A stretch of DNA of 64,000 nucleotides from contig CAWABA010000006.1 of assembly GCA_963780185.1 (NCBI GenBank), forward strand, positions 64,001 to 128,000, read 5' to 3'. Numbering within the stretch: position 1 is the stretch's first letter; the number at the start of each line of letters is the position of its first letter. The notes beneath the pieces are model-generated. The model was not told the DNA's origin. It was given only the letters and a program-made list of their open reading frames with translations, and did not search any database. This document shows positions 1 through 64,000 of this stretch, piece by piece. This DNA is from Candidatus Bathyarchaeota archaeon (lineage in GTDB: Archaea; Thermoproteota; Bathyarchaeia; Bathyarchaeales; Bathycorpusculaceae). Both the position numbers and the translations under genes were made by a program.

Positions 1-2655
1 ACTTCAGCAGCAACCAATGGGTAATCAACCGCAAAGACGGCTCACAGCTTGACCTACGCCGCGTCTTCTACGACGGCTTCTTCAACTTTGACATGCCGTA
101 CACAAAAAACCCCGACGACACCATGGCATTTCTTATAGGACCCGACCTCAGACACAAAGAAGGGTACTATCCAGCCCGCGCCCGCTTCGGAAACCAAATT
201 CCCATCGAATATCTGTGGGCTGCGAAAGGGCGACTTGACAGCAACCAGGAGAAAGCCCAAGCAAGAATCATGGTGGAGCGGCGCATGTGGTGCGACTTCC
301 CCCATAACACTCGGAGAATCAGCGACGAAGACTTAACGCTTCTCGGAATGCAGATTTGCATGGCGCTGGAGCATGTTGAGCGGTCTCTAAACATACGGAA
401 CCGTCGATTAGGCAAGAAACCGATTCCCGTGCCGCAAATTCCCAAGTTCACGCTGGGCAAGGCAACGCTGAAGAGCAGTTGCAGCGAGTTTTTGGATTTA
501 GAATACTTCGCGAAACGCCAAGAACTCTACCAACATTACTCTTTGCTTCCAACCCAGCGTGTCGCGACGGGCAGGTCAGTGATTTTTGAATGCACAAGCG
601 CTGAAGAATTGGACCGCGACTTCATCGTCAGAGGCAAAGTAATCTATGAAAGCCTCGGGTTACCCAAATCCGAATGCCTCATCAACGCCTGCCGAATCAA
701 AGGCTCAGACGAATCAGGCTCAGGCGACTGGATGGTTGCCACGGAAATCAAGAAGAACGAGCAGGGACAGTTTGAGGAAATACAGAAGAAGTCTCCTTCG
801 CAGCTGGAAAAATCCGCGCTTGTAATTATCGACAAAGTTAACCTGCGCAAAATGGAAATAGCCATTAAAGTGCTCAGTTGGCCCAGCGGGAAAACCCGGC
901 AGTACCGAACGTGGCACAGCCTCCCAACCACCGACAAGACGAATGCGAAAGACGGCAAACAACAGGTTTTCGAGGCAGGACGAATCTACATTTTGGATGA
1001 GATGGCAGACGACATCATTTCTGAGCGGGCAAAAAAATGCTTAGACCACACCGACGACAACCAGCTGTACTGTTTGCTGGAAGGCTTCTTGGCAGGCACA
1101 AACAAACCCTCCGACCGCACCCCGCTGGCGAGGGATTCCGCGAAGCCTTTCTTGCGTTGGGCTAACGACAGAAGGTTGCCTCCTAAACCCGAGCAGAACC
1201 GTTTTATCGAGCGGGTTTTCAGCAAAGAGCAGGTTGTTATGCTTCAGGGTCCCCCTGGCACAGGCAAAACCGAAACTCTACAGTTGGCAGTGCTAACTCA
1301 CATTGCTGCTCACAAAGCCTCAGGTAACTGCCGCGTGTTAATGGTTGCACCCACCCACAAGGCAATCCACGAATTTGTCAACAAACTGGCGAAGACCTGG
1401 CAAAGCTACTGCGTGGAAGGCGGCAAAGATTTGGCTAACTTGAGGATTTACAGGGTCGTGAACAGCGAGTTTTCGTCTGGGAAAGCGGTTGACGGTATCA
1501 CATACGTGAACTACAATGAGGATGAAGAGGTTGTCACCGAACTCAAGGGTGCCCTCTCCAGCCAGGGCAGGCTGGTTCATGACGCTGGCGACGATTTTCC
1601 TCTGGTTTTGTGTGTCACGCCGCCGGGGTTGTATGGTCTTATGAAGAAGATCGGCGGTAAAGAGCCGTCTTGGGATGAAGGCTACTTTGACCTGCTTGTG
1701 GTCGACGAGGCAAGCATGATGAGGCTTCCAGAACTGATTCTTTCAGGCGCATTTGTCCACAAAACCGCCCAGATTTTGGTCGCGGGCGACCATCGGCAAC
1801 TGCCTCCGATTCAAGCGCACAACTGGGAAAAAGAGGATCGACGAACCATTGAGGAAATGGCTTCTTTTCTGTCAGCTATGGATTTTCTGCGTTTACTCCG
1901 CCAAGAAGACTTGGGCTTGGAACACATCAAATCAAAGCATAAAGCCGACATACCAACCGAGCGGCTCAGCGAAACCCACCGATGCCACCGAGTTGTTGCG
2001 CAGTTCCTGCGGGACTGGGTGTACAATAAGGACGGGATCGATTTTCGTTCAGACCAAACCCAGACTCTTCACGGCTCCGTCGCTTCAACTGACGGTTTGA
2101 GGGTGGTTTTGGAGCCTGAAAACGTTTTTGTGCTGGTCGTTCACGATGAAGAGGAAAGTTTTCAGTCAAACACGGTTGAGGCTCAAATCGTTAATGCGTT
2201 GGTTCGAGCCGTGAAACCCGAACTGTGTAGGCGTTGTTACTCCGCATAATGCTCAACGGGGCGTCGTCAAGAATCTGCTGGTTGGCGGCTACGAGAACCT
2301 GCGGGTTGACACGGTGGAGCGGTATCAAGGCGGCGAAGCAGACTTCATAATCATATCGTCAACGGTGAGCGACCCCGACTACGTGCGCATCGAAAGCGAC
2401 TTCCTACTTAACCTAAACCGCGTAAACGTCGCCATCTCCCGAATGAAACAGAAACTCGTCATCATCGCCAGCCGATCAATCTTCGAATTCATGCCGCAGG
2501 ACGCAAAAAACTACGACAAAGCGCTCCTGTGGAAGGGCATAGCGCAAACCGTCGGATTCACAGCCAACGGCAAACCCAAATGGCGGGGAACGTTGAGCGA
2601 GTTTTTGGGAAAATCAGCGCAAGAAGTTGAAATCCAAGTTTACACAGCCCAATAA
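1..2655 (+). CDS. Superfamily 1 (DNA2/NAM7/Upf1-like) helicase, 5'-truncated by the window, frameshift near 2225
   Basis: Walker A QGPPGTGKT, Walker B VVDEAS, GDHRQL, and C-terminal ERYQGGEAD and RVNVAISR in ORF 2314..2655. The frame is open from the window start. Confidence 0.85.
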
Positions 2656-2867
2656 CTTACAAAAAATATTGGAGTCTATTGTTTAGGTGTTCCTTAAAAG
2701 GGTCTGTTAACTCTTCGGCTCTTAAGAGTATTTGGGAAAGGTCTGTTAACCAGAGGCACTTTTAACAAGGCGAAAAACACCTGCAGATTTAGACTTGCCT
2801 TGTTGTTCAAAAGAAGAAAAAAACGAAAAACTTAAAACTGAATTGACTCAGATAAAACTGAGTAAAA

Positions 2868-3179
2868 ATGACAGTCTTAGGAAGAGACACAAGTTCGGAT
2901 GGCTTTGAGATTACTATTTATGATTATGGAGGGATGAAAGAGCCGAAGTCATTTCTGACCATGAGAATAACGAATTTCAAAATAACTGAGGACTGGACTA
3001 TCTATATTCCTAATTCACTTAACTATGAAGCAGTCGCAAAAGAAATTGTAGATGTATTAAAGTTTGAATTAAAGAAAACATTAAAAACTATCGGTAAAAA
3101 AACATCAGTCACCTCTGTTAATATAAACGGGCAAATATTTGAAGTTAAACGTCGTTCAGTAAATTTTGCGATACGATGA
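2868..3179 (+). CDS. Hypothetical protein (AT-rich island)
   Basis: 103-aa ORF whose stop overlaps the next start (ATGA). Confidence 0.55.
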   Translation: MTVLGRDTSSDGFEITIYDYGGMKEPKSFLTMRITNFKITEDWTIYIPNSLNYEAVAKEIVDVLKFELKKTLKTIGKKTSVTSVNINGQIFEVKRRSVNFAIR

Positions 3180-3851
3180 TGGTAAGCTTCATGGGGATTG
3201 TGGTAAAAAAATTTTCCTTTAATGTTTTGGACCTTCCCAGAGGTTCTAAGGGACATATCGGCGAGTTCATTGCACAATATCTCTTTGAAAGAAATATCGG
3301 CGAAATTACGAAGGATTTCAGGCTTATTAATATGACCAGCGGAGACGGTTTTTATCTGCAAGTGGGTTGTGTTAACTATGAATTTCGAATGTTTCAACAT
3401 TATAAAAGTGACCAAACCGAGCGAGCACAAACTCTTTTAGCTCAAATAATTAAGGAAAGATACAGGACGATTGTGGAACGGCTAGGCACAAATCCTTTTT
3501 CCGTTGAAGACTTCAAATTTTTAGAAGAAAGAGTTGTAGCGCATGGTAAACGAGTTGTAACCGGTGATGGCGAAATTTTTAATGTTCCCTATGATGATGG
3601 AACTCCGAATAGGAGAGGTCCTCCTGCTTTTGACTACTGCGGTGTTGAAGTAAAGACGGGGCAAAAGGTGTTGGTTGATGTAAAAAACAGAATGGCACGA
3701 CAAGCTGCCAGAGGGAGAACTAGAATTTACATCTTCACCGAATGAACTACAGATAACTAAAGACGCTCAGAAGTTAGGCTTTAAGGTTTACCACATTCAA
3801 ATACTTCTTTCCACAACATGGCAGGTTGCCGTTAACATTATACAACTATAG
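3176..3851 (+). CDS. Putative PD-(D/E)XK nuclease-family protein, frameshifted near 3700-3730
   Basis: AFDY...VLVDVK motif. A second frame continues SPNELQITKDAQKLGFKVYHIQI to TAG at 3851. Confidence 0.55.
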
Positions 3852-4165
3852 GGTCTTTGAGCCCGCGCTATTTGCATAGACCTTGAGTTAGCATTCATGT
3901 GAGTTTCTTCTTAAAAGATTTGGGTAAGATTGCTGTTACAACCCTTTTTTGTTTTTATTATCCTATTTTATTCTAACACTCTGTTTTAATTCGCATTTCG
4001 TATTCTTATTCTGTTATTATGCCTTTCTCAATGAGCAAAGTCAACTAAGCAACAAACCTGTTATTGTAATTGTTTTTGCTGATGGGGGGAGAGAGTATGA
4101 GTGAGTGTAAGATTGAAAGTAGTAGTCGTTAGTAGGTAGTTCGTAGTCGTGTTTTGGGTTTGGGG

Positions 4166-4186
4166 ATTTGGATCATCTAGAAAACC
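4166..4186. repeat. 21-bp dispersed repeat ATTTGGATCATCTAGAAAACC, copy 1
   Basis: Identical to 20553..20573. Confidence 0.85.
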
Positions 4187-4306
4187 TCTACGGGTAGTTG
4201 GACGAAAAAAGAAAATTTAGATCTATTATTGTTGATGAAGGAGTATTTTCTTCTTTTCTGAAATCTTAATGTCTATTGAAACAAAAGAAAGAAAGATTGG
4301 AAGGGT

Positions 4307-6362
4307 TTAGTTTAGGTTTACTTCTGCGATTTGCGTCAGGTCGCTTAGGTTGGTCAGTTTGACTTCGCTGTTTGCGATCGTGTACAGTGTGTTGCCGATG
4401 TAGAGTGCGCGTGTTATTGGTCATTTTGGTTGTCGTATGTAGTAGAAGCCTGAGTTTTCGTTTATGAATCCGTCGTTGCCAAGCATCGTCGCGTTGAGGT
4501 TCGTCACTGTGCCTCTAAGTGTGAATCCGCTTGTGGAGTCAACTTTGAAGACGTATGCTCCCTGCCACATTTCTGAGTTCATAATGATTGCTGGCGGGCT
4601 AACCACAGGCGTAGATCCTGTGAAGACCTACTTTGGCGGGCACTGGAACTGTGGAGTTGTTGGATTCTGTGTAGGTTTGTATCATAGTTTTTATTGAAAC
4701 GGGGATGACTAAGAGCTGCTTCTCCAGGCTGAAGAGGAACGCGTGTGGGTCGTTTTGGGCGGTTGACGAGGTGTAGTTGCCTGCGACGACGTAGTTTGCT
4801 ACTTCCGTTGGGTTGTTTATGTTTGAGACGTCGAAGAGCGAGAGCTTAAGGTTGATGTTTTCGTTTCCGTTGACGATAGTGGTTTGCGACCCTACTCCGA
4901 TAACGTGGTTTGCGTCATACGGGTAAAGGTAGCTTGAGTAACCTGGGATTTTCAGTTCGCCAGCAACTCTGGGTGCCTGCGGGTTGCTGAGGTCAATTAC
5001 GAAGAACGGGTCAGTTTGATGGAACGTTACAAGGTAGCATGTGTCGCCTATGAAGCGGGCGGCATAGATGTTTTCTCCTGGCGCCATGTTTTCCAGTTTG
5101 CCGACAATGGTCATATTCATGTTGAGCACGTAAAGGTTGTTTTGCTGGTTTTGATTGAACGAATGAACCCGAGCTTGTGGTGGTTGCCACTCTAAAGTAG
5201 CCGTTGTATTCATCCATGGAGTATTGGTTGATGATGTAGCCTGGCACTGAACCTTTGGCTTGGAAGGTTAGGTTTTGCCCGCTGATTCCTACTCGGTAGA
5301 TTGCTGTGTCTTGGCCGTTTCGGGGCAGGTTATGTACATGTTGTTTTGCGAAACGTACATGTTGCTTGTGCCGCCCATCATGATAGTCATGTTTGAAGGC
5401 GCCTGAGAAGCGTCTGACAGGTTCAGGCCGACAAAGGTGGTGTAGGTGAAGTAGGTGTTGTTTAGGTCAGTGTAGTAGATGCTTGGAGGCATAATGGTGG
5501 AGGATATAGCGTTGTTGTAGACGGTTGGCAAAACAACGTGTGCCGTTGTATAGGTTTGCGGGTTGGCTGATAACAACGTAAACTTCGTTGCCTATCATTC
5601 TGGAGTCAAAGTAGCTGCCGCTCATCGTATAATTGTATGCCAGAATTGGCGATGCCTTGTTCGTCACATCAAAAATGTAGACAAAGCTTGAAACCCCATA
5701 ATTAGCGTACCCAGGGTAATAGGGCAGTTTGAACCACCCGCAATCATAACCATCGGGTAAACAATCATGTTGGCGTAGTTGCTTCCCACAACCACCAAGG
5801 TATTGCCGTTTTGGCTCAGGTACATGCCAGCCAAACTGGTGTTGTTGCCCAAAGCAATCTTTGAAACCACCGCTGGGTCCTGCGGATTAGCGTTTACAAT
5901 GTAAACGTTATTTTGGGATTGCGCAGCCCAATCCTGATTTATCGTGTAGAGGTATTGCCCGTCAGTTTTAACTGTGTCAGCTTCATCTACCCCTGCAACT
6001 TGAACGTTGGTTGTCGAGTAACTGATATTGGTTTCCGCTGGAAGTCCCCGTGGTTGACGCGGCTGCTGGCGCAAGCGCATTTGTCGGGCTTGCACGTTTC
6101 GTACTGTGTAGTATTGGGAATCTAAGGGTCCGCCTGTGAAGTTGCTGGCGGCGTTGGCGTTAGCTGCAAGGAAATTTTTCATTTCAGTGATGGAGCTGAA
6201 GACTTTCAGGGGCGAAACATTTGCGGTTGAAACGAGCACTGTTGTTGGGTTGCTAATGGTGTAGATTGCCGAAACCAGTACGATGGCTGAGAGTATTGCG
6301 ATTAATGCGTAGATTCTTGTTTTCTTCTTTATTTCTTTTTGAACCATACTTTTTATCTCCAT
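4307..6362 (-). CDS. Membrane-anchored beta-propeller domain protein (Beta_propel family), multiple frameshifts
   Basis: N-terminal TM helix, YSTTNVQVAGVDEADTVKTDG, NQYSMDEYNGYFRVATT, GENIYAARF...TDPFFVIDLS, GELKIPGYSSYL, spread over ORFs 5664..6362, 5467, 5289, 5011, 4599 and 4421. Confidence 0.85.
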
Positions 6363-6421
6363 TATAGGTATATTGGCGCTTGTTATTTGATGCTAAGCAC
6401 GCGAACAGCCTGTTCTAAATG

Positions 6422-6865
6422 TTAGAATGGGCGCATGTTCCATACTCGATAAGCCTCATACCAGAAGATGGTGCAGACGATTGCTCCGAACGAAAGTATG
6501 AACAGGTTGTTGCGGGTGAAACCGTCGAACAGAACCGCGACGTAGAGAGCGAGAAACACGGTTGAGAACAGGGCGTAGAAGAAGTATCTTGGGAAAAGCA
6601 GCCTGCCCAACTTGACAAAGTGGCGAACCACGCCGATTTTTACTTCACCAACCAGCAGGTAGCGACCGCTAACCTCCTCTTTCTGCACCAAACCCAACTC
6701 ACGCAGCTGCTCCAAATGATGAAACGCGATGCTGGGACTGCTAAAATGAAGGGCACGCTGAACTTCGCGGACGCCTGCCGGCGCTGCCGTTTTTAAGCAA
6801 AAACCAGTAAACTTGCCATGCTTTGCCTCGTAACGAGTACTCAAGCTCGGTTCCATCGCTTCCAT
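6422..6865 (-). CDS. ArsR-like winged-HTH regulator with C-terminal transmembrane helices
   Basis: GVREVQRALHFSSPSIAFHHLEQLRELGLV followed by two hydrophobic helices. Confidence 0.75.
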   Translation of the reverse strand: MEAMEPSLSTRYEAKHGKFTGFCLKTAAPAGVREVQRALHFSSPSIAFHHLEQLRELGLVQKEEVSGRYLLVGEVKIGVVRHFVKLGRLLFPRYFFYALFSTVFLALYVAVLFDGFTRNNLFILSFGAIVCTIFWYEAYRVWNMRPF

Positions 6866-7037
6866 TCAATCAGCTGAACCTCAACGGGAACATACAGGGA
6901 GTGGCATATAAGTCCAAGCATTAGAACAGAACAGCAACGACTCTTTTTGAAAGAGGAGCAAGTGAATTAAAGTTTAGAACACTCCTTTGTTCTTGCCAGC
7001 CGAATTTCCTGCTCCAAGCAGGCTTAAATTTTCTGTT

Positions 7038-7598
7038 TTAGGCAATTAAGGCTGGGAGAAGTTCATCTGGAATAAAGCTGTCGTTCGAGCTTCCCTCGTA
7101 AAAGTACAGTTGGCGGTAAGAAACGTCCCAAGGTTGGCCTCTCTGCGCATCCACTACTCTAAATACGCCTTGGCTTGTTTGCAGTGAAAGCGAAATAATG
7201 AATCTTGTGCTGTTGACTATTGTGAAGTGGGCCTCGACATTTTTTTCTTGGTGCCCGCCGAGAGTAAACGCAAATTTAGCTGCTGAATTGCCGACCTGCT
7301 GATAGGGCATCGGGGTATCCGTCGAGAAGGAAGCACCGTTGAAAGTGACGGTGATTTCGAAGGTTGCGGGCATGAAGCCGCTGTTTTTGCAGCCGATGGG
7401 GATAAAACAGCCATTTACTGACGCATTGGTCGCGTAGTTGATGGTTACCCAGTTACCGGCGACCTTTTGATATTTGTAGTTTGTATCAATCCAGAAATCT
7501 ACATCCGGCATTATGAATAACCAAAAAATGGAGCTTCCCGCCACGGTGGCAATCAAGATGATGGCTGCCGCCAATAAAGCCGCCCGCCTCTTTTTCAT
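7038..7598 (-). CDS. Hypothetical membrane-anchored or secreted protein
   Basis: MKKRR plus hydrophobic N-terminus, beta-rich remainder. Confidence 0.65.
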   Translation of the reverse strand: MKKRRAALLAAAIILIATVAGSSIFWLFIMPDVDFWIDTNYKYQKVAGNWVTINYATNASVNGCFIPIGCKNSGFMPATFEITVTFNGASFSTDTPMPYQQVGNSAAKFAFTLGGHQEKNVEAHFTIVNSTRFIISLSLQTSQGVFRVVDAQRGQPWDVSYRQLYFYEGSSNDSFIPDELLPALIA

Positions 7599-8008
7599 GC
7601 CTTTTCCTCAACGTTTCCCCTATGGGGTTCGCTGTTCACTTAAATCTAATGTTTAGAACAACTGATGCACCAAACCCGTCCGTGCAAAACATCTTTGCCC
7701 AAAGCCAACCCATTTGAAGCAAGGTTTTGTCTTTTCAGGTTTAATGTCCCGCTGTGCTGTATAGGACGCGGTTGCCGCATTTCTGGCATTCATAATAGAT
7801 TATTATTTTTTGGCTGTTGCGTACAGGCTTCATTTTCTCGTAACAATCTGGGCAAAGAATTTTTCGGTTGGCAGGCTTAGGGTTCATAAAATCTAACCTG
7901 TTCGCAGTCGATATAACTTTTACCTAAAAAAGCCTTTTTTTTATCTAAAACAAACAAAGAAAAAAGATAGAATGGGGGGAGGAGGGAAGAACCGCTTTGT
8001 TGCGTTCT

Positions 8009-8662
8009 TTAAGTTTGGGTTTTGTTGGCTGTTTGGCCCGTGGGCATTCCTGGGGGTAGGTCTGGGAAGTTTTGGCTGACTCTTTGTTCTGCGACGGTTG
8101 CTGCTTCAGATAGGATTTTTGCTGCGTCTTCGTTTACGTTCTCGAAGTTCAGTGACATTCCGCTGCTTGTTCCTGCTTCAAACATTAAGCCGCTTAGCAT
8201 GTCGCCGATGCTGCCGAGTTCGCCTTCTGCTTCAGGCAAAACACCGCCAAGTCCAGTGCTGACACTGCGCAATACGCCTATGCATGGCCCCAAAGTTGCG
8301 ACGACGTCGCCCAGTTCCGAGACAGTTTTTATGCGTAGCGAAATTTGGTCGAGTGCAAGCCTTGCGTTCATGATGATTTTTCCCATCTTGCGTATTTCAG
8401 CCAATTCGGTTGCGTAGATGTTGGCGTGGGGTGTGTCGTGGTGTGTGTATGCATCGACTAGTTTGGCGAATAATGCTCTGTCTTTCTGTGTGAAGCGGTC
8501 GTTTGCTTGGTCAAGCTTGGCGATTTGCATGTCTAATTTTCTAACAGCCATGTCCAATGCGGGTTTCAGCGGCGGGGGTGGTGTAATTGTGTTTTTTATG
8601 GTTGTGCCGAATGATTCTCCTTCTTTTTTCTGTTCCCATTTCTTAGCGAAATTTTCAGACAT
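8009..8662 (-). CDS. Snf7 / ESCRT-III (CdvB-like paralog)
   Basis: Helical core IYATELAEIRKMGK...LDQISLRIKT, AAKILSEAA and a Pro-rich C-terminus FPDLPPGMP. Confidence 0.8.
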   Translation of the reverse strand: MSENFAKKWEQKKEGESFGTTIKNTITPPPPLKPALDMAVRKLDMQIAKLDQANDRFTQKDRALFAKLVDAYTHHDTPHANIYATELAEIRKMGKIIMNARLALDQISLRIKTVSELGDVVATLGPCIGVLRSVSTGLGGVLPEAEGELGSIGDMLSGLMFEAGTSSGMSLNFENVNEDAAKILSEAATVAEQRVSQNFPDLPPGMPTGQTANKTQT

Positions 8663-8940
8663 GTTAACATCCTTCGTTGTGTTTCATGCAGCGGAAGCCG
8701 CTTTTAATTGTTTTTAACATGCGCATATATATGTAGAAAGAAAAAACGGTTTTTTTGGCGAATTTCTAAACTGCGCCTCGCTAAAGTAGAGTAATTTGCA
8801 ACTTTTAGGCAGACAGCTTTGCATCTTGCAGGTTTTTTGCTATCCTTAAGATTGGTTTTGCGGTAATTACTTTGGGAAATCGGGTTTGGGAAACATTAAA
8901 ATGATATATGGCGTCCTATCTTAGCATGCGTTAGCTTACG

Positions 8941-10246
8941 GTGAACTGCTTGAGTGACAATTACGCACCTTTAGTCGGGGACAATTACGCTCCTGAAAAA
9001 ATCCGTGTAATCATACCTGTCGGCGGAAAAGCAACGAGGCTGCTGCCGTTGACGGCTGAAACAAGCAAAGCCTGCCTGCGTTTGCTTAACAGGCCGCTGG
9101 TTGAGTTTTCGCTTCTGTCGCTGGCAAACCAGGGCATACGCAACTTTATCTTCGGCGTGAAAGGCTACACGAACTACCGCGACCTCTACGACTACTTCGA
9201 GTCAGGCTACGGATTCAGCGCACGCTACAACATCAAACCGCGAATCCACATTAAATATCAGCCTAACGTGGACGATTTAGGAAGCGCAGACTCCGCCAGA
9301 ATAAACATGGATTACTATGAGCTCAGCAACCCCGTTTTTGCAGTTCAGGGCGACAACATCTTCGACGTTAACCTGAAAAGTCTCATTGACTTCCACAGGG
9401 AAAAATGCTCCACCCTAACCATCGTCCTGCGCGAGGTCGACAACGTCGAAGGCTTGGGCATAGCTGACATTGACAAGACACGGCCGCATTTGCCGCTTCG
9501 TCGAAAAACCCAAACCGAAAGACGCACCCAGCAACCTAGCCAACACGGGACTGTACGTGCTTTCGCCCGAAGTGAAGAAGATCTTCAAGGAGAAGGGCAT
9601 CCAACAAATCGTCAAGGAGAAAAACCGTTTAGACTTCGGTTATGACTTCATTCCCTACGTTATCGAGACCGGACGCCCAGTTTACGGCTACACGCTGAAA
9701 GGCAACTGGTTCGACGTGGGCACACCCAAAAGCTACTTGGACGCCATGAAGAAGCTGCTGTACGGCGGCTTCCCCGCCATAAGCGATTTCGGAGGACGCT
9801 TAGATGACGGAAGCCTCGTATGGGTACAGGGCGAAAGCGGCGACTCAACAAAGCGCAGGCAAGAAATCATCCAGAAGATCAAGCAGAAGAAAATCACCCT
9901 TGAAGGCGCGGTCTTGATCGGCAGGCACTGCGAAATCGACGACGGCGCAAGAATCGTTGATAGCTGCATCGACAACTTCACCAGAATAGGCAAGAACGCT
10001 TTGGTGGTTAACTCATCCATTATGGACAGGGTAATCGTGGGCGAACACGCTGAAGTCTACGACAGCATCGTGGGAAGGCACGTAGTTATCCACTCGAGCC
10101 AGCGTTGCCAAACCAAAATCTCAGGCGTCTCCGTCATAGCCGACGACGTCACGCTGGAAGAAGGCTGCAGCATCGTAGCCTCAAAAATCTACCCACACCA
10201 AACAATAAGGGGCGAATTCCAGAACCAAACAATAATAGCGAATTAA
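8941..10246 (+). CDS. NDP-sugar pyrophosphorylase (mannose-1-phosphate guanylyltransferase-like), frameshift near 9480
   Basis: VGGKATRLLPLT, FVEKP, WFDVGTP and C-terminal hexapeptide repeats. Confidence 0.85.
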
Positions 10247-10333
10247 TCTCCCTGCCCTAACTTTCTTCTCAACGGTGCACACTGATAGGTAATCTTATTA
10301 GGTGATCCGAACAGTGTGTTATTGGTAACCTTT

Positions 10334-10576
10334 ATGAGTGAACAAGTCAAGGTGCTCCAAAAGGGCAAAATTACAATCCCCGCGAACGTCAGGCAAAAAC
10401 TCGCCATAAAGGAAGGCGACTGTTTGAAATTGGAAATAATAAATAACAGGCTGGTCATATTGCCCCCGAACACTGTTCCTAACCCAACCGAAGCACTCAG
10501 GAGTTTAGGCAAAGGAACGAAAAAACAGGGGTCATATAAAGCAACAATTGTTAGCGGCCTCAGCGGCAGGTATTGA
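10334..10576 (+). CDS. AbrB/MazE/SpoVT-family antitoxin (VapB)
   Basis: KGKITIPANVRQKLAIKEGD signature, directly upstream of a PIN gene. Confidence 0.85.
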   Translation: MSEQVKVLQKGKITIPANVRQKLAIKEGDCLKLEIINNRLVILPPNTVPNPTEALRSLGKGTKKQGSYKATIVSGLSGRY

Positions 10577-10601
10577 GGAAAAGCTATCGAGGGCCAAGTA
10601 G

Positions 10602-11000
10602 ATGCGGTTCGTGGACGCAAACGTCTTCATTTATCAGTTTATTCAATCGCCTAAAGTCGATTTCGAAATTTCTGGAAAGATTCTTGACAGAATTGAAGGC
10701 GGAGAACCCACAGTTACGAGCCTGCCAGTTATTCAGGAAGTTGTCAAATGGTTAGAATACAATCAAAGACGAAAAGAAGTAAGAGCGTTCCTTGTGGTCA
10801 TCAACTCATACTTTTCAATGACGAAAATTGCCATGTCTTGGAACGATGTCATTTCATCCTCGGAAAGCATTGACAGAAGCCAAATTGGGTTCGTTGATTC
10901 TACGACTCTACAAGTGATGAAGCAACATAAGATTAGTGAAATTTACTCCAATGACAAAGATTTTGACAGAGTGGATTGGGTTAAGCGGATTTGGAAGTAA
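10602..11000 (+). CDS. vapC: PIN-domain VapC toxin
   Basis: FVDANVFI, QE, FVDS and IYSNDKDFD acidic PIN motifs. Confidence 0.85.
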   Translation: MRFVDANVFIYQFIQSPKVDFEISGKILDRIEGGEPTVTSLPVIQEVVKWLEYNQRRKEVRAFLVVINSYFSMTKIAMSWNDVISSSESIDRSQIGFVDSTTLQVMKQHKISEIYSNDKDFDRVDWVKRIWK

Positions 11001-11012
11001 ATTCGCAGAAGT

Positions 11013-11567
11013 TTAGGCTTTGAACCATTTGAAAATCAGGTACTGCACTTTTTCCGCGGCTAAATCGGGAACTGCGATTATGAAGCGTTTTCGCACGGTT
11101 GTGGCTAATCGTCCTGCTTTGACGATTTCAGTGGCTGACATGTCTGAGCCTGCCCTCTTGACAGAAACCATGTAGGGAGCATGTTCAACGCCTGGACCAT
11201 ACTTGTAGACGGCGAAGTCGCAGCCGAATTTGATACCTGGCGTAACAATTAAGCCGCTGCTGCGAAGGTCACGGTAAACCGCGTATTTCTCCTCAAACTC
11301 ATCGTATAACTGCTTAACTTTCTGCTTCAATTTCTTGGGGCCGACGCTTTCCTGCTCTGCTCCTTCGTAGATGGCTATTTTCTTGTTTTCTAAAAGATAG
11401 AGGCCTTCCATCAAATCCAGAATGAGCGGTGCGTCGAACTCGGGGATTTTCGGTTTAGGGATGCCGAGGGGTTTGCCGAAGTATCCTGCTTTGTAGAGTT
11501 GGGCGCCTTCTTTTGAATCCCATACAACTAAGAAGTTTTCGATGAGTTCAACTTTTATTTTAGGCAT
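11013..11567 (-). CDS. endA: tRNA-intron endonuclease
   Basis: LDLMEGLYL, VYRDLR, GIKFGCDFAVY, HAPY, GRLATTVRK. Confidence 0.9.
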   Translation of the reverse strand: MPKIKVELIENFLVVWDSKEGAQLYKAGYFGKPLGIPKPKIPEFDAPLILDLMEGLYLLENKKIAIYEGAEQESVGPKKLKQKVKQLYDEFEEKYAVYRDLRSSGLIVTPGIKFGCDFAVYKYGPGVEHAPYMVSVKRAGSDMSATEIVKAGRLATTVRKRFIIAVPDLAAEKVQYLIFKWFKA

Positions 11568-11581
11568 CGCATTCGGCTCTT

Positions 11582-12241
11582 CTACATGATGAACGAAATC
11601 ATTCTTGCGGCGTCGGCTGCGTCTTCGGCTTTGTCAGCGGAGTTTTCCAGCAGTTGAAGGATGTCTCTTAGCAGCAGAAGCACGGGGACGTCAAGTTTGC
11701 CGTTGAGCACTTTTATGGTTAACGCCCTGTACTGGTCGTCAACTATGCGCTCCGCGATTTCTACGTCTTTGGCTTTTTCAAGGGTTTTCTGCGAGCCGTA
11801 GTTTAGAACCATCATTGTTTCCCTAAGCTTAAGGACGCTGTCTAGGACGGCTGATGACAGTTTAAGCAGGTCTTTTTTTACGTCGGAGGAGAGGCTCCAG
11901 TTATGCTCCATGATTTCCACGAGGTAGTATGCGATGCCTTCGCTGAAGTCGGCTATTTCGCTTGATAAATTGGTGAACCTTAAGAAGTCTTCGCGGGCAA
12001 TCAAGATGGCGCCTATTTCAGACAGTTCTTGAGAGACCATACGTCTTGCTTTAACAACTTCTTCCTCACCTGTTCTGATTTCAGTAAAAAGCCTGCGGAC
12101 ACCGTCTTTGTCGCCGCTTGCAAAGCACTCTACAAGCTGAGGGATTTTTCTTGAGACATCAACTACTTTTCGTAAGTTATCTTGGCAAGCATTCAATGCC
12201 CGTCTCTTTACGCGTTCTTCTGTTTCTGAAGGAAGTACCAA
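11582..12241 (-). CDS. DUF47 / PhoU-like helical protein
   Basis: REDFLR, ERIVDD and LENSADKAEDAAD pattern. Confidence 0.75.
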   Translation of the reverse strand: MVLPSETEERVKRRALNACQDNLRKVVDVSRKIPQLVECFASGDKDGVRRLFTEIRTGEEEVVKARRMVSQELSEIGAILIAREDFLRFTNLSSEIADFSEGIAYYLVEIMEHNWSLSSDVKKDLLKLSSAVLDSVLKLRETMMVLNYGSQKTLEKAKDVEIAERIVDDQYRALTIKVLNGKLDVPVLLLLRDILQLLENSADKAEDAADAARMISFIM

Positions 12242-12314
12242 CGTTTCGCCCCGCCAATAATTGTCCCGAATTTACGATGTAAGTAATTCTGTGTCCATTA
12301 AAAAAGGTAGCTGA

Positions 12315-14091
12315 TTAACTTTCGATTGCGGTGCCTAAATCTTTGAAGTTTATTTTTCCTTGGAAGTAGCAGTGAAGAAGTTCAGGCAAATCTTTAATTG
12401 CCGTCCGCACCTGCAGCCAACTATCTCTATCCCTCACAGTCACGGTTTCTTTCTCCAAAGTTTCGTAGTCGATGGTTATTCCCAGCTGCACACCTGCCTC
12501 GTCTGCCCTCGCGTAGCGTCTGCCGATGGAGCCTGCCTCATCTAAATCCGTCATGAAACCCTCGTTCGCCAGCAGCCTCTGCACTTGAACTGCTTTCGTG
12601 TCCAAGCCATCTTTGCTCATCAACGGGTAAACGCCAACCTGAATCGGCGCAATGGTCCTTGGAAAACTCATGACAACCCTGTCTTCTTTTATGCCGTACG
12701 CATACTCCAACGCGACATAGAAGAGTCTGTCTGAGCCGAAGCTGGGTTCCACCACGTGCGGTATGAATCGTGTGCCGCGGACAATGGTTTTTTGAACTGC
12801 CGATGTCGACTTGGTCAGGTTTGATTTCGTAGTTTTCAACCGCGAAGAAACCTTGATTCTTCATGGCGTCGGCTACTTCCTGAGCGGGAGCGTTAGCGAG
12901 TAGGGCGGCGACTTTTGCGGCTTCTCCCTTGTAGACGGGACCAAGCTTTGCCATTATGGGTTTGACAACAAGCATTTCCTTCTCTACGGGGTTAGCGTAT
13001 TCTTTGTAGACGGTCATGTCTACGCCGCTTGCTTGCATGTGGCATTTTAAATCGTAGTCTGTTCGGTAAGCGTGACCTGAGACTTCTACCCAACCCCAAC
13101 GGTCAACGAGCACTTCCTGGTCGAAGCTTTGGCTTGAATAATGGGCTTTTTCCCAATTTAATTTTTCAATGAACCGCTGCTTCTCCGCTGGAACCCCAAG
13201 GTCCACCAAGAGCTTTTTCGCCATCGCCATGAAGAACGCTTGCCACTCGCTGCGGATTACTTTGCGGTCAAGTGCCTCCCGAACCGTCATGTTCGTGGTG
13301 TCTTCGCATTCTTTGAGTCTGGTTTCGCAGAGCAGAATAGGCAACACTTCGTTTTCTACTTCTGAAAGCCTATAGCACGCTGGCTCTTCAGGGTCAAAGA
13401 AAAACTCTAAGTCTGAAATAGTGAATTCCCTAAGCCTAATCAATCCCTGTCGGGGCGAAATCTCGTTGCGCAGTGCGTGACCAATATTTATGACGCCGAA
13501 GGGAAGCTTTTCCCGTGCGCCAGTGTAGAGGCGGTTGAATTCGACGAAGATGTTCTGTGCAGCTTCAGGTCTTCCGTAACCGACGGAACCCGAGTATGGG
13601 CCGATGGTGGTTTCGAACATGGTTAAGTAACGTTGGGGTTCGCCGAATTTGCCGCTGCAATCGGGGCAAACTATCTCGTGGCGCTCGATTTCTTTTTTGA
13701 TTTCGTCTAAATTCATTTTTTCTGCTTCTGCGGAGCTTATGCCTTTTTCTTCCAGCAGATGGTCAGCTCGGAAACGGGTATGACAGTTTTGGCACTCAAC
13801 CATCGGCTCTTTGAAGTGGTCCACGTGACCTGAGGCTTCAAAAACTTTCGCTGGTGCAATAATGGATGACTCCATTTCGTAAATGCCAATTTTCTTGACG
13901 AAAAGCTCTCTAAGCTTGGCTTCAACATTCTGTTTCAGTCTGGCGCCTAGCGGTCCGTAGGTTACGAAGCCGCCGCTTCCGCCGTAAATTTCGAAGGATG
14001 GCCAGAAAAATCCTCTGCGACGTGCCAACTCGTTGATGGCTGTGAATTTGTCGCATTCTGGTTTTGAACATTTAACTTCGTCTTTGCTCAA
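12315..14091 (-). CDS. glyS: Glycine--tRNA ligase, frameshift near 12800
   Basis: RRGFFWPSFEIYGG, RPEAAQ, RNEISPRQGLIRLREF, PHVVEPSFG and anticodon-binding SIGRRYARADE. Confidence 0.95.
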
Positions 14092-14347
14092 CTGTCTTTA
14101 CCTTTTTTTAGCTATTGTAGCAAGTAGATTAAAAGGTTACTAGCAGTTAACCTTGGTTATTCAAGCGATAGACTGGAGAATTTCTGAAAACTTTAGTCAA
14201 GCTTCTCTAAACCGAATTAGCATATGAACTCATGATATGGAGTTTTGAGTTTAATTGCAAGTCCACAAACTAAATTAGCCACTGATAGCTTTACATTGAT
14301 TGTGCCGCTACGGCGATTTAGACCAACTTCCAAGGGGCGATTTGAAA

Positions 14348-16201
14348 ATGGCTCCTACATATGACCGCATACTTATTTTGCAGGTTGACGATGACTTGTC
14401 CATCATAGATTTTTCGAAGCAGATTTTAATGGATATGGGTAGCTTCGATGTTGACCATGCATGTTGTGTTGATGAAGCTTTCAAAAAACTGGCAATTAGA
14501 CATTATGATGTTGTTGTTTCTGACTATGAACTGCCACAGAAAGATGGACTGCAATTCCTAAAGGAGTTGCGTGAACAAAAAAACGAAACCCCTTTCATAT
14601 TATTTACTGGGAAAGGCAGAGAAGAAGTAGCCATAAAAGCGCTAAACCTTGGTGCTGACGGCTACGTAAACAAACAAGGCACCCCCGAAATAATCTACGG
14701 CGAACTATCACATACCATAAGACAAGTAGTTGAACACAATAAGACAAAAAAAGAGTTGCGAGAACGAGATATCCGATTGGCGAAGCTGGCTTCTCAAATA
14801 CCCGGAATGCTATACCAATTGATGAGGCGACCTGATGGCACATACTGCGTACCTTACGCCTCTGCTGCCATACGTAACCTTTTTGGTTGTTCACCACAAG
14901 ATGTGCGCGAGGACTTTTCCCCAATTGTCCGAGTAATAGTCTCTGAAGATTTGGATCGCGTAGTTCGTTCCATTGATCATTCTGCTATGCACATGACGAT
15001 TTGGCAATGTGAGTTTCGCGTGCAACTTCCTGGTCAGCAAATCCATTGGATATGGGGACAGTCTACACCGGAGAGACTGGGCGATGGCAGCATTATCTGG
15101 AATGGCTACAATACAGACATTAGTGAACGCAAAAAAATTGAAGAGGCACTGAAAATGGCTGCAAATATTTTTGATTTAGATACAGACTTGATTTTTGTTC
15201 ATGATACAGAAGGAGACATTGTCAACTTCAACGAGGCAGCTTACACGTTGGGCGGCTATACCATGGACGAAATGGCAAAAATGAATGTTCGCGACTTAAA
15301 TGCACCTGACTCTGCTGCTCTATTTGAGTCTGTGGTCAAGCTGTTGCTTGAGACAGGCAGCGCAGTTTACGACTCTATTTATGTACGCAAAGACAAAACC
15401 TTGTTGCCGACAGAAATCCATGCCCGCACATTTGATTCGGAAGGAAAAAAACTAATCCTTAGCGTAGCCAGAGACATCACTGAACGCAAAAAAGCTGAAG
15501 AAAAATTGAACCAGATGATGGATCAATTGGTGTTGGTTAATGAAAAACTGGGGGTTGTGGGCGAAATGACTAGGCATGATGCTCGCAACAAGCTTTCAGC
15601 GGTGACTGGATATTCGTATTTGATCAAGAAGAAACATGCGGATCAAGCAGATATTCTTGAGGGACTTGGAAAAATGGAGCAGGCTGTTAAGGAAATTTCG
15701 AACATTTTTGACTTCGCCAAAATGTACGAGCAGATAGGCGTGGAAGAACTAACTTACATCGATGTTGAAGAGACACTAAACGATGCGGTAGCCCTCTTTT
15801 CGGGGCCTATTCCAAAAGTAATAAATGAATGCCAAGGATTAATGGTTCTTTCAGATTCTTTTCTGAGGCAGATGTTCTTCAATTTGATTGAAGACACGAG
15901 AAAATACGGCAGAAAGACCACGACAATACGGGTATATTTTGAGAAAGCTGAGTCAGGTAAGTTGCAGCTTATTTACACAGACGATGGTGTCGGCATTTCT
16001 GCGGAGAATAAACCGAGGCTTTTCACAGAGGGATACAGCACCGGAGGCAGCACAGGCTTCGGTTTGTTTTTAATAAAAAAGATGACCGAAATTTATGGCT
16101 GGAACATTCAAGAAACTGGAGAACCTGAAAAAGGCGCGAAATTCACTATAACTATCCCCAAAATAAACAAAAATGGAAAAGAAGGGTACAAAATTGAGTA
16201 A
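14348..16201 (+). CDS. Hybrid sensor kinase REC-PAS-PAS-HisKA-HATPase
   Basis: VDDD...SDYELP...FTGKG receiver, two PAS/PAC (NTDISERK, RDITERK), RHDARN, DDGVG and GFGL. The ATG at 14348 is preferred over the ORF-track start at 14300. Confidence 0.9.
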   Translation: MAPTYDRILILQVDDDLSIIDFSKQILMDMGSFDVDHACCVDEAFKKLAIRHYDVVVSDYELPQKDGLQFLKELREQKNETPFILFTGKGREEVAIKALNLGADGYVNKQGTPEIIYGELSHTIRQVVEHNKTKKELRERDIRLAKLASQIPGMLYQLMRRPDGTYCVPYASAAIRNLFGCSPQDVREDFSPIVRVIVSEDLDRVVRSIDHSAMHMTIWQCEFRVQLPGQQIHWIWGQSTPERLGDGSIIWNGYNTDISERKKIEEALKMAANIFDLDTDLIFVHDTEGDIVNFNEAAYTLGGYTMDEMAKMNVRDLNAPDSAALFESVVKLLLETGSAVYDSIYVRKDKTLLPTEIHARTFDSEGKKLILSVARDITERKKAEEKLNQMMDQLVLVNEKLGVVGEMTRHDARNKLSAVTGYSYLIKKKHADQADILEGLGKMEQAVKEISNIFDFAKMYEQIGVEELTYIDVEETLNDAVALFSGPIPKVINECQGLMVLSDSFLRQMFFNLIEDTRKYGRKTTTIRVYFEKAESGKLQLIYTDDGVGISAENKPRLFTEGYSTGGSTGFGLFLIKKMTEIYGWNIQETGEPEKGAKFTITIPKINKNGKEGYKIE

Positions 16202-16329
16202 CGAAATAATTCCTAAAAGCGAGCGAGATCGCATTTTATTCTCAATTGGTCTTCCTATTTCGCTAAAGAATTATTATTTTGTTTTGTCATTATTTTGCTG
16301 TAACCAAAAGACTGGAAAGAGGGTTTTAA

Positions 16330-17346
16330 TTGCCAAATAACGTGCTTATTGTTGATGATGATGCAGAAGTAAGAACTTTGCTCACTTCAATTCTGAAAGA
16401 TGAAGGATATTCAGTTGACGCTGTGGAAAATGGCCAAAACGCTGTCGAAACCTGCAAGAAATTGCAATTTGACGCTGCCCTTATAGATATCGACCTGCCG
16501 GATATGAAAGGAATTCAACTGCTTAGCATACTGAAAAAGATTCAGCCTAGCATGGTCAAAATAATCATCACAGGTCACCCTTCAATTGAAAACGCTGTGA
16601 AAGCAGTTAACGAAAAAGCCGACGGATATTTATTGAAGCCTTTCGATGCAGTCGAATTGCTGGAAACAATAAAAGAACTCATTGCAGAGAAAAATAAAGA
16701 GACCAGTAGGATGAACATTCTTTTCATGGGTGCGCACCCTGATGATGTTGAACTTGGATGCGGTGGCACATTAATCAAGCATGTACAAAACGGCAATAAA
16801 GTGTATGTCTTGGTTTTTACGGATGGCGAAGAAGGAAAAGGCGGAAATTGTGGATTGGACAGAATTCAGGAAAGCACTCAAGCTCTTACATATGCAGGTG
16901 TACCGTTAACTAATATAAAATTTTTACATTTTCCAGATACGGGCTTGTGGCAGGAACGACAAAAAGTAATGAACGCAATAACCGATGTCTGCGAAGAATT
17001 TCAAATACAAATCGTCTACACACATTCTAACAAGGCGTATCATCAAGATCATGTAACTATCTACGACGAGACTATGAGAGGCGCCAAGAAAGCAACGGGC
17101 ATACTGGCTTACGAAACTCATGGGGGTATGAATCCCTTCTTTTCACCCACATTCTTTGTTGATATAGGCGATGTTATAGATAAAAAAATCGCGATGCTTA
17201 AGTTTCATCAGTCACAAATTTCCAAAAACTACCTTAATGTTGAATCCGTTATAGCCCTTGCACAATTTAGATCCTCGCAATCCGAAGAATTTCATTACGC
17301 AGAAGCCTTCGAAGTAATCAAAATGAGCGCGCAGTGGGGATGGTAG
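16330..17346 (+). CDS. Response-regulator receiver fused to PIG-L/LmbE-family de-N-acetylase
   Basis: IVDDD, DIDLPDMKG and YLLKP, then AHPDDVELGCGG and HQDH in one uninterrupted frame. Confidence 0.85.
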   Translation: MPNNVLIVDDDAEVRTLLTSILKDEGYSVDAVENGQNAVETCKKLQFDAALIDIDLPDMKGIQLLSILKKIQPSMVKIIITGHPSIENAVKAVNEKADGYLLKPFDAVELLETIKELIAEKNKETSRMNILFMGAHPDDVELGCGGTLIKHVQNGNKVYVLVFTDGEEGKGGNCGLDRIQESTQALTYAGVPLTNIKFLHFPDTGLWQERQKVMNAITDVCEEFQIQIVYTHSNKAYHQDHVTIYDETMRGAKKATGILAYETHGGMNPFFSPTFFVDIGDVIDKKIAMLKFHQSQISKNYLNVESVIALAQFRSSQSEEFHYAEAFEVIKMSAQWGW

Positions 17347-17350
17347 CAAA

Positions 17351-18301
17351 ATGAAGATCTTGGTTACCGGCGCGGGGGGACCCGCAGGTGTGTGCACAAT
17401 AAAAGCTTTGAAGAAAACGCATTTTGTTGTGGCTGTTGATGTGGATAACCTTGCTTCTGGCTTATATCTTGCAAAACACGCACACATAGTTCCTCCTGCA
17501 AACGACAAAGAATTCCTCTCCAAGACTTTAGAAGTGTGCCGTAAAGAAAAAATTTCTTTGGTTATTCCAACAGTCAGCGAAGAATTGATACATTTTTCAA
17601 AAAACATCGAACTTTTCGAGCAGGAAAACATCCGAGTTGCTGTTTCAAACCCAAAATCTATTGAAATCGCAAATAACAAACTGAATACCTATAACTTTTT
17701 TAAGGGTGAACCTTACTGCCCAGAAGTATTCTCCGTTCTGAATGCAAGATTCCCATGCGTGGTTAAACCGGTTAACTCAAGAGGTTCTCGCGGATTCTAT
17801 ATTTGCGATAACAAGGCTGCTTTGGAGGTAGCATTACAGAAAAACGGAAGAGAATATCAAGAATCCATTGTTATGGAATACTTGAAAGGGGATGAGTACT
17901 CCGTTTACGGGTTATCGGATTTGAAGGGTCAACCATTGGTTTCAGTTGCAAATAAGAGAATTAGAGCTGTAGGCGAATCAAAAATAGCGAAAACCGTTTT
18001 AAACCTCGAAATCAGCAAATTAGCAAATAAAATTGCACAGAAGCTAAATTTAGTTGGACCGTGGAATGTGCAACTAATGGGTTTTGAGGGTTCGTTCAAA
18101 CTTGTTGAAGTTAACCCGAGGGTTGCCGGTTCCTTGTCGTTGGTTATTGCGTCTGGTCTGAACTACATCGATTTAGTGATAAAAGTTTTCACTGGAGAAA
18201 AAATCTGTAACGATGAGCTCAAGTACACTCCTGACATCATAATGACTAGGTACAACGAGGAAATATTTCTAAAATCTGACGCGGTTATCCCTCTTGTTTG
18301 A
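17351..18301 (+). CDS. ATP-grasp domain ligase (carbamoyl-phosphate-synthase-like)
   Basis: VTGAGG, VVKPVNSRGSRG, MEYLKGDEYSV, EVNPR. Confidence 0.85.
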   Translation: MKILVTGAGGPAGVCTIKALKKTHFVVAVDVDNLASGLYLAKHAHIVPPANDKEFLSKTLEVCRKEKISLVIPTVSEELIHFSKNIELFEQENIRVAVSNPKSIEIANNKLNTYNFFKGEPYCPEVFSVLNARFPCVVKPVNSRGSRGFYICDNKAALEVALQKNGREYQESIVMEYLKGDEYSVYGLSDLKGQPLVSVANKRIRAVGESKIAKTVLNLEISKLANKIAQKLNLVGPWNVQLMGFEGSFKLVEVNPRVAGSLSLVIASGLNYIDLVIKVFTGEKICNDELKYTPDIIMTRYNEEIFLKSDAVIPLV

Positions 18302-19736
18302 CATAATCATAAACTCATTGTTATTTTTAGGTTACATAGTAATCATCCTTTTGTTATTTTTAATGTGTTTAGCACCTTTGAATAAGCTAAGGTACAGAAA
18401 TTTCAAGCCTGATAAGTCGTATGAACCAACGTTTTCATTAATAGTGCCTGCTCACAACGAAGAAGATGTAATAGCAAGGACAATAGAACAGTTTCTAAAA
18501 ACAGATTACCCGTCAGATAAAAAAGAAATTATAGTAGTAAACGACGGTTCAAAAGATAGGACTCAGGAAATCGTACAAAAATACGCATCAAAAATTATAG
18601 ATTCAGATACTGGTAACATTCAAATGGCGAATTCTAATTTTAAAAATGTCATACTAGTTAATCGAAAAGTGGGCGGGAAGGGGAAAGCTTACGTTGTGAA
18701 TGATGGAAGAAAATATTCGTGTGGAGAAATACTGTTTTTTATAGATGCTGATGTTCAGCTTACTGAAAATGTTTTCAGCATTGCCGCCGGACATTTTAGT
18801 AACGGAAAAGTTGGGGCTGTCGCTGGATATGTCGAAGTTTCCGAGAAAAAGGCGATATTGAATAAATTCGTTGACTTCGAATCCGCAACGGCTCAAAAAA
18901 TCACGAGGCGAGGATTTGATACAATAGGCGTTCATTACATCATACCTGGCGGCTGTGCTATCTTCCGAAAAGAAGTTGTAGACCAGGTTGGAGGTTATCA
19001 ACACGATACCCTGGCTGAAGACACTGATATCACTTGGAGAATTGCAACTGAAACAAAAGTAGACATTCATTTTGACCCTTCTATAGTTGTCATAGCTGAT
19101 GAACCAACAACATTTATGGGCTTATGGAATCAGAGGGTCAGGTGGGCAAGAGGAAATATTAGCGTCACACTTAAGCATAAAAATAAAATAGGTAAACGAA
19201 GATTTGGAAAAGCTGCAACCATCGGATACCCCTTTTGGCTAGCTATCGTAGCTGCGCCCCTTGCTTTCATTTTCACATCGTTGGGCTTGATTCTTGGAAT
19301 TTTATTAAACGTCAATATGACATTAATTTCAACATTAGGCAGATTTGTACCATTTGCGTTCTTGGGCACTTTAATTGGCGGCATAGCTGTAAACAAGGGC
19401 AAATCATGGTTTGGTGGGTTCATGTCTCCCGGCGTGCCCCTTTTAATTGCTTTGTTTTCTAATTTATTTTATTCTGATGGCATCAAAGGATTATTGACTA
19501 CTTTTGGTTATGCTTCCTACGCAAGCCTTGTTGGCCTTTTGTTTGTTTTCTGGATTTTTTTATCTGTGCCGGGCACTTGGCTTTCATTGAGGATATCAAA
19601 GAAGCATCCGAAGTTGGCTGATTTTCTGCAACTTGGGCTTTTCGGCTATTGGATACTGCTAATCTCAAGTGTTTTATATGGCTATTTTAAGGAGCTAAGA
19701 AGAGAGGACATGGTATGGATAAGGACTGAAAGGTGA
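18294..19736 (+). CDS. GT2 processive glycosyltransferase (PgaC/IcaA/cellulose-synthase-like)
   Basis: VPAHNEE, DGS, DAD, AEDTD, QRVRW (QxxRW) and multiple C-terminal TM helices. Confidence 0.9.
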   Translation: MFDIIINSLLFLGYIVIILLLFLMCLAPLNKLRYRNFKPDKSYEPTFSLIVPAHNEEDVIARTIEQFLKTDYPSDKKEIIVVNDGSKDRTQEIVQKYASKIIDSDTGNIQMANSNFKNVILVNRKVGGKGKAYVVNDGRKYSCGEILFFIDADVQLTENVFSIAAGHFSNGKVGAVAGYVEVSEKKAILNKFVDFESATAQKITRRGFDTIGVHYIIPGGCAIFRKEVVDQVGGYQHDTLAEDTDITWRIATETKVDIHFDPSIVVIADEPTTFMGLWNQRVRWARGNISVTLKHKNKIGKRRFGKAATIGYPFWLAIVAAPLAFIFTSLGLILGILLNVNMTLISTLGRFVPFAFLGTLIGGIAVNKGKSWFGGFMSPGVPLLIALFSNLFYSDGIKGLLTTFGYASYASLVGLLFVFWIFLSVPGTWLSLRISKKHPKLADFLQLGLFGYWILLISSVLYGYFKELRREDMVWIRTER

Positions 19737-19740
19737 CCAA

Positions 19741-20307
19741 ATGGACGATTATCATATCCACACCAAAGTTACGGATGGCAAGGCTGCTCCTGAGGACATT
19801 ATAAAGATGGCAAAGTTGCTTAATGTAAAAACGATTGCGTTTACTGAGCACATTTCGAAGAATCCTACTTATGACTGGTTTGCCTTCAAAGAAGAAATAA
19901 CCACCCTTAACCATGCTGGAGTAGAGGTGCTGGTTGGTGTAGAAGCAAAGGTCTTGAATGAAGCTGGCGACCTAAATGTGAACGATGACGTGATGCGGTC
20001 AGCTGACATAGTACTGGGTGCATGCCACGGCGAGGGCAAAGTAGAATGGCTTCTAAAATCCACGTGCGATATTATAGCACACCCTCAGATAGATCATGCC
20101 AACATCGAAAAATTCATAAATTGTAAGAAAACTTTGGAAATTAACTCAAAACACAGGCTTCCCTTTGATATCTTAGACAAGTTAATTGTAGATACAAAGA
20201 ACGTTTTCTCATTCGGGTCAGATACACATAGTATCGAAGATTTTGTTGCTGCCCAAAACTATTTTGCGAACATAATAAAGAGATACCCTAAAATTAACCT
20301 TGTTTGA
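19741..20307 (+). CDS. PHP-domain phosphoesterase
   Basis: DYHIHT, FTEH, GVEA, AHP, GSDTH. Confidence 0.85.
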   Translation: MDDYHIHTKVTDGKAAPEDIIKMAKLLNVKTIAFTEHISKNPTYDWFAFKEEITTLNHAGVEVLVGVEAKVLNEAGDLNVNDDVMRSADIVLGACHGEGKVEWLLKSTCDIIAHPQIDHANIEKFINCKKTLEINSKHRLPFDILDKLIVDTKNVFSFGSDTHSIEDFVAAQNYFANIIKRYPKINLV

Positions 20308-20552
20308 CGCCATTTTTCGATGTTTTCCCTACAAACTCACTAATTTCACATTGAAAAAACACCCCTAAGCATGTTGAAAAGCGCCATTTCCACATAGAAA
20401 GTGCGGGTAGCAAATGTATGTTGAAGTATGTTGTTTCATAGTTGGTGCCTATTAGGTGCATCTAGTTGACCGGGAGGGTGAGGTTGCATTCAAACGCAAA
20501 CGGGGTCGGATGCTGTTTTTATGTGTCTATTTGGCTCATCTTAGATGTCCCT

Positions 20553-20573
20553 ATTTGGATCATCTAGAAAACC
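20553..20573. repeat. 21-bp dispersed repeat, copy 2
   Basis: Identical to 4166..4186 and preceded by a degenerate copy ctatttggctcatcttaga at about 20527. Confidence 0.85.
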
Positions 20574-20714
20574 GTAGAGGGGCCGGGTACAAAAAAGGAA
20601 AACCGTACAGCCAGAGATATCCATTTTTTCGAAGTCATAAACCCTTTAATTTGTTCCGTGGAAACGCTTAAAACCATCTAATCGTATTTAGCGGTTGAAC
20701 AGGAGAAATGTGTT

Positions 20715-22091
20715 TTGGGTTCGTCAGATAAGCGTAAACCGACAGTGGATGAGTTGCTTGCGAAAGCCAAGAGACCCGCTCAGCTTTCTTCGCCGATGCA
20801 TAGGTTCTACGAGGGGAAAATGCAGGTTATCCCAAAATGCGCTATTCGAAGCGTCGACGACTTCGCCATCTGGTACACGCCGGGCGTAGCGGCGCCATGC
20901 AGGGAAATCCAAGCAGACCCAGACAAATCCTTTGAATTAACCAACCGATGGAACTCCGTTGCTGTGGTTTCAGACGGAACCCGCGTTTTAGGCTTAGGAG
21001 ACATCGGACCTGAAGCCGCGTTGCCTGTGATGGAGGGAAAAGCACTCATATTCAAGTATCTGGGCGGGGTGGACGCGTTTCCGATTTGCCTAAGAACTAA
21101 GGATCCTGATGAAATAGTGAAGATTTGCAAGGCTTTAGAGCCGTCTTTCGGCGGCATCAACCTTGAAGATATTGAAAAACCCAAATGCTTCCACGTTCTT
21201 GAAAGCGCCTCCGAGCAACTCAATATTCCCGTGTGGCATGACGATCAACAGGGCACCGCCACGGTGATTTTGGCAGGGTTAATGAACGCCTTCAAGATTG
21301 TAGGCAAGAAACCGCAGGAGAGCCTAATCACGCTGGTAGGGTCAGGTGCAGCCAACATCCGTACGGCTTACGTGCTTATGAAGTGGGGAGTTAAACCCGG
21401 CAACATAATTCTAGCCGACAGCAAAGGCGTCGTAGACAAGAGCCGAAAAGACATTACAAAAGAAGAAGACCCATGGAAATACGATGTGACCCAGAAAACC
21501 AACGCGGAAGGAAGAGTAGGCGGCATAGAGGAAGCATTCAAAGGCGTCGACGCAGTTGTCGCAGCCTCAAAACCGGGACCAGGCACAATCAAGAAAGAAT
21601 GGGTCAAATCTATGGCTCAAAACGCAATAATCTTTGCCTGCGCGAACCCGATACCTGAAATTTGGCCTTGGGAAGCCGAGGAAGCAGGAGCCCGAATTGT
21701 AGCCACAGGCAGAAGCGACTTCCCAAACCAAGTCAACAACAGCTTAGGGTTCCCAGCCATCTTTAGAGGCGTGTTGGATGTGCGAGCAAGAGGCGTGACG
21801 GACAGCATGTGCATCGCAGCCGCAAAGGAACTCGCAAGCTACGCTGAAGAGCGGGGCATGAGCGAAACGGATATTTTGCCGAAGATGGATGAGTGGGAAG
21901 TTTTCCCGCGGGAAGCCGTTGCATGCGCCCTTAAATCGATCGAGGACGGCGTTGCAAGAATTAAGCCGTCAAGGCAGGAACTGTTTGACCGCGCCACAGC
22001 CATAATCCAAAACGCTCGGCAATCAACAGAGCTGCTGATGAAACACGGTTTAATCAAGCAGCCGCCAGACGAAAGCAAACTCGTCAAATAG
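20715..22091 (+). CDS. NAD(P)-dependent malic enzyme
   Basis: YTPGVA, DGTRVLGLGDIG, NLEDI, HDDQQGT, GSGAA, ANP, ATGRSDFPNQVNN. Confidence 0.95.
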   Translation: MGSSDKRKPTVDELLAKAKRPAQLSSPMHRFYEGKMQVIPKCAIRSVDDFAIWYTPGVAAPCREIQADPDKSFELTNRWNSVAVVSDGTRVLGLGDIGPEAALPVMEGKALIFKYLGGVDAFPICLRTKDPDEIVKICKALEPSFGGINLEDIEKPKCFHVLESASEQLNIPVWHDDQQGTATVILAGLMNAFKIVGKKPQESLITLVGSGAANIRTAYVLMKWGVKPGNIILADSKGVVDKSRKDITKEEDPWKYDVTQKTNAEGRVGGIEEAFKGVDAVVAASKPGPGTIKKEWVKSMAQNAIIFACANPIPEIWPWEAEEAGARIVATGRSDFPNQVNNSLGFPAIFRGVLDVRARGVTDSMCIAAAKELASYAEERGMSETDILPKMDEWEVFPREAVACALKSIEDGVARIKPSRQELFDRATAIIQNARQSTELLMKHGLIKQPPDESKLVK

Positions 22092-22203
22092 CGTCGATCC
22101 CGGTTTTCCAGGCGAAAAATCAGTCGCCCTGCTTGCCGAGCAGCAGGAGAAATCCAATCCCCTCAAACCGATTGGCGCTTAAAAAACGCAGCGCCCTTAA
22201 GCC

Positions 22204-22351
22204 GCCCATATCCGACAATAACTTCAACATGGAGTCAACATGCAAAGTCGCAACCCGCCCATCCCAAAGTCGCAACGCAAAAGCAGAAGCCAAGCCTAAA
22301 CCAAAAAAGCAACCCAAAACACAAAAAACCACCCGCGAAAGTCGCAACTTA
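22204..22351. repeat. Dispersed intergenic repeat with AAAGTCGCA motifs, copy 1
   Basis: Colinear with about 62568..62712 (CGACAATAACTTCAACAT, AAAGTCGCA, CCAAGCCTAAACCAAAAAA, CAACCCAAAACACAAA). Confidence 0.85.
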
Positions 22352-22418
22352 AAAAATAAACCAAAAATCAAACAATAATGCAGAAAAGAAACTGCTTTGA
22401 ACAAAAAAATAAAAAAAT

Positions 22419-22688
22419 TTATAGAGGAGTTATTCTCACGATGTTTCTTTTTTCAAGTCTTCGCAGAGCATCCAAGCATTCGTCTTTTTTTTCGCCAGTG
22501 ATGTTGAGGCTAAGCATTATTTCTTTAACAGAGACTTCAGTTTTGCCGAAATTCTCATGGCGCTTGTGAAGATGTTGCACGATGGATTTTTCAAGCTTGC
22601 CGCATCGCCAAGTACTATTGCGGATCAAAACAACGATGGTTCGGACAAGTGTCTGCTCGTTAGACTTTCTTCCTCGAGGCTCTCCCAC
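22419..22688 (-). CDS. Small basic hypothetical protein, possible winged helix
   Basis: 89-aa ORF with GTG start, a GGCGGTGAG Shine-Dalgarno-like motif upstream and a T-run downstream. Confidence 0.65.
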   Translation of the reverse strand: MGEPRGRKSNEQTLVRTIVVLIRNSTWRCGKLEKSIVQHLHKRHENFGKTEVSVKEIMLSLNITGEKKDECLDALRRLEKRNIVRITPL

Positions 22689-22773
22689 TCACTCACCGCC
22701 ACATACACCGCATCAAGATATTTAACCATATCTAGAAACGGCTGAACGCTAATTTGAGGCTGAACGGCACCTT

Positions 22774-23223
22774 CTAGAGCGTTTTTTTCAGAAACAACCC
22801 GTGTTTATTGCCGTAATATTTTTCCAGTTTAGCAATTTTTTTGTAGCCGCTGTTTTGGTAGAGCTTTATTGCAGCGGCGTTGTCTTCTCGGACCTCCAGA
22901 TGGCTTTCGCTTACTCCTTTTTCCTTCAGAATTTTCTCTACTTCCCTCAGCATTTGGCTGCCGATTCCCTTTCGCCTGTAAGATGGCGCAACATTAAGCG
23001 TGACTATGTGTCCGAAGGGCGCGTCGTTTTCGATCTCAACCTGCGAAATTATGAACCCTGCAATCTCGCTGTCAGCTTTAGCAACCAAACCTATGGAATT
23101 GTAGTCGGTAAGCAGGTAGGCTAATTGCCGTTTCGTGAAGGCTTCTTGGTCAAAGCATTGATTCTCGATTTCGCAGAGTTTATCCAGCAACCGAATAGAA
23201 GCGGTTTCAATTTTAATATTCAT
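22774..23223 (-). CDS. rimI: RimI/Ard1-like N-acetyltransferase (GNAT)
   Basis: GHIVTLNVAPSYRRKGIG, LEVREDNAAAIKLY. Confidence 0.85.
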   Translation of the reverse strand: MNIKIETASIRLLDKLCEIENQCFDQEAFTKRQLAYLLTDYNSIGLVAKADSEIAGFIISQVEIENDAPFGHIVTLNVAPSYRRKGIGSQMLREVEKILKEKGVSESHLEVREDNAAAIKLYQNSGYKKIAKLEKYYGNKHGLFLKKTL

Positions 23224-23242
23224 TTATTTGTCTTAGGAACTA

Positions 23243-24322
23243 TTAGGGTACAGGGTCGATTTTAATTTTTTCCGTATTCACGGCAGTTGTTAACGCGGGT
23301 TTTAGCTCAAGCCATTGCTGCGCTCCAAAGCCTATGATGAAAAATATCCAGAGGGTGATGATTCTTGTGAGTATGGTGGCTGTGGCAGCCATTGCTCCTG
23401 GGATGCCCATCGAAATGTAAAGTGTCGTCATTACTGCCTCGGGAAGCCCAACTTCAAAAGGTATGCCCACAGGAATCGATTTGACAGCTAAGAATATGGC
23501 TGAAGTGACAATAATTATGCTTATTGAAACCGGGTAATCCAGCGATTGAAAAACAAGATACGGGATGGCTAGGCTGAAAAACCAGGAAATAAGCAAGTAG
23601 GACAACGAAAAAGCTATAGCTCTGGGGTTATGACGGAACTCCTTCATTGAATCGTGAAAATGATCTGTAATCTCGATGCCTTCTTCTTTCAATTTTTCCA
23701 GCTTTATTTTTCCTCTACTGATTTTCCGTGCAAAACCCGTTACCCAATTAATCCCTTTTAAGGTCCATTCCCGCTTCAACGACAAAATTCCCATCAGAAC
23801 AAGTATCCCAACGATTACAACCGCGACGAAAATGATCAGATTAAAAACAACGGGATTAACGTTGCCTCCGAAAGTAAGCAACACTAACCCTGCGACTAAT
23901 GCAACAGCGTTTATGGCGGTGCCGAGGAACCTGTGAGTGTAAAGTGACGCAACAACTTTGCCGAATGAGCCGCATCCGTCCCTTGTAAGCAAATATGTTC
24001 GGGTAACCTCTCCGCTGATGGATTGCGCTGGAACAATCGTATCAACATACATGCCGTACCAAACATAGAGGTAAGCACGAACCAAACTCATCTTGATGGA
24101 AAGATGATTAGTCAAAACCTTCCACGAAACCGTGAAAAACAAAACCTGAAACAAACCGAAAACGATGGCAACTGAGTAAATTAACGGGTCAGCTTTTTTT
24201 GCCGTGGCAAAAATGCCGAAAATGTCCACTTTGAACAGATAAATATAAAGGAAAAAACCAAATAACCCCAACAGAGGAAAAATCACCGTTTTCCACGTAA
24301 ACTTCATCTTGGGAAGTTGCAT
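23243..24322 (-). CDS. UPF0104 / lysylphosphatidylglycerol-synthase-TM (flippase-like) membrane protein
   Basis: Multi-TM, VPAQSISGE, IPVGIPFEVGLPE, LTRIIT. Confidence 0.75.
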   Translation of the reverse strand: MQLPKMKFTWKTVIFPLLGLFGFFLYIYLFKVDIFGIFATAKKADPLIYSVAIVFGLFQVLFFTVSWKVLTNHLSIKMSLVRAYLYVWYGMYVDTIVPAQSISGEVTRTYLLTRDGCGSFGKVVASLYTHRFLGTAINAVALVAGLVLLTFGGNVNPVVFNLIIFVAVVIVGILVLMGILSLKREWTLKGINWVTGFARKISRGKIKLEKLKEEGIEITDHFHDSMKEFRHNPRAIAFSLSYLLISWFFSLAIPYLVFQSLDYPVSISIIIVTSAIFLAVKSIPVGIPFEVGLPEAVMTTLYISMGIPGAMAATATILTRIITLWIFFIIGFGAQQWLELKPALTTAVNTEKIKIDPVP

Positions 24323-24589
24323 TTGGCTTTTTGCACCTGAAGTAAACGGTGAAATGTGGAGCTAGGAATATATTCTTTGCCCAAATCCAAGCTGATATTT
24401 TTTCGAGTTACCCCGCGCTGAGCTTGACGGTGCAATTTGAAAAGTCGTGGCTTCAGATTTAGCCTTTAAGCTTCTTTTAAGGCTTAAAGCAAGATTTCGT
24501 AGAAATACTTCATGCTGCCAGCAGTGCAACAAAAGAATAAAAAAGCAAAAAAGAGTTAGATTGTTTTTTCAACACATCGAAAGCTTAGT

Positions 24590-25160
24590 TTAGTATCTCG
24601 GTCTGTAACCGCCGCCACCGGCTCCGCCGCCGCGACGATCCCGATTGTTTCTGTCTCTTCCGCCGCCATAACCGCCTGCCACCGTATCCTCCGCCGCCTC
24701 TACCGCCGCCGTATCCGCCTCTTCCGCCGCCGCCTCTGAATGGTCTGCGTTCTTGCTCGTATGCTTTGCTTGACACATTGTTTTCTGTGTTTACTTCAAC
24801 GGTCAATGGTTCCTTTGCTGGCTCAAGCTTGCCGTATTTGCCGATGTTCAGGCGGATGTTGCCTTTGAAAAGAGTAACATAGCCGTTTTCCACGCGTAAA
24901 GTGTCGCCTTCGTTTACTTTGTCGATGTTGTCATCCCAAAGTGTCAGGTACACAACGCCCGTTTCGTCACCGACCAGCGCGTCGCTCACCTTATGTGGCG
25001 AGCCGTCTCTGCCCATTGGAATTTCTCTGATTTCAGTCTTAGATACAACTTTGGCCGTAACGTTAACCGCTTTAGATTGTGGGGTTAAGTCGCCGACTTT
25101 AGCTTCTACTGGTGTCTTTTTGTTTTCGAAAAAACCTTCAACAGCCAATTGGTTCAACAT
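24590..25160 (-). CDS. ssb: Single-OB-fold single-stranded DNA-binding protein with Gly/Arg-rich tail (frameshift in tail)
   Basis: VNVTAKVV, VGDETGVVYLTLWD, ENGYVTLFKG. The tail continues GGYGGGRDRNNRDRRGGG...RPRY in another frame. Confidence 0.85.
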
Positions 25161-25570
25161 CCATATATTTTGGTTCTAAGACAAAACTACAAGCTCTCTA
25201 CACTTAAGTTTTTCGCTTCACCAATTCCCAACCAACCCCAAAAATTTTACCACCCATTTCCAATACACTTCCAAGCACCACCTTCACCCATGAAAACCTC
25301 GGCTCTCACGTCAACAAGGCAGAACACAGCTTTCTTTGTAAAACTAAAGGAAAATCACTAAAGACAAAGTATGTGCGACTACCCAATTGGATGTTTAGTC
25401 CAGCTTTATCGGGTGATTCAACTTGTCCCCTCTGAAGAGACGTCCAGTGTCAAATAAGGGAAAAAATGCTCGCTGAAATATTGAAATTTAAGCATTTGAT
25501 TAAATATTTTTTTATTATTGAACATTGTTTTAGGTGAACTGTATTGTTGTTGTACGTATATGCCTAGTCC

Positions 25571-25578
25571 TTATATAT
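25571..25578 (+). promoter_or_regulatory. Candidate TATA box for the peptide transcript
   Basis: TTATATAT in an AT-rich intergenic region about 190 nt upstream of the peptide ATG. Confidence 0.4.
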
Positions 25579-25765
25579 TACAAGTTACGATATGCTATAT
25601 CAAAGCAGGGGATCAACGCCAACGTCACCACCCAAACTGCCGCTGGCGTAACATTTGCAACATAGATTGACAGGGAATAACTGCTCAGTTGGGTCAGTGT
25701 ATCTATGAAACTCCCAATTGGAAGAACCCAAACAATAATCGGTTAACTCGGGAAGAGGTGATGCA

Positions 25766-25822
25766 ATGAGCAAGAAAGCTATCAGAGCCAAAGGCAACAT
25801 ATACTGGGGCGGATGGGGTTAA
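25766..25822 (+). CDS. 18-aa putative precursor peptide MSKKAIRAKGNIYWGGWG
   Basis: GAGGTGA at 25755-25761, ATG at 25766, TAA at 25820-25822, oligo-T tract immediately downstream. Too short for the ORF track. Confidence 0.7.
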   Translation: MSKKAIRAKGNIYWGGWG

Positions 25823-25839
25823 TTTTCCCAACCGAACCA

Positions 25840-25860
25840 TTTTTCTTTTTTTCTTTTTTT
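25840..25860 (+). terminator. Archaeal oligo-T terminator after the peptide ORF
   Basis: TTTTTCTTTTTTTCTTTTTTT. Confidence 0.6.
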
Positions 25861-25906
25861 AGAAAAAACCTAAATTCGATAAACATCAAAAGGAAAGCGT
25901 ATTGAT

Positions 25907-26902
25907 ATGACTTACAACTCACTAACCGACCATGCTTTAGATATAATTCGCCTTCATGGGAAACAGGTTTTGGATCAGGCTTGCCGAAAAATCCTTGAGT
26001 CTGACTACGGCGACGAAGCATTAAACGCCGCCATGAAGTATTATGCTCAGTCAACTCTTCAAAATGTCCTGCCGATTTTTCCCACCCTGATACATGTTTC
26101 CTGCGCTGCCGTAGGCGGCAACCCAGAAAAAACAAAATCTTTAGCCACTCCGATGATGCTAATTACCGCTTCAGGCGACATCCACGACGACATCATTGAC
26201 AAATCAAAACGGAAACTTCGAAGAAAAACGGTTTTCGGCAAATACGGAAAAGAAATGGCTATTCTTGTAGGAGACACCTTCTTAATCGAGGGAGTCACGC
26301 TTCTAAACAACGTCTGCGGCGACTTGCTGAGTGAGCAGAGAAAAACTATTTTCGATTTGGTAGAGAAATCAATGTTCGAAAGCATTAAAGCAGAGTTGGT
26401 TGAAACCCGATTGTGGAAGACGCCAGAAGTGACGCCTCAGGAGTATTTTGAAGTCCTCAAAATGAAAGGGAGCGTGGCTGAACTTCAATGCAGAGTAGGT
26501 GGAATAGTTGGGTGCGCCAACGGGAACGCTCTTTCTGAAATAGCGCGTTATGGCAGAGTAATTGGCATTTTGTCATCGGTGAAGGATGAATTTATGGATA
26601 TGAACAACTTTCCCGAGCTTAAACACCGCCTCAAACATGAATTGCCGCCCTACCCAGTCATTTACGCACGTCAAAACAAACTGTTAAGAAAAAAAATAGA
26701 TCCACTTATCAACAGGAAGGAGCCACTGAAAAAGAATCTTCAACTCATGGCTGATTTAGTCCTAAATTCCAAGGAAATTCAAAAGTTGAAGGCTGAGCTG
26801 GCGGAGTTGGGACAAAAGGAACTCAAAGAGAATTCTCTTTTGAAGGCTGAAAAAGGGAACGAGGCAGCGATTTTGCTTCAAGCCTTAGCTTGCGAAATGT
26901 AG
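25907..26902 (+). CDS. Divergent class I isoprenoid-synthase-fold (polyprenyl synthetase family) protein, possible ComQ-like peptide prenyltransferase
   Basis: First Asp-rich motif IHDDIID and KTVFGKYG...AILVGD are present. The GKRxRP motif is absent and the second Asp-rich motif is degenerate (SVKDEFMD). Confidence 0.85.
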   Translation: MTYNSLTDHALDIIRLHGKQVLDQACRKILESDYGDEALNAAMKYYAQSTLQNVLPIFPTLIHVSCAAVGGNPEKTKSLATPMMLITASGDIHDDIIDKSKRKLRRKTVFGKYGKEMAILVGDTFLIEGVTLLNNVCGDLLSEQRKTIFDLVEKSMFESIKAELVETRLWKTPEVTPQEYFEVLKMKGSVAELQCRVGGIVGCANGNALSEIARYGRVIGILSSVKDEFMDMNNFPELKHRLKHELPPYPVIYARQNKLLRKKIDPLINRKEPLKKNLQLMADLVLNSKEIQKLKAELAELGQKELKENSLLKAEKGNEAAILLQALACEM

Positions 26903-27081
26903 CCTAGACGCCTGAGTTTGCTTTTGGACAGGTTCGCTCGTCGACTTTTTGTTTTCCGCCCTTTTTCTTCCTCCACTGGATTGAACCTGTTGACTGGATT
27001 CAAAATATGGATTCAAACCTTAAATTTTGGCTTCTTAAAACTTAACTATTTTTTCACAGTACAACCGTTCCATGGATACCG

Positions 27082-28452
27082 ATGCCACTTAGCGGATTTA
27101 ACGTGAAGCTCGGTTCAGAGTCAAAGGATCTGTTAGTGGGCACTTTTCTGGTGGCAAATGCTTTTGTTTGGTATCTGAGTGCTTTTAGGTTTTTGTGGGG
27201 CGACTTCGCTGGCAATTCGTTGTTGGCGGTAATTTCCGTTAACGTTGTGTGTCTAATAATTACCGCTTTCTTTGTGACATTGCTAATGAATCGGTTCAAG
27301 CAGCGCCTAGTTTTTTTGAAATATTGGATTCTTGCGGGAATATTGCTCTCAGTGTCTTATGCATTTCTGGATTTTACTAATATTCTAAGCTCCATTATTG
27401 CATCGGGTTTTCTAGGGTTTTATTTTGGGGTAGGTATGCCCATCTGCATGGGGTATTTCGCTGCAACCAGCAAGTCTGAAAATCGGGGTAAGTCAGGCGC
27501 GATAATAATTCTCATGATAGGCTTTGGCTTTCCAATCCTTACTACCATCGGAGGTTCACAGAACCTTGTAATAGCTACCGCGTTAACGGCATGGCGATTT
27601 TTGGCTTTGGGCAGCTTATTTGTTTTTAAGCCCCTCGATAGAACGGCGGAGACTAAAAACGCGGTTTCTTATCGTTCGGTTATTGGAAACAAAACTTTCC
27701 TGTTGTATCTTGTTCCCTGGTTTATGTTTGTTCTCATAAATGAATTGGCGATGCAAATCAATGCGGATTACTTCAGCAAATTGTCCCAAGCCTTTTCCAA
27801 CAACTATTTAATTATAGAAAATGTTCTTTCAGGAATTTCCGCGGTTGTCTGTGGCTTTTTGGCTGACAAGAAGGGGAGAAAACGGATTGCTTTATTCGGT
27901 TTTGCACTTTTGGGTATAGGATATGCCGCTCTTGGTCTCTTCAACTCGGGCAATGTTGCAGGCAATGTTGCTTCGATTGCGGCTTGGTTTTACGTTTGTG
28001 CAGATGGAATAGCTTGGGGTGCTTTTGCCATGCTTTTCTTAGTTACAATTTGGGGGGACATAGCGCATGAGCGGAATAGTGAGAAATATTATTTCGTCGG
28101 TGTCCTTCCGTACTTAATTTCTAATTTGGCAGGTCACATGATGGGGTCGGTTATTTCAAAAAACATCTTGGACGACTCAGTTGGTACCGTTTTCTCTTTT
28201 GCAAGCTTCTTCCTATTCATCGCCATCTTGCCGCTGGCTTATGCCCCTGAAACCTTGTCTGAGAAAATCATGAGCAGGCTGGACATCAGCGACTACGTCG
28301 CCAAGGCTCTTGAAAAAGTCAAGAAGGAGGATTCGAGAAAACCGCAGGTACAAGCGGCGGCAGAGGAAAACGAAGAAAGTCAAGAACGGTCTTTAGGCTC
28401 ATCGCTGGAAGACGCTGAAGCAAAGAAACTGGCGGAAAAATACTACTATTGA
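27082..28452 (+). CDS. MFS transporter
   Basis: About 12 TM helices, GFLADKKGRKR motif A, APETL and a charged C-terminal tail. Confidence 0.85.
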   Translation: MPLSGFNVKLGSESKDLLVGTFLVANAFVWYLSAFRFLWGDFAGNSLLAVISVNVVCLIITAFFVTLLMNRFKQRLVFLKYWILAGILLSVSYAFLDFTNILSSIIASGFLGFYFGVGMPICMGYFAATSKSENRGKSGAIIILMIGFGFPILTTIGGSQNLVIATALTAWRFLALGSLFVFKPLDRTAETKNAVSYRSVIGNKTFLLYLVPWFMFVLINELAMQINADYFSKLSQAFSNNYLIIENVLSGISAVVCGFLADKKGRKRIALFGFALLGIGYAALGLFNSGNVAGNVASIAAWFYVCADGIAWGAFAMLFLVTIWGDIAHERNSEKYYFVGVLPYLISNLAGHMMGSVISKNILDDSVGTVFSFASFFLFIAILPLAYAPETLSEKIMSRLDISDYVAKALEKVKKEDSRKPQVQAAAEENEESQERSLGSSLEDAEAKKLAEKYYY

Positions 28453-28728
28453 ATCGCGGCTTGGTTTGGTTGGTTTCTACCTTTTTGTTGGTTTTGACCC
28501 TTGCGTTTTTGTGCAATGGTACCCAATAGGAGGGCAAACCATATACGGATTCAATATACACTTCCCATATACAGCCTATAGAAACTTGGCAAAAGCATTT
28601 GGTTATTTGGGCTTTTATTCTAAAGTTACGCGTGTTTAAAGAATTTAGGAGTCTAAAACAAAATATGAGCAAACAGCCTGCAATAGCTTTTTTAGTTATC
28701 GCTTTTAATTTATTTCGCTGATGCGTTT

Positions 28729-29763
28729 ATGTCTGAAGATATTTGGGTTCCAATGGATGGAGACACCTTTGTCACTAAAGACGGCTTCATCCTTAACACC
28801 TTCGGCTACGAACATCCCGACGACCGCGTATTCGCGTTCCTAAAGTACATTCCCGCCCAGTACAGGGAACTCTTCAATGTGGAAATGCTGGAACGCACCT
28901 GGAAGTTCGGCGGCAATCAGCTTTTCAGGGCTGAAAAACTCTACACGGCAAAGAATTATCAGACCTTCATCGAGGCGTTCCGCAAAAACTTCCCCGACTA
29001 CCTCTACTTCTGCCCCTTCCGCAACAAAGAACTAATCACCGCGCCGTTTGACCGCATAGAGCAGGTTTTTGTTCCCAAAGACCGATTGGTTTGGCTGACG
29101 AACCTGCCGAAACGCGACAAACTGCAGCAGATGGCGCTTGACCTCATCAATTTAATCTCTAAAGAATCAGGCGTCGACCTATGCGACCTTGGGAATTCAC
29201 GGCTCAATTGCCCTGCAGATGCATGCGCCCGAATCCGACATCGACTTTGTCGTTTACGGCACCGAAAACTTCCGCCAAGTTGAAGAAGCAATCGCGCGGC
29301 TTGTTAATGCTGGAAAACTCACCTACATCGTGGGCAACCGCATTGAAGCCGCAAGAAAATTCCAAGGAAGGTACCAAGGAAAAATCTTCATGTACAACGC
29401 CACCAAAAAACCTGAGCAAATCAAGGAAAAATATGGCGCTTACCGCTACGTCCCGCTTGACCCAGTAAGATTTGAAGCCACCGTCAGCGACGACACGGAA
29501 ACCATGTATCGTCCCGCAGATATACGGGATTTCGGGTTACAAGCCTTTGGATGACCAGTCTGAACTTGAATTAGACAAGATACCTCTCGCAAGTTGTTTC
29601 AAACATTGGGCTTTACCGAAACGTTGCAAGGTGCGGCAGCACAATCAGGGTTTCTGGCAAACTTGAACGGGTCGAATCTACAACTTCGAGCGAGGTTCAT
29701 TATCAGGTGGTTGTTGGAACAGCTACGTCAGAGGAAGAATACATTTGGCCAGTAATAGCGTAG
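28729..29763 (+). CDS. Predicted nucleotidyltransferase (COG1665-like), paralog 1, frameshifted
   Basis: DGDTFVT...FGYEHP and GIHGS...[10 protein letters not shown]. Ends EEYIWPVIA with TAG at 29763. Confidence 0.75.
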
Positions 29764-30824
29764 CGCTGCGGGACCGCGACGCCATCGAAACCGCTGAAGG
29801 CTTAATCTTCCGTGTCTTCGGCTACTCGCATCCGCCAGCCGCCTACATCTGCGACGCCGAGTATGCTTCATCAAAAATTTTCCAGTCAAAAGACCCCCGA
29901 GCGCCGCGAGAAGGCAAAGGGCAGCTTTACTTTAAATTCTACAACGACGAAGGCATGAAACTCGTCTACAAAAAGTACCCGCAGTACCAAGTTTTCCACG
30001 AAATGCTCGGGCTAAACCTTGTCGGAGTAAAAAACGGCGACATCGCCGAAGCCAGAAAACCCGAGGTGCGACTGCAAAAGCTGCTTGACGCGGGTCCAAC
30101 AGATGAGTTGTTGGCAGCTATGGAGCGGGTCCTTATGATATCGCTCAATAATTCAGGGTTGAAAACGGAGAATTTCGGTGTCTTCGGCTCCATGCTGCAT
30201 GGATTTCATCACCCCAAATTTTCAGATATCGACCTGATAGTTTACGGCAAAAAAGAGAACGCCAAAATGCGACGAAACACTCCAAGCCCTGTACGCTGAT
30301 GCCCAGTCTGGTTTTCATAACGAGTTCGAGTCTGACAAAGCCATGGAGGGTAAGGATTGGCGTTTCCAAAACTTTACCGTTGAAGACTTCGTTTGGCATC
30401 AACGCAGAAAACAGATTTACGGGTTATACGATGACAAAGCAAGCGGGCGAACCATTAAAGCCGAGTTTGAACCTGTGAAGGCTTGGAGCGAAATCAAATC
30501 AGAATACGATCCGCGGACGTGCATAACACAGCAGGGGCTGGGTTAAACTTAAAGCGCGCATAACAGCCGACGACGAGGCGCCGTTTATTCCGTCGATCTA
30601 TGGCATTGAGCCTCTGGAGGTTATCAGCGGTCCAAAGGAAGCGTTCGAGGTGCACGAGGGTTTTCTCTTTCATGGAGGAGTTCCGTCAGCAGGCACAAAA
30701 AGACGAAGAAGTCTTGGTTGAAGGGAATCTTGAAGAAGTTATGTCGCCAACTGAACAATTCCACCAGGTCACATTGACTTATTGCCCACGCTACTACGAA
30801 CAAGTCCTCAAAGTGCAGCATTAA
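29745..30824 (+). CDS. Predicted nucleotidyltransferase (COG1665-like), paralog 2, frameshifted
   Basis: RDRDAIET...FGYSHP and GVFGS...FSDIDLIVYG. Continues in ORFs 30343 and 30600. Confidence 0.75.
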
Positions 30825-31840
30825 ATACGCGAGAGAACCATGTAGTCTGACGGTTTGTTCCCAAGGATTAAGCGGTAATGTTCGGTGCCTGTTTTGTTGT
30901 CTGTGACCAATTCAACTTTTCCCTGAGCCTCAATCGTCTCGCCGTTTTCTGCTTGTTCACAGAATCTGCCGCGGAATGAAACAATCTCATCTATTGACGG
31001 CAAGTTGGGTCCTTCAACAATTTGAGTGTCTTGCAGCTTGTAGGAGCAGGGCGTGAAAAGCGAGTCTGCTCCGTCAGCTATTTTGGCAACTATTTTTGCG
31101 TAGCCGCTGTTTTTGAAGCATACGTCTCCGTATTGCTCGCTGATTTCGCGCCAATCCTTCACGAAGCGGATGAAGTAGTCTGTGCCCATGAACTTGCCTT
31201 GGAACGCCTTGCGGCTTTCGACCAAAACGAAATCTTCGAAGCTCATCTGAGTATCCTTCGAACGGAAATCGAAAAGCTCCTGCAGCTCCCCCTCCGTATA
31301 AGCCTTGAACCCTGAATGCTCATCCTCACGAAGCCTTTTGAGAGCAGCGTAAGCGTTTCTGCAGTTTTCCACGCCGTAAACAAGGGGGTCGATGTCTGAC
31401 TTCTCCGTTGTTAACCCAGCCATTATCGAGCCTGAAATGCCTATGCTGCTCCATGGGATGCCTGCTTCTTTTTTGAGGGTTTCCGCCAGCTGCAAGGCTT
31501 TGCTTTCTAAAACGGTGAGGTCTTTGGAGGTGCGTAGTGCCCAGAGTTTTTCTTCAGGCTTGTAGTGCTCAGCCACCTGATCAACAGGAACTTCACACAT
31601 AGTCTCGCCCATTACGGCGTCAAAAACGATGAGGTCAGGGTAATTTTCCTGCAGGTACTTGAATCGGTCGCCCAGACTGTACACTTTGCCGTAAAGGCTG
31701 TCTTTGCCCTGCCGTGTGCCCTGAGGCGAAGGAATGAACCGTGGAAAAGCAACGATTTTTCCCGCTGGATGCGTTAAGCCTTTAACGTCAAAAACCACGC
31801 CGCTTTTCGTTTTGATTAAGTCGCCTTCACGTGCCCTCAC
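30821..31840 (-). CDS. Predicted nucleotidyltransferase (COG1665-like), paralog 3
   Basis: REGDLIKT...KGLTHP, GISGS...KSDIDPLVYG, SFRGRFCEQA...GKVE. Confidence 0.8.
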   Translation of the reverse strand: MRAREGDLIKTKSGVVFDVKGLTHPAGKIVAFPRFIPSPQGTRQGKDSLYGKVYSLGDRFKYLQENYPDLIVFDAVMGETMCEVPVDQVAEHYKPEEKLWALRTSKDLTVLESKALQLAETLKKEAGIPWSSIGISGSIMAGLTTEKSDIDPLVYGVENCRNAYAALKRLREDEHSGFKAYTEGELQELFDFRSKDTQMSFEDFVLVESRKAFQGKFMGTDYFIRFVKDWREISEQYGDVCFKNSGYAKIVAKIADGADSLFTPCSYKLQDTQIVEGPNLPSIDEIVSFRGRFCEQAENGETIEAQGKVELVTDNKTGTEHYRLILGNKPSDYMVLSRI

Positions 31841-31901
31841 ATGAACCCCTGCTTTTATTTTCTAATAAGTTTAATAAACCTTCTTTGCGCCAATTAAGTC
31901 G

Positions 31902-32858
31902 ATGCATCCAATGAAGAACTGCGAAAAGGCTCAACACGTCTCCAAATGCCTGCAGCTGGCGGTTTTGCTTGAAGTTAGCGCCGAAAAACCAGGCAACGTC
32001 AACTTGGCATCAAGCTTTGAGGGGACCACTTGCCAGCACTTTTTGGCTTCAGCCGTTGCCGCTGGACCAAGCTTCCAAGAAGCCGCTTACCGCGGGTCAC
32101 AGGTGGCAGAAGGCAAACTGGGCGTCGGCGAGGTTGAATTGGGGCAACTTATAAAATTCTGCACCAAAGACGTCAGCGAATGGCAGAGGGGCGGAAACAC
32201 GATTCTCGGCACCATAATGCTGCTCGTGCCTATCGCCGTGGCGGCGGGAATGGCTCCGACGGAAAAGGATTTCACGCTGGATTTTTCTCTTCTGCGAAAG
32301 AACATCGATTTGGCAGTCAAAGCGACTACGGCTTGGGACTCAGTGCATCTTTACGAGGCAGTGGATATTGCCAGCCCAAGCGGCTTAAACAAGGCGCCCG
32401 ACCTCGACTTAAATGACCCGCAGTCAAAGGAACGCCTGCTAAAAGAAAACGTCAGCCTGTTCGAGGTTTTCCGTTTGGCGGCGGCTTACGACGACATATG
32501 CGCTGAATGGGTTAACAACTACCCCGTCACCTTCGACTTAGCCTACCCGTACCTGGCAAGGCAGTTGAAAAGCAAGCCGTTGAACACAGCGGTCGTTCAC
32601 ACTTTCTTAAAAATTCTCTCCGTTCGCCCCGACAGCTTCATTGCCCGTAAAATGGGGAAAGAAAAAGCGGCAGAAGTGTCAGCTGACGCAAGAGCCGTTT
32701 TAGAACTCGGCGGATTAGACACAGCAAAAGGCAAAGCAAGCCTCAAACGCTTCGACCGTAAACTGCGGTCAAACCAGAACAAATGCAATCCAGGAACCAC
32801 CGCGGATTTAACCGCCGCCGCCTTGGCGCTCTGCACTCTTAGCGGTTATCGACCGTAA
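31902..32858 (+). CDS. citG: CitG-family (triphosphoribosyl-dephospho-CoA synthase-like) protein
   Basis: LEVSAEKPGNV, NTILG, DSFIARK, NPGTTADL. Confidence 0.85.
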   Translation: MHPMKNCEKAQHVSKCLQLAVLLEVSAEKPGNVNLASSFEGTTCQHFLASAVAAGPSFQEAAYRGSQVAEGKLGVGEVELGQLIKFCTKDVSEWQRGGNTILGTIMLLVPIAVAAGMAPTEKDFTLDFSLLRKNIDLAVKATTAWDSVHLYEAVDIASPSGLNKAPDLDLNDPQSKERLLKENVSLFEVFRLAAAYDDICAEWVNNYPVTFDLAYPYLARQLKSKPLNTAVVHTFLKILSVRPDSFIARKMGKEKAAEVSADARAVLELGGLDTAKGKASLKRFDRKLRSNQNKCNPGTTADLTAAALALCTLSGYRP

Positions 32859-32936
32859 AACAGCCTTTGACCAGCTTTGGTTTGCTTTTGGATGTTTTGG
32901 GAAGGTTTTTTAAACGTCTCAGGTTAGTTAAAACCT

Positions 32937-33464
32937 ATGTATTTAGAAGCCTTCAAAAACATGCTTAAGAGCAGGAGGTTTTGGGTTTGGGGAATCGCTG
33001 GCGCAGTCATCTACTCCATTCCAGCTACGATACGAATCGCAACTGGCAGCCCGATTTTACCTGTATTGAGCTGGGTTGCGACTCCATGGATAGGCATGTA
33101 TGTTCCCGCGAATCTGGTTGAGAAAATCTTGGTTAACGCGTTTTTCCCCGGGGCTGCGGGAGCTATCGCGGGAGAAATCTTTTTTTCAAACGTCCGTTCC
33201 AAAATCCTTGCGGGACGGGAAAAGTATGTTGCCCGGCTCTGCGGGGCTTTGTTGGCGGTGACGGTTTGGTCGCTGATTCAGCTTTCAGGCGGCTGGCTCG
33301 ACATTGCGGGGTCATGGGGCGGCAACCTCTTCGAGTACCCCTCCGTGTTTCCACTTAACTTCCTGTTGGCATCGCTTTCAATCTTTACCCCAACCATAAT
33401 TTACTTCCTCAAAGACAAAGTTGGGTCCGCTTTTCACAGGCTGAAGCTTCGGGGGCAACGTTAA
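32937..33464 (+). CDS. Hypothetical membrane protein
   Basis: Four hydrophobic segments, co-oriented with citG and mch. Confidence 0.65.
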   Translation: MYLEAFKNMLKSRRFWVWGIAGAVIYSIPATIRIATGSPILPVLSWVATPWIGMYVPANLVEKILVNAFFPGAAGAIAGEIFFSNVRSKILAGREKYVARLCGALLAVTVWSLIQLSGGWLDIAGSWGGNLFEYPSVFPLNFLLASLSIFTPTIIYFLKDKVGSAFHRLKLRGQR

Positions 33465-33511
33465 GTTAATATCGAAAAAGAAACCAACAGTAGATTACTT
33501 GAGATGAAACT

Positions 33512-34471
33512 ATGGCGGCGTTAAGTGTTAACCAAATGGCTTGGAAAATAGCTCAAAAACTTATCGATAACCCAGAATTCTACGGGATAACTGTTTCAAA
33601 ATCAACGGCTGGAGCCACGATTATAGATGCAGGCGTAAACGCTTCAGGCGGCTTTCAAGCAGGCAAAAAACTAACCGAACTCTGCATGGGCGGCGCGGGA
33701 AAAGCCCAAATTGGCTTCAAAACCTACGGCAACATAACCTTCCCATCAATAACCGTCAGCATGGATCACCCAGCCATAGCGGCTTTGGGTTCGCAGTTTG
33801 CTGGTTGGCGCATAAAAGACGGTGACCAGATAGCCATTGGTTCGGGTCCAGTTCGCGCTTTGGCGTTGAAGCCTAAGGATGTTTACGAGGAAATAGGCTA
33901 CAAGGACCAAAGTGACAAAGCCGTTCTTACGTTGGAAAGCAACACTTTGCCATCTGACGCGCTTATTGAAAAAGTAACAACCGCCAGCAACGTTTCACCT
34001 GCGAATTTGATTGTCGTGGTTGCGCCGACGGCAAGCATCGCTGGTTTAACTCAGGTTGCGGGAAGAATCGTGGAAGTTGGCATCCACAAACTTCGAACCC
34101 TTGGCTTAAGCCCCAAAGTTATCCGTTACGCGCTGGGTTACGCGCCCATTCCGCCGCTTGGCAAAGACTTCGAAATAGCGATGGCACGGACAAACGACGC
34201 GATTCTTTACGGTGGAAACGTCTACTGCACGGTGGATTATGATGATGAAGCTGCTCTGCAGAAAATTGTGGAGCAGGCGCCGTCGATGGCTTCAAAGGAT
34301 TACGGAAAGCCGTTCTTGCAGATTTTCCGTGAAGCAGGGCGTGACTTCTACAAAATAGATCACGGCTTGTTTGCACCCGCAGTCATAACTATAAACAACG
34401 CGAAGACAGGCAACACCTTCAAAGCAGGACAAATCAACCCTAAGGTACTCTCAGAATCCTTAGGATTCTAA
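33512..34471 (+). CDS. mch: Methenyltetrahydromethanopterin cyclohydrolase
   Basis: LGSQFAGW, GSGPVRALA, GRIVEVGIHK, RTNDAILYGG, DFYKIDHGLFAPA. Confidence 0.95.
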   Translation: MAALSVNQMAWKIAQKLIDNPEFYGITVSKSTAGATIIDAGVNASGGFQAGKKLTELCMGGAGKAQIGFKTYGNITFPSITVSMDHPAIAALGSQFAGWRIKDGDQIAIGSGPVRALALKPKDVYEEIGYKDQSDKAVLTLESNTLPSDALIEKVTTASNVSPANLIVVVAPTASIAGLTQVAGRIVEVGIHKLRTLGLSPKVIRYALGYAPIPPLGKDFEIAMARTNDAILYGGNVYCTVDYDDEAALQKIVEQAPSMASKDYGKPFLQIFREAGRDFYKIDHGLFAPAVITINNAKTGNTFKAGQINPKVLSESLGF

Positions 34472-34482
34472 TTCCTGGTTTT

Positions 34483-35070
34483 TCATTTTAGATTGAATCT
34501 TGAAAGAACAGGCACTGCTATTGCAAATGCAACGGGTATAGTGTATAGTGCCACAGTGCCATTGAATAGCGCCCCGAGGGGGACGAAAGCCAAGGCTGCC
34601 GCCGGCTTATATGAAAAGCCGACAGGAGACGGTTGCTGGAGCGTGAAGTAGTTTACGACTGATGTTACGGCAATACGGGCAACGATTCCTAAGGCTGTTG
34701 CAGATATGCTTATCACTTTAGCGTGCCTCTTGAGGGCATCAGACAAGTTTTCTGTTTTGCATCCCCGAGTTACAATCAAGTAGGGGACATAGATGCCTAG
34801 CATCATTGAGAGGATTGCGATGAGATTGTAAACTGGGCCGAGTGGCGAGAATCCTCCGGTGAAATAAATTGTTAAAATGACCGTGTTTATGGCTGATATT
34901 ATTAAGCCAGCTATTAATCCGAGAGCTAAGAAAGCGACCACTATCGGTATTTCCCAGATTTGGTAGTAAAGGAATGGTGCGTAGGGTGCTGGAATTTTTG
35001 GTCCAGCCACATTTAGGGCCATTGTCAGCGCGACGAATATTATGATTAGGGCCAGTGTTTTGGTGTTCAT
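34483..35070 (-). CDS. ECF-type transporter S component
   Basis: MNTKTLA start, IPAPYAPFLYYQIWEIP and about 5-6 TM helices. Confidence 0.7.
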   Translation of the reverse strand: MNTKTLALIIIFVALTMALNVAGPKIPAPYAPFLYYQIWEIPIVVAFLALGLIAGLIISAINTVILTIYFTGGFSPLGPVYNLIAILSMMLGIYVPYLIVTRGCKTENLSDALKRHAKVISISATALGIVARIAVTSVVNYFTLQQPSPVGFSYKPAAALAFVPLGALFNGTVALYTIPVAFAIAVPVLSRFNLK

Positions 35071-35214
35071 TGTTGCTTGTCTCGTTTGATGGTTCATCCT
35101 TGGTTAGCTATTTAAGAGTAGCTACTCAAAATCACGTAGGTGAAATGGGGTGGAATCAGGGCTAAAATTGATAAATAAGCCCTCGATAACATAAAGGATA
35201 AGCAGTGAAAAGTA

Positions 35215-36468
35215 TTGACTGAAACCATCATCAAGTTCACTTCACCCAACGAAGTTAAACCTTGGCTTGAAGACAAAACAAACTCCATCCTCTCACCTGT
35301 ACATGCCCAAGCCAAAAAGCTAAGGGACGACATGAAGCTGGCAATCCAAGGCATCGACGACATGAGCAAAATGCTCCTGGATAACAGCACAAGAGAAATA
35401 GAAAAAAGAAACATGAAAGTTTACAATCGAGCCCGAGCGCTCAACAAGCTTGCGCATTTGTTTGTTGATAGGCTCAAAAAACTTGAAGCGCCAGAAGAAA
35501 TCTCTTTTGACACTTTAAGCAGGTACGCTGGGGAAATCCAAAAAATCTTCATCGTAACCGACATAGACATCAAAAATTGGTTCCCGAGAATCTCCCCGTT
35601 TTTCATAATGGACCGAAGAAGATTCCTTACCATTTACGAGAAAGCCAAACAAACCCACACATTCCTAAATGAATTCCTCACAAAAGAATACGTCAAAACA
35701 AAAACTCTGGAAGAAGCCTTCACTCTGCTGAACGAACTCCAAAACGTGCAGAATCAGCGGGGTACGATAGGTGAAGAGAAAAACCAAATTACCAATGAGC
35801 GTCTCCCCCTCGAGAAGGAAATCGCTGATTTGGAGCAGAAAATTGAAGAGTTGAAAACCAAAGGACCCATCGACAACTTAAACACAGTTAACAACGAAAT
35901 ATGCGGTTTAACCAACGAATTAAAAAACACACTTCGGCACCTACAGAAGCCATTCATAAAAATGCAGGCGTTAGCCACCTTCGGCGGGGGCGGAGGAATA
36001 ACTCCCGATGAACTGACCAGAATAAGCCTGTATTTGGAAAACCCCTTCGACGCCTTAGTAACGGAGCAGGACAACTACCCCGCGTTCAGAGAAATTTTGG
36101 AGAAACTGCAACGTTTTCTGGTAGAGGACAAGTTAAAGTTAAAAGACGAAAAGGCGCGGAAAGCTGAGCAGTCAATAAATGAGATTTTAAAGACCAACTC
36201 GCTTTGTCAAATTCAAGTTAGAAGCGTGGAGTTGGCGAAATCAAGAGACCAGCTGATGGCTTCCTCGGTGATGGATGAGACAAAACGCTGTCTCGCCGCA
36301 TATCAGCAGCAGCTTGAACAGCTTAAAGCTCGGAAAACAAGCGTCGAAACACATGAGGCTGTCAAGGAAAATGCATACAACGAAGCAGTTGACAAAATCA
36401 GCAACCTGAAGAGGACAATTGAGAAAAACATCCTCAGCTCAATAGACATAAAAGTCCAAATCCCCTAA
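35215..36468 (+). CDS. Hypothetical coiled-coil protein
   Basis: 417-aa K/E/L-rich helical ORF. Confidence 0.7.
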   Translation: MTETIIKFTSPNEVKPWLEDKTNSILSPVHAQAKKLRDDMKLAIQGIDDMSKMLLDNSTREIEKRNMKVYNRARALNKLAHLFVDRLKKLEAPEEISFDTLSRYAGEIQKIFIVTDIDIKNWFPRISPFFIMDRRRFLTIYEKAKQTHTFLNEFLTKEYVKTKTLEEAFTLLNELQNVQNQRGTIGEEKNQITNERLPLEKEIADLEQKIEELKTKGPIDNLNTVNNEICGLTNELKNTLRHLQKPFIKMQALATFGGGGGITPDELTRISLYLENPFDALVTEQDNYPAFREILEKLQRFLVEDKLKLKDEKARKAEQSINEILKTNSLCQIQVRSVELAKSRDQLMASSVMDETKRCLAAYQQQLEQLKARKTSVETHEAVKENAYNEAVDKISNLKRTIEKNILSSIDIKVQIP

Positions 36469-36486
36469 ATCGTCAGGTGTCTCCAT

Positions 36487-37407
36487 TTGGCTTTACATGC
36501 ATTAGTCAAAGAAGCCCAAAATATTCAAAGCGAAGCCCTCATCGAAACACTGGACAAAGCCACTTCCTTGCTGCAAAGCGAAAACGGGAAAATTGGAAAT
36601 CTAAAAATAACCAACCGACTTGTCACAGTAGAACCTCTCGGGGAAGCTTTAGTCATCGGCGATTTGCATGGAGACCTCGAAAGCCTTTCAGTGATACTTC
36701 AAGAAAGCCAGTTCCTACAAAAAATGCAGAAAACAACCGACGCAACAATGATTTTCCTCGGCGACTACGGCGACAGGGGAGATAAACCAGCCGAAATCTA
36801 CTATCTGATTCTTCAGCTGAAACTAAACTACCCAAAACAAGTGGTCCTGCTACGTGGAAACCACGAGGGACCAAAGAATTTAGAAGCTTCACCGCACGAT
36901 TTACCCGAGCGGCTCCAAGCCAAATTCGGCGAAGACTCTGAGCGAGTCTATGAAAAGATACGCACGTTGTGGGGTTGGCTCTACAACGGGGTGTTTGTTG
37001 ATGGACGTTTCTTGATGGTTCATGGCGGTGTCTCCCCGGAAATCAACAGTTTCCAAGATGTCGCGCAGGCCCAAGAGGGAAACAATGAGGGTTTGCTGGA
37101 GGATTTGTTGTGGAACGACCCCGCCGAGGGCATGCATGGAACTGCTTTGTCGCCGAGGGGCGCGGGAAAACTTTTCGGCAAAGATGTCTCTGAGCAGGTT
37201 CTCGGTAGATTGAACGCCCAGATTTTGATAAGAAGCCATGAGGCAAGTGACACGGGCTTCAAAATTGACCACGACGGCAAAGTCTTAACCCTGTTCTCAA
37301 GGAAAGGCGCTCCATACTTCAACAGGTACGGAGCATACTTGCAGGTGCCGCTGTCGCAGAAATTCGAGAACGCCAAGCAGCTTACTCCATTCATCCATAA
37401 GTTTTAG
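36487..37407 (+). CDS. PPP-family Ser/Thr protein phosphatase
   Basis: GDLHG, GDYGDRG, LRGNHE, VHGG, LLWNDP, SPRGAG, RSHE. Confidence 0.9.
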   Translation: MALHALVKEAQNIQSEALIETLDKATSLLQSENGKIGNLKITNRLVTVEPLGEALVIGDLHGDLESLSVILQESQFLQKMQKTTDATMIFLGDYGDRGDKPAEIYYLILQLKLNYPKQVVLLRGNHEGPKNLEASPHDLPERLQAKFGEDSERVYEKIRTLWGWLYNGVFVDGRFLMVHGGVSPEINSFQDVAQAQEGNNEGLLEDLLWNDPAEGMHGTALSPRGAGKLFGKDVSEQVLGRLNAQILIRSHEASDTGFKIDHDGKVLTLFSRKGAPYFNRYGAYLQVPLSQKFENAKQLTPFIHKF

Positions 37408-37522
37408 TTCAACGTGCTCTTTTGCGGCGTCAAAATGCTTAATTGTTTCACCGATAACTTAACTAAAATACAGCTAGTCGTTTCTTGTTGCAACGCTAAT
37501 TAGTTGCAAAATCAGAGTTAAG

Positions 37523-38554
37523 GTGACAGCAAGAGGTTTAGAAGTGCAAGACGAGAACGCCATCGAAACCATCAACTTGACAAAAACATTCAAGTCAACG
37601 ATTCCGAACGGAGGCGGCTTTTTGAGGCGTAAAACCGTCACCGTCGACGCCGTCGACCATATTAACCTCACTGTCAAGAAAGGCGAGCTTTTCGGGCTTC
37701 TCGGTCCCAACGGCGCGGGGAAAACCACGTTGGTTAAGATGCTTTGCACTCTTCTTCCGCCAGACGGAGGAACGGCGTTGATTAACGGCTTTGACATTGT
37801 CAAGCAGCAGATGCAGGTTAAACGTTCGCTTGGCACACTTTTCAGCGTCGGGGAACGTGGCTTCTTTTGGCGGCTTAACGGTTATCGGAACTTGGAGTTT
37901 TTCGCGGCAATCTATAATGTGCCGAGGCAGAAGAGGCGCGAACGGATACTTGAAGTGCTCAAACTCGTCGGCTTAGAAAACAACGCTTACATGCCTTTCC
38001 AGAAGTACTCCGGAGGCATGAAACGCAAGCTTGCATTAGCCCGAACGCTTCTGCCCGACCCCCCGATAATAATGCTTGACGAACCCACAACGGGTTTAGA
38101 CGCGATTTCTTCAAGAACCATCCGTGACTTCGTCCAGCAAACCGTAAAAGAAACTGGGAAAACCGTGCTTTACACAACCCACTACATTGAGGAAGCAGCG
38201 CAAATCTGCACAAAAATCGGCATCCTCAAACAGGGAAAAATCGTCGCTTTCGACAGCCCAGAGGCATTGAAAGCTAAAATAAAAAAAGACGAGCAAATAG
38301 AACTGGTGGTTGAAGGCATAGAGCAAGCTCAAATTGAGAAAATTCGGACGCTAGCAGGCGTGATAGAAGTCGTGGAGAAAAATGATTTGCCCCTGTTGGC
38401 TGGACAACGAGGACTGCATATTGAGCTTCAAACCGTTGACCAATTGCCGTTGGTTTTCGATTTCCTTTTTGAACAAAAAATCAAGCTGGTAAATTTCAAG
38501 CGGGAAGAGCCAACGTTGGAAGATGCGTTTATTGAGTTAACTGGGAGGGTGTAG
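37523..38554 (+). CDS. ABC-2 type transporter ATP-binding protein
   Basis: GPNGAGKTT, YSGGM, LDEPT, TTH. Confidence 0.95.
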   Translation: MTARGLEVQDENAIETINLTKTFKSTIPNGGGFLRRKTVTVDAVDHINLTVKKGELFGLLGPNGAGKTTLVKMLCTLLPPDGGTALINGFDIVKQQMQVKRSLGTLFSVGERGFFWRLNGYRNLEFFAAIYNVPRQKRRERILEVLKLVGLENNAYMPFQKYSGGMKRKLALARTLLPDPPIIMLDEPTTGLDAISSRTIRDFVQQTVKETGKTVLYTTHYIEEAAQICTKIGILKQGKIVAFDSPEALKAKIKKDEQIELVVEGIEQAQIEKIRTLAGVIEVVEKNDLPLLAGQRGLHIELQTVDQLPLVFDFLFEQKIKLVNFKREEPTLEDAFIELTGRV

Positions 38555-38560
38555 GCGGTC

Positions 38561-39358
38561 GTGGCTGTGCTGAATGAGCTTGAGAAAATTTGGTACTTTA
38601 TGAAGCGCGACATAGTTAGCTTCTCCACCTACAAAACAAACATTCTCATTCTGGTTTTTACTGCAATTTTCGGGGCATTATCCTTCGCTTATCTTGGACA
38701 AAGTTCAGTCAATCAAACTGTAACTCAATTATACCATACGAGCTACACAACTTACCTACTTATCGGATTAGCCTTTAACACTTACCTTGGACAAGCCTTG
38801 ACACTTGTGCAAAAAACCATTAACCCTTGGTCGCTTGAAGAAGTTTTGGTTTCGCCGACTAGCTTAACGACATTCATCATCGGCAGTTCTATTTGGGGCT
38901 TTGTCTGGAGTACGGGCATAGTAGCAATTTACCTTGTTATCGGTGTGTACTTTTTCGGAGTAACCCTCAGTGTAAACATTGCCGGGGCACTGATTGTTCT
39001 TGCCTTAGGCATTGGCACATTCATAGGCATTAGTATGATTGGCTCGGGAATACTAATTCTAACCAAGCAAGGCGACCCAGTGACAGCGCTAATGACCATA
39101 GCGATATCTCTTTTTGGGAATGTGTTTTTTCCGCCACAAATCCTGCCGGCTCCCTTGCGAATAATCGCCTACGTGACCCCACCATATTACTTCATGACAT
39201 GCATCAAGCAAATATTAACAGGCTCTACTATCGCCATGATTCTGCCTAACTTAGAGATTTTGGCGCTAATGTGTGCTATCATCGTGCCGTTGGGGTATGC
39301 AACTTACGCTTTGTGTCTTAGGGCAGCTAGGAAAAATGGAACCTTATCGTGGTTTTAG
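38561..39358 (+). CDS. ABC-2 type transporter permease
   Basis: Six TM helices, LEEVLVSP, FFPPQILP. Confidence 0.9.
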   Translation: MAVLNELEKIWYFMKRDIVSFSTYKTNILILVFTAIFGALSFAYLGQSSVNQTVTQLYHTSYTTYLLIGLAFNTYLGQALTLVQKTINPWSLEEVLVSPTSLTTFIIGSSIWGFVWSTGIVAIYLVIGVYFFGVTLSVNIAGALIVLALGIGTFIGISMIGSGILILTKQGDPVTALMTIAISLFGNVFFPPQILPAPLRIIAYVTPPYYFMTCIKQILTGSTIAMILPNLEILALMCAIIVPLGYATYALCLRAARKNGTLSWF

Positions 39359-39962
39359 GTTTCCGACTAAACATGCAGCATTAATTCCGAAGCTTTCTAT
39401 GTCAACCACTGAGAACGCATAGGATAAGAGAGACCTTCCACTTTTTCCATTGTAACGTTGGATAAAGCCCTCGCATTCACTTAATAATAATCAGCCCTAT
39501 CGACTTTCGGGTTACACATTTGGGATCGCGAAAAGATAGTTTTCGAAAATGCTAACTTGTTTGCAGAAAAAAGCGGTAAAAAGAGGCTCTTTGCCCATAA
39601 GATGAACAGGTTTCGATACCAGTTTCACTTAAGCCTATTTTCTCAACTCTCAGAACAGCCATTCTTCTTAGTCATAAACGGCATGATCAACTTTCAACTT
39701 TGCATTTTTGTTTGGAAAGGATAGTTTTTCAACAATCCGCGCATAAGCATTCGATCAGACTTAATAACGGAAGCATTTGTATGGCGTCCCCGCATAATGT
39801 ATTTAAAAAACTCGAAATTTCTATGGGCAAAACCACAGAAAAGCATAGCTGGCGATAAACCGTCGTTTAATTTATAAATTGTCTAGTTATTTGTTCTTTA
39901 AAGAAATTAGTGGCGAATATGGGTAATGCCGATAGGTATTGTCAGAAAAAGAAGAGTAAAAA

Positions 39963-40316
39963 ATGAGACAAAGCACATCTATTCAAAAAAGGTGTTCAAA
40001 AGAATTCTTGGATATGATTGTTATTTGCCTTCTTTCACATCGGTCGAGGACTGGTTATGCAATAAATAATCTTGTGATTAAGAAATTTAGAGTCATACCG
40101 AGCACTGGACAGGTATATAATACGTTAGTTTCTCTAGAGCGGGCAGGTTTGATAACCTGTGTTCGGGATAACCCTGGACGAGCTTATGAGCTAACGGTGA
40201 AGGGGAAAAAAATCATAGAAAACTTGCCAAACGTAGTAGAAGAAATCCACTCATTTACTAGACTGTTGTTACAGTCTCGGCACAAAAATTACGAAGTAGA
40301 GCAAACTCTAAGTTGA
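39963..40316 (+). CDS. PadR-family transcriptional regulator
   Basis: TGYAI, STGQVYNTLVSLERAGLI, YELTVKG. Confidence 0.8.
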   Translation: MRQSTSIQKRCSKEFLDMIVICLLSHRSRTGYAINNLVIKKFRVIPSTGQVYNTLVSLERAGLITCVRDNPGRAYELTVKGKKIIENLPNVVEEIHSFTRLLLQSRHKNYEVEQTLS

Positions 40317-40897
40317 ACGATGTTAGTCGGAACAATAGTTCTTCAATTATTCACTATTAGACGTATATCCATTACAAACTTGCGAGAGATTGGCTTTTGA
40401 CAATTTAATGTTACAATCAATGAAGCGGTCAGATCAAGAGAAAAGCATTAGAGCTAAAATCCAGAGACAAATAATTCATGCAAGCCACTCCACCATTGAA
40501 ATAATCTTCTGGCATTTTTTTAAAAAAGAAAGGATATCCTCGTTTAATTTAAGTTTCGCCTTTTCATCATGAAGAGTTATGCTTCAAGCCTTTAATTTTA
40601 TATTATTTTCGGTCTGCGACCTTTCTACAATTAGTGCTTTCTTGTGACTATATTTTCAAGTGGTCTCACCTTTACAACACCATTCCACAAACACTAATGA
40701 AAACTGATGAAATTGCAAGAAGAGATTTTTTCGGGAAAATGTGGTATAAACTCTACTGCTTAACATTTGGTTTCTCGTATTCTCGCAAAAACATTCACAA
40801 TTGGAATAGGAATACTATTGTGAGTATGAATTAGTAATAAAGCATATATGCGATCGCAGGACTCAGCTCATGAAAGAACCCTCGAAATCAAAAGGAG

Positions 40898-41599
40898 GTG
40901 AATAATTTGAATGAAACAGTTTTTAAAGTATCAAAGAAAAAGAAAATTATCATCATCCTGGCACTTTTCACAATAGCTATGACGGCAATGTTATTAATTT
41001 CTCCAGTTTTCGCAGCGACAACTTTTTACCCGCCTTATGCAGATACCCCATACTCATTCGTAAGTGGATCGGGAGGCGGGCAGCCCATTATTAAGACCGC
41101 AACTATTGCCAAGTCAGGTGTCGGATCTAGTGAACTTGAGGCGTGGGGCATTTACAGCTATCAATGCGGAGTCGAATGCGACGGCATGGGACCAACTGTA
41201 GCCACCTCACAAGCAGTGCAGTTAAGTGCAGGCACTCATACCTTTAGCGGAGTACTGCATCTTACAGGAAATATGATTTCCTTGGCCGCTAATCAGGGGA
41301 CGGAACTTGACCTCATGATTATCGTCCTGGAGGGTATTCCGATCGGCGGCAGTTTAGCATGGTCAATGGTAGCGAACCCAACGGTACGGACGTACTCAGT
41401 AACATCAGGTACTTTGACTTTTTATGGCTCAGACTCCATCGGCATTCAAGCAAGCTACGGCGTCTCATACGGTGGTGGAGCATATTGGGCTATGGGAATT
41501 GAAGTCTACAGTAAGATATGGGGCAATGACATTATGGGTGAGTTTGGTGCATCAGTTGATTTGACTCAAATAACTCTTTCGTCAATGACAATAACTTAG
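40898..41599 (+). CDS. Hypothetical secreted protein
   Basis: KKKK plus hydrophobic signal peptide ending VFA, S/T/G-rich body, GGAGGTG at the start. Confidence 0.65.
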   Translation: MNNLNETVFKVSKKKKIIIILALFTIAMTAMLLISPVFAATTFYPPYADTPYSFVSGSGGGQPIIKTATIAKSGVGSSELEAWGIYSYQCGVECDGMGPTVATSQAVQLSAGTHTFSGVLHLTGNMISLAANQGTELDLMIIVLEGIPIGGSLAWSMVANPTVRTYSVTSGTLTFYGSDSIGIQASYGVSYGGGAYWAMGIEVYSKIWGNDIMGEFGASVDLTQITLSSMTIT

Positions 41600-41819
41600 T
41601 GGCTGAAGGTGATACGCCGCAAACTTACTCACTATTGTGTATAGTGAAATCAATATCCTTCTTTTTTCACGCTTAGGTTAAGAAAACTTGTTTTTCTACC
41701 GTGTTTTTGTTGGGTGACAAAACAAAGTGAGGCTGCATTTGGTGCCTGAAAACAGCGAGGAAAAACGGAACCCTCTCATGGTTCTAAACTATTTTCGGTT
41801 TCTCTTTGCCTAACAGTGC

Positions 41820-43523
41820 TTACTTAGTTTTTCCGAGAAGGATTTTGTGGAAATTGACTTCGAACGCTGCAATAGGGTTTTCAAGTTTCCACGCCTCAAG
41901 CACAGACGGGTCAATTTCGCCCACTAAACCTACTTCGACATCGCCGACCGTTACTTTGCCTGCTCTGCCTTCGATGAAGCTTGGATGAGTGGTTTCCGCT
42001 ATTTGCCATTCGACCCCCAAGTTTCTGAAGAAAGCGTCTAGAGCTGACTTTGCCTCGGTAAAGTTGGCGTTTGCATGTGTCGTTGCCGCGCAGACCCATT
42101 CCTCATCCCGCGTCTTCGTCTCCGCCGCTTCGTCTGGCAGTGTTACTTTTCCAAGCTCGAATATTTTCTGCGGGAACTCGACGGATTGATTGTTGCTGAG
42201 GAACTCCATGAGGCTTGGCAGAAGCCAGCTGCGCAGACAAGTCATTGATGCAACTTTGGGGTTCGCGAGTTCCACATGTCCCGATGCTGTGCGGTTCATT
42301 TTTGTAAACATGTTTTCTTCGTTTGTCAGGATGTAGGTTAAGATTTCTTGGTAGCCTAAGCCAACCATTAAGTCGCGTGCGATGTTGATGCCTTGCTGTT
42401 CAGGTTTCGCTTTGCCTGTCGTAGGCATTTCACGCCAGAGCCCCGCGATGTTGTTGTAGCCGTAAGCGACGGCAACGTCTTCGATTAAGTCAACCTGATG
42501 CATCACGTCGACACGGTAGAACGGAACCACAACCTCAACGCAGCAAGCATCCACTTTGCCAACTCCTAAACCAGCCTTCAAAAGCAACCCGCCGATTTGC
42601 TTGCCTGAAAGTTCAAGCCCGAGAAGCCTGTTCGTGTACTCCACACTCAGCGGCACGGTTCGGCTGCCAAAGTCGGGCGTGACGGCGTCCATGTGTATGT
42701 CGCCTGAGGTGTCTTGGTAATTGATTGTTGCTGAGCAGGCTTTTCCTCCGCGGTCAACCAACGCAGCAGTCACCAAATTCAACGTATTAACGACGGTTCT
42801 GTTCAGTGTACCTGTGACTTCAACAAGCAGATTCCGCGATTCCTCCGTAATCTTGCCCAAATCATTCGAGTTGATGATCGGCGGGAAAGACAGGACTTTT
42901 CCTTTCGAATCAAAAAGCATCGGGTACAGCGGGTTCTTCTTCACTATGTGCCCGTACTCGACGCCTTTGGGGTGCTGCTCCAAAATCTGGTCCAACCCCA
43001 TTTTTTCGGTGAATCCTAACGGGACAAAACTGACTTCACGCGGGTCGACGGCGCGGTACTCTATGGGCGGCGTGATTAAATGGAAATTGTAGATGCCGAT
43101 TGAGGTTTTCTGGCGGTTTCTTCCGAAAGTTTTGTCCAGCTTATCCTGCAGATGCATGAGCCCGCGGATTACGGGGTCGGTTAGCTGTACGTCTTTTATG
43201 ACGGCGCAGGCGATGAAGGGACGTATGTTGAAGAGCTTCGCGTCCACGTTGACTTCCACCACGGGTTTCTCCGCCGCGTAGTGCCTCGGCCCTTTTTCTA
43301 AGCCCAGGTAGCATCGTAGCCCTCGTGCTAATCCTTCTACGCTCCACAGGTCAGGTCGGTTGGTGTCTTTCATTTCGATGCTGACGATGCCTTCCGCCTC
43401 GTTGAAAAGCTTCACTTCGGCTTTAACGTACGCCAAGATTTCGTCGAGGTTCTCCATTTTCCAATGCAGATCCAAACCGAGAAGGCGTTCAAGCTCCCGA
43501 TATTCAACGTCGATTGTCGGCAT
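41820..43523 (-). CDS. pheT: Phenylalanine--tRNA ligase beta subunit
   Basis: NRPDLWSVEG, SFPPIINS, DLIEDVAVAYGY. Confidence 0.95.
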   Translation of the reverse strand: MPTIDVEYRELERLLGLDLHWKMENLDEILAYVKAEVKLFNEAEGIVSIEMKDTNRPDLWSVEGLARGLRCYLGLEKGPRHYAAEKPVVEVNVDAKLFNIRPFIACAVIKDVQLTDPVIRGLMHLQDKLDKTFGRNRQKTSIGIYNFHLITPPIEYRAVDPREVSFVPLGFTEKMGLDQILEQHPKGVEYGHIVKKNPLYPMLFDSKGKVLSFPPIINSNDLGKITEESRNLLVEVTGTLNRTVVNTLNLVTAALVDRGGKACSATINYQDTSGDIHMDAVTPDFGSRTVPLSVEYTNRLLGLELSGKQIGGLLLKAGLGVGKVDACCVEVVVPFYRVDVMHQVDLIEDVAVAYGYNNIAGLWREMPTTGKAKPEQQGINIARDLMVGLGYQEILTYILTNEENMFTKMNRTASGHVELANPKVASMTCLRSWLLPSLMEFLSNNQSVEFPQKIFELGKVTLPDEAAETKTRDEEWVCAATTHANANFTEAKSALDAFFRNLGVEWQIAETTHPSFIEGRAGKVTVGDVEVGLVGEIDPSVLEAWKLENPIAAFEVNFHKILLGKTK

Positions 43524-45056
43524 TTACGTCACCTCTTTGCGTCTTAGCCAATCAAGGTCTTGGCTGAAAATCATCCGAATATCCTCCAGCCCCGCCTTCA
43601 TCATGAAGAGTCGGTCGACGCCTAAGCCCCATGCGATGACGGGTTCTTTGACGCCGAGAGGCAACGTGACTTCTGGACGGAAAATGCCGCTGCCGCCGAA
43701 TTCAACCCAGCCGTAGCCTTCCCGGTACGCGCTGAGTTCAACGCTGGGTTCAGTGAAAGGGAAGTAGTCGGGTTTGAAGCGGACTTTGTCGGCTCCAGCA
43801 ATTTCCATAGCGAATTTTCCCAACACACCCAGAAGATCTTTCAGGTTCAGGCTTTCGTCAATGACTATACCCTCCACCTGGTTGAATTCGGAAAGGTGCG
43901 TTCGGTCGATGAGTTCAGGGCGGTAAACCCGCGCGATGCTGAAGTGTTTGCTGGGAACTGCGAACTTTTTTGCTTCAAGTGTTCGGGCGCTAAGGCAGGT
44001 GCCGTGCCCCCGCAAAATCAGCCGCTGAGCCGCCAAGAGCGAGTACTTATATCCCCACCCCGTGGAACCCGTTGTCCAACCGTTCTCATGCGTTTCCCGC
44101 ACATGTTCAACTGCTTCGCTATGTTGGCTGACGTCGCCATATGCTGGATCCTTAGTGAAGTAGATGTCACTTTCTTCCCTTGCCGGATGATCCTGCGGCA
44201 CATAGAGGGCGTCGAAGTTGAAGAAACCCGTTTCAACCGCCGTACCCGTCATCTCTTGGAAGCCTAACTGCACGAGTTTAGCGCGGACTTCGTCGAGGAA
44301 TTGTAGGTACGGATGCTTCTTGCCGGGCCAGGTCTTAGCGACAGGCGCCGCTATGTTGTATTTTTGAAGTTTCGAAGTGTGCCATTTGCCCGTGATGATG
44401 AGTTCGGGTGTTAGCTGGGTGATTTCTTGGGGTGCGGATTTGGCTTCAGCTGCGGCTTTTTTGCCTTCTGCAGTGATTTCCAATGTGCGGCTTGTTTTAG
44501 GCTCAATAGAGAGAACTTTGCGTTTCTTAAGCGCCTCAGCAGCTTCCTTCAAATCAGCATCTTTTATTTCTTCAAGCGCAACCTGACCTTTCCCCGCCAC
44601 AATTGCAAGGAGCCTTTCATCTGCTCCCTCGGGGACAAAGGCTTGATGAACAAGGTTTTCGTTGAGTCGCAACGTGTTGTCGCTTGAAGTGTAGAGCGCC
44701 CATTTTTTTCTAATAGCCCAGCCAAGTGCAATCTGGATGAACTGAAGTTCCACACCTGCCTGCTGCGCCGCCACCTTTAGGTCTGCTGCTCCGCCCAGAG
44801 CCGCCACCGCATGGATTAATCTGCGTTCAGGCAGCCCTTCTTTGGCGTAGGTTTCTCCTTCAGCGGTTAACTTGACGACGTTTTGGTGTTTCGCGTGTAT
44901 GGCGATGAGGTTTTTTTCCGCTAGCGTGAGGCCGATGCGCATGACCGCTGAATCCTGCATAGCTGTTTTCTCGATTAGCTGCTCTACTGTGGCGTTTCCG
45001 CCGATTGCCTGCAGGGCGGATAAGAGTTGGTTTTCTTGTAGTCTAAGTTCAACCAT
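43524..45056 (-). CDS. pheS: Phenylalanine--tRNA ligase alpha subunit
   Basis: NFDALYVPQDHPARE, THLSEFNQVEG, YFPFTEPS, AWGLGVDRL. Confidence 0.95.
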   Translation of the reverse strand: MVELRLQENQLLSALQAIGGNATVEQLIEKTAMQDSAVMRIGLTLAEKNLIAIHAKHQNVVKLTAEGETYAKEGLPERRLIHAVAALGGAADLKVAAQQAGVELQFIQIALGWAIRKKWALYTSSDNTLRLNENLVHQAFVPEGADERLLAIVAGKGQVALEEIKDADLKEAAEALKKRKVLSIEPKTSRTLEITAEGKKAAAEAKSAPQEITQLTPELIITGKWHTSKLQKYNIAAPVAKTWPGKKHPYLQFLDEVRAKLVQLGFQEMTGTAVETGFFNFDALYVPQDHPAREESDIYFTKDPAYGDVSQHSEAVEHVRETHENGWTTGSTGWGYKYSLLAAQRLILRGHGTCLSARTLEAKKFAVPSKHFSIARVYRPELIDRTHLSEFNQVEGIVIDESLNLKDLLGVLGKFAMEIAGADKVRFKPDYFPFTEPSVELSAYREGYGWVEFGGSGIFRPEVTLPLGVKEPVIAWGLGVDRLFMMKAGLEDIRMIFSQDLDWLRRKEVT

Positions 45057-45184
45057 TTAGCATGCGCCTTCTAGGCTGGTGTTTTCGGAGTTTGTTAATG
45101 GATAGTTCTTGTGCCTCAAATAAAAGCATGCTGATAACCACCCAAAAGCGCCTCTGAGCCAAGCGTTGGGTTGCAGGAGAAAGT

Positions 45185-45251
45185 TGGTTAAGGGCTGTCT
45201 GGAACCTTCAGGAAGAGAGAAGGGGGTGAACCAGAAGGCAACCCTTAACCA
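45185..45251 (-). ncRNA. Candidate structured small RNA (long imperfect hairpin)
   Basis: TGGTTAAGGG pairs with CCCTTAACCA, plus inner TCTGG/CCAGA and CCTTC/GAAGG stems. A TATA-like TTTTAT lies upstream on the minus strand. Confidence 0.4.
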
Positions 45252-45509
45252 GACTGGTAATCAAACGAGTTAGCATAAAAGCTTTGCGTTAAATCATGCC
45301 TTTATGTTTAATCATGTATTCTGGTCGGGGTTTGCTAAGTCATGAGAGCGAAACTGGTTTTATTGTTGTTGTTTTCAACGTGTTGAAAAAATGTTATTCC
45401 TAATTCTTCGCACACAGGGTTTTATTTTTTCCAAAAGATTGTGATGTATGCACAAAGCTTGCCATCAAATGACAAGGTGTAAAGTAAAAACGTAGGATTG
45501 AAAAAATAA

Positions 45510-47249
45510 ATGAACTTTTACGCCTTGCTATACCTCTGTGCAAGTACGGTTTCTGTTACTTTAGGAATAAGTGTATATTTCATAAACAAGAAATCGGTCG
45601 TAAACAGGCTGTTTCTCTGTTTAATGTCAGCTAACGCTTACTGGGCCTTCTGCGATTTTATGATGAGTCAGACAAGTTCTTTTGAGACCGCCCTTTTATG
45701 GAGCAAGGTGCTTACTTTTTGGCCCTTTGTTCCTGTGCTTATGCTGCATTTTGGACTTGCCTTCACAGAAAATGACCTGCTAAAAAACAAGTTAATTTAC
45801 GTGGTGCTGTATGTTCCTGCTTTGTTTTTCTCCCTGATTGATTTAACTACCCACTGGGTCTCCGTGGTTCCTGCACTCCAGCCTTGGGGATACGCCACCA
45901 CTTACCCCGCGTCCTCGGTTGGTACAAGGTCTGATGGTCTTTGGGCTGGAGTCCTTGCGCTTTTGACGATCTTCTTATTCATAAATTATTACAATCGCCT
46001 TATAGACAAAACAAGAAAGCAGCAGACCAAATTCGTGGCTATCGGTTTAGCAATTCCTATTTTCATTTCACTGGTGACTGATTCCCTATTTGTTGTTGAG
46101 GGTGTCAATTTTCCAGTTTTAGGCAGTATCTCTGGGACTTTTACGAGTCTTTTAGTAGTTTACGCCATGCTTAGGCATGAACTGTTTGGCTTTAGACCCG
46201 AGATCGCGGCTGAAAACGTTTTTTCTTCAATGCTTGACGCAATTCTTCTTGTTAACCTAGACGGAACCGTGATTAAGGTTAATCGGTCTCTTGTTGAGCT
46301 CTCTGGTTTCGAGGAAAAGCAGATTCTTGAAAAATCCATCGGCTACATCATGCAAAGAGTAAACGTCCTCAATAAGGAGGGTGTGCCGCCGCAAATTATG
46401 GCTGAACTGAATAAACGTCGCGAGTTGAGCAATTATGAGTTAACGTTCCTCTCGAAGTCTGGCCAATTGAAAACCTGCATGTTGTCCTGCTCCGTGGTTA
46501 GCGATGGCAATGACGAAGATGTCGGCGTGGCGTTTGTTCTACATGATGTGACCGAGCATAAGGAGATGGAGCGAAAACTGCTTAAGGCTGAGCGGTTTGC
46601 TTCCATCGGCGAGTTAGCTGGGATTTTAGGTCATGATCTGAGGAATCCTCTGGAAGCCATCAGGGCGGGTTCTTACTATTTGAAGAAAAAACACGCTGAC
46701 ATCATGGACAGTAACGACTTGCTGATATTTGGAAGCATAGAAAATAGCATCAGCTACTCTGACAAAATAGTCAGCGACCTGATAGATTACGCAAGCGAAA
46801 TAAATCTGGAACACCAATCTGCTACGCCCAAATCACTGGTGACAGGCGCTTTAGCCCTCGTCTTGTCGCCGCAGAACGTTCAAGTTATAGATGAAACCCA
46901 CGAGGTGCCATTATTCCATGTTGACTCGGACAAAATCCGCCGAGCATTCATGAACATAATAAAGAACGCGTTTGACGCGATGCCTAACGGAGGAAAATTA
47001 ACCATAAAAAGCCGCGAGAACGCTGGTATTGTGCATTTCAGTTTTACCGACACAGGCGATGGGATGACACAGGAAACCTTGAGTAAAATTTGGACGCCTC
47101 TTTTCACGACAAAAGCCAAGGGGATGGGTTTCGGATTAGCAAACTGCAAAAGAATCATTGAAGCACACGAAGGAAAAATCAACGCTCAAAGCCAGCTTAA
47201 AACGGGAACGACAATCACGGTTGAACTGCCGCTTTGTTCTGAGGTTTAG
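45510..47249 (+). CDS. Membrane sensor histidine kinase (7TM N-terminus, PAS, HisKA, HATPase)
   Basis: Seven hydrophobic segments, HDVTEHK, GHDLRNPL, NAFDAM, DTGDG, FTTK, GFGL. Confidence 0.9.
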   Translation: MNFYALLYLCASTVSVTLGISVYFINKKSVVNRLFLCLMSANAYWAFCDFMMSQTSSFETALLWSKVLTFWPFVPVLMLHFGLAFTENDLLKNKLIYVVLYVPALFFSLIDLTTHWVSVVPALQPWGYATTYPASSVGTRSDGLWAGVLALLTIFLFINYYNRLIDKTRKQQTKFVAIGLAIPIFISLVTDSLFVVEGVNFPVLGSISGTFTSLLVVYAMLRHELFGFRPEIAAENVFSSMLDAILLVNLDGTVIKVNRSLVELSGFEEKQILEKSIGYIMQRVNVLNKEGVPPQIMAELNKRRELSNYELTFLSKSGQLKTCMLSCSVVSDGNDEDVGVAFVLHDVTEHKEMERKLLKAERFASIGELAGILGHDLRNPLEAIRAGSYYLKKKHADIMDSNDLLIFGSIENSISYSDKIVSDLIDYASEINLEHQSATPKSLVTGALALVLSPQNVQVIDETHEVPLFHVDSDKIRRAFMNIIKNAFDAMPNGGKLTIKSRENAGIVHFSFTDTGDGMTQETLSKIWTPLFTTKAKGMGFGLANCKRIIEAHEGKINAQSQLKTGTTITVELPLCSEV

Positions 47250-47305
47250 GACCTGTAAAGCGTAGGCTAAGTTTTAACCTGCAACGTTTTAGGTGTCATG
47301 CCTGC

Positions 47306-47485
47306 CTAAGCCATCGCTATTTTCCGCATTTGAAGGTTTTCTAAGTCGAGGCATTCGTCGCAGAGGTCAGAAGTCGGTCTGCCGAGGCGTTTCCGAATGA
47401 CGACGCTAGGGTACTGCTTGCAGTCTTTCTGCCAATGCCACCTGTCAGGCTCAAGACCCTTAACATACTCAACATTTTCCGCCAA
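47306..47485 (-). CDS. 59-aa Cys/His small protein (MAENVEYVKGLEPDRWHWQKDCKQYP...DLCDECLDLE...)
   Basis: GGAGG Shine-Dalgarno before the TTG start, H...C...CxxC ligand set. Below the ORF-track cutoff. Confidence 0.6.
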   Translation of the reverse strand: MAENVEYVKGLEPDRWHWQKDCKQYPSVVIRKRLGRPTSDLCDECLDLENLQMRKIAMA

Positions 47486-47599
47486 TCTGAAACCTCCAAC
47501 AAAGCTTCAATTAGCACAGTATAATATGCATGAACTGTTATTTTTAATTTGCCAATCCCTTAAATAGGGTCAAAAAAAGGCTGGTTAGCCATATGGAGC

Positions 47600-47704
47600 T
47601 TATTTTGCTTTGCCAGCTTTCTTAGCGCAGGCATCACTGCAATATTTGCTCTTGGCGTTAAACGTCGTGTAAACCCGTTTGCAAACTGGGCACTTCTTAT
47701 CCAA
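47600..47704 (-). CDS. 34-aa C4 zinc-finger micro-protein (MDKKCPVCKR...KYCSDAC...)
   Basis: CxxC-x15-CxxxC, with GGAGAGG upstream of the TTG start. Confidence 0.55.
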   Translation of the reverse strand: MDKKCPVCKRVYTTFNAKSKYCSDACAKKAGKAK

Positions 47705-47838
47705 ACTATACAACCTCTCCCAAACATGTGTGCGCTTATGCTTAAAACTTTTTGTGAAGAACCAAAAAAACGTAAAGTTGGCTCCAATTGCGTCGTGTTT
47801 CGAAGTCAACGGTTGGCTCAGGGTGGCTGTCTTGAAGG

Positions 47839-48806
47839 CTAAGTGTTTTTGAGAACCTTTTCACTGCGCTTTCTTTTGGTCCTCACCACAAGCCCGTAAA
47901 CCGCTATAATTACTATGATTACCCCCACGTAAAGAATGAAGGCTGCAGGGCTTAACAAGCCAAGAAGAATCGGCGATGCGCCGTCGGGGTTGGTGACTGA
48001 CGCGTTGTTGGGGTACCCGCGGCTTTCCCAGTATCCACGGTAGTTTGAGTCGTTTGACACATCGATCTCTGTTACCCAACGTATCCACTTGTACCCGTAT
48101 TGGTCTTGAGGTATAAGCATCAGAGGCCAACCTGCGGCAGCGGTTAGGGTTACGTTGTTCATTTTGTAGGCAAGGGTCAAGTTGTTCTGCTCTGCATAGG
48201 TGAGGGGAAGCGAGGTGGTGTAGCCGTCGGAGGCGGTGAAGATGAGGGTGTTGGCGTTTGGGCTGACGCCTGCCTCTTTTATGAGGTCGCTGACAAGGGC
48301 GCCTTGCCAAAGACACGTGGCGCTCCAGCCTTCTACGCAGATAAGCGGGGCGACATACTGGTAAGAAGTGAAGTTATTGACTACGTCGCTGTAGGTGTAC
48401 TCCACTGGTTGATTCACTAAGCCAGTGACTGTTAAACGGTAAGTTGACTGGTTCAAGACCTGCACTCCTCCGATAGACACGTCTGGATGGGAAGATAGTT
48501 CGTCAAGGTAGGCGTTTATCGGCGTCAAGTTTTGCCCCTCAAATTGGGTGACTTCTCCGGGAAAAAGGTGTGACCCTGGCCCAGGCGTAGGCTGAACCGT
48601 CGTGGACGGCATCGGAGAAGCGGTGGGCGAAGGAGAACCTGACCCGCGTTGGAAGTTTGTTTGGAGGAAGCCGTCGGGGCGGGGGAGGGCGTGGGCGTCG
48701 AGGAAGGTTTAGAAGCGTTCTCAAAAACAAACAGCGACACAATCAGCACCGCCACTAACAACAACACGACCAAAACTGCTCTCTTGTGCTGTTTAAGAAC
48801 TTGCAT
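47839..48806 (-). CDS. Extracytoplasmic molybdopterin-dependent oxidoreductase (sulfite oxidase/MsrP family), frameshift in the Pro/Ser/Thr linker
   Basis: Signal anchor, LICVEGWS, DGYTTSL, GWPL, YGYKW, GYWESRGY and a C-terminal TM helix. Confidence 0.85.
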
Positions 48807-49027
48807 CCTAAAATAATAGTGAGGCTGTTTCCATATTTATCTGTAACGCGAGAGCCTCCTATACAAACAAAATTGAACAAACGTACAGCTATTTGGTTGT
48901 TAAAACTTATTTTTTGGACATTTAATTTTTTACGAGCGTTTTTTTGGACAAACAGATAATTTTTTAAGTGAGCCAACACAATCATTCTTTAGGTAAGAAT
49001 AACCCAAAACAAGTTGAATGAGGAATC

Positions 49028-49297
49028 TTGGATGAAAATTCAACCCACCCTACATTGGAACAACTTCACCGTACCCGAACTCAAAGACATCCTGGAACAC
49101 TGCACAGCACTGAAAGACTCGGGATCGCCCAAGACGAACAAATGATGTGCTCCATCGAAAGAGACATCGCTATACGCGAAAATAAAACGTGCCCGATACC
49201 CTACGCGCTAAAAACTACAAAAATAAAACAACAAATCACAAGGGGCGAAAGCGGGAAGCAACAACCACAACACTATGTATTGGAACAAGCCGCCTGA
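49028..49297 (+). CDS. Hypothetical small protein, probably frameshifted
   Basis: An alternative frame reads WNNFTVPELKDILEHC and appears to join GIAQDEQMMCSIERDIAIRE. Confidence 0.35.
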   Translation: MDENSTHPTLEQLHRTRTQRHPGTLHSTERLGIAQDEQMMCSIERDIAIRENKTCPIPYALKTTKIKQQITRGESGKQQPQHYVLEQAA

Positions 49298-49379
49298 CGG
49301 TGAGGGGAAATAAGCTACTTATCGATTGGGTTGGTAGCTGTAAGGCTCGAAAACCAAAAACGTAAAACTGTTTTATAAA

Positions 49380-49440
49380 CGATATTAGCGTTTATCGGTA
49401 AGCCAAAATATTGTTCTTAACCGATATGTTGAAATATCGG
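49380..49440 (+). promoter_or_regulatory. Two CGATA-N8-TATCG operators upstream of the Fic-HTH gene
   Basis: Sites at 49380-49397 and 49421-49440, with TTTTATAA at 49371. Confidence 0.6.
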
Positions 49441-49448
49441 ATTGAAGC

Positions 49449-50426
49449 TTGTTGAAAGTCTCTATGAACTTACTCGATGAAAGAATCCATGAACGAATCA
49501 TTGCTAAGAAGATTCGGCTAGATAGTTATAGACCTCTTTCTGAAAGCCTCGTCAGAAAACTGCACGAAAACATGGAAATCGCCTACACCTACAATTCGAA
49601 CGCCATCGAAGGCAATACTCTGACTTTACAAGAAACCAAGTTAGTGATTAGAGAAGGCATTACGGTAAACGGAAAAAGCCTTAGCGAGCATCTGGAAGCT
49701 GTTAATCACCCAAAAGCCATCGCCTATATCGAATGCATGATAAAGAACAAAATAGAGGAAAAAAATATTCTTGAGTTACATAACATACTTTTTTCCGGTT
49801 TTTGCGAGAATGCAGGAAATTACCGGAACTGTCAGGTTTACATTGAGGGCAGGGACTACATGCCTCCGCCAGCATTTGAAGTGCCCGAATTAATGAATTC
49901 TTTGATCAAATGGTTGGATAATAACCCAGAAGAATTAAGACCAATAGAGTTGGCCGCTATCTTCCATCATAAACTTGTATTCATTCATCCCTTTGACGAT
50001 GGAAATGGGCGGGTAGGCAGGTTACTGATGAATCTCATTCTAATAAAAAATGGCTATCCCTTAACTGTAATTAGGCAGGTTGACAGACGAAGATACTACA
50101 ACACTCTCATGAAAGCTGATAATGGCGATCCAAAAACTTTGGTGAATTTTGTCGCCCGTTGTGTTGAACAATCACTAGATATCTACTTGAGCTCTGTGGA
50201 ACCAAGTGAACGTAAGAATAAGCTTCTGAGTCTAGCTGAAGCATCAAAATTAACGCCATATAGCCAAGAGTATCTAAGTTTGCTTGCTCGACGAGGCATC
50301 ATTGGGGCTGTTAAGGTGGGCAGAAACTGGCAAGTAAGTCAAAATGCATTAGAAGAATATCTATCCAAATTATCAAAGACCAAAGGTAAAAGCCGGCGGG
50401 TTAGAGAGACTCTGCATCAATCTTGA
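49449..50426 (+). CDS. Fic-family protein with C-terminal HTH (excisionase-like)
   Basis: SNAIEGN inhibitory motif, HPFDDGNGRVGR catalytic motif and LSLAEASKLTPYSQEYLSLLARRG HTH. Confidence 0.9.
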   Translation: MLKVSMNLLDERIHERIIAKKIRLDSYRPLSESLVRKLHENMEIAYTYNSNAIEGNTLTLQETKLVIREGITVNGKSLSEHLEAVNHPKAIAYIECMIKNKIEEKNILELHNILFSGFCENAGNYRNCQVYIEGRDYMPPPAFEVPELMNSLIKWLDNNPEELRPIELAAIFHHKLVFIHPFDDGNGRVGRLLMNLILIKNGYPLTVIRQVDRRRYYNTLMKADNGDPKTLVNFVARCVEQSLDIYLSSVEPSERKNKLLSLAEASKLTPYSQEYLSLLARRGIIGAVKVGRNWQVSQNALEEYLSKLSKTKGKSRRVRETLHQS

Positions 50427-50503
50427 AGATTGGAAATCAGTTCGTTTTGTTTATATATTGGTTCTTGGACTATGCATGTGCAAAAAGAAGGAATATCTAA
50501 AGT

Positions 50504-50944
50504 ATGGGTTCCAAATCACCAAGAGGAGAATTCGCCGCCAGGCAGCTAAAAGCTAAACGGAAGAATTTCCGCTGGCACGATCGTTATTTTAACCGTCGCA
50601 TGCTTATGCTCGACGAGAAAGTTGACCCGATGCAGGGCGCACCCCAAGCAAGAGGCATCGTTCTGGAAAAAGTCGGTGTTGAATCAAAACAGCCGAACAG
50701 CGCCATCCGCAAATGCGTCCGCACACAACTCATCAAAAACGGCAGAACAATCACTGCATTCCTGCCCGGAGACGGCGCCCTAAACGTCGTTGACGAACAC
50801 GACGAAGTCGTTGTTGAAGGCATCGGCGGAACAAGAGGCGGAGCAATGGGCGACATTCCAGGAGTCAGATGGAAGGTCGTCATGGTTAACGGCGTAAGCC
50901 TAAACGAACTCGTCTATGGACGGAAACAGAAACCAGCAAGGTAA
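50504..50944 (+). CDS. rps12: 30S ribosomal protein uS12 (archaeal S12/S23)
   Basis: [24 protein letters not shown]. Confidence 0.97.
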
Positions 50945-50949
50945 TTTGT

Positions 50950-51537
50950 ATGTCACAAACTGTAGCTCAACCTCAAGAAATCATGCTTTTCCAGAAATGG
51001 AGTTTCAAAGACATATCAGTAGTAGACATCGGACTGCAAAGGTACCTAAACTTGACCCCGATGGTTGCCCCACACAGCATGGGACGCCACGAACACCAAA
51101 GATTCCGCAAAGCCAAAGTCAACATCGTTGAACGCCTAATCAACAACATGATGCGTCCAGGCAAAAACTCAGGCAAAAAAGCCAAAGTCACCAACATAGT
51201 CAAAGAAGCCTTCGAAATCATCTACATACGCACGGGCAGAAACCCAATCGAAGTCCTCGTTAAAGCTGTTGAAAACGCTTCTCCATGCGAAGACACCACG
51301 CGTGTTAGTTACGGTGGAGTCGTTTACCACCTATCAGTTGACGTCGCACCGCAACGCCGCATAGACCTCGCCATAAGACACATAGCTGAAGGCGCACGCT
51401 TAGCCAGCGCAAACACCCCACGCAGCATCCAAGAAGGACTCGCAGACGAACTGATCCTGGCAGCAAACAAAGACATCAAGAGCGCAGGCGTAGCAAAACG
51501 CAACGAAATCGAACGCGTCGCACAATCCAGCAGATAA
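50950..51537 (+). CDS. rps7: 30S ribosomal protein uS7
   Basis: IVERLINN, NPIEVLVKAVEN, VDVAPQRRID, ERVAQSSR. Confidence 0.97.
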   Translation: MSQTVAQPQEIMLFQKWSFKDISVVDIGLQRYLNLTPMVAPHSMGRHEHQRFRKAKVNIVERLINNMMRPGKNSGKKAKVTNIVKEAFEIIYIRTGRNPIEVLVKAVENASPCEDTTRVSYGGVVYHLSVDVAPQRRIDLAIRHIAEGARLASANTPRSIQEGLADELILAANKDIKSAGVAKRNEIERVAQSSR

Positions 51538-51648
51538 ACAAAAATCTCCAACCTTATTTTTCCGTTTTCTTTTCGTTTAGTACCCATTGAATACGTGAGA
51601 GTTGGCTCCGCCTATGGTTAAGCACGGAAACGGGGTGGACTCGGGTTT

Positions 51649-51690
51649 AGTCAAGGTTTCTTGACTGGAATTCGTCAAGGAATCTTTACG
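51649..51690. promoter_or_regulatory. Tandem GTCAAG-N4-CTT(G/T)AC palindromes
   Basis: AGTCAAG-gttt-CTTGACT and CGTCAAG-gaat-CTTTACG, just upstream of TTTTAT and the 51750 gene. Confidence 0.55.
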
Positions 51691-51749
51691 AGAACCCTTT
51701 TATCGGCACCTAAACCTCCAAGTCAAATGGAGCAAGAGGTGTCCCAAAA

Positions 51750-54311
51750 ATGAAACACGCCGTCTTACCGCGCCGAACCCGAATTAACCCGTTTTGCAGA
51801 AAAACCCGAACATTCCTTTTTGCCTTGTTAGCAATCTCATTTCTGTTGTTTCCTTTGATCGGCCCCTACGCGTTTGCGGCGACGCCTGACTGGACGCAGG
51901 TTGTGGATTCAAGCCCCAACGTTGCCTGGTACTCTTCAATCGCGCTTGATTCCCAAGGGTACACGCATATCGCTTACTGCGACCTCGCAAACAAGCAGAT
52001 CAAATACGCCGCCCAGTCGTCCATGGGCTGGGACCTCAAAGTGGTGGACTCAATCGGGAACAACACAGGCTACTCTTCGCTGGCTCTGGATTCAAGCGGG
52101 AACCCCCACATCGCCTACTTCGACCAAAGCCACGGCGAATTGAAGTACGCCAGCTCAAGCGGCTTAGGCTGGACTATTCAAATAGTTGATCATCTTGTTC
52201 TCTGCAACTTCTGCTCCCTCAAGCTGGACCAAACAGGCAACCCACACATCGCCTACCAAGACTCCCAAAATTACCAACTAAAATACGCCAGCTGGACAGG
52301 CACCCAATGGAGCATCCAAACGGTTGATTCGCAGGGAGCCGTGGGTTTCTTCAGCTCTTTGGCGTTGGATCAAAGCGGCAACCCCAGAATAAGCTATTGC
52401 GCCGCGCAAGTCGGCAGCTCACCGTCAAGCAGCATCCTCAAGTTCGCCTCATGGAACGGCTCATGCTGGGACATGGAGACCGTTGATGCGAACCAAGGCG
52501 TTGGTCTATACGATTCCCTTATGCTGGATTCAAATGGGCACGCTTGCATCAGCTATTATGACGGATTGAACGGCTGCTTGAAGTATTCGCATCAAGCCAA
52601 CAACTCTTGGAATGTTCAAGTCGTCGATAATCAAGGAAACACAGGAAATGTCGGCTTAAACACATGCCTCGCATTGGACTCGCAGAACAACCCGCACATT
52701 GCGTATGGCGACCTGAAGAACAGGGATGTGAAATACGCCTATTTCAACGGCTCTTGCTGGCTTTCGCAGGCGGCTTGCCCGGGAGGAGAAATTGCCAGCG
52801 CTCCATCCCTTGCGTTGAGCCCTCAAGGTTACCCGAGGATAAGCTATTGTGGCGGGCAGGATAGGGAACTGAAGGATGCAGCTGTCGACGCAACATTGTT
52901 CCCGACTCCCGTGGCAATCACGTTTCTCAGTCTGCCAACGCAGATGCCTCAACCCAATGGAATATACGTTGTTGAATCTTCAGCAGCCAACTCAGGCGAA
53001 TGCTCCGCTATCGCCGTTGACGCAAACGACACACCTCACATAGCTTACATAGACATGTACGCACCATACGGACCCTCCAACATCATCCTGAGATACGCGA
53101 GTTGGACAGGAAAAGATTGGAGTCTCCAAACAGTTCAAAACGGAATCTACGGAGCCGTGCCCTCGGTTGCAATGGATTCGCAGGGAAGCCCTCACGTCGT
53201 CTACAGAAACCAATCGGGAACAATTGATTACTCTGTGGGGACGACTCAAAGCTGGAACATTGTGCCCGTCGTTTCGCCATCGTATCTTGCAAGCTTCAAC
53301 TCGCTTGTCCTCGACTCAAACGGCAACGTCAAAATGAGCTTAGCGGAAACAGCAAACGAGTCACTTCAATACGTCACCTATACGAATCAGGGCTGGACAA
53401 CGCAGACTGTTGACAACACCGGGACGCAAGTCGCATACAATTCACTTGCGTTGGATTCCCAAGGCAACCCGCAAATCGCCTACCTTGAAATGCAACCGAT
53501 CCAAGAGTTGAAATATGCTTGCTGGAATGGATCGGCATGGGTAATCAACGTTGTTGATGTCGGTTCAAAAACAGGTATGATTCCGTCAATCGGAATCGAC
53601 TCAACTGGAAAAGTGTACATAGTCTACTTCGGTCTTACTGTGGGGACCCAAAACGATTTCCTTAAATGCGCCACTTTGACGGCTTCGGGGTGGAACATAA
53701 CGACCGTTGATTCAGGAATAGGCGTCGGCTTAGGCAGCTCGATGGCCTTGGATAGCCACGGGTACCCTCACATAAGCTACTACAACGCAGGGGACGGCGA
53801 ATTGCGGTACGCATGGTGGAACGGCACGGCATGGAACATCAAAATCGCCGACAGTCAACTAGGCAGCAACCTGCAATACACTTCGATAAAGATGGATTCC
53901 AAAGACAACGCACACATAAGCTACTATGACAGCGTCAACAAGACCCTGAAATACGCCTATATAACAAACCCCAACTTGCTAAACTCCACGCAAAACTCGC
54001 AGCTCACGCCGTCTTCGACCCCATCGCCGACAGCCACACCTTCGCCCACACCCAGCGCCACAACCCAATCTACCAACCACACCTCTTCAGGTCAAGCTGT
54101 CTCTTCCTCAACTCTCTTAATGCCCTGGTATCCGTCGTCTAACGCGCAAGTTTTCCCAGCACCGTCAACAACGCCTCAGCACCCAACTCAACCCGCGAAA
54201 ACTATGAAGATAGCCGACGTCAATTCGTTAATTGAAGAGGTTATTGCGATACCGTCGGTCATAATGGTGACGCTATTCGCAGTGAAAAGAAAGTACTTCG
54301 AGAACGAGTAG
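51750..54311 (+). CDS. Surface-anchored beta-propeller repeat protein
   Basis: Signal peptide, about 14 repeats of S(L/I)ALDSxGxPHI(A/S)Y...LKYA, a P/S/T linker and a C-terminal TM helix. Confidence 0.85.
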   Translation: MKHAVLPRRTRINPFCRKTRTFLFALLAISFLLFPLIGPYAFAATPDWTQVVDSSPNVAWYSSIALDSQGYTHIAYCDLANKQIKYAAQSSMGWDLKVVDSIGNNTGYSSLALDSSGNPHIAYFDQSHGELKYASSSGLGWTIQIVDHLVLCNFCSLKLDQTGNPHIAYQDSQNYQLKYASWTGTQWSIQTVDSQGAVGFFSSLALDQSGNPRISYCAAQVGSSPSSSILKFASWNGSCWDMETVDANQGVGLYDSLMLDSNGHACISYYDGLNGCLKYSHQANNSWNVQVVDNQGNTGNVGLNTCLALDSQNNPHIAYGDLKNRDVKYAYFNGSCWLSQAACPGGEIASAPSLALSPQGYPRISYCGGQDRELKDAAVDATLFPTPVAITFLSLPTQMPQPNGIYVVESSAANSGECSAIAVDANDTPHIAYIDMYAPYGPSNIILRYASWTGKDWSLQTVQNGIYGAVPSVAMDSQGSPHVVYRNQSGTIDYSVGTTQSWNIVPVVSPSYLASFNSLVLDSNGNVKMSLAETANESLQYVTYTNQGWTTQTVDNTGTQVAYNSLALDSQGNPQIAYLEMQPIQELKYACWNGSAWVINVVDVGSKTGMIPSIGIDSTGKVYIVYFGLTVGTQNDFLKCATLTASGWNITTVDSGIGVGLGSSMALDSHGYPHISYYNAGDGELRYAWWNGTAWNIKIADSQLGSNLQYTSIKMDSKDNAHISYYDSVNKTLKYAYITNPNLLNSTQNSQLTPSSTPSPTATPSPTPSATTQSTNHTSSGQAVSSSTLLMPWYPSSNAQVFPAPSTTPQHPTQPAKTMKIADVNSLIEEVIAIPSVIMVTLFAVKRKYFENE

Positions 54312-54351
54312 CGTGTTTCCCCGCTTTTTCAGATGCCCAAGATTGTGGGTT

Positions 54352-54564
54352 TTAGCAGTCGTTTTTTTCTGCTATTGCTTTGGCTAAGGTATAGGTTATG
54401 TAGCCTGAGAAGCTTGAGACGCCTTTGACTGCGTAGTCTTTTTTGTGTGCAGTCCAGTTGGCGTAGTAGTGGTCGTAGACTTCAGCTTTAATTGTAATGC
54501 ATTTGTAGCCTTGTCTTGGCGTTTTGTTTCCCTCTTTGCCCTTTAGCGTTAACTGTGCGTACAT
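54352..54564 (-). CDS. Small RHH-like DNA-binding protein
   Basis: PRQGYKCITIKAEVYD...GVSSFSGYITYTL strand-helix-helix pattern. Start is uncertain. Confidence 0.55.
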   Translation of the reverse strand: MYAQLTLKGKEGNKTPRQGYKCITIKAEVYDHYYANWTAHKKDYAVKGVSSFSGYITYTLAKAIAEKNDC

Positions 54565-54678
54565 TATTTAAGGTTATGTATGTTGAGATGGGAAAGCGAG
54601 GGGTTTTTGGACGGTTGGTTTTTCACGTAAAGCTAATTAACGACGTACTGTATTGTACGGTACCAAGCAAGGGCAAAC

Positions 54679-54864
54679 ATGAAAACCAAACCAAAACAAG
54701 CAAAAAACAAAAAAATTAAAATCAACACCGAAGTCTACGACAAAATAAAGCGACAAGCAGACAAAGCCGCCCAGTCAATCGACGAATACGCCGAAAAACT
54801 ACTCAGCAGCCACAAAGAAAACGGAGACGGGGCGAAAGAGAACAACGACGCTGATTCTTCTTGA
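54679..54864 (+). CDS. Small RHH/CopG-like protein
   Basis: KIKINTEVYDKIKRQA...SIDEYAEKLL. Confidence 0.6.
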   Translation: MKTKPKQAKNKKIKINTEVYDKIKRQADKAAQSIDEYAEKLLSSHKENGDGAKENNDADSS

Positions 54865-55036
54865 TTTTAACTTTCGCGTCGCACTTGCCAGGTTTCTCTG
54901 CGACAACTGCGGCTCAATAATACTCGAAAAAATCGTTCCCGTAGAGGAATGCCGAGAGGCGTGCGAAAAAAAGATTTTGTGCCACAAATGCAGAAGCCTA
55001 ACCCAAAACTACTCAGGCACATCCGTTAACTCCTGA
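54851..55036 (+). CDS. Possible zinc-ribbon protein (no canonical start seen)
   Basis: Open frame LILLDFNFRVALARFLCDNCG...ILCHKCRS to TGA at 55036. Confidence 0.4.
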   Translation: MILLDFNFRVALARFLCDNCGSIILEKIVPVEECREACEKKILCHKCRSLTQNYSGTSVNS

Positions 55037-55445
55037 ATAATCTTGGGATGGATCAAATTGAGTTTTCTTGCCGCTTCCTAAGGCAACTTGCTGGCGACTC
55101 ACGTTATAAACCAGAAAAGCAACCCAAAACAAGCCCTCACCAGAAGCCTCCGACGGAGGGGAGGGGGGTCTAGGTATTTACATCAAAAATCAAATGTAAA
55201 TATGGGTCGGCAAAGACCAAGGGAGAGGTCTAGTATTTGTGGCAGAAAACCATCACAAAAATGGTAGGCATACCGCAGAGGGGCTGTGCCCGTGGAAATT
55301 TAGGCGTTGGGGGAAAAGGAGCCCAGCGTAAACGGGCATTTTTGCTTTGGAAAATGGGGGTATAATTTGGGGTTAATTTTGAAAAAGTTTAATAACTGTT
55401 TTATGGAGATGTTGGTTCGTTAGGAATCATCGTGTTGGGTGAGAG

Positions 55446-56435
55446 ATGTTGAAGAAATTTGTTGCAGCCTTAGTCCTTGTTATCTTGGTTATCGGCGCGT
55501 TTGCTGCTTTGTCAGCGCCACATGTGAGAGCGCAAACTACTCAAGCAACTCTTCTTAGCTACAGCTGGTACACTTCGCCCGCTACATCCCAAACTCTAGC
55601 AAAGTACTATGGCGATTTAGTCGCGGTAGGCGAAGTCCAAAATACTGGAACAACCGCTCTGCAGACGGTCTCAATCAGCGGCGACGCCTACAATTCAACT
55701 GGCGATGACGTCTGCTCATCCTGGACAACGCTCATAGGAGTCCCTGAACTGCTTCCAGGCCAAAAAGCACCCTTCTACATTGACTTTACTCCGGAGCAAA
55801 GCCTAACCTTAGACCAAGCATGGGTACCAACAGTCACCAACGTAACCCTTCACATGGGCGCCCAGATTGCTACAAATGCAACTCTGTACTCCGGTTTGAC
55901 AATTCCCGCGGGATCAGTCCATAATTTCCTCAATAGCGGCGTATACACAATCACGGGAACCGTTACAAACAGCGGCGCCCAAACAGTCGGCAATGTTTGG
56001 GTTTTTGTGACGTATTATAATTCTGCAGGCACCGTTATCGGTATGAACTGCACAGACTTCTTAGATACATCCGGCTCGCTTACTGCAGGCAACGCCGTAA
56101 CATTCACCGCTACACCCACAGACAACACAGCCAACCTGTCCAACCAAATAGCCAACTACTCACTGCTGGTTGAATACACGCCTTACTCGGCGCCTTCCGC
56201 CACTCCAACACCGAATAGTCAAACTACACCTACGCCTACGCCGACACCGACTTCCTCGTCACCTGCAAACAACTCGCCGGGTCAAGTAAACTCTCTATGG
56301 ATGTATGTTGCAGTCGCTGCCGTCGTGATTGTTGTAGCCGCCCTAATCGCCTTAACGATGCTTAGAAGCAACCGAAAACAAGGCAAGTTAGCGCCTCCAC
56401 CACCTCCGCCGCCGCCACCTCCGCCTCCACCATAA
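55446..56435 (+). CDS. Surface protein with two Ig-like (FxLYD-type) domains, TM helix and poly-Pro tail
   Basis: VGEVQNTG...AYNSTG and TGTVTNSG...YYNSAG repeats, P/T linker, TM helix and 13 terminal Pro. Confidence 0.8.
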   Translation: MLKKFVAALVLVILVIGAFAALSAPHVRAQTTQATLLSYSWYTSPATSQTLAKYYGDLVAVGEVQNTGTTALQTVSISGDAYNSTGDDVCSSWTTLIGVPELLPGQKAPFYIDFTPEQSLTLDQAWVPTVTNVTLHMGAQIATNATLYSGLTIPAGSVHNFLNSGVYTITGTVTNSGAQTVGNVWVFVTYYNSAGTVIGMNCTDFLDTSGSLTAGNAVTFTATPTDNTANLSNQIANYSLLVEYTPYSAPSATPTPNSQTTPTPTPTPTSSSPANNSPGQVNSLWMYVAVAAVVIVVAALIALTMLRSNRKQGKLAPPPPPPPPPPPPP

Positions 56436-56501
56436 ACCTTCTTGTTTTTAAGAAAATAACTTTATCAAACACTTAATCGACGCAACGGGTTGGTTGCTGA
56501 T

Positions 56502-57689
56502 TCAACTCATTCTTGTGTGTATTTCCACGATGTCGCCGTCTTCTAAAACGAAGCCTAACCCAACCTTTTTCGGGCTGAAAGGCAAACGCTTCGCCCACAC
56601 CATCGCGAACATGAAGTTCTGCACAAACTCCTTATGAATGTTCTTCGCCAAGTCGTTGATCGTTGCGCCTGCCTTAAGAACAAACGGGTGACCCGTATCT
56701 TCCCTGGAGCCAGGCTCCTTAGTGTAAACCCGAACAACCTTCAAACTTTTGAGGAGCGCCTGCCCCAAATCGTTGATGCCTGTTTTTTCTTCGCATGACA
56801 TCGCAACAACCGGCAACCTGCCATTCACATACTGTTTTAAACGACGAAGATTCGCTGGTGCAACCTTCAAATCCAACTTGTTCGCCACAATCACCGCCGG
56901 CTTATACGTCGTGGTCTCAAAAATGGCGTCCTCTATATCGTCAAGCCGTACTTCACCGCTTATTCTCACTATGGCGTCGTTTAGTTTGTAGCTGCGAAGC
57001 AAATCTTCAACTTCTTGCATGCTGCAATCCAAAAGCTTGCCCACAAGAATAACCCTCAAAGCAGCCCCAGCGTGGCGACGGTCAATATCCACTTTTCCGC
57101 TGGGCTTGCTTACGAGTACGCGGCTTTTCTCCAGCTCAGCCAAAACCAGATCCAGCTGCTCAATTGGGTCTTGGGACAAGTCAACCATCAAAATCACGCC
57201 GTCGGCGTTCCGCGCTAAGCCAAGCGTCACATGACCTGCTGCACGCCCACCTGCGCTGCCCTCTATCACTGCGGGTGCTTCAACAATCTGGAACTGTACA
57301 TCCAAAAAATTCATGATGCCTGGCACTGGTTCATGGGTGCTGAAAGGCGTGGGGGTAACCACTACTTTGGAGTTTGTTGTGGCACTCATCAGGCAGCTCT
57401 TGCCCACGTTTGTCATGCCGATGAGTGCTATCTGCGCTGAACCTTCTTTTTCTACAAAAAGCTTCGGTCCGCCGCTGCTTTTGCCTGTGCCCATGCGTTT
57501 CTTCTTGTCCAAATCCGCGCGGATAAGGGAAATTTTGCGGTTCATTTCGCCGCGCAGTTTCATGGTGCCTTTGTGGTGTGGAACATACTTTAGGAACTCA
57601 ATCATAGCATCCATTTTTTCTTTAGGCGTATGAGCAGCTTCAACCAGCTCCCACTTATCCAACGCTTCAGGCGGCAAATTATTCGGCAT
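56502..57689 (-). CDS. DRG/OBG-family GTP-binding protein with TGS domain
   Basis: MPNNLPPEA start, PHHKGT, GMTNVGKS, NKLD, RVYTK, LEDGDIVEIH. Confidence 0.9.
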   Translation of the reverse strand: MPNNLPPEALDKWELVEAAHTPKEKMDAMIEFLKYVPHHKGTMKLRGEMNRKISLIRADLDKKKRMGTGKSSGGPKLFVEKEGSAQIALIGMTNVGKSCLMSATTNSKVVVTPTPFSTHEPVPGIMNFLDVQFQIVEAPAVIEGSAGGRAAGHVTLGLARNADGVILMVDLSQDPIEQLDLVLAELEKSRVLVSKPSGKVDIDRRHAGAALRVILVGKLLDCSMQEVEDLLRSYKLNDAIVRISGEVRLDDIEDAIFETTTYKPAVIVANKLDLKVAPANLRRLKQYVNGRLPVVAMSCEEKTGINDLGQALLKSLKVVRVYTKEPGSREDTGHPFVLKAGATINDLAKNIHKEFVQNFMFAMVWAKRLPFSPKKVGLGFVLEDGDIVEIHTRMS

Positions 57690-57854
57690 ACAAACTTCGC
57701 AGATACTATTCTGCAAGTCAACTTTAAGACTATTTCTCATACCAAGAATAAATCGTGAATAAAATTCTAATTGAATAACAAAAAATATAGCTGACTTCAA
57801 CCGTATTGGCTGTTTGAGTGCATAATTTGATAGATTGGGCAAAGCTAACTACTA

Positions 57855-60800
57855 ATGCAAAATAACAAATGGAGGAGCTTTGAGGAGTTTTGTTATCAAG
57901 GAGCTGAAAGGCTCTATGAAAAAAGTGGCATTCTCACTTCCATTGATGATAGCGGAGGCGGCGATGGTGTTGAGTTTTATTTAACGTTGCCAAATGGCGA
58001 CGAATGGGGTTGGCAGGCGAAGTTCTTTTATCCATATAAACGCCTAAAAGTTTTCAAGTAGAAAAGCACAAATTACAAAATCGCTTGAAACTTCTATAAA
58101 AAATCATCCAAAGTTAAAAAGATGGATTTTATGTACGCCCTAGAATTTAAGATCCGTCTGAGTAAAAATGGTTTAATCAGTTAAGTGAAATAATAAGGCA
58201 AGATCACCCAAATATTATTTTGGAGCATTGGGGTGATCGTAAATTCAATAGTTTTCTCAGCCGATCATTATTCTTGGGAATTAGGAACATGTTCTTTGGT
58301 GAGCTTGAGCTTGATATCAACTGGTTTAAGAATCAAGTTAATAATCAAATAAGGTCTGAGCCGTGGGGAATAAGTTCATACCTGATCTCCATGTCGAAAC
58401 CGACGCAGATTTTTACATTCGCAGCCTTTTAGAAGTCTAGCGCTACAAAGAAGAAATTAGTAAAACAAAACGAAAAGCTTGAGTCATTCATCAAAGACTT
58501 TCAAAAAGGAATCGATAATTTAAGGCAGTCAGATAAGCGGCTTGATTACACAGAAATTCGAACGAAATTGGTCGATTACTCGATCAAATAAATGGTTTTT
58601 TAAAAGTAAAGACTAAACGATTTAGTCAAGAATTTGATTAACCGTTCCTCTAGATCAACAAAGATTAGATTATGAAGCGAACTTGGACACAATCGAACAA
58701 GAACTGAAGCCCGTAACGGTAAATACCTGGAATTGCTCGAAAAATTCAAACCTGAAAACTTCATTTCTGCCAAGGAGCCCGATCGGGCATTTCTTATCAG
58801 GACTGCTACACGAGTAAGCAGTTATCCTGCTAACATAGCAGAAGAATTCGTTAAGTTAATTCACGAAATTGACTATAACCTTCAAAAATTAACGAAATCA
58901 TTCTTAAATATATTCGGAAAGGCCGGATTCGGAAAAACGCATCTAAGCCTGCCACGTTTGTCAAAGTCGTGTTGAAGGTGATTCGCCTGCTATTTTACTA
59001 ATGGGGAAACATTTTTCCGTAATTCACCCATAGAAACGCAAATATTGCAGATGCTAGATGTCCCTCCTGCTTATTCCTGAATGATTTCACGGAAACCCTT
59101 CAATCTTTTGCCAAAGTGCACAAAACCAAGGTGCCCATAATAATAGATGCGTTGGATGAAGCAAAATCGGTGGATATATTGGAGGAATGGTATACAAGGC
59201 TTCACGGATAAATTCGTGTCCATGGCCAACATAATCCTAATTACTACTTGTAGAAGAGAGCTTATCAACATGAAATCTGGCAATCAGACGATTTTATTAA
59301 TGATTTTTTCTTCATGTAGAGAGTTTCGATGACAATCTAACCGAGCAAGCTGTTGAAAAGTATTTTAAATTTTACAAAATTAAAAACGAGTTTACGGGAA
59401 ACTCTAAAGAACGCAGTTTGCTAACCCTTTATTTTTACGGATTTTTTGCGAAGGTCAGAACCACGATAGACTGATGGAAAAGCGCGTCTACATGGGGCAA
59501 CAGACATTGCTCCAAGTTTTCGAACAATATCTCGATCAGGTTAACAAGAGAGTCTGCTCTAAACTTTCAAAATATGGTGATATGCCAGATTGAAAACTCA
59601 CTCAAAAAGCTGGGACGCAGGCTGTGGGAGAGTAGACAAGCATACCTTTTTTTATTTTTAAGAGTGACCCAAATAGTTGACTCCAAAAACATAGAAGAAC
59701 TTGTTGCAACGCTCTTTAACTTATGCTTTAATAGACGAAGGTTTGCTAACTAAAGATTATACTGAAGAAAGAGACATAATTTCTTTTGCATACAACCTAA
59801 TGGGCGGATATATAATTGCAACTGAGCTATTATCTTCGTTATCAGCCGGATCAAATAGGCTGTTTTGTGATTTCAGCAGTTTGTAGAGAACTTGTTAAGC
59901 AACGATTTTTTCGAAACTACACCCATTGAATGAAGACATTCTTAAATGCACCGCTTGATTGACGCCTTCAATTTTCGGTAAGTACTTGCATGAGCTTTCA
60001 ACAAATGAAACGGCATTTAGTTCCTCTATTGAAGCTTTATTCGAAATTTCACCCTCTTTTGTGAATGATTCGGCTAAACGATTAATAACTAAGCTTTTTA
60101 CTAAAAAGGAAAATCGACTGCCGCTCTTACAACATGCAACTGAATACGATGCGTCAGATTGGTCATCCATTAAACATAGATTTTTGGATAAAAATTTTAA
60201 GATCCCTACCCATGGCTGAACGAGACTTATGCTGGACGAGAAAGCCTTAGGCAAAATTCGACAAAGTATCTAAAGGACCTTGTGAAATTTGAGGAAAGTT
60301 GTAAAGCTCCGACATTTCACTAATTGATGAGGAAATGCTACTATTACAGGCAAAGTATTACCAATGGCTGCTTACTTCAACGGTTAGGGATCTAAAAGAC
60401 ACCGGCCTACAAGGGGTCTTTATTGGTATGGCCGTCGTTTTCCAGAAACATTCTTCCAACTGAGCGACTAAGTTCCCTGAAATAAATGATCCTTATGTTC
60501 CTGAACGAATGCTTGCCGCATCTTACGGAATTTCAATGGCATGTCAAAATGACTTTGCAAATCCTAATTTTAGGCAAGAAATCTTGCCTAAACAAGCTCT
60601 CTGCATATATGCTCAAATGTTTGGAAAAAATGCGCTTTACGCAACAACTCATATCCTATCAAGGGATTATGCCAAACGCTTCATTCATATCCCCTAATTC
60701 ACCACCCTCATATTCTGAATACAAATGAAAAAACAAAAGTTACGCCTCCATTTAAGGAGGGCGGGATCAGACAATGGGGTGCATGTGATGAAAAAGATAA

Positions 60801-62204
60801 GGCTCAATACCATGATGGAAGCGCACCTATTCAGATGGATTTTGGTAACTATACGATAGGTAGTCTGGTACCTAAACGGGGCAATTATGATTACGATAAT
60901 CCTGAATACAAAAAGGTCTATGCTAATATCATTTGGAGATTATATGACTTAGGCTATGACCATAGTTTGTTTGAGGCTATCGATAGACAAATCGCTTGGT
61001 ATCATTCTATACCCCGAGATGATGGCGTTGGAAAGGTTGAACGATACGGTAAAAAGTACTCTTGGATCGCTTTCTTTGAGATCGCCGGTTATCGCCAAGA
61101 TAACCTTCAATTGCCTGAACAATGTATAGATGAAGGGCGGATTCCCGAAGCGGATATTGACCCTAGCTTTCCAGAGGCCCCACTGAATAACAAAATAGTT
61201 GAGATCGATTATTTGGGCGATAGATCCATCGACTTATCAAAATGGATTGAGAGCGGCGATGGTGCCGTTGATATTTCTCCATACATAGTACTTGAAAAAA
61301 TCAACGGTACAAAAGGTCCGTGGGTGCTGATAGATGGTGATATTAATCAAGAAGACCTTAACTGCAAAAGAGCTTGTTTTATTCTAATTCAAGGTTTTTT
61401 GGTCAAAAGAAAAGATGCCAAAAAAATTGTCTATTGTCTGAATGAGCAACCAGACTTTAGGCAGTCTTTACCCCAAAGATTCTCCACTCCTAGTGATCAT
61501 TACGCTTACGCTGGGGAAATCCCTTGGTGTGAAACTTTTCACTATAATGAATTTGAAACAATGAATTTTATCGTTGGAAGGACGAAAAACCGGTTAAGGT
61601 TACGAAAGTCGCCAGATTGCCCGATGGGTCCTTACTGTCCAAGGAACAGCTACTCAATCTATTGATCACTAAACTAGTAGACAAAAGTTCCGATGCAGCA
61701 ATTGATGATTTCTTAGTAACCAATAAAATTGAGTTGATTGATAAGACAGCTTACGAATTTCAGGAAGTCTGCAAAAAAGTCTCTGTTAGTTACCTCATAC
61801 CCATTAGGACTTATGCATGGGAAAGCTATCATAGCAGTATAAATAACGCGTGCTCAGCAGACGTACCTGCAAAACAACTAACTGACGCATTCAAGCTCAC
61901 TTCCCAACCCCAAACATTCAACTTGTTTGAAGCAAATGGCAAACTGGCTTCCATATCAATAAAATGGGGTGAACTGTATGGCAACCGGCATTACTTGACC
62001 TACCTACGCCAAGACCTGCTCGAAGCATATATGAACGAAAATAACATAGACTTAGTGTGGGCAATATGGGGTGAACGGCAATTTAAGACAGAGCCAATTG
62101 AAGCAGTGATGGAATATAGTAAAGAACATACGGGATACGCAATTTTCAGTGATTTTAAAATTTATACCCAGATGGTTGGCCTAAAGGCAGACCAAATAGC
62201 TTGA
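57855..62204 (+). pseudogene. Avs-like STAND NTPase with N-terminal nuclease-like domain, heavily frameshifted (true decay or assembly error)
   Basis: FEEFCYQ...GGDGVE...WGWQAKFF, Walker A GKAGFGKTHL, Walker B IIIDALDE, NDPYVPERMLAASYG, DFGNYTI...ERYGKKYSWIAFFE and LVWAIWGERQ occur in colinear fragments. Confidence 0.7.
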
Positions 62205-62557
62205 TTTAAATATTCTTTTTCGTTGTATCTTTCACCCTTCATTTAAAACAAAGATTCAGACGTTAAAAAAGACAACCCAAAACAACCGTACCTATGGACA
62301 GAGGTGTAGATGCCTAATTTTGTTGCAGAATTAATCACCAAAAATGTTAACCTGACATGGCTTCAGGCGGCAGATAAGTAGACATGCGAACTTTGTAAAT
62401 AGTATCTTGTAAGCCAACTTAAAGACTATTTCCAGTCAAGCCCACCAAATTCAGGGAAACCGAAAAAAATACCTATCCTCATACAGTGGCGGCCAACCAG
62501 CCTGCCCTCAAAAGTAGCAACCTACAAAAATCTTCAAGCCCTAAAGCCTGCGCTGAG

Positions 62558-62735
62558 AAAGTCGCAGCGCCCATACGCGACAATAACTTCAACATAGTAT
62601 CAACATCGAAAGTCGCATTCCGCCCATAGCAAAGTCGCAATGTTCAAACAGTCCAAGCCTAAACCAAAAAAACAACCCAAAACACAAAGACCTAAAGCGG
62701 AAAGTCGCAACTTTCACCAAACCAAAAGTCTCAAC
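62558..62735. repeat. Dispersed intergenic repeat with AAAGTCGCA motifs, copy 2
   Basis: AAAGTCGCA at 62558, 62609, 62631 and 62701, with a variant at 62725. Colinear with 22204..22351. Confidence 0.85.
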
Positions 62736-62863
62736 TTAAATTTTTCAGGAAAAAACAAACCCAAAAAACCGGCAACGTTCGGTTTGCGCCTAGTTGTCAT
62801 TTGGGTGCAACCACAAATTCATATTAGCCACCTTAAGCTGCTAAGAAGTGTTTTTGCTTCAAG

Positions 62864-64000
62864 ATGGAAACTAAAATGAAGTTTCTCTCCAAACTCTCTT
62901 TCATAGGATGCATCATACTTTTGTGCGGAAGCTTTTCCCTTGCGTTTCCACAAACATTCCAAACTGCGCCAGCTTCAGCGCTGCATGTTTCTGGAAACCA
63001 GATACTTGACTCCAGCAACAAAGCCGTTGTTCTGCGTGGCATCGGGCGAACAGGCGACTTGCAGTCAGCATCGGGAATGTGGTCAACACAAGGCATGGCG
63101 GTGGCTGATTGGAGCCAAAAATGGAATCCTATAAGTGACAACATACCGCTGATGGATGCGACGTTTCGGTGTTACCAGCAGGTTTGGCATGTGAATATGG
63201 TTCGGATGCTGATTCCGGTGAACTGGTACTGGCAAAACAGCATTGTGCCCTCCATGCAGGACCCAACCTACTACCCCGACTTAACCACGCCCATCAGCTA
63301 CCAAACCTACATAGCTACCGTCGCGGCGCAAGCGGCAAAATACGGCATCTACGTAGACCTTTGCCCCTACGAGCTGGTCAGCAACTATCAGGACAGCAAC
63401 AGCGGCGGCGCACAAGGGCAACCGATGGGCAACTGGGATTCTCCCGCACAGAACTTCCTCGCCAGCACGGGGTTAACGGAGCCGCAGTTCTGGAGCCAAT
63501 TCTGGAGCTTGATGGCTAATAATTTGAAGGGCTACTCAAACGTGATTTTTGAAGCGTGGAATGAGCCGCAGAACTCGGGATATGACGCAGTTATCTTCAG
63601 GCTACATGAGTTACTTAACAACAATGTATGACGCAATTCGCACTGCGGGAGCGCAAAACCTGATTTTTATGCAGTGGGACGCAGGGTTGGTGCCGACATA
63701 CAACGACTTGAGCTGGGCTTCGCAGATAAGCAACGCATTACCCGACGCAGTGAACCTGGCTTTTACAACCCACGCTTACCGACATGGACCAAGCTTCAAC
63801 CTTGAATGGGGAACAAACGGCAGCGCAGTGGAGGAGCAGCTGCAAGTAGCCGTCCAAAGCATGGGCGTGACCGCGCCGTTGGTCATAAACGAGGCGGGCT
63901 CGTGCCTTTTTTCGGTGCCTTCCAGCGATCTTCAAGTCGAGTATAACTGGTGGAACGCACTAAACCAAGCTGCATCAACCTTAGGCATCGGCGTAACAGC
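62864..64000 (+). CDS. Secreted glycoside hydrolase family 5 (cellulase-like), frameshift near 63595, runs off the window
   Basis: LHVSGNQILDS...VVLRG, NVIFEAWNEP acid/base motif, then MYDAIRTAG, THAY and VINEAG in the next frame. Confidence 0.8.

Follow-up and report, generated by a model that had tools for sequence, protein, structure and literature searches.

What does the divergent enzyme of polyprenyl-synthase fold encoded in this Candidatus Bathyarchaeota DNA act on, given that its gene stands between a small Trp-containing ORF and the gene of an MFS transporter? The whole stretch of 64,000 nucleotides that was analysed is referred to as the window. The first-pass annotation had read the three genes as a ComQ/ComX-like cassette, in which the small ORF encodes a precursor peptide, the enzyme prenylates its Trp, and the transporter exports the product. 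The features of the locus are as follows.

25612..25695, + strand: possible decayed C-terminal relic of a secreted trypsin-like protease gene (weak tblastn match)
25756..25762, + strand: Shine-Dalgarno-type site GAGGTGA, with 3-nt spacing to the ATG (direct sequence reading)
25766..25822, + strand: candidate precursor peptide ORF, 18 codons (ATG at 25766, TAA at 25820–25822)
25840..25860, + strand: candidate archaeal terminator of the peptide transcript, with oligo-T runs (T5 at 25840–25844, T7 at 25846–25852, and T7 at 25854–25860)
25907..26902, + strand: divergent trans-isoprenyl-diphosphate-synthase-fold enzyme, candidate peptide Trp-prenyltransferase (331 aa), starting 84 nt past the peptide stop
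27082..28452, + strand: MFS transporter, candidate exporter (456 aa), co-oriented with the enzyme

The small ORF and its orthologs

The ORF, its GAGGTGA site, and the T-runs described in the first-pass annotation are all present in the sequence. In translation, the N-terminal half of the peptide is rich in Lys and Arg, and Trp residues are found at −5 and −2. Gly-Gly-Trp corresponds to residues 15–17 and is followed by one additional Gly before the stop. There are 18 distinct orthologous copies of the ORF, all upstream, each with a GAGGTGA-type site before the start codon; a similar ORF led by a Shine-Dalgarno site is found upstream in every close ortholog locus with upstream DNA. In the peptide alignment (A2, n = 18 sequences), M1, G15, G16, and W17 are invariant. 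The exact Gly-Gly-Trp C-terminus is found in 16/18 close orthologs of the window peptide. A TAA or TAG stop directly follows the conserved peptide end in the orthologs, and the extra Gly is found in the window copy. The positions of the two Trp residues are to be distinguished. Both residues described in the first-pass annotation exist in the window peptide, but the one at −5 is replaced by Phe in 8/18 aligned orthologs, so that only the last Trp is conserved (A2).

The lengths of the orthologs vary by whole codons, from 14 to 19, and the Gly codons of Gly-Gly-Trp vary synonymously (n = 18). Between the window and its nearest relative (L034), the nucleotide identity of the peptide ORF is 95.5%, and those of the adjoining intergenic stretches are 84.0% and 75.3%. 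Since 18 versions keep the Shine-Dalgarno site, whole-codon lengths, and Gly-Gly-Trp with synonymous Gly codons, the 18-codon ORF is, judging from these sequences, a genuine gene and not a chance ORF. The T-runs, which had been taken as a terminator of the peptide gene itself, are seen in the window, but runs of at least five T residues between the peptide ORF and the enzyme gene are found in just 12/18 orthologs. In L038, L044, L045, and L046, a hairpin-like inverted repeat whose stem letters differ is followed by T-rich sequence, as recognised by eye. A terminator downstream of the peptide ORF is plausible, without being universal among the orthologs.

The peptide–enzyme–MFS unit and its neighbours

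Homolog neighbourhoods were scanned for short Trp-ended ORFs, using search criteria fixed after the first examples had been seen. In a relaxed scan, which counted ORFs just upstream of the enzyme gene or convergent just downstream of it, a short Lys/Arg-rich Trp-terminal ORF was found at 78/94 full-length homolog loci (chance P 0.20). When a Shine-Dalgarno-like motif was demanded, the number was 62/94 against a background P of 0.041, and 51/95 loci passed a strict scan, for which the expectation is 0.037 per 600 nt. No candidate ORF was found at 16/94 enzyme loci under the scan rules used. In the window's clade of the family tree (a quick IQ-TREE run), 27/27 members carry a candidate ORF by the relaxed scan. 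At 81/94 loci, an MFS homolog lies no more than 700 nt 3′ of the enzyme gene, on the same strand. The neighbourhood predicted in the first-pass annotation, a Trp-ended short ORF and an MFS gene, thus recurs around the homologs, and this family-wide synteny supports the view that the peptide gene, the enzyme, and the MFS protein form a conserved functional unit.

The small ORF takes two geometries, upstream co-directional or downstream convergent. In 29/51 strict-scan loci, the sole candidate is convergent with the 3′ end of the enzyme gene on the opposite strand, and the two geometries occur together at eight loci (L035, L037, L040, L047, L064, L069, L070, and L082). The two geometries fit a trans-acting product and do not fit a leader. 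The type of the peptide end and motif I of the enzyme (described below) covary between clades, a relationship confounded by relatedness. The window's genome has two modules, including one paralogous module. About 180 clusters at 50% identity belong to the enzyme family; a search of the protein atlas returned only Bathyarchaeota polyprenyl-synthetase clusters and gave no functional lead.

The co-oriented downstream gene had been assigned to the MFS, and this assignment holds. PF07690 is matched by 31/31 MFS homologs scanned (best E 5.8e-21), with the window copy at 30.8 bits, just below the MFS_1 cut-off of 33.4. Its model (pLDDT 88.4) has 12 membrane helices, and the Foldseek matches are generic MFS carriers. 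The protein is a candidate exporter of the peptide product, for which we infer the direction of transport.

Two kinds of accessory genes accompany the unit. In 13 loci of the window's clade, an intact protease gene immediately precedes the peptide ORF, and five loci of another clade carry one too (18 loci overall). The protease matches PF00089 (Trypsin) at 42.7 bits, and its N-terminus reads like a signal peptide. With the L038 protease as a query, tblastn gave a weak match at 25612..25695 (43% identity over 28 residues, E 0.062), and the protease was apparently lost in the lineage of the window. A TIGR04084-type radical-SAM/SPASM gene is found 3′ of the MFS gene in 47 loci, including the paralogous module of the window's genome. 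The downstream flanks examined contain no radical-SAM gene in the window module and in six relatives of its clade with long flanks (L035, L037, L038, L044, L045, and L046), and these modules still keep the peptide, the enzyme, and the MFS gene. The TIGR04084 cut-off is passed in 130/301 Thermoproteota genomes. The 30 best loci all lie outside Bathyarchaeia and show neither the enzyme nor the MFS gene within about 1.5 kb, so the radical-SAM gene was ruled out as the module-defining component.

The window neighbours scanned with Pfam (malic enzyme, GNAT, LPG_synthase_TM, an OB-fold Ssb-like protein, two no-family ORFs, and CitG) include no ComP-like receptor kinase or response regulator, and the quorum-signal role proposed in the first-pass annotation is therefore unsupported.

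Fold and motifs of the enzyme

The polyprenyl-synthase fold that had been assigned to the protein encoded 84 nt past the peptide stop is borne out by both profile and model. The enzyme matches PF00348 at about 65 bits (cut-off 27), and precomputed Pfam data assign the same family to 120/120 enzyme homologs among the matches listed. The AF2 model (pLDDT 94.6) adopts the all-alpha IPPS fold, with TM-scores of 0.67–0.82 to IPPS structures in Foldseek. The best match is the archaeal GGPP synthase from P. horikoshii (1WY0; PDB profile E 7.4e-29, TM 0.81), and the indole prenyltransferase Ord1 appears at Foldseek ranks 18–25 (TM 0.72–0.74; PDB profile E 2.6e-19). Neither the fold search nor the PDB profile search separates the window enzyme from ordinary synthases or indole prenyltransferases. 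A separate canonical synthase in the same genome scores 207.7 bits, compared with 65.6 bits for the window enzyme. No NCBIfam equivalog cut-off is reached in any of the 14 matched families, the best being IdsA_Meth (79.2 bits versus 468). Some sources label enzyme homologs as geranylgeranyl, heptaprenyl, or octaprenyl diphosphate synthase. Tandem pairs of enzyme paralogs are found in two genomes.

The first Asp-rich motif, D-D-x-x-D (D94, D95, and D98), and D91 are invariant among 30 sequences. The second acidic motif, for which degeneracy had been invoked on the model of ComQ, is not degenerate; it reads D-E-x-x-D in the window and [DE]-E-x-x-D across the alignment, so that three acidic residues are kept. 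Motif I differs greatly: G-G-K-R-x-R-P in the canonical synthase of the same genome is L-P-I-F-P in the window's clade and x-[HR]-P in the other clades of the family. The basic residues of motif I (G-K-R-x-R-P) in chain-elongating synthases hold the diphosphate of IPP. The Lys-rich loop past the second motif is gone, with six residues deleted there. The Gln of the canonical Phe-Gln before the second motif is replaced by Ser or Thr in the window's clade, and this position is Ala, Thr, Asn, Ile, or others in the other clades. Loss of the IPP-binding residues, together with retention of the first Asp-rich motif, suggests a prenyl transferase that does not elongate chains.

In the comparison with L034, a single genome pair, dN/dS is 0.18 for the enzyme and 0.00–0.07 for neighbouring genes, and the enzyme gene is judged to be under purifying selection. 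Complex prediction with the enzyme alignment (A1) and the peptide alignment (A2) gave a score of 0.22 against a mark of 0.32, with a peptide shorter than the 30-residue calibration limit, and is counted neither for nor against the pairing.

Proposed reaction and alternative explanations

We propose with moderate confidence, by analogy, that the three genes encode a precursor, a peptide Trp-prenyltransferase, and an exporter working together like ComQ/ComX and especially like PalQ/PalX. Among archaea, the trio is a good candidate for the first system of lipid-tagged ribosomal peptides. The enzyme would bind an allylic prenyl diphosphate through the first Asp-rich motif and Mg2+. Since archaea make GGPP for their membrane lipids, GGPP is our guess for the prenyl donor. 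Because the basic residues holding IPP have been lost, the acceptor site would be open to the indole of the terminal Trp, leading to its alkylation, as catalysed by ComQ, PalQ, and StheQ. Export of the cationic lipopeptide through the MFS carrier would follow. Where relatives have retained the protease, the peptide would probably be cut after a Lys or Arg residue to give a short prenylated C-terminal fragment. The final role of the lipopeptide might be that of a signal or a membrane-active antimicrobial.

Besides the conserved ORF, its linkage to the enzyme and MFS genes, the motifs of the enzyme, and the Trp acceptor of the characterised enzymes, the protease and the radical-SAM/SPASM enzyme, typical companions in peptide maturation, count for this proposal. 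Against it count the replacement by Ser or Thr, in the window enzyme, of the Gln residue conserved in the ComQ-type and PalQ-type enzymes and Ord1, the three acidic residues that the second motif still has as in metal-binding synthases, the fold comparison, which does not set the enzyme apart from ordinary synthases, the 16/94 enzyme loci with no candidate ORF, and the choice of search criteria after the first examples; in the 47 loci, moreover, the radical-SAM/SPASM maturase could be the true peptide-acting enzyme. The Gln replacement, the acidic second motif, and the radical-SAM/SPASM gene also feed a rival that we regard as rather unlikely, in which the peptide belongs to the module without being modified by the IPPS-like enzyme. 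The enzyme would then make a prenyl group or transfer it to another acceptor, such as a lipid or small molecule that the MFS protein handles, and the peptide would be matured otherwise, for instance by the radical-SAM/SPASM enzyme, or act unmodified, for instance as a small cationic peptide. The TIGR04084 type belongs to a class with many peptide maturases and occurs in the paralogous module of the window's own genome, and Foldseek places the window enzyme among ordinary synthases. However, the window module and six of its clade relatives keep the peptide, the enzyme, and the MFS gene without a radical-SAM gene, TIGR04084 loci outside Bathyarchaeia lack such neighbours (0/30), the IPP-binding residues are gone, and the peptide end covaries with motif I between clades, confounded by relatedness as this is. 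It is improbable, in our estimation, that the prenylated peptide is only a scaffold, whose modified C-terminus, one or more residues long, is cleaved off to yield a small prenyl-tryptophan-derived metabolite, as in carrier-peptide pathways. The invariant part of the peptide is its last three residues, the remainder being merely basic, a protease gene stands beside the ORF in 18 loci, and Ord1, a relative in fold, is described as acting on free tryptophan or indole (PMC13290415; PMC12510300). The companion protease is, however, trypsin-like, its signal-peptide-like N-terminus suggests that an exported peptide is trimmed outside the cell, and the window is without any intact protease. Trypsin-like proteases cleave after Lys or Arg, not after Gly.

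Two further readings were weighed. If the enzyme simply elongated chains as a prenyl diphosphate synthase or one of its subunits, in a coincidental neighbourhood, this would agree with the PF00348 match, the names given to homologs in some sources, and the tandem pairs in two genomes. We consider it very improbable, since the genome has its separate canonical synthase with a far higher score (207.7 versus 65.6 bits), the enzyme comes nowhere near any equivalog cut-off, it lacks both the motif I basic residues and the loop behind the second motif, and the synteny is well above chance. Scarcely credible is the idea that the small ORF acts in cis on the expression of the enzyme gene as a leader (uORF or attenuator), or is a by-product of a T-rich terminator on the opposite strand, even though the window ORF precedes the enzyme gene by 84 nt on the same strand and contains Trp codons with T-runs behind. 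The convergent copies disfavour a leader or attenuator, since a convergent-only candidate, as in 29/51 strict-scan loci, is unable to act as one; the eight loci with both copies and the conservation of the amino-acid end through synonymous codon changes point in the same direction. The mirror image of a terminator is ruled out by the co-directional copies, which read Lys/Arg codons from the + strand.

Trp prenylation of the peptide by the IPPS-like enzyme remains our preferred reading. It can be extended, at somewhat less than even chances, to an independently evolved class of ribosomal lipopeptides across Bathyarchaeia. In this class, micro-ORFs would encode precursors of 12–23 residues without a leader domain, and the terminal Trp would be prenylated by an IPPS-derived transferase with its own catalytic solution (no Gln and an acidic second motif), probably with long donors such as GGPP. 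Export would depend on the dedicated MFS protein, and many modules would further process the product with the trypsin-like protease or the radical-SAM/SPASM enzyme. Genomes can hold more than one module, as the window's genome with its two, each possibly with its own peptide type.

Few systems of Trp peptide prenylation by IPPS-like enzymes are known, all bacterial. If the class is real, it would be the first archaeal peptide prenylation system and the first archaeal lipopeptide signal or antimicrobial. An abundant uncultured lineage of sediment and soil would gain a defined secreted peptide chemistry, be it signal or weapon, which would bear on the interactions of Bathyarchaeia among themselves and with bacteria. 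With about 330 residues in the enzyme and three in the tag, the two would make a new compact pair for lipidating peptides, a use for which PalQ is already under development. Micro-ORFs below the limits of gene callers could then also prove essential for interpreting genes annotated as "polyprenyl synthetase family protein".

Comparison with known systems

The literature searched contained no case of archaeal peptide prenylation and nothing on Bathyarchaeia. A 2026 review names ComQ, the ChrPC P domain, and PalQ as Trp peptide prenylation systems and describes Trp as the acceptor in all IPPS-like peptide prenyltransferases characterised so far (PMC13290415). According to the same review, a Gln residue is conserved right before the second motif (Q197 in PalQ, Q216 in Ord1, and Q212 in StheQ), and this residue is reported to be needed for the activity of Ord1 (PMC12510300; PMC13290415). 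Judged on these described motifs, the window enzyme appears to lie outside the ComQ (InterPro IPR033965) and PalQ families, because both the Gln and the pseudo-SARM signatures are absent; the Gln comparison is indirect, being aligned through the canonical Phe-Gln position. Its Pfam and NCBIfam matches likewise include no ComQ, PalQ, or StheQ model.

The canonical archaeal GGPP synthase (that on contig C4 of the same genome, and 1WY0) is the best match in both sequence and fold. It shares with the window's family the first Asp-rich motif, the subsequent Gly-Asp motif, and a conserved Lys ahead of the second motif, whereas its motif I basic residues, Phe-Gln, and Lys-rich loop are replaced or deleted in that family. 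Ord1 from Streptomyces (PDB 9V4G-J) has the same fold and is an IPPS-derived enzyme described as alkylating indole rather than IPP (PMC12510300). Its substrate is free and not a peptide: it farnesylates free tryptophan according to the review (PMC13290415), and indole was used in the assays of the Ord1 paper (PMC12510300). The catalytic Tyr-Gln pair and the D-D-x-x-A motif described for Ord1 are missing from the archaeal family.

ComQ/ComX from Bacillus and StheQ/StheX from Sphaerobacter are similar to the window module in that an IPPS-fold enzyme with the first Asp-rich motif is encoded beside a short peptide gene. Divergence at the ComQXP locus outpaces that of its flanking genes, and the window enzyme resembles it in this respect (dN/dS of 0.18 against 0.00–0.07, one genome pair). 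The acceptor Trp is described as two to three residues from the C-terminus in ComX and StheX; StheX, like the window peptide, has it in the penultimate position (bioRxiv 10.64898/2026.08.29.745113). Contrarily, ComQ and StheQ have a pseudo-SARM (Asn-Asp-x-x-Asp) without metal at the position of [DE]-E-x-x-D in the archaeal family, and the ComP/ComA-type two-component genes of the ComQXPA locus have no counterpart among the window neighbours scanned. The archaeal precursor also differs in having no long leader, and the archaeal transporter in being a dedicated MFS protein. The ComQ/ComX-like cassette of the first-pass annotation thus survives in the conserved trio, the Trp end, and the apparently non-elongating enzyme, but not in the Asn-type pseudo-SARM or the conserved Gln.

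PalQ/PalX from Paenibacillus alvei, a bacterial system to which the archaeal module is likened by its described features, differs in several respects. PalX is described with a large NHLP leader domain, while the archaeal precursors have only 12–23 residues in total; the PalQ cluster includes a histidine kinase gene, and no kinase is seen by the archaeal module; PalQ has the conserved Gln by the second motif that the archaeal family is without. Ala extensions past the Trp are reported to abolish PalQ activity, whereas the window peptide has a Gly past its Trp. On the other hand, PalQ is an enzyme of the isoprenoid synthase superfamily encoded beside its precursor (PMC10853753), and the conserved residue of PalX, as in the family of the window peptide, is the Trp at the C-terminus. 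PalQ is described as requiring this C-terminal Trp and favouring a preceding Gly, with GW and GGW ends being favourable (PMC13290415; PMC10853753).

The small ORF and its neighbourhood

The module consists of a micro-ORF, an IPPS-fold enzyme gene, and an MFS ORF, with the following features.

25756–25762, plus strand: Shine-Dalgarno-type GAGGTGA, read in the sequence, ahead of the micro-ORF ATG
25766..25822, plus strand: micro-ORF of 18 codons (ATG 25766, TAA 25820–25822), candidate precursor peptide
25840–25860, plus strand: oligo-T runs T5, T7, and T7, 3′ of the micro-ORF stop codon
25907..26902, plus strand: enzyme gene, 84 nt past the micro-ORF stop codon; PF00348, 65 bits (cut-off 27)
27082..28452, plus strand: MFS ORF of 456 residues, co-oriented, after the enzyme gene

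The first-pass annotation had described an 18-codon ORF led by a Shine-Dalgarno sequence, encoding Trp at positions −5 and −2 and lying beside a PF00348 gene, and re-reading of the sequence gives exactly this arrangement. The N-terminal half of the peptide is rich in Lys and Arg. The MFS ORF scores slightly under the MFS_1 cut-off (30.8 versus 33.4 bits); all 31 scanned homologs match PF07690, and the predicted model contains twelve membrane helices.

The LPG_synthase_TM gene (MprF-like membrane domain) at 23243–24322 on the minus strand, 1.4 kb upstream, appears not to belong to the module, since it is shared only with L034, the locus of the nearest relative, barring a weak distant match far downstream in locus L069 (24% identity, E 7e-11). 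Downstream of the MFS ORF, three paralogs of a gene without a Pfam match are located at 28729–29554, 29745–30546, and 30821–31840 (minus strand, intact), and their Gly-Ser ... Asp-x-Asp stretch presumably recalls nucleotidyltransferases. The first copy is broken by a frameshift, the homolog in L035 being a single open frame of 353 codons right after the MFS gene, and the second copy also appears split. These two copies may be real pseudogenes or may reflect sequencing errors.

A similar same-strand ORF lies 73–210 nt upstream of the enzyme gene in every close ortholog with upstream DNA except L064, in which the only enzyme start called is an internal one and the micro-ORF is 368 nt upstream. 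Scripted extraction gave 18 distinct upstream copies of 14–19 codons; all length differences are therefore whole-codon. The copies have a GAGGTGA-type site a few bases 5′ of the start codon and end with TAA (16/18) or TAG (2/18). In the alignment of the 18 peptides, only M1, G15, G16, and W17 are invariant; the terminal Gly-Gly-Trp is kept throughout and its Gly codons vary among GGC, GGT, GGA, and GGG. Trp at −5 is replaced by Phe in eight peptides. The invariant Trp is the final residue in 16 of them, and the window and L034 carry one further Gly. Among the 11 copies of equal length, nucleotide identity is 0.60 within the micro-ORF and 0.35 in the following 54 nt. Such a pattern marks the small ORF as a conserved gene. 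In L038, L044, L045, and L046, a hairpin-like inverted repeat, read by eye, is present in the first 40 nt past the micro-ORF and is followed by T-rich sequence. The stem letters vary between these relatives with the pairing seemingly preserved, also by eye.

Distribution of the module and its partners

In a large protein collection, 174 of 2326 candidates are enzyme relatives at E up to 0.001; among the matches listed (the best 120 of the 174), homologs are named as Bathyarchaeia or Bathyarchaeota proteins in two sources. A class-wide search found an enzyme match at E 1e-30 or better in 36 of 201 genomes, from which 30 loci were taken, and a search of species-representative genomes gave 198 stretches encoding an enzyme relative, of which 79 loci were kept. 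The 109 loci were reduced to 103 by removing six with an enzyme identical to that of another locus, and to 94 by removing nine with enzymes shorter than 280 residues, cut by contig ends. At 50% identity the family comprises about 180 clusters (E up to 1e-30), and the interpretation, first made for one locus, now extends to a family of this size. In a tree of 95 enzymes built by a quick maximum-likelihood search, the window enzyme falls in a clade of 27 with SH-aLRT support of 100%. Three members come from bins labelled Limnocylindrales (L057), Caldiserica (L059), and Nanoarchaeia (L102) and are nested among Bathyarchaeia in the tree; mis-binning seems more likely than transfer.

Both strands of all loci were scanned for small ORFs. 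In most other family members, a comparable tiny ORF runs on the opposite strand and ends within a few bases of the enzyme stop codon. These convergent micro-ORFs are likewise basic and Trp-terminal, often with two aromatic residues at the end, and window-clade members lacking the upstream copy have this form. A candidate is found in 27/27 members of the clade. Because convergent copies exist, a reading of the micro-ORF as a cis-acting leader is excluded. Both an upstream co-directional and a convergent peptide ORF, with the same type of Trp end, are present in L035, L037, L040, L047, L064, L069, L070, and L082.

The small-ORF rules were set after the first examples had been seen, and the background control was run with identical rules. 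Both flanks are available at 95 loci, and 51 of these satisfy strict rules: an SD-like word, 10–26 codons, three or more Lys/Arg, Trp among the final four residues, and a distance of up to 300 nt. The background is 32 such ORFs over 521 kb from the same set of loci (0.037 per 600 nt). The first-pass annotation had proposed a scan around enzyme homologs for short SD-led ORFs with a C-terminal Trp and an MFS neighbour, and both recur. A relaxed scan of only the two geometries within 400 nt is positive for 78 of the 94 full-length unique enzymes (62 with an SD-like word), the background probability per locus more than 700 nt from the enzyme being 0.20 (0.041 with the SD-like word). An MFS homolog starts on the same strand no more than 700 nt past the enzyme in 81 of 94 loci having at least 1200 nt downstream. 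The relaxed scan gave no candidate in 16/94 loci (L015, L021, L029, L030, L031, L054, L059, L068, L071, L072, L076, L091, L096, L097, L106, and L110). Looser rules give possible candidates farther off in L015, L091, and L106, and others in L029, L096, and L110, where the Trp is less close to the end or the start is ambiguous.

A secreted trypsin-like serine protease (PF00089, 42.7 bits) is encoded in 18 loci. Its gene ends just ahead of the peptide ORF in 13 window-clade loci, and in five loci of another clade it sits next to the enzyme gene, on the opposite strand, with a basic Trp-terminal ORF about 0.9–1.0 kb upstream on the protease strand. In the window, no long ORF is found in the 600-nt stretch 25161–25755, whose identity to the nearest relative is only 75%. 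Within it, 25612–25695 shows weak similarity (E 0.062, 43% over 28 residues) to the C-terminus of such a protease, possibly a remnant of a protease gene since lost.

A TIGR04084-type radical-SAM/SPASM gene follows the MFS gene in at least 47 loci, many loci having too little downstream DNA to show one; it was not found in the covered DNA of the window, L035, L037, L038, L044, L045, and L046. The TIGR04084 cut-off is passed by 130 of 301 Thermoproteota genomes. Since neither the enzyme nor the MFS gene is near the TIGR04084 gene in any of the 30 best loci, all outside Bathyarchaeia, this gene is an addition to the module rather than its core.

A second, paralogous module (locus L113, 5959–9616) occurs in the same genome and contig, about 64 kb upstream of the one in the window.

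5959–6954: enzyme, 32% identical to the window enzyme
6959–7006, opposite to the enzyme: convergent micro-ORF of 15 codons, basic, ending in Thr-Trp
7154–8461: MFS homolog
8486–9616: radical-SAM/SPASM gene (TIGR04084, 317.7 bits; cut-off 225)

Tandem enzyme paralogs about 230–250 nt apart are seen in L012 and L017 (genomes G136 and G077); they may form a heteromer or represent two modules with shared partners. Candidate PadR-type regulator genes, recognised by eye from translations, lie upstream in one paralog clade.

Enzyme motifs and alternative explanations

The enzyme model (pLDDT 94.6) has the IPPS fold (TM 0.67–0.82). The indole prenyltransferase Ord1 appears at ranks 18–25 of the fold search, and therefore fold and profile searches do not decide the function; no NCBIfam equivalog cut-off is approached by the enzyme (best 79 versus 468). 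In the family alignment, the first Asp-rich motif is invariant and the second acidic motif is [DE]-E-x-x-D. The genome's own canonical synthase (PF00348, 207.7 bits) has G-G-K-R-x-R-P as motif I; the window's clade has L-P-I-F-P at the aligned segment, and other clades have x-[His/Arg]-Pro. The canonical Phe-Gln ahead of the second motif is replaced by Ser-Ser/Thr in the window's clade, and the Lys-rich loop that follows this motif is shorter by six residues. In synthases, the diphosphate of isopentenyl diphosphate is held by basic residues in motif I and in the Lys-rich loop. Their loss with retention of the donor-binding motif is what a prenyl transferase using a different acceptor would be expected to show. 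Purifying selection acts on the enzyme gene, though less tightly than on its neighbours (dN/dS 0.18 versus 0.00–0.07 for three flanking genes, in the single comparison of the window with L034).

The gene triad, its conservation, the translation signals, and the motif losses are established by sequence. An ordinary prenyl diphosphate synthase is unlikely, because of these losses and the separate canonical enzyme in the same genome. The serious alternative is a peptide that is part of the module but owes its maturation to another factor, above all the radical-SAM enzyme; modules with no radical-SAM gene in the DNA covered, for example the window's, make this less likely. If prenylation is the modification, the candidate enzyme would act on the terminal Trp of the peptide in the cytoplasm, the MFS protein would export the product, and extracellular trimming after Lys/Arg could follow in relatives with the protease. 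The product would be a cationic lipopeptide serving as a signal or a membrane-active agent.

Comparison with known Trp prenyltransferases

The first-pass annotation had read the locus as a candidate ComX/ComQ-like prenylated-peptide cassette (RiPP or quorum signal). Its core of precursor, Trp-prenyltransferase, and exporter is favoured by the family-wide triad and the motif losses, whereas the ComQ signatures are lacking. The quorum label has no support so far, as a scan of ten neighbours in the window turned up no receptor kinase.

As described in PMC13290415, the IPPS-like peptide prenyltransferases are ComQ, the ChrPC P domain, and PalQ; Trp is the acceptor for all those characterised, and a Gln just ahead of the second motif is common to them and Ord1. 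By the same account, PalQ requires the acceptor Trp as the last residue, with Gly preferred in front of it, and GW and GGW ends are rated favourable. PalX is reported to have a conserved C-terminal Trp and an NHLP leader, with a kinase gene in the PalQ cluster (PMC10853753). StheQ is described as modifying the Trp second from the end and as having a pseudo-SARM, Asn-Asp-x-x-Asp, without metal (bioRxiv 10.64898/2026.08.29.745113), and Ord1 activity is stated to depend on this Gln and on the motif's first Asp (PMC12510300).

The archaeal module resembles PalQ/PalX in that a peptide ending in Gly-Gly-Trp adjoins an IPPS-derived enzyme, and in what is conserved it would work like that pair. Unlike the ComQ and PalQ families, its enzyme has neither the signature Gln nor the pseudo-SARM. 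Because both are lacking, the module is filed as a putative independent archaeal branch, set apart from ComQ/PalQ by published motif descriptions, and not as a member of them. It appears to be a new, archaeal, and mechanistically divergent variant of the peptide Trp-prenylation type of system, a view that is partly supported.
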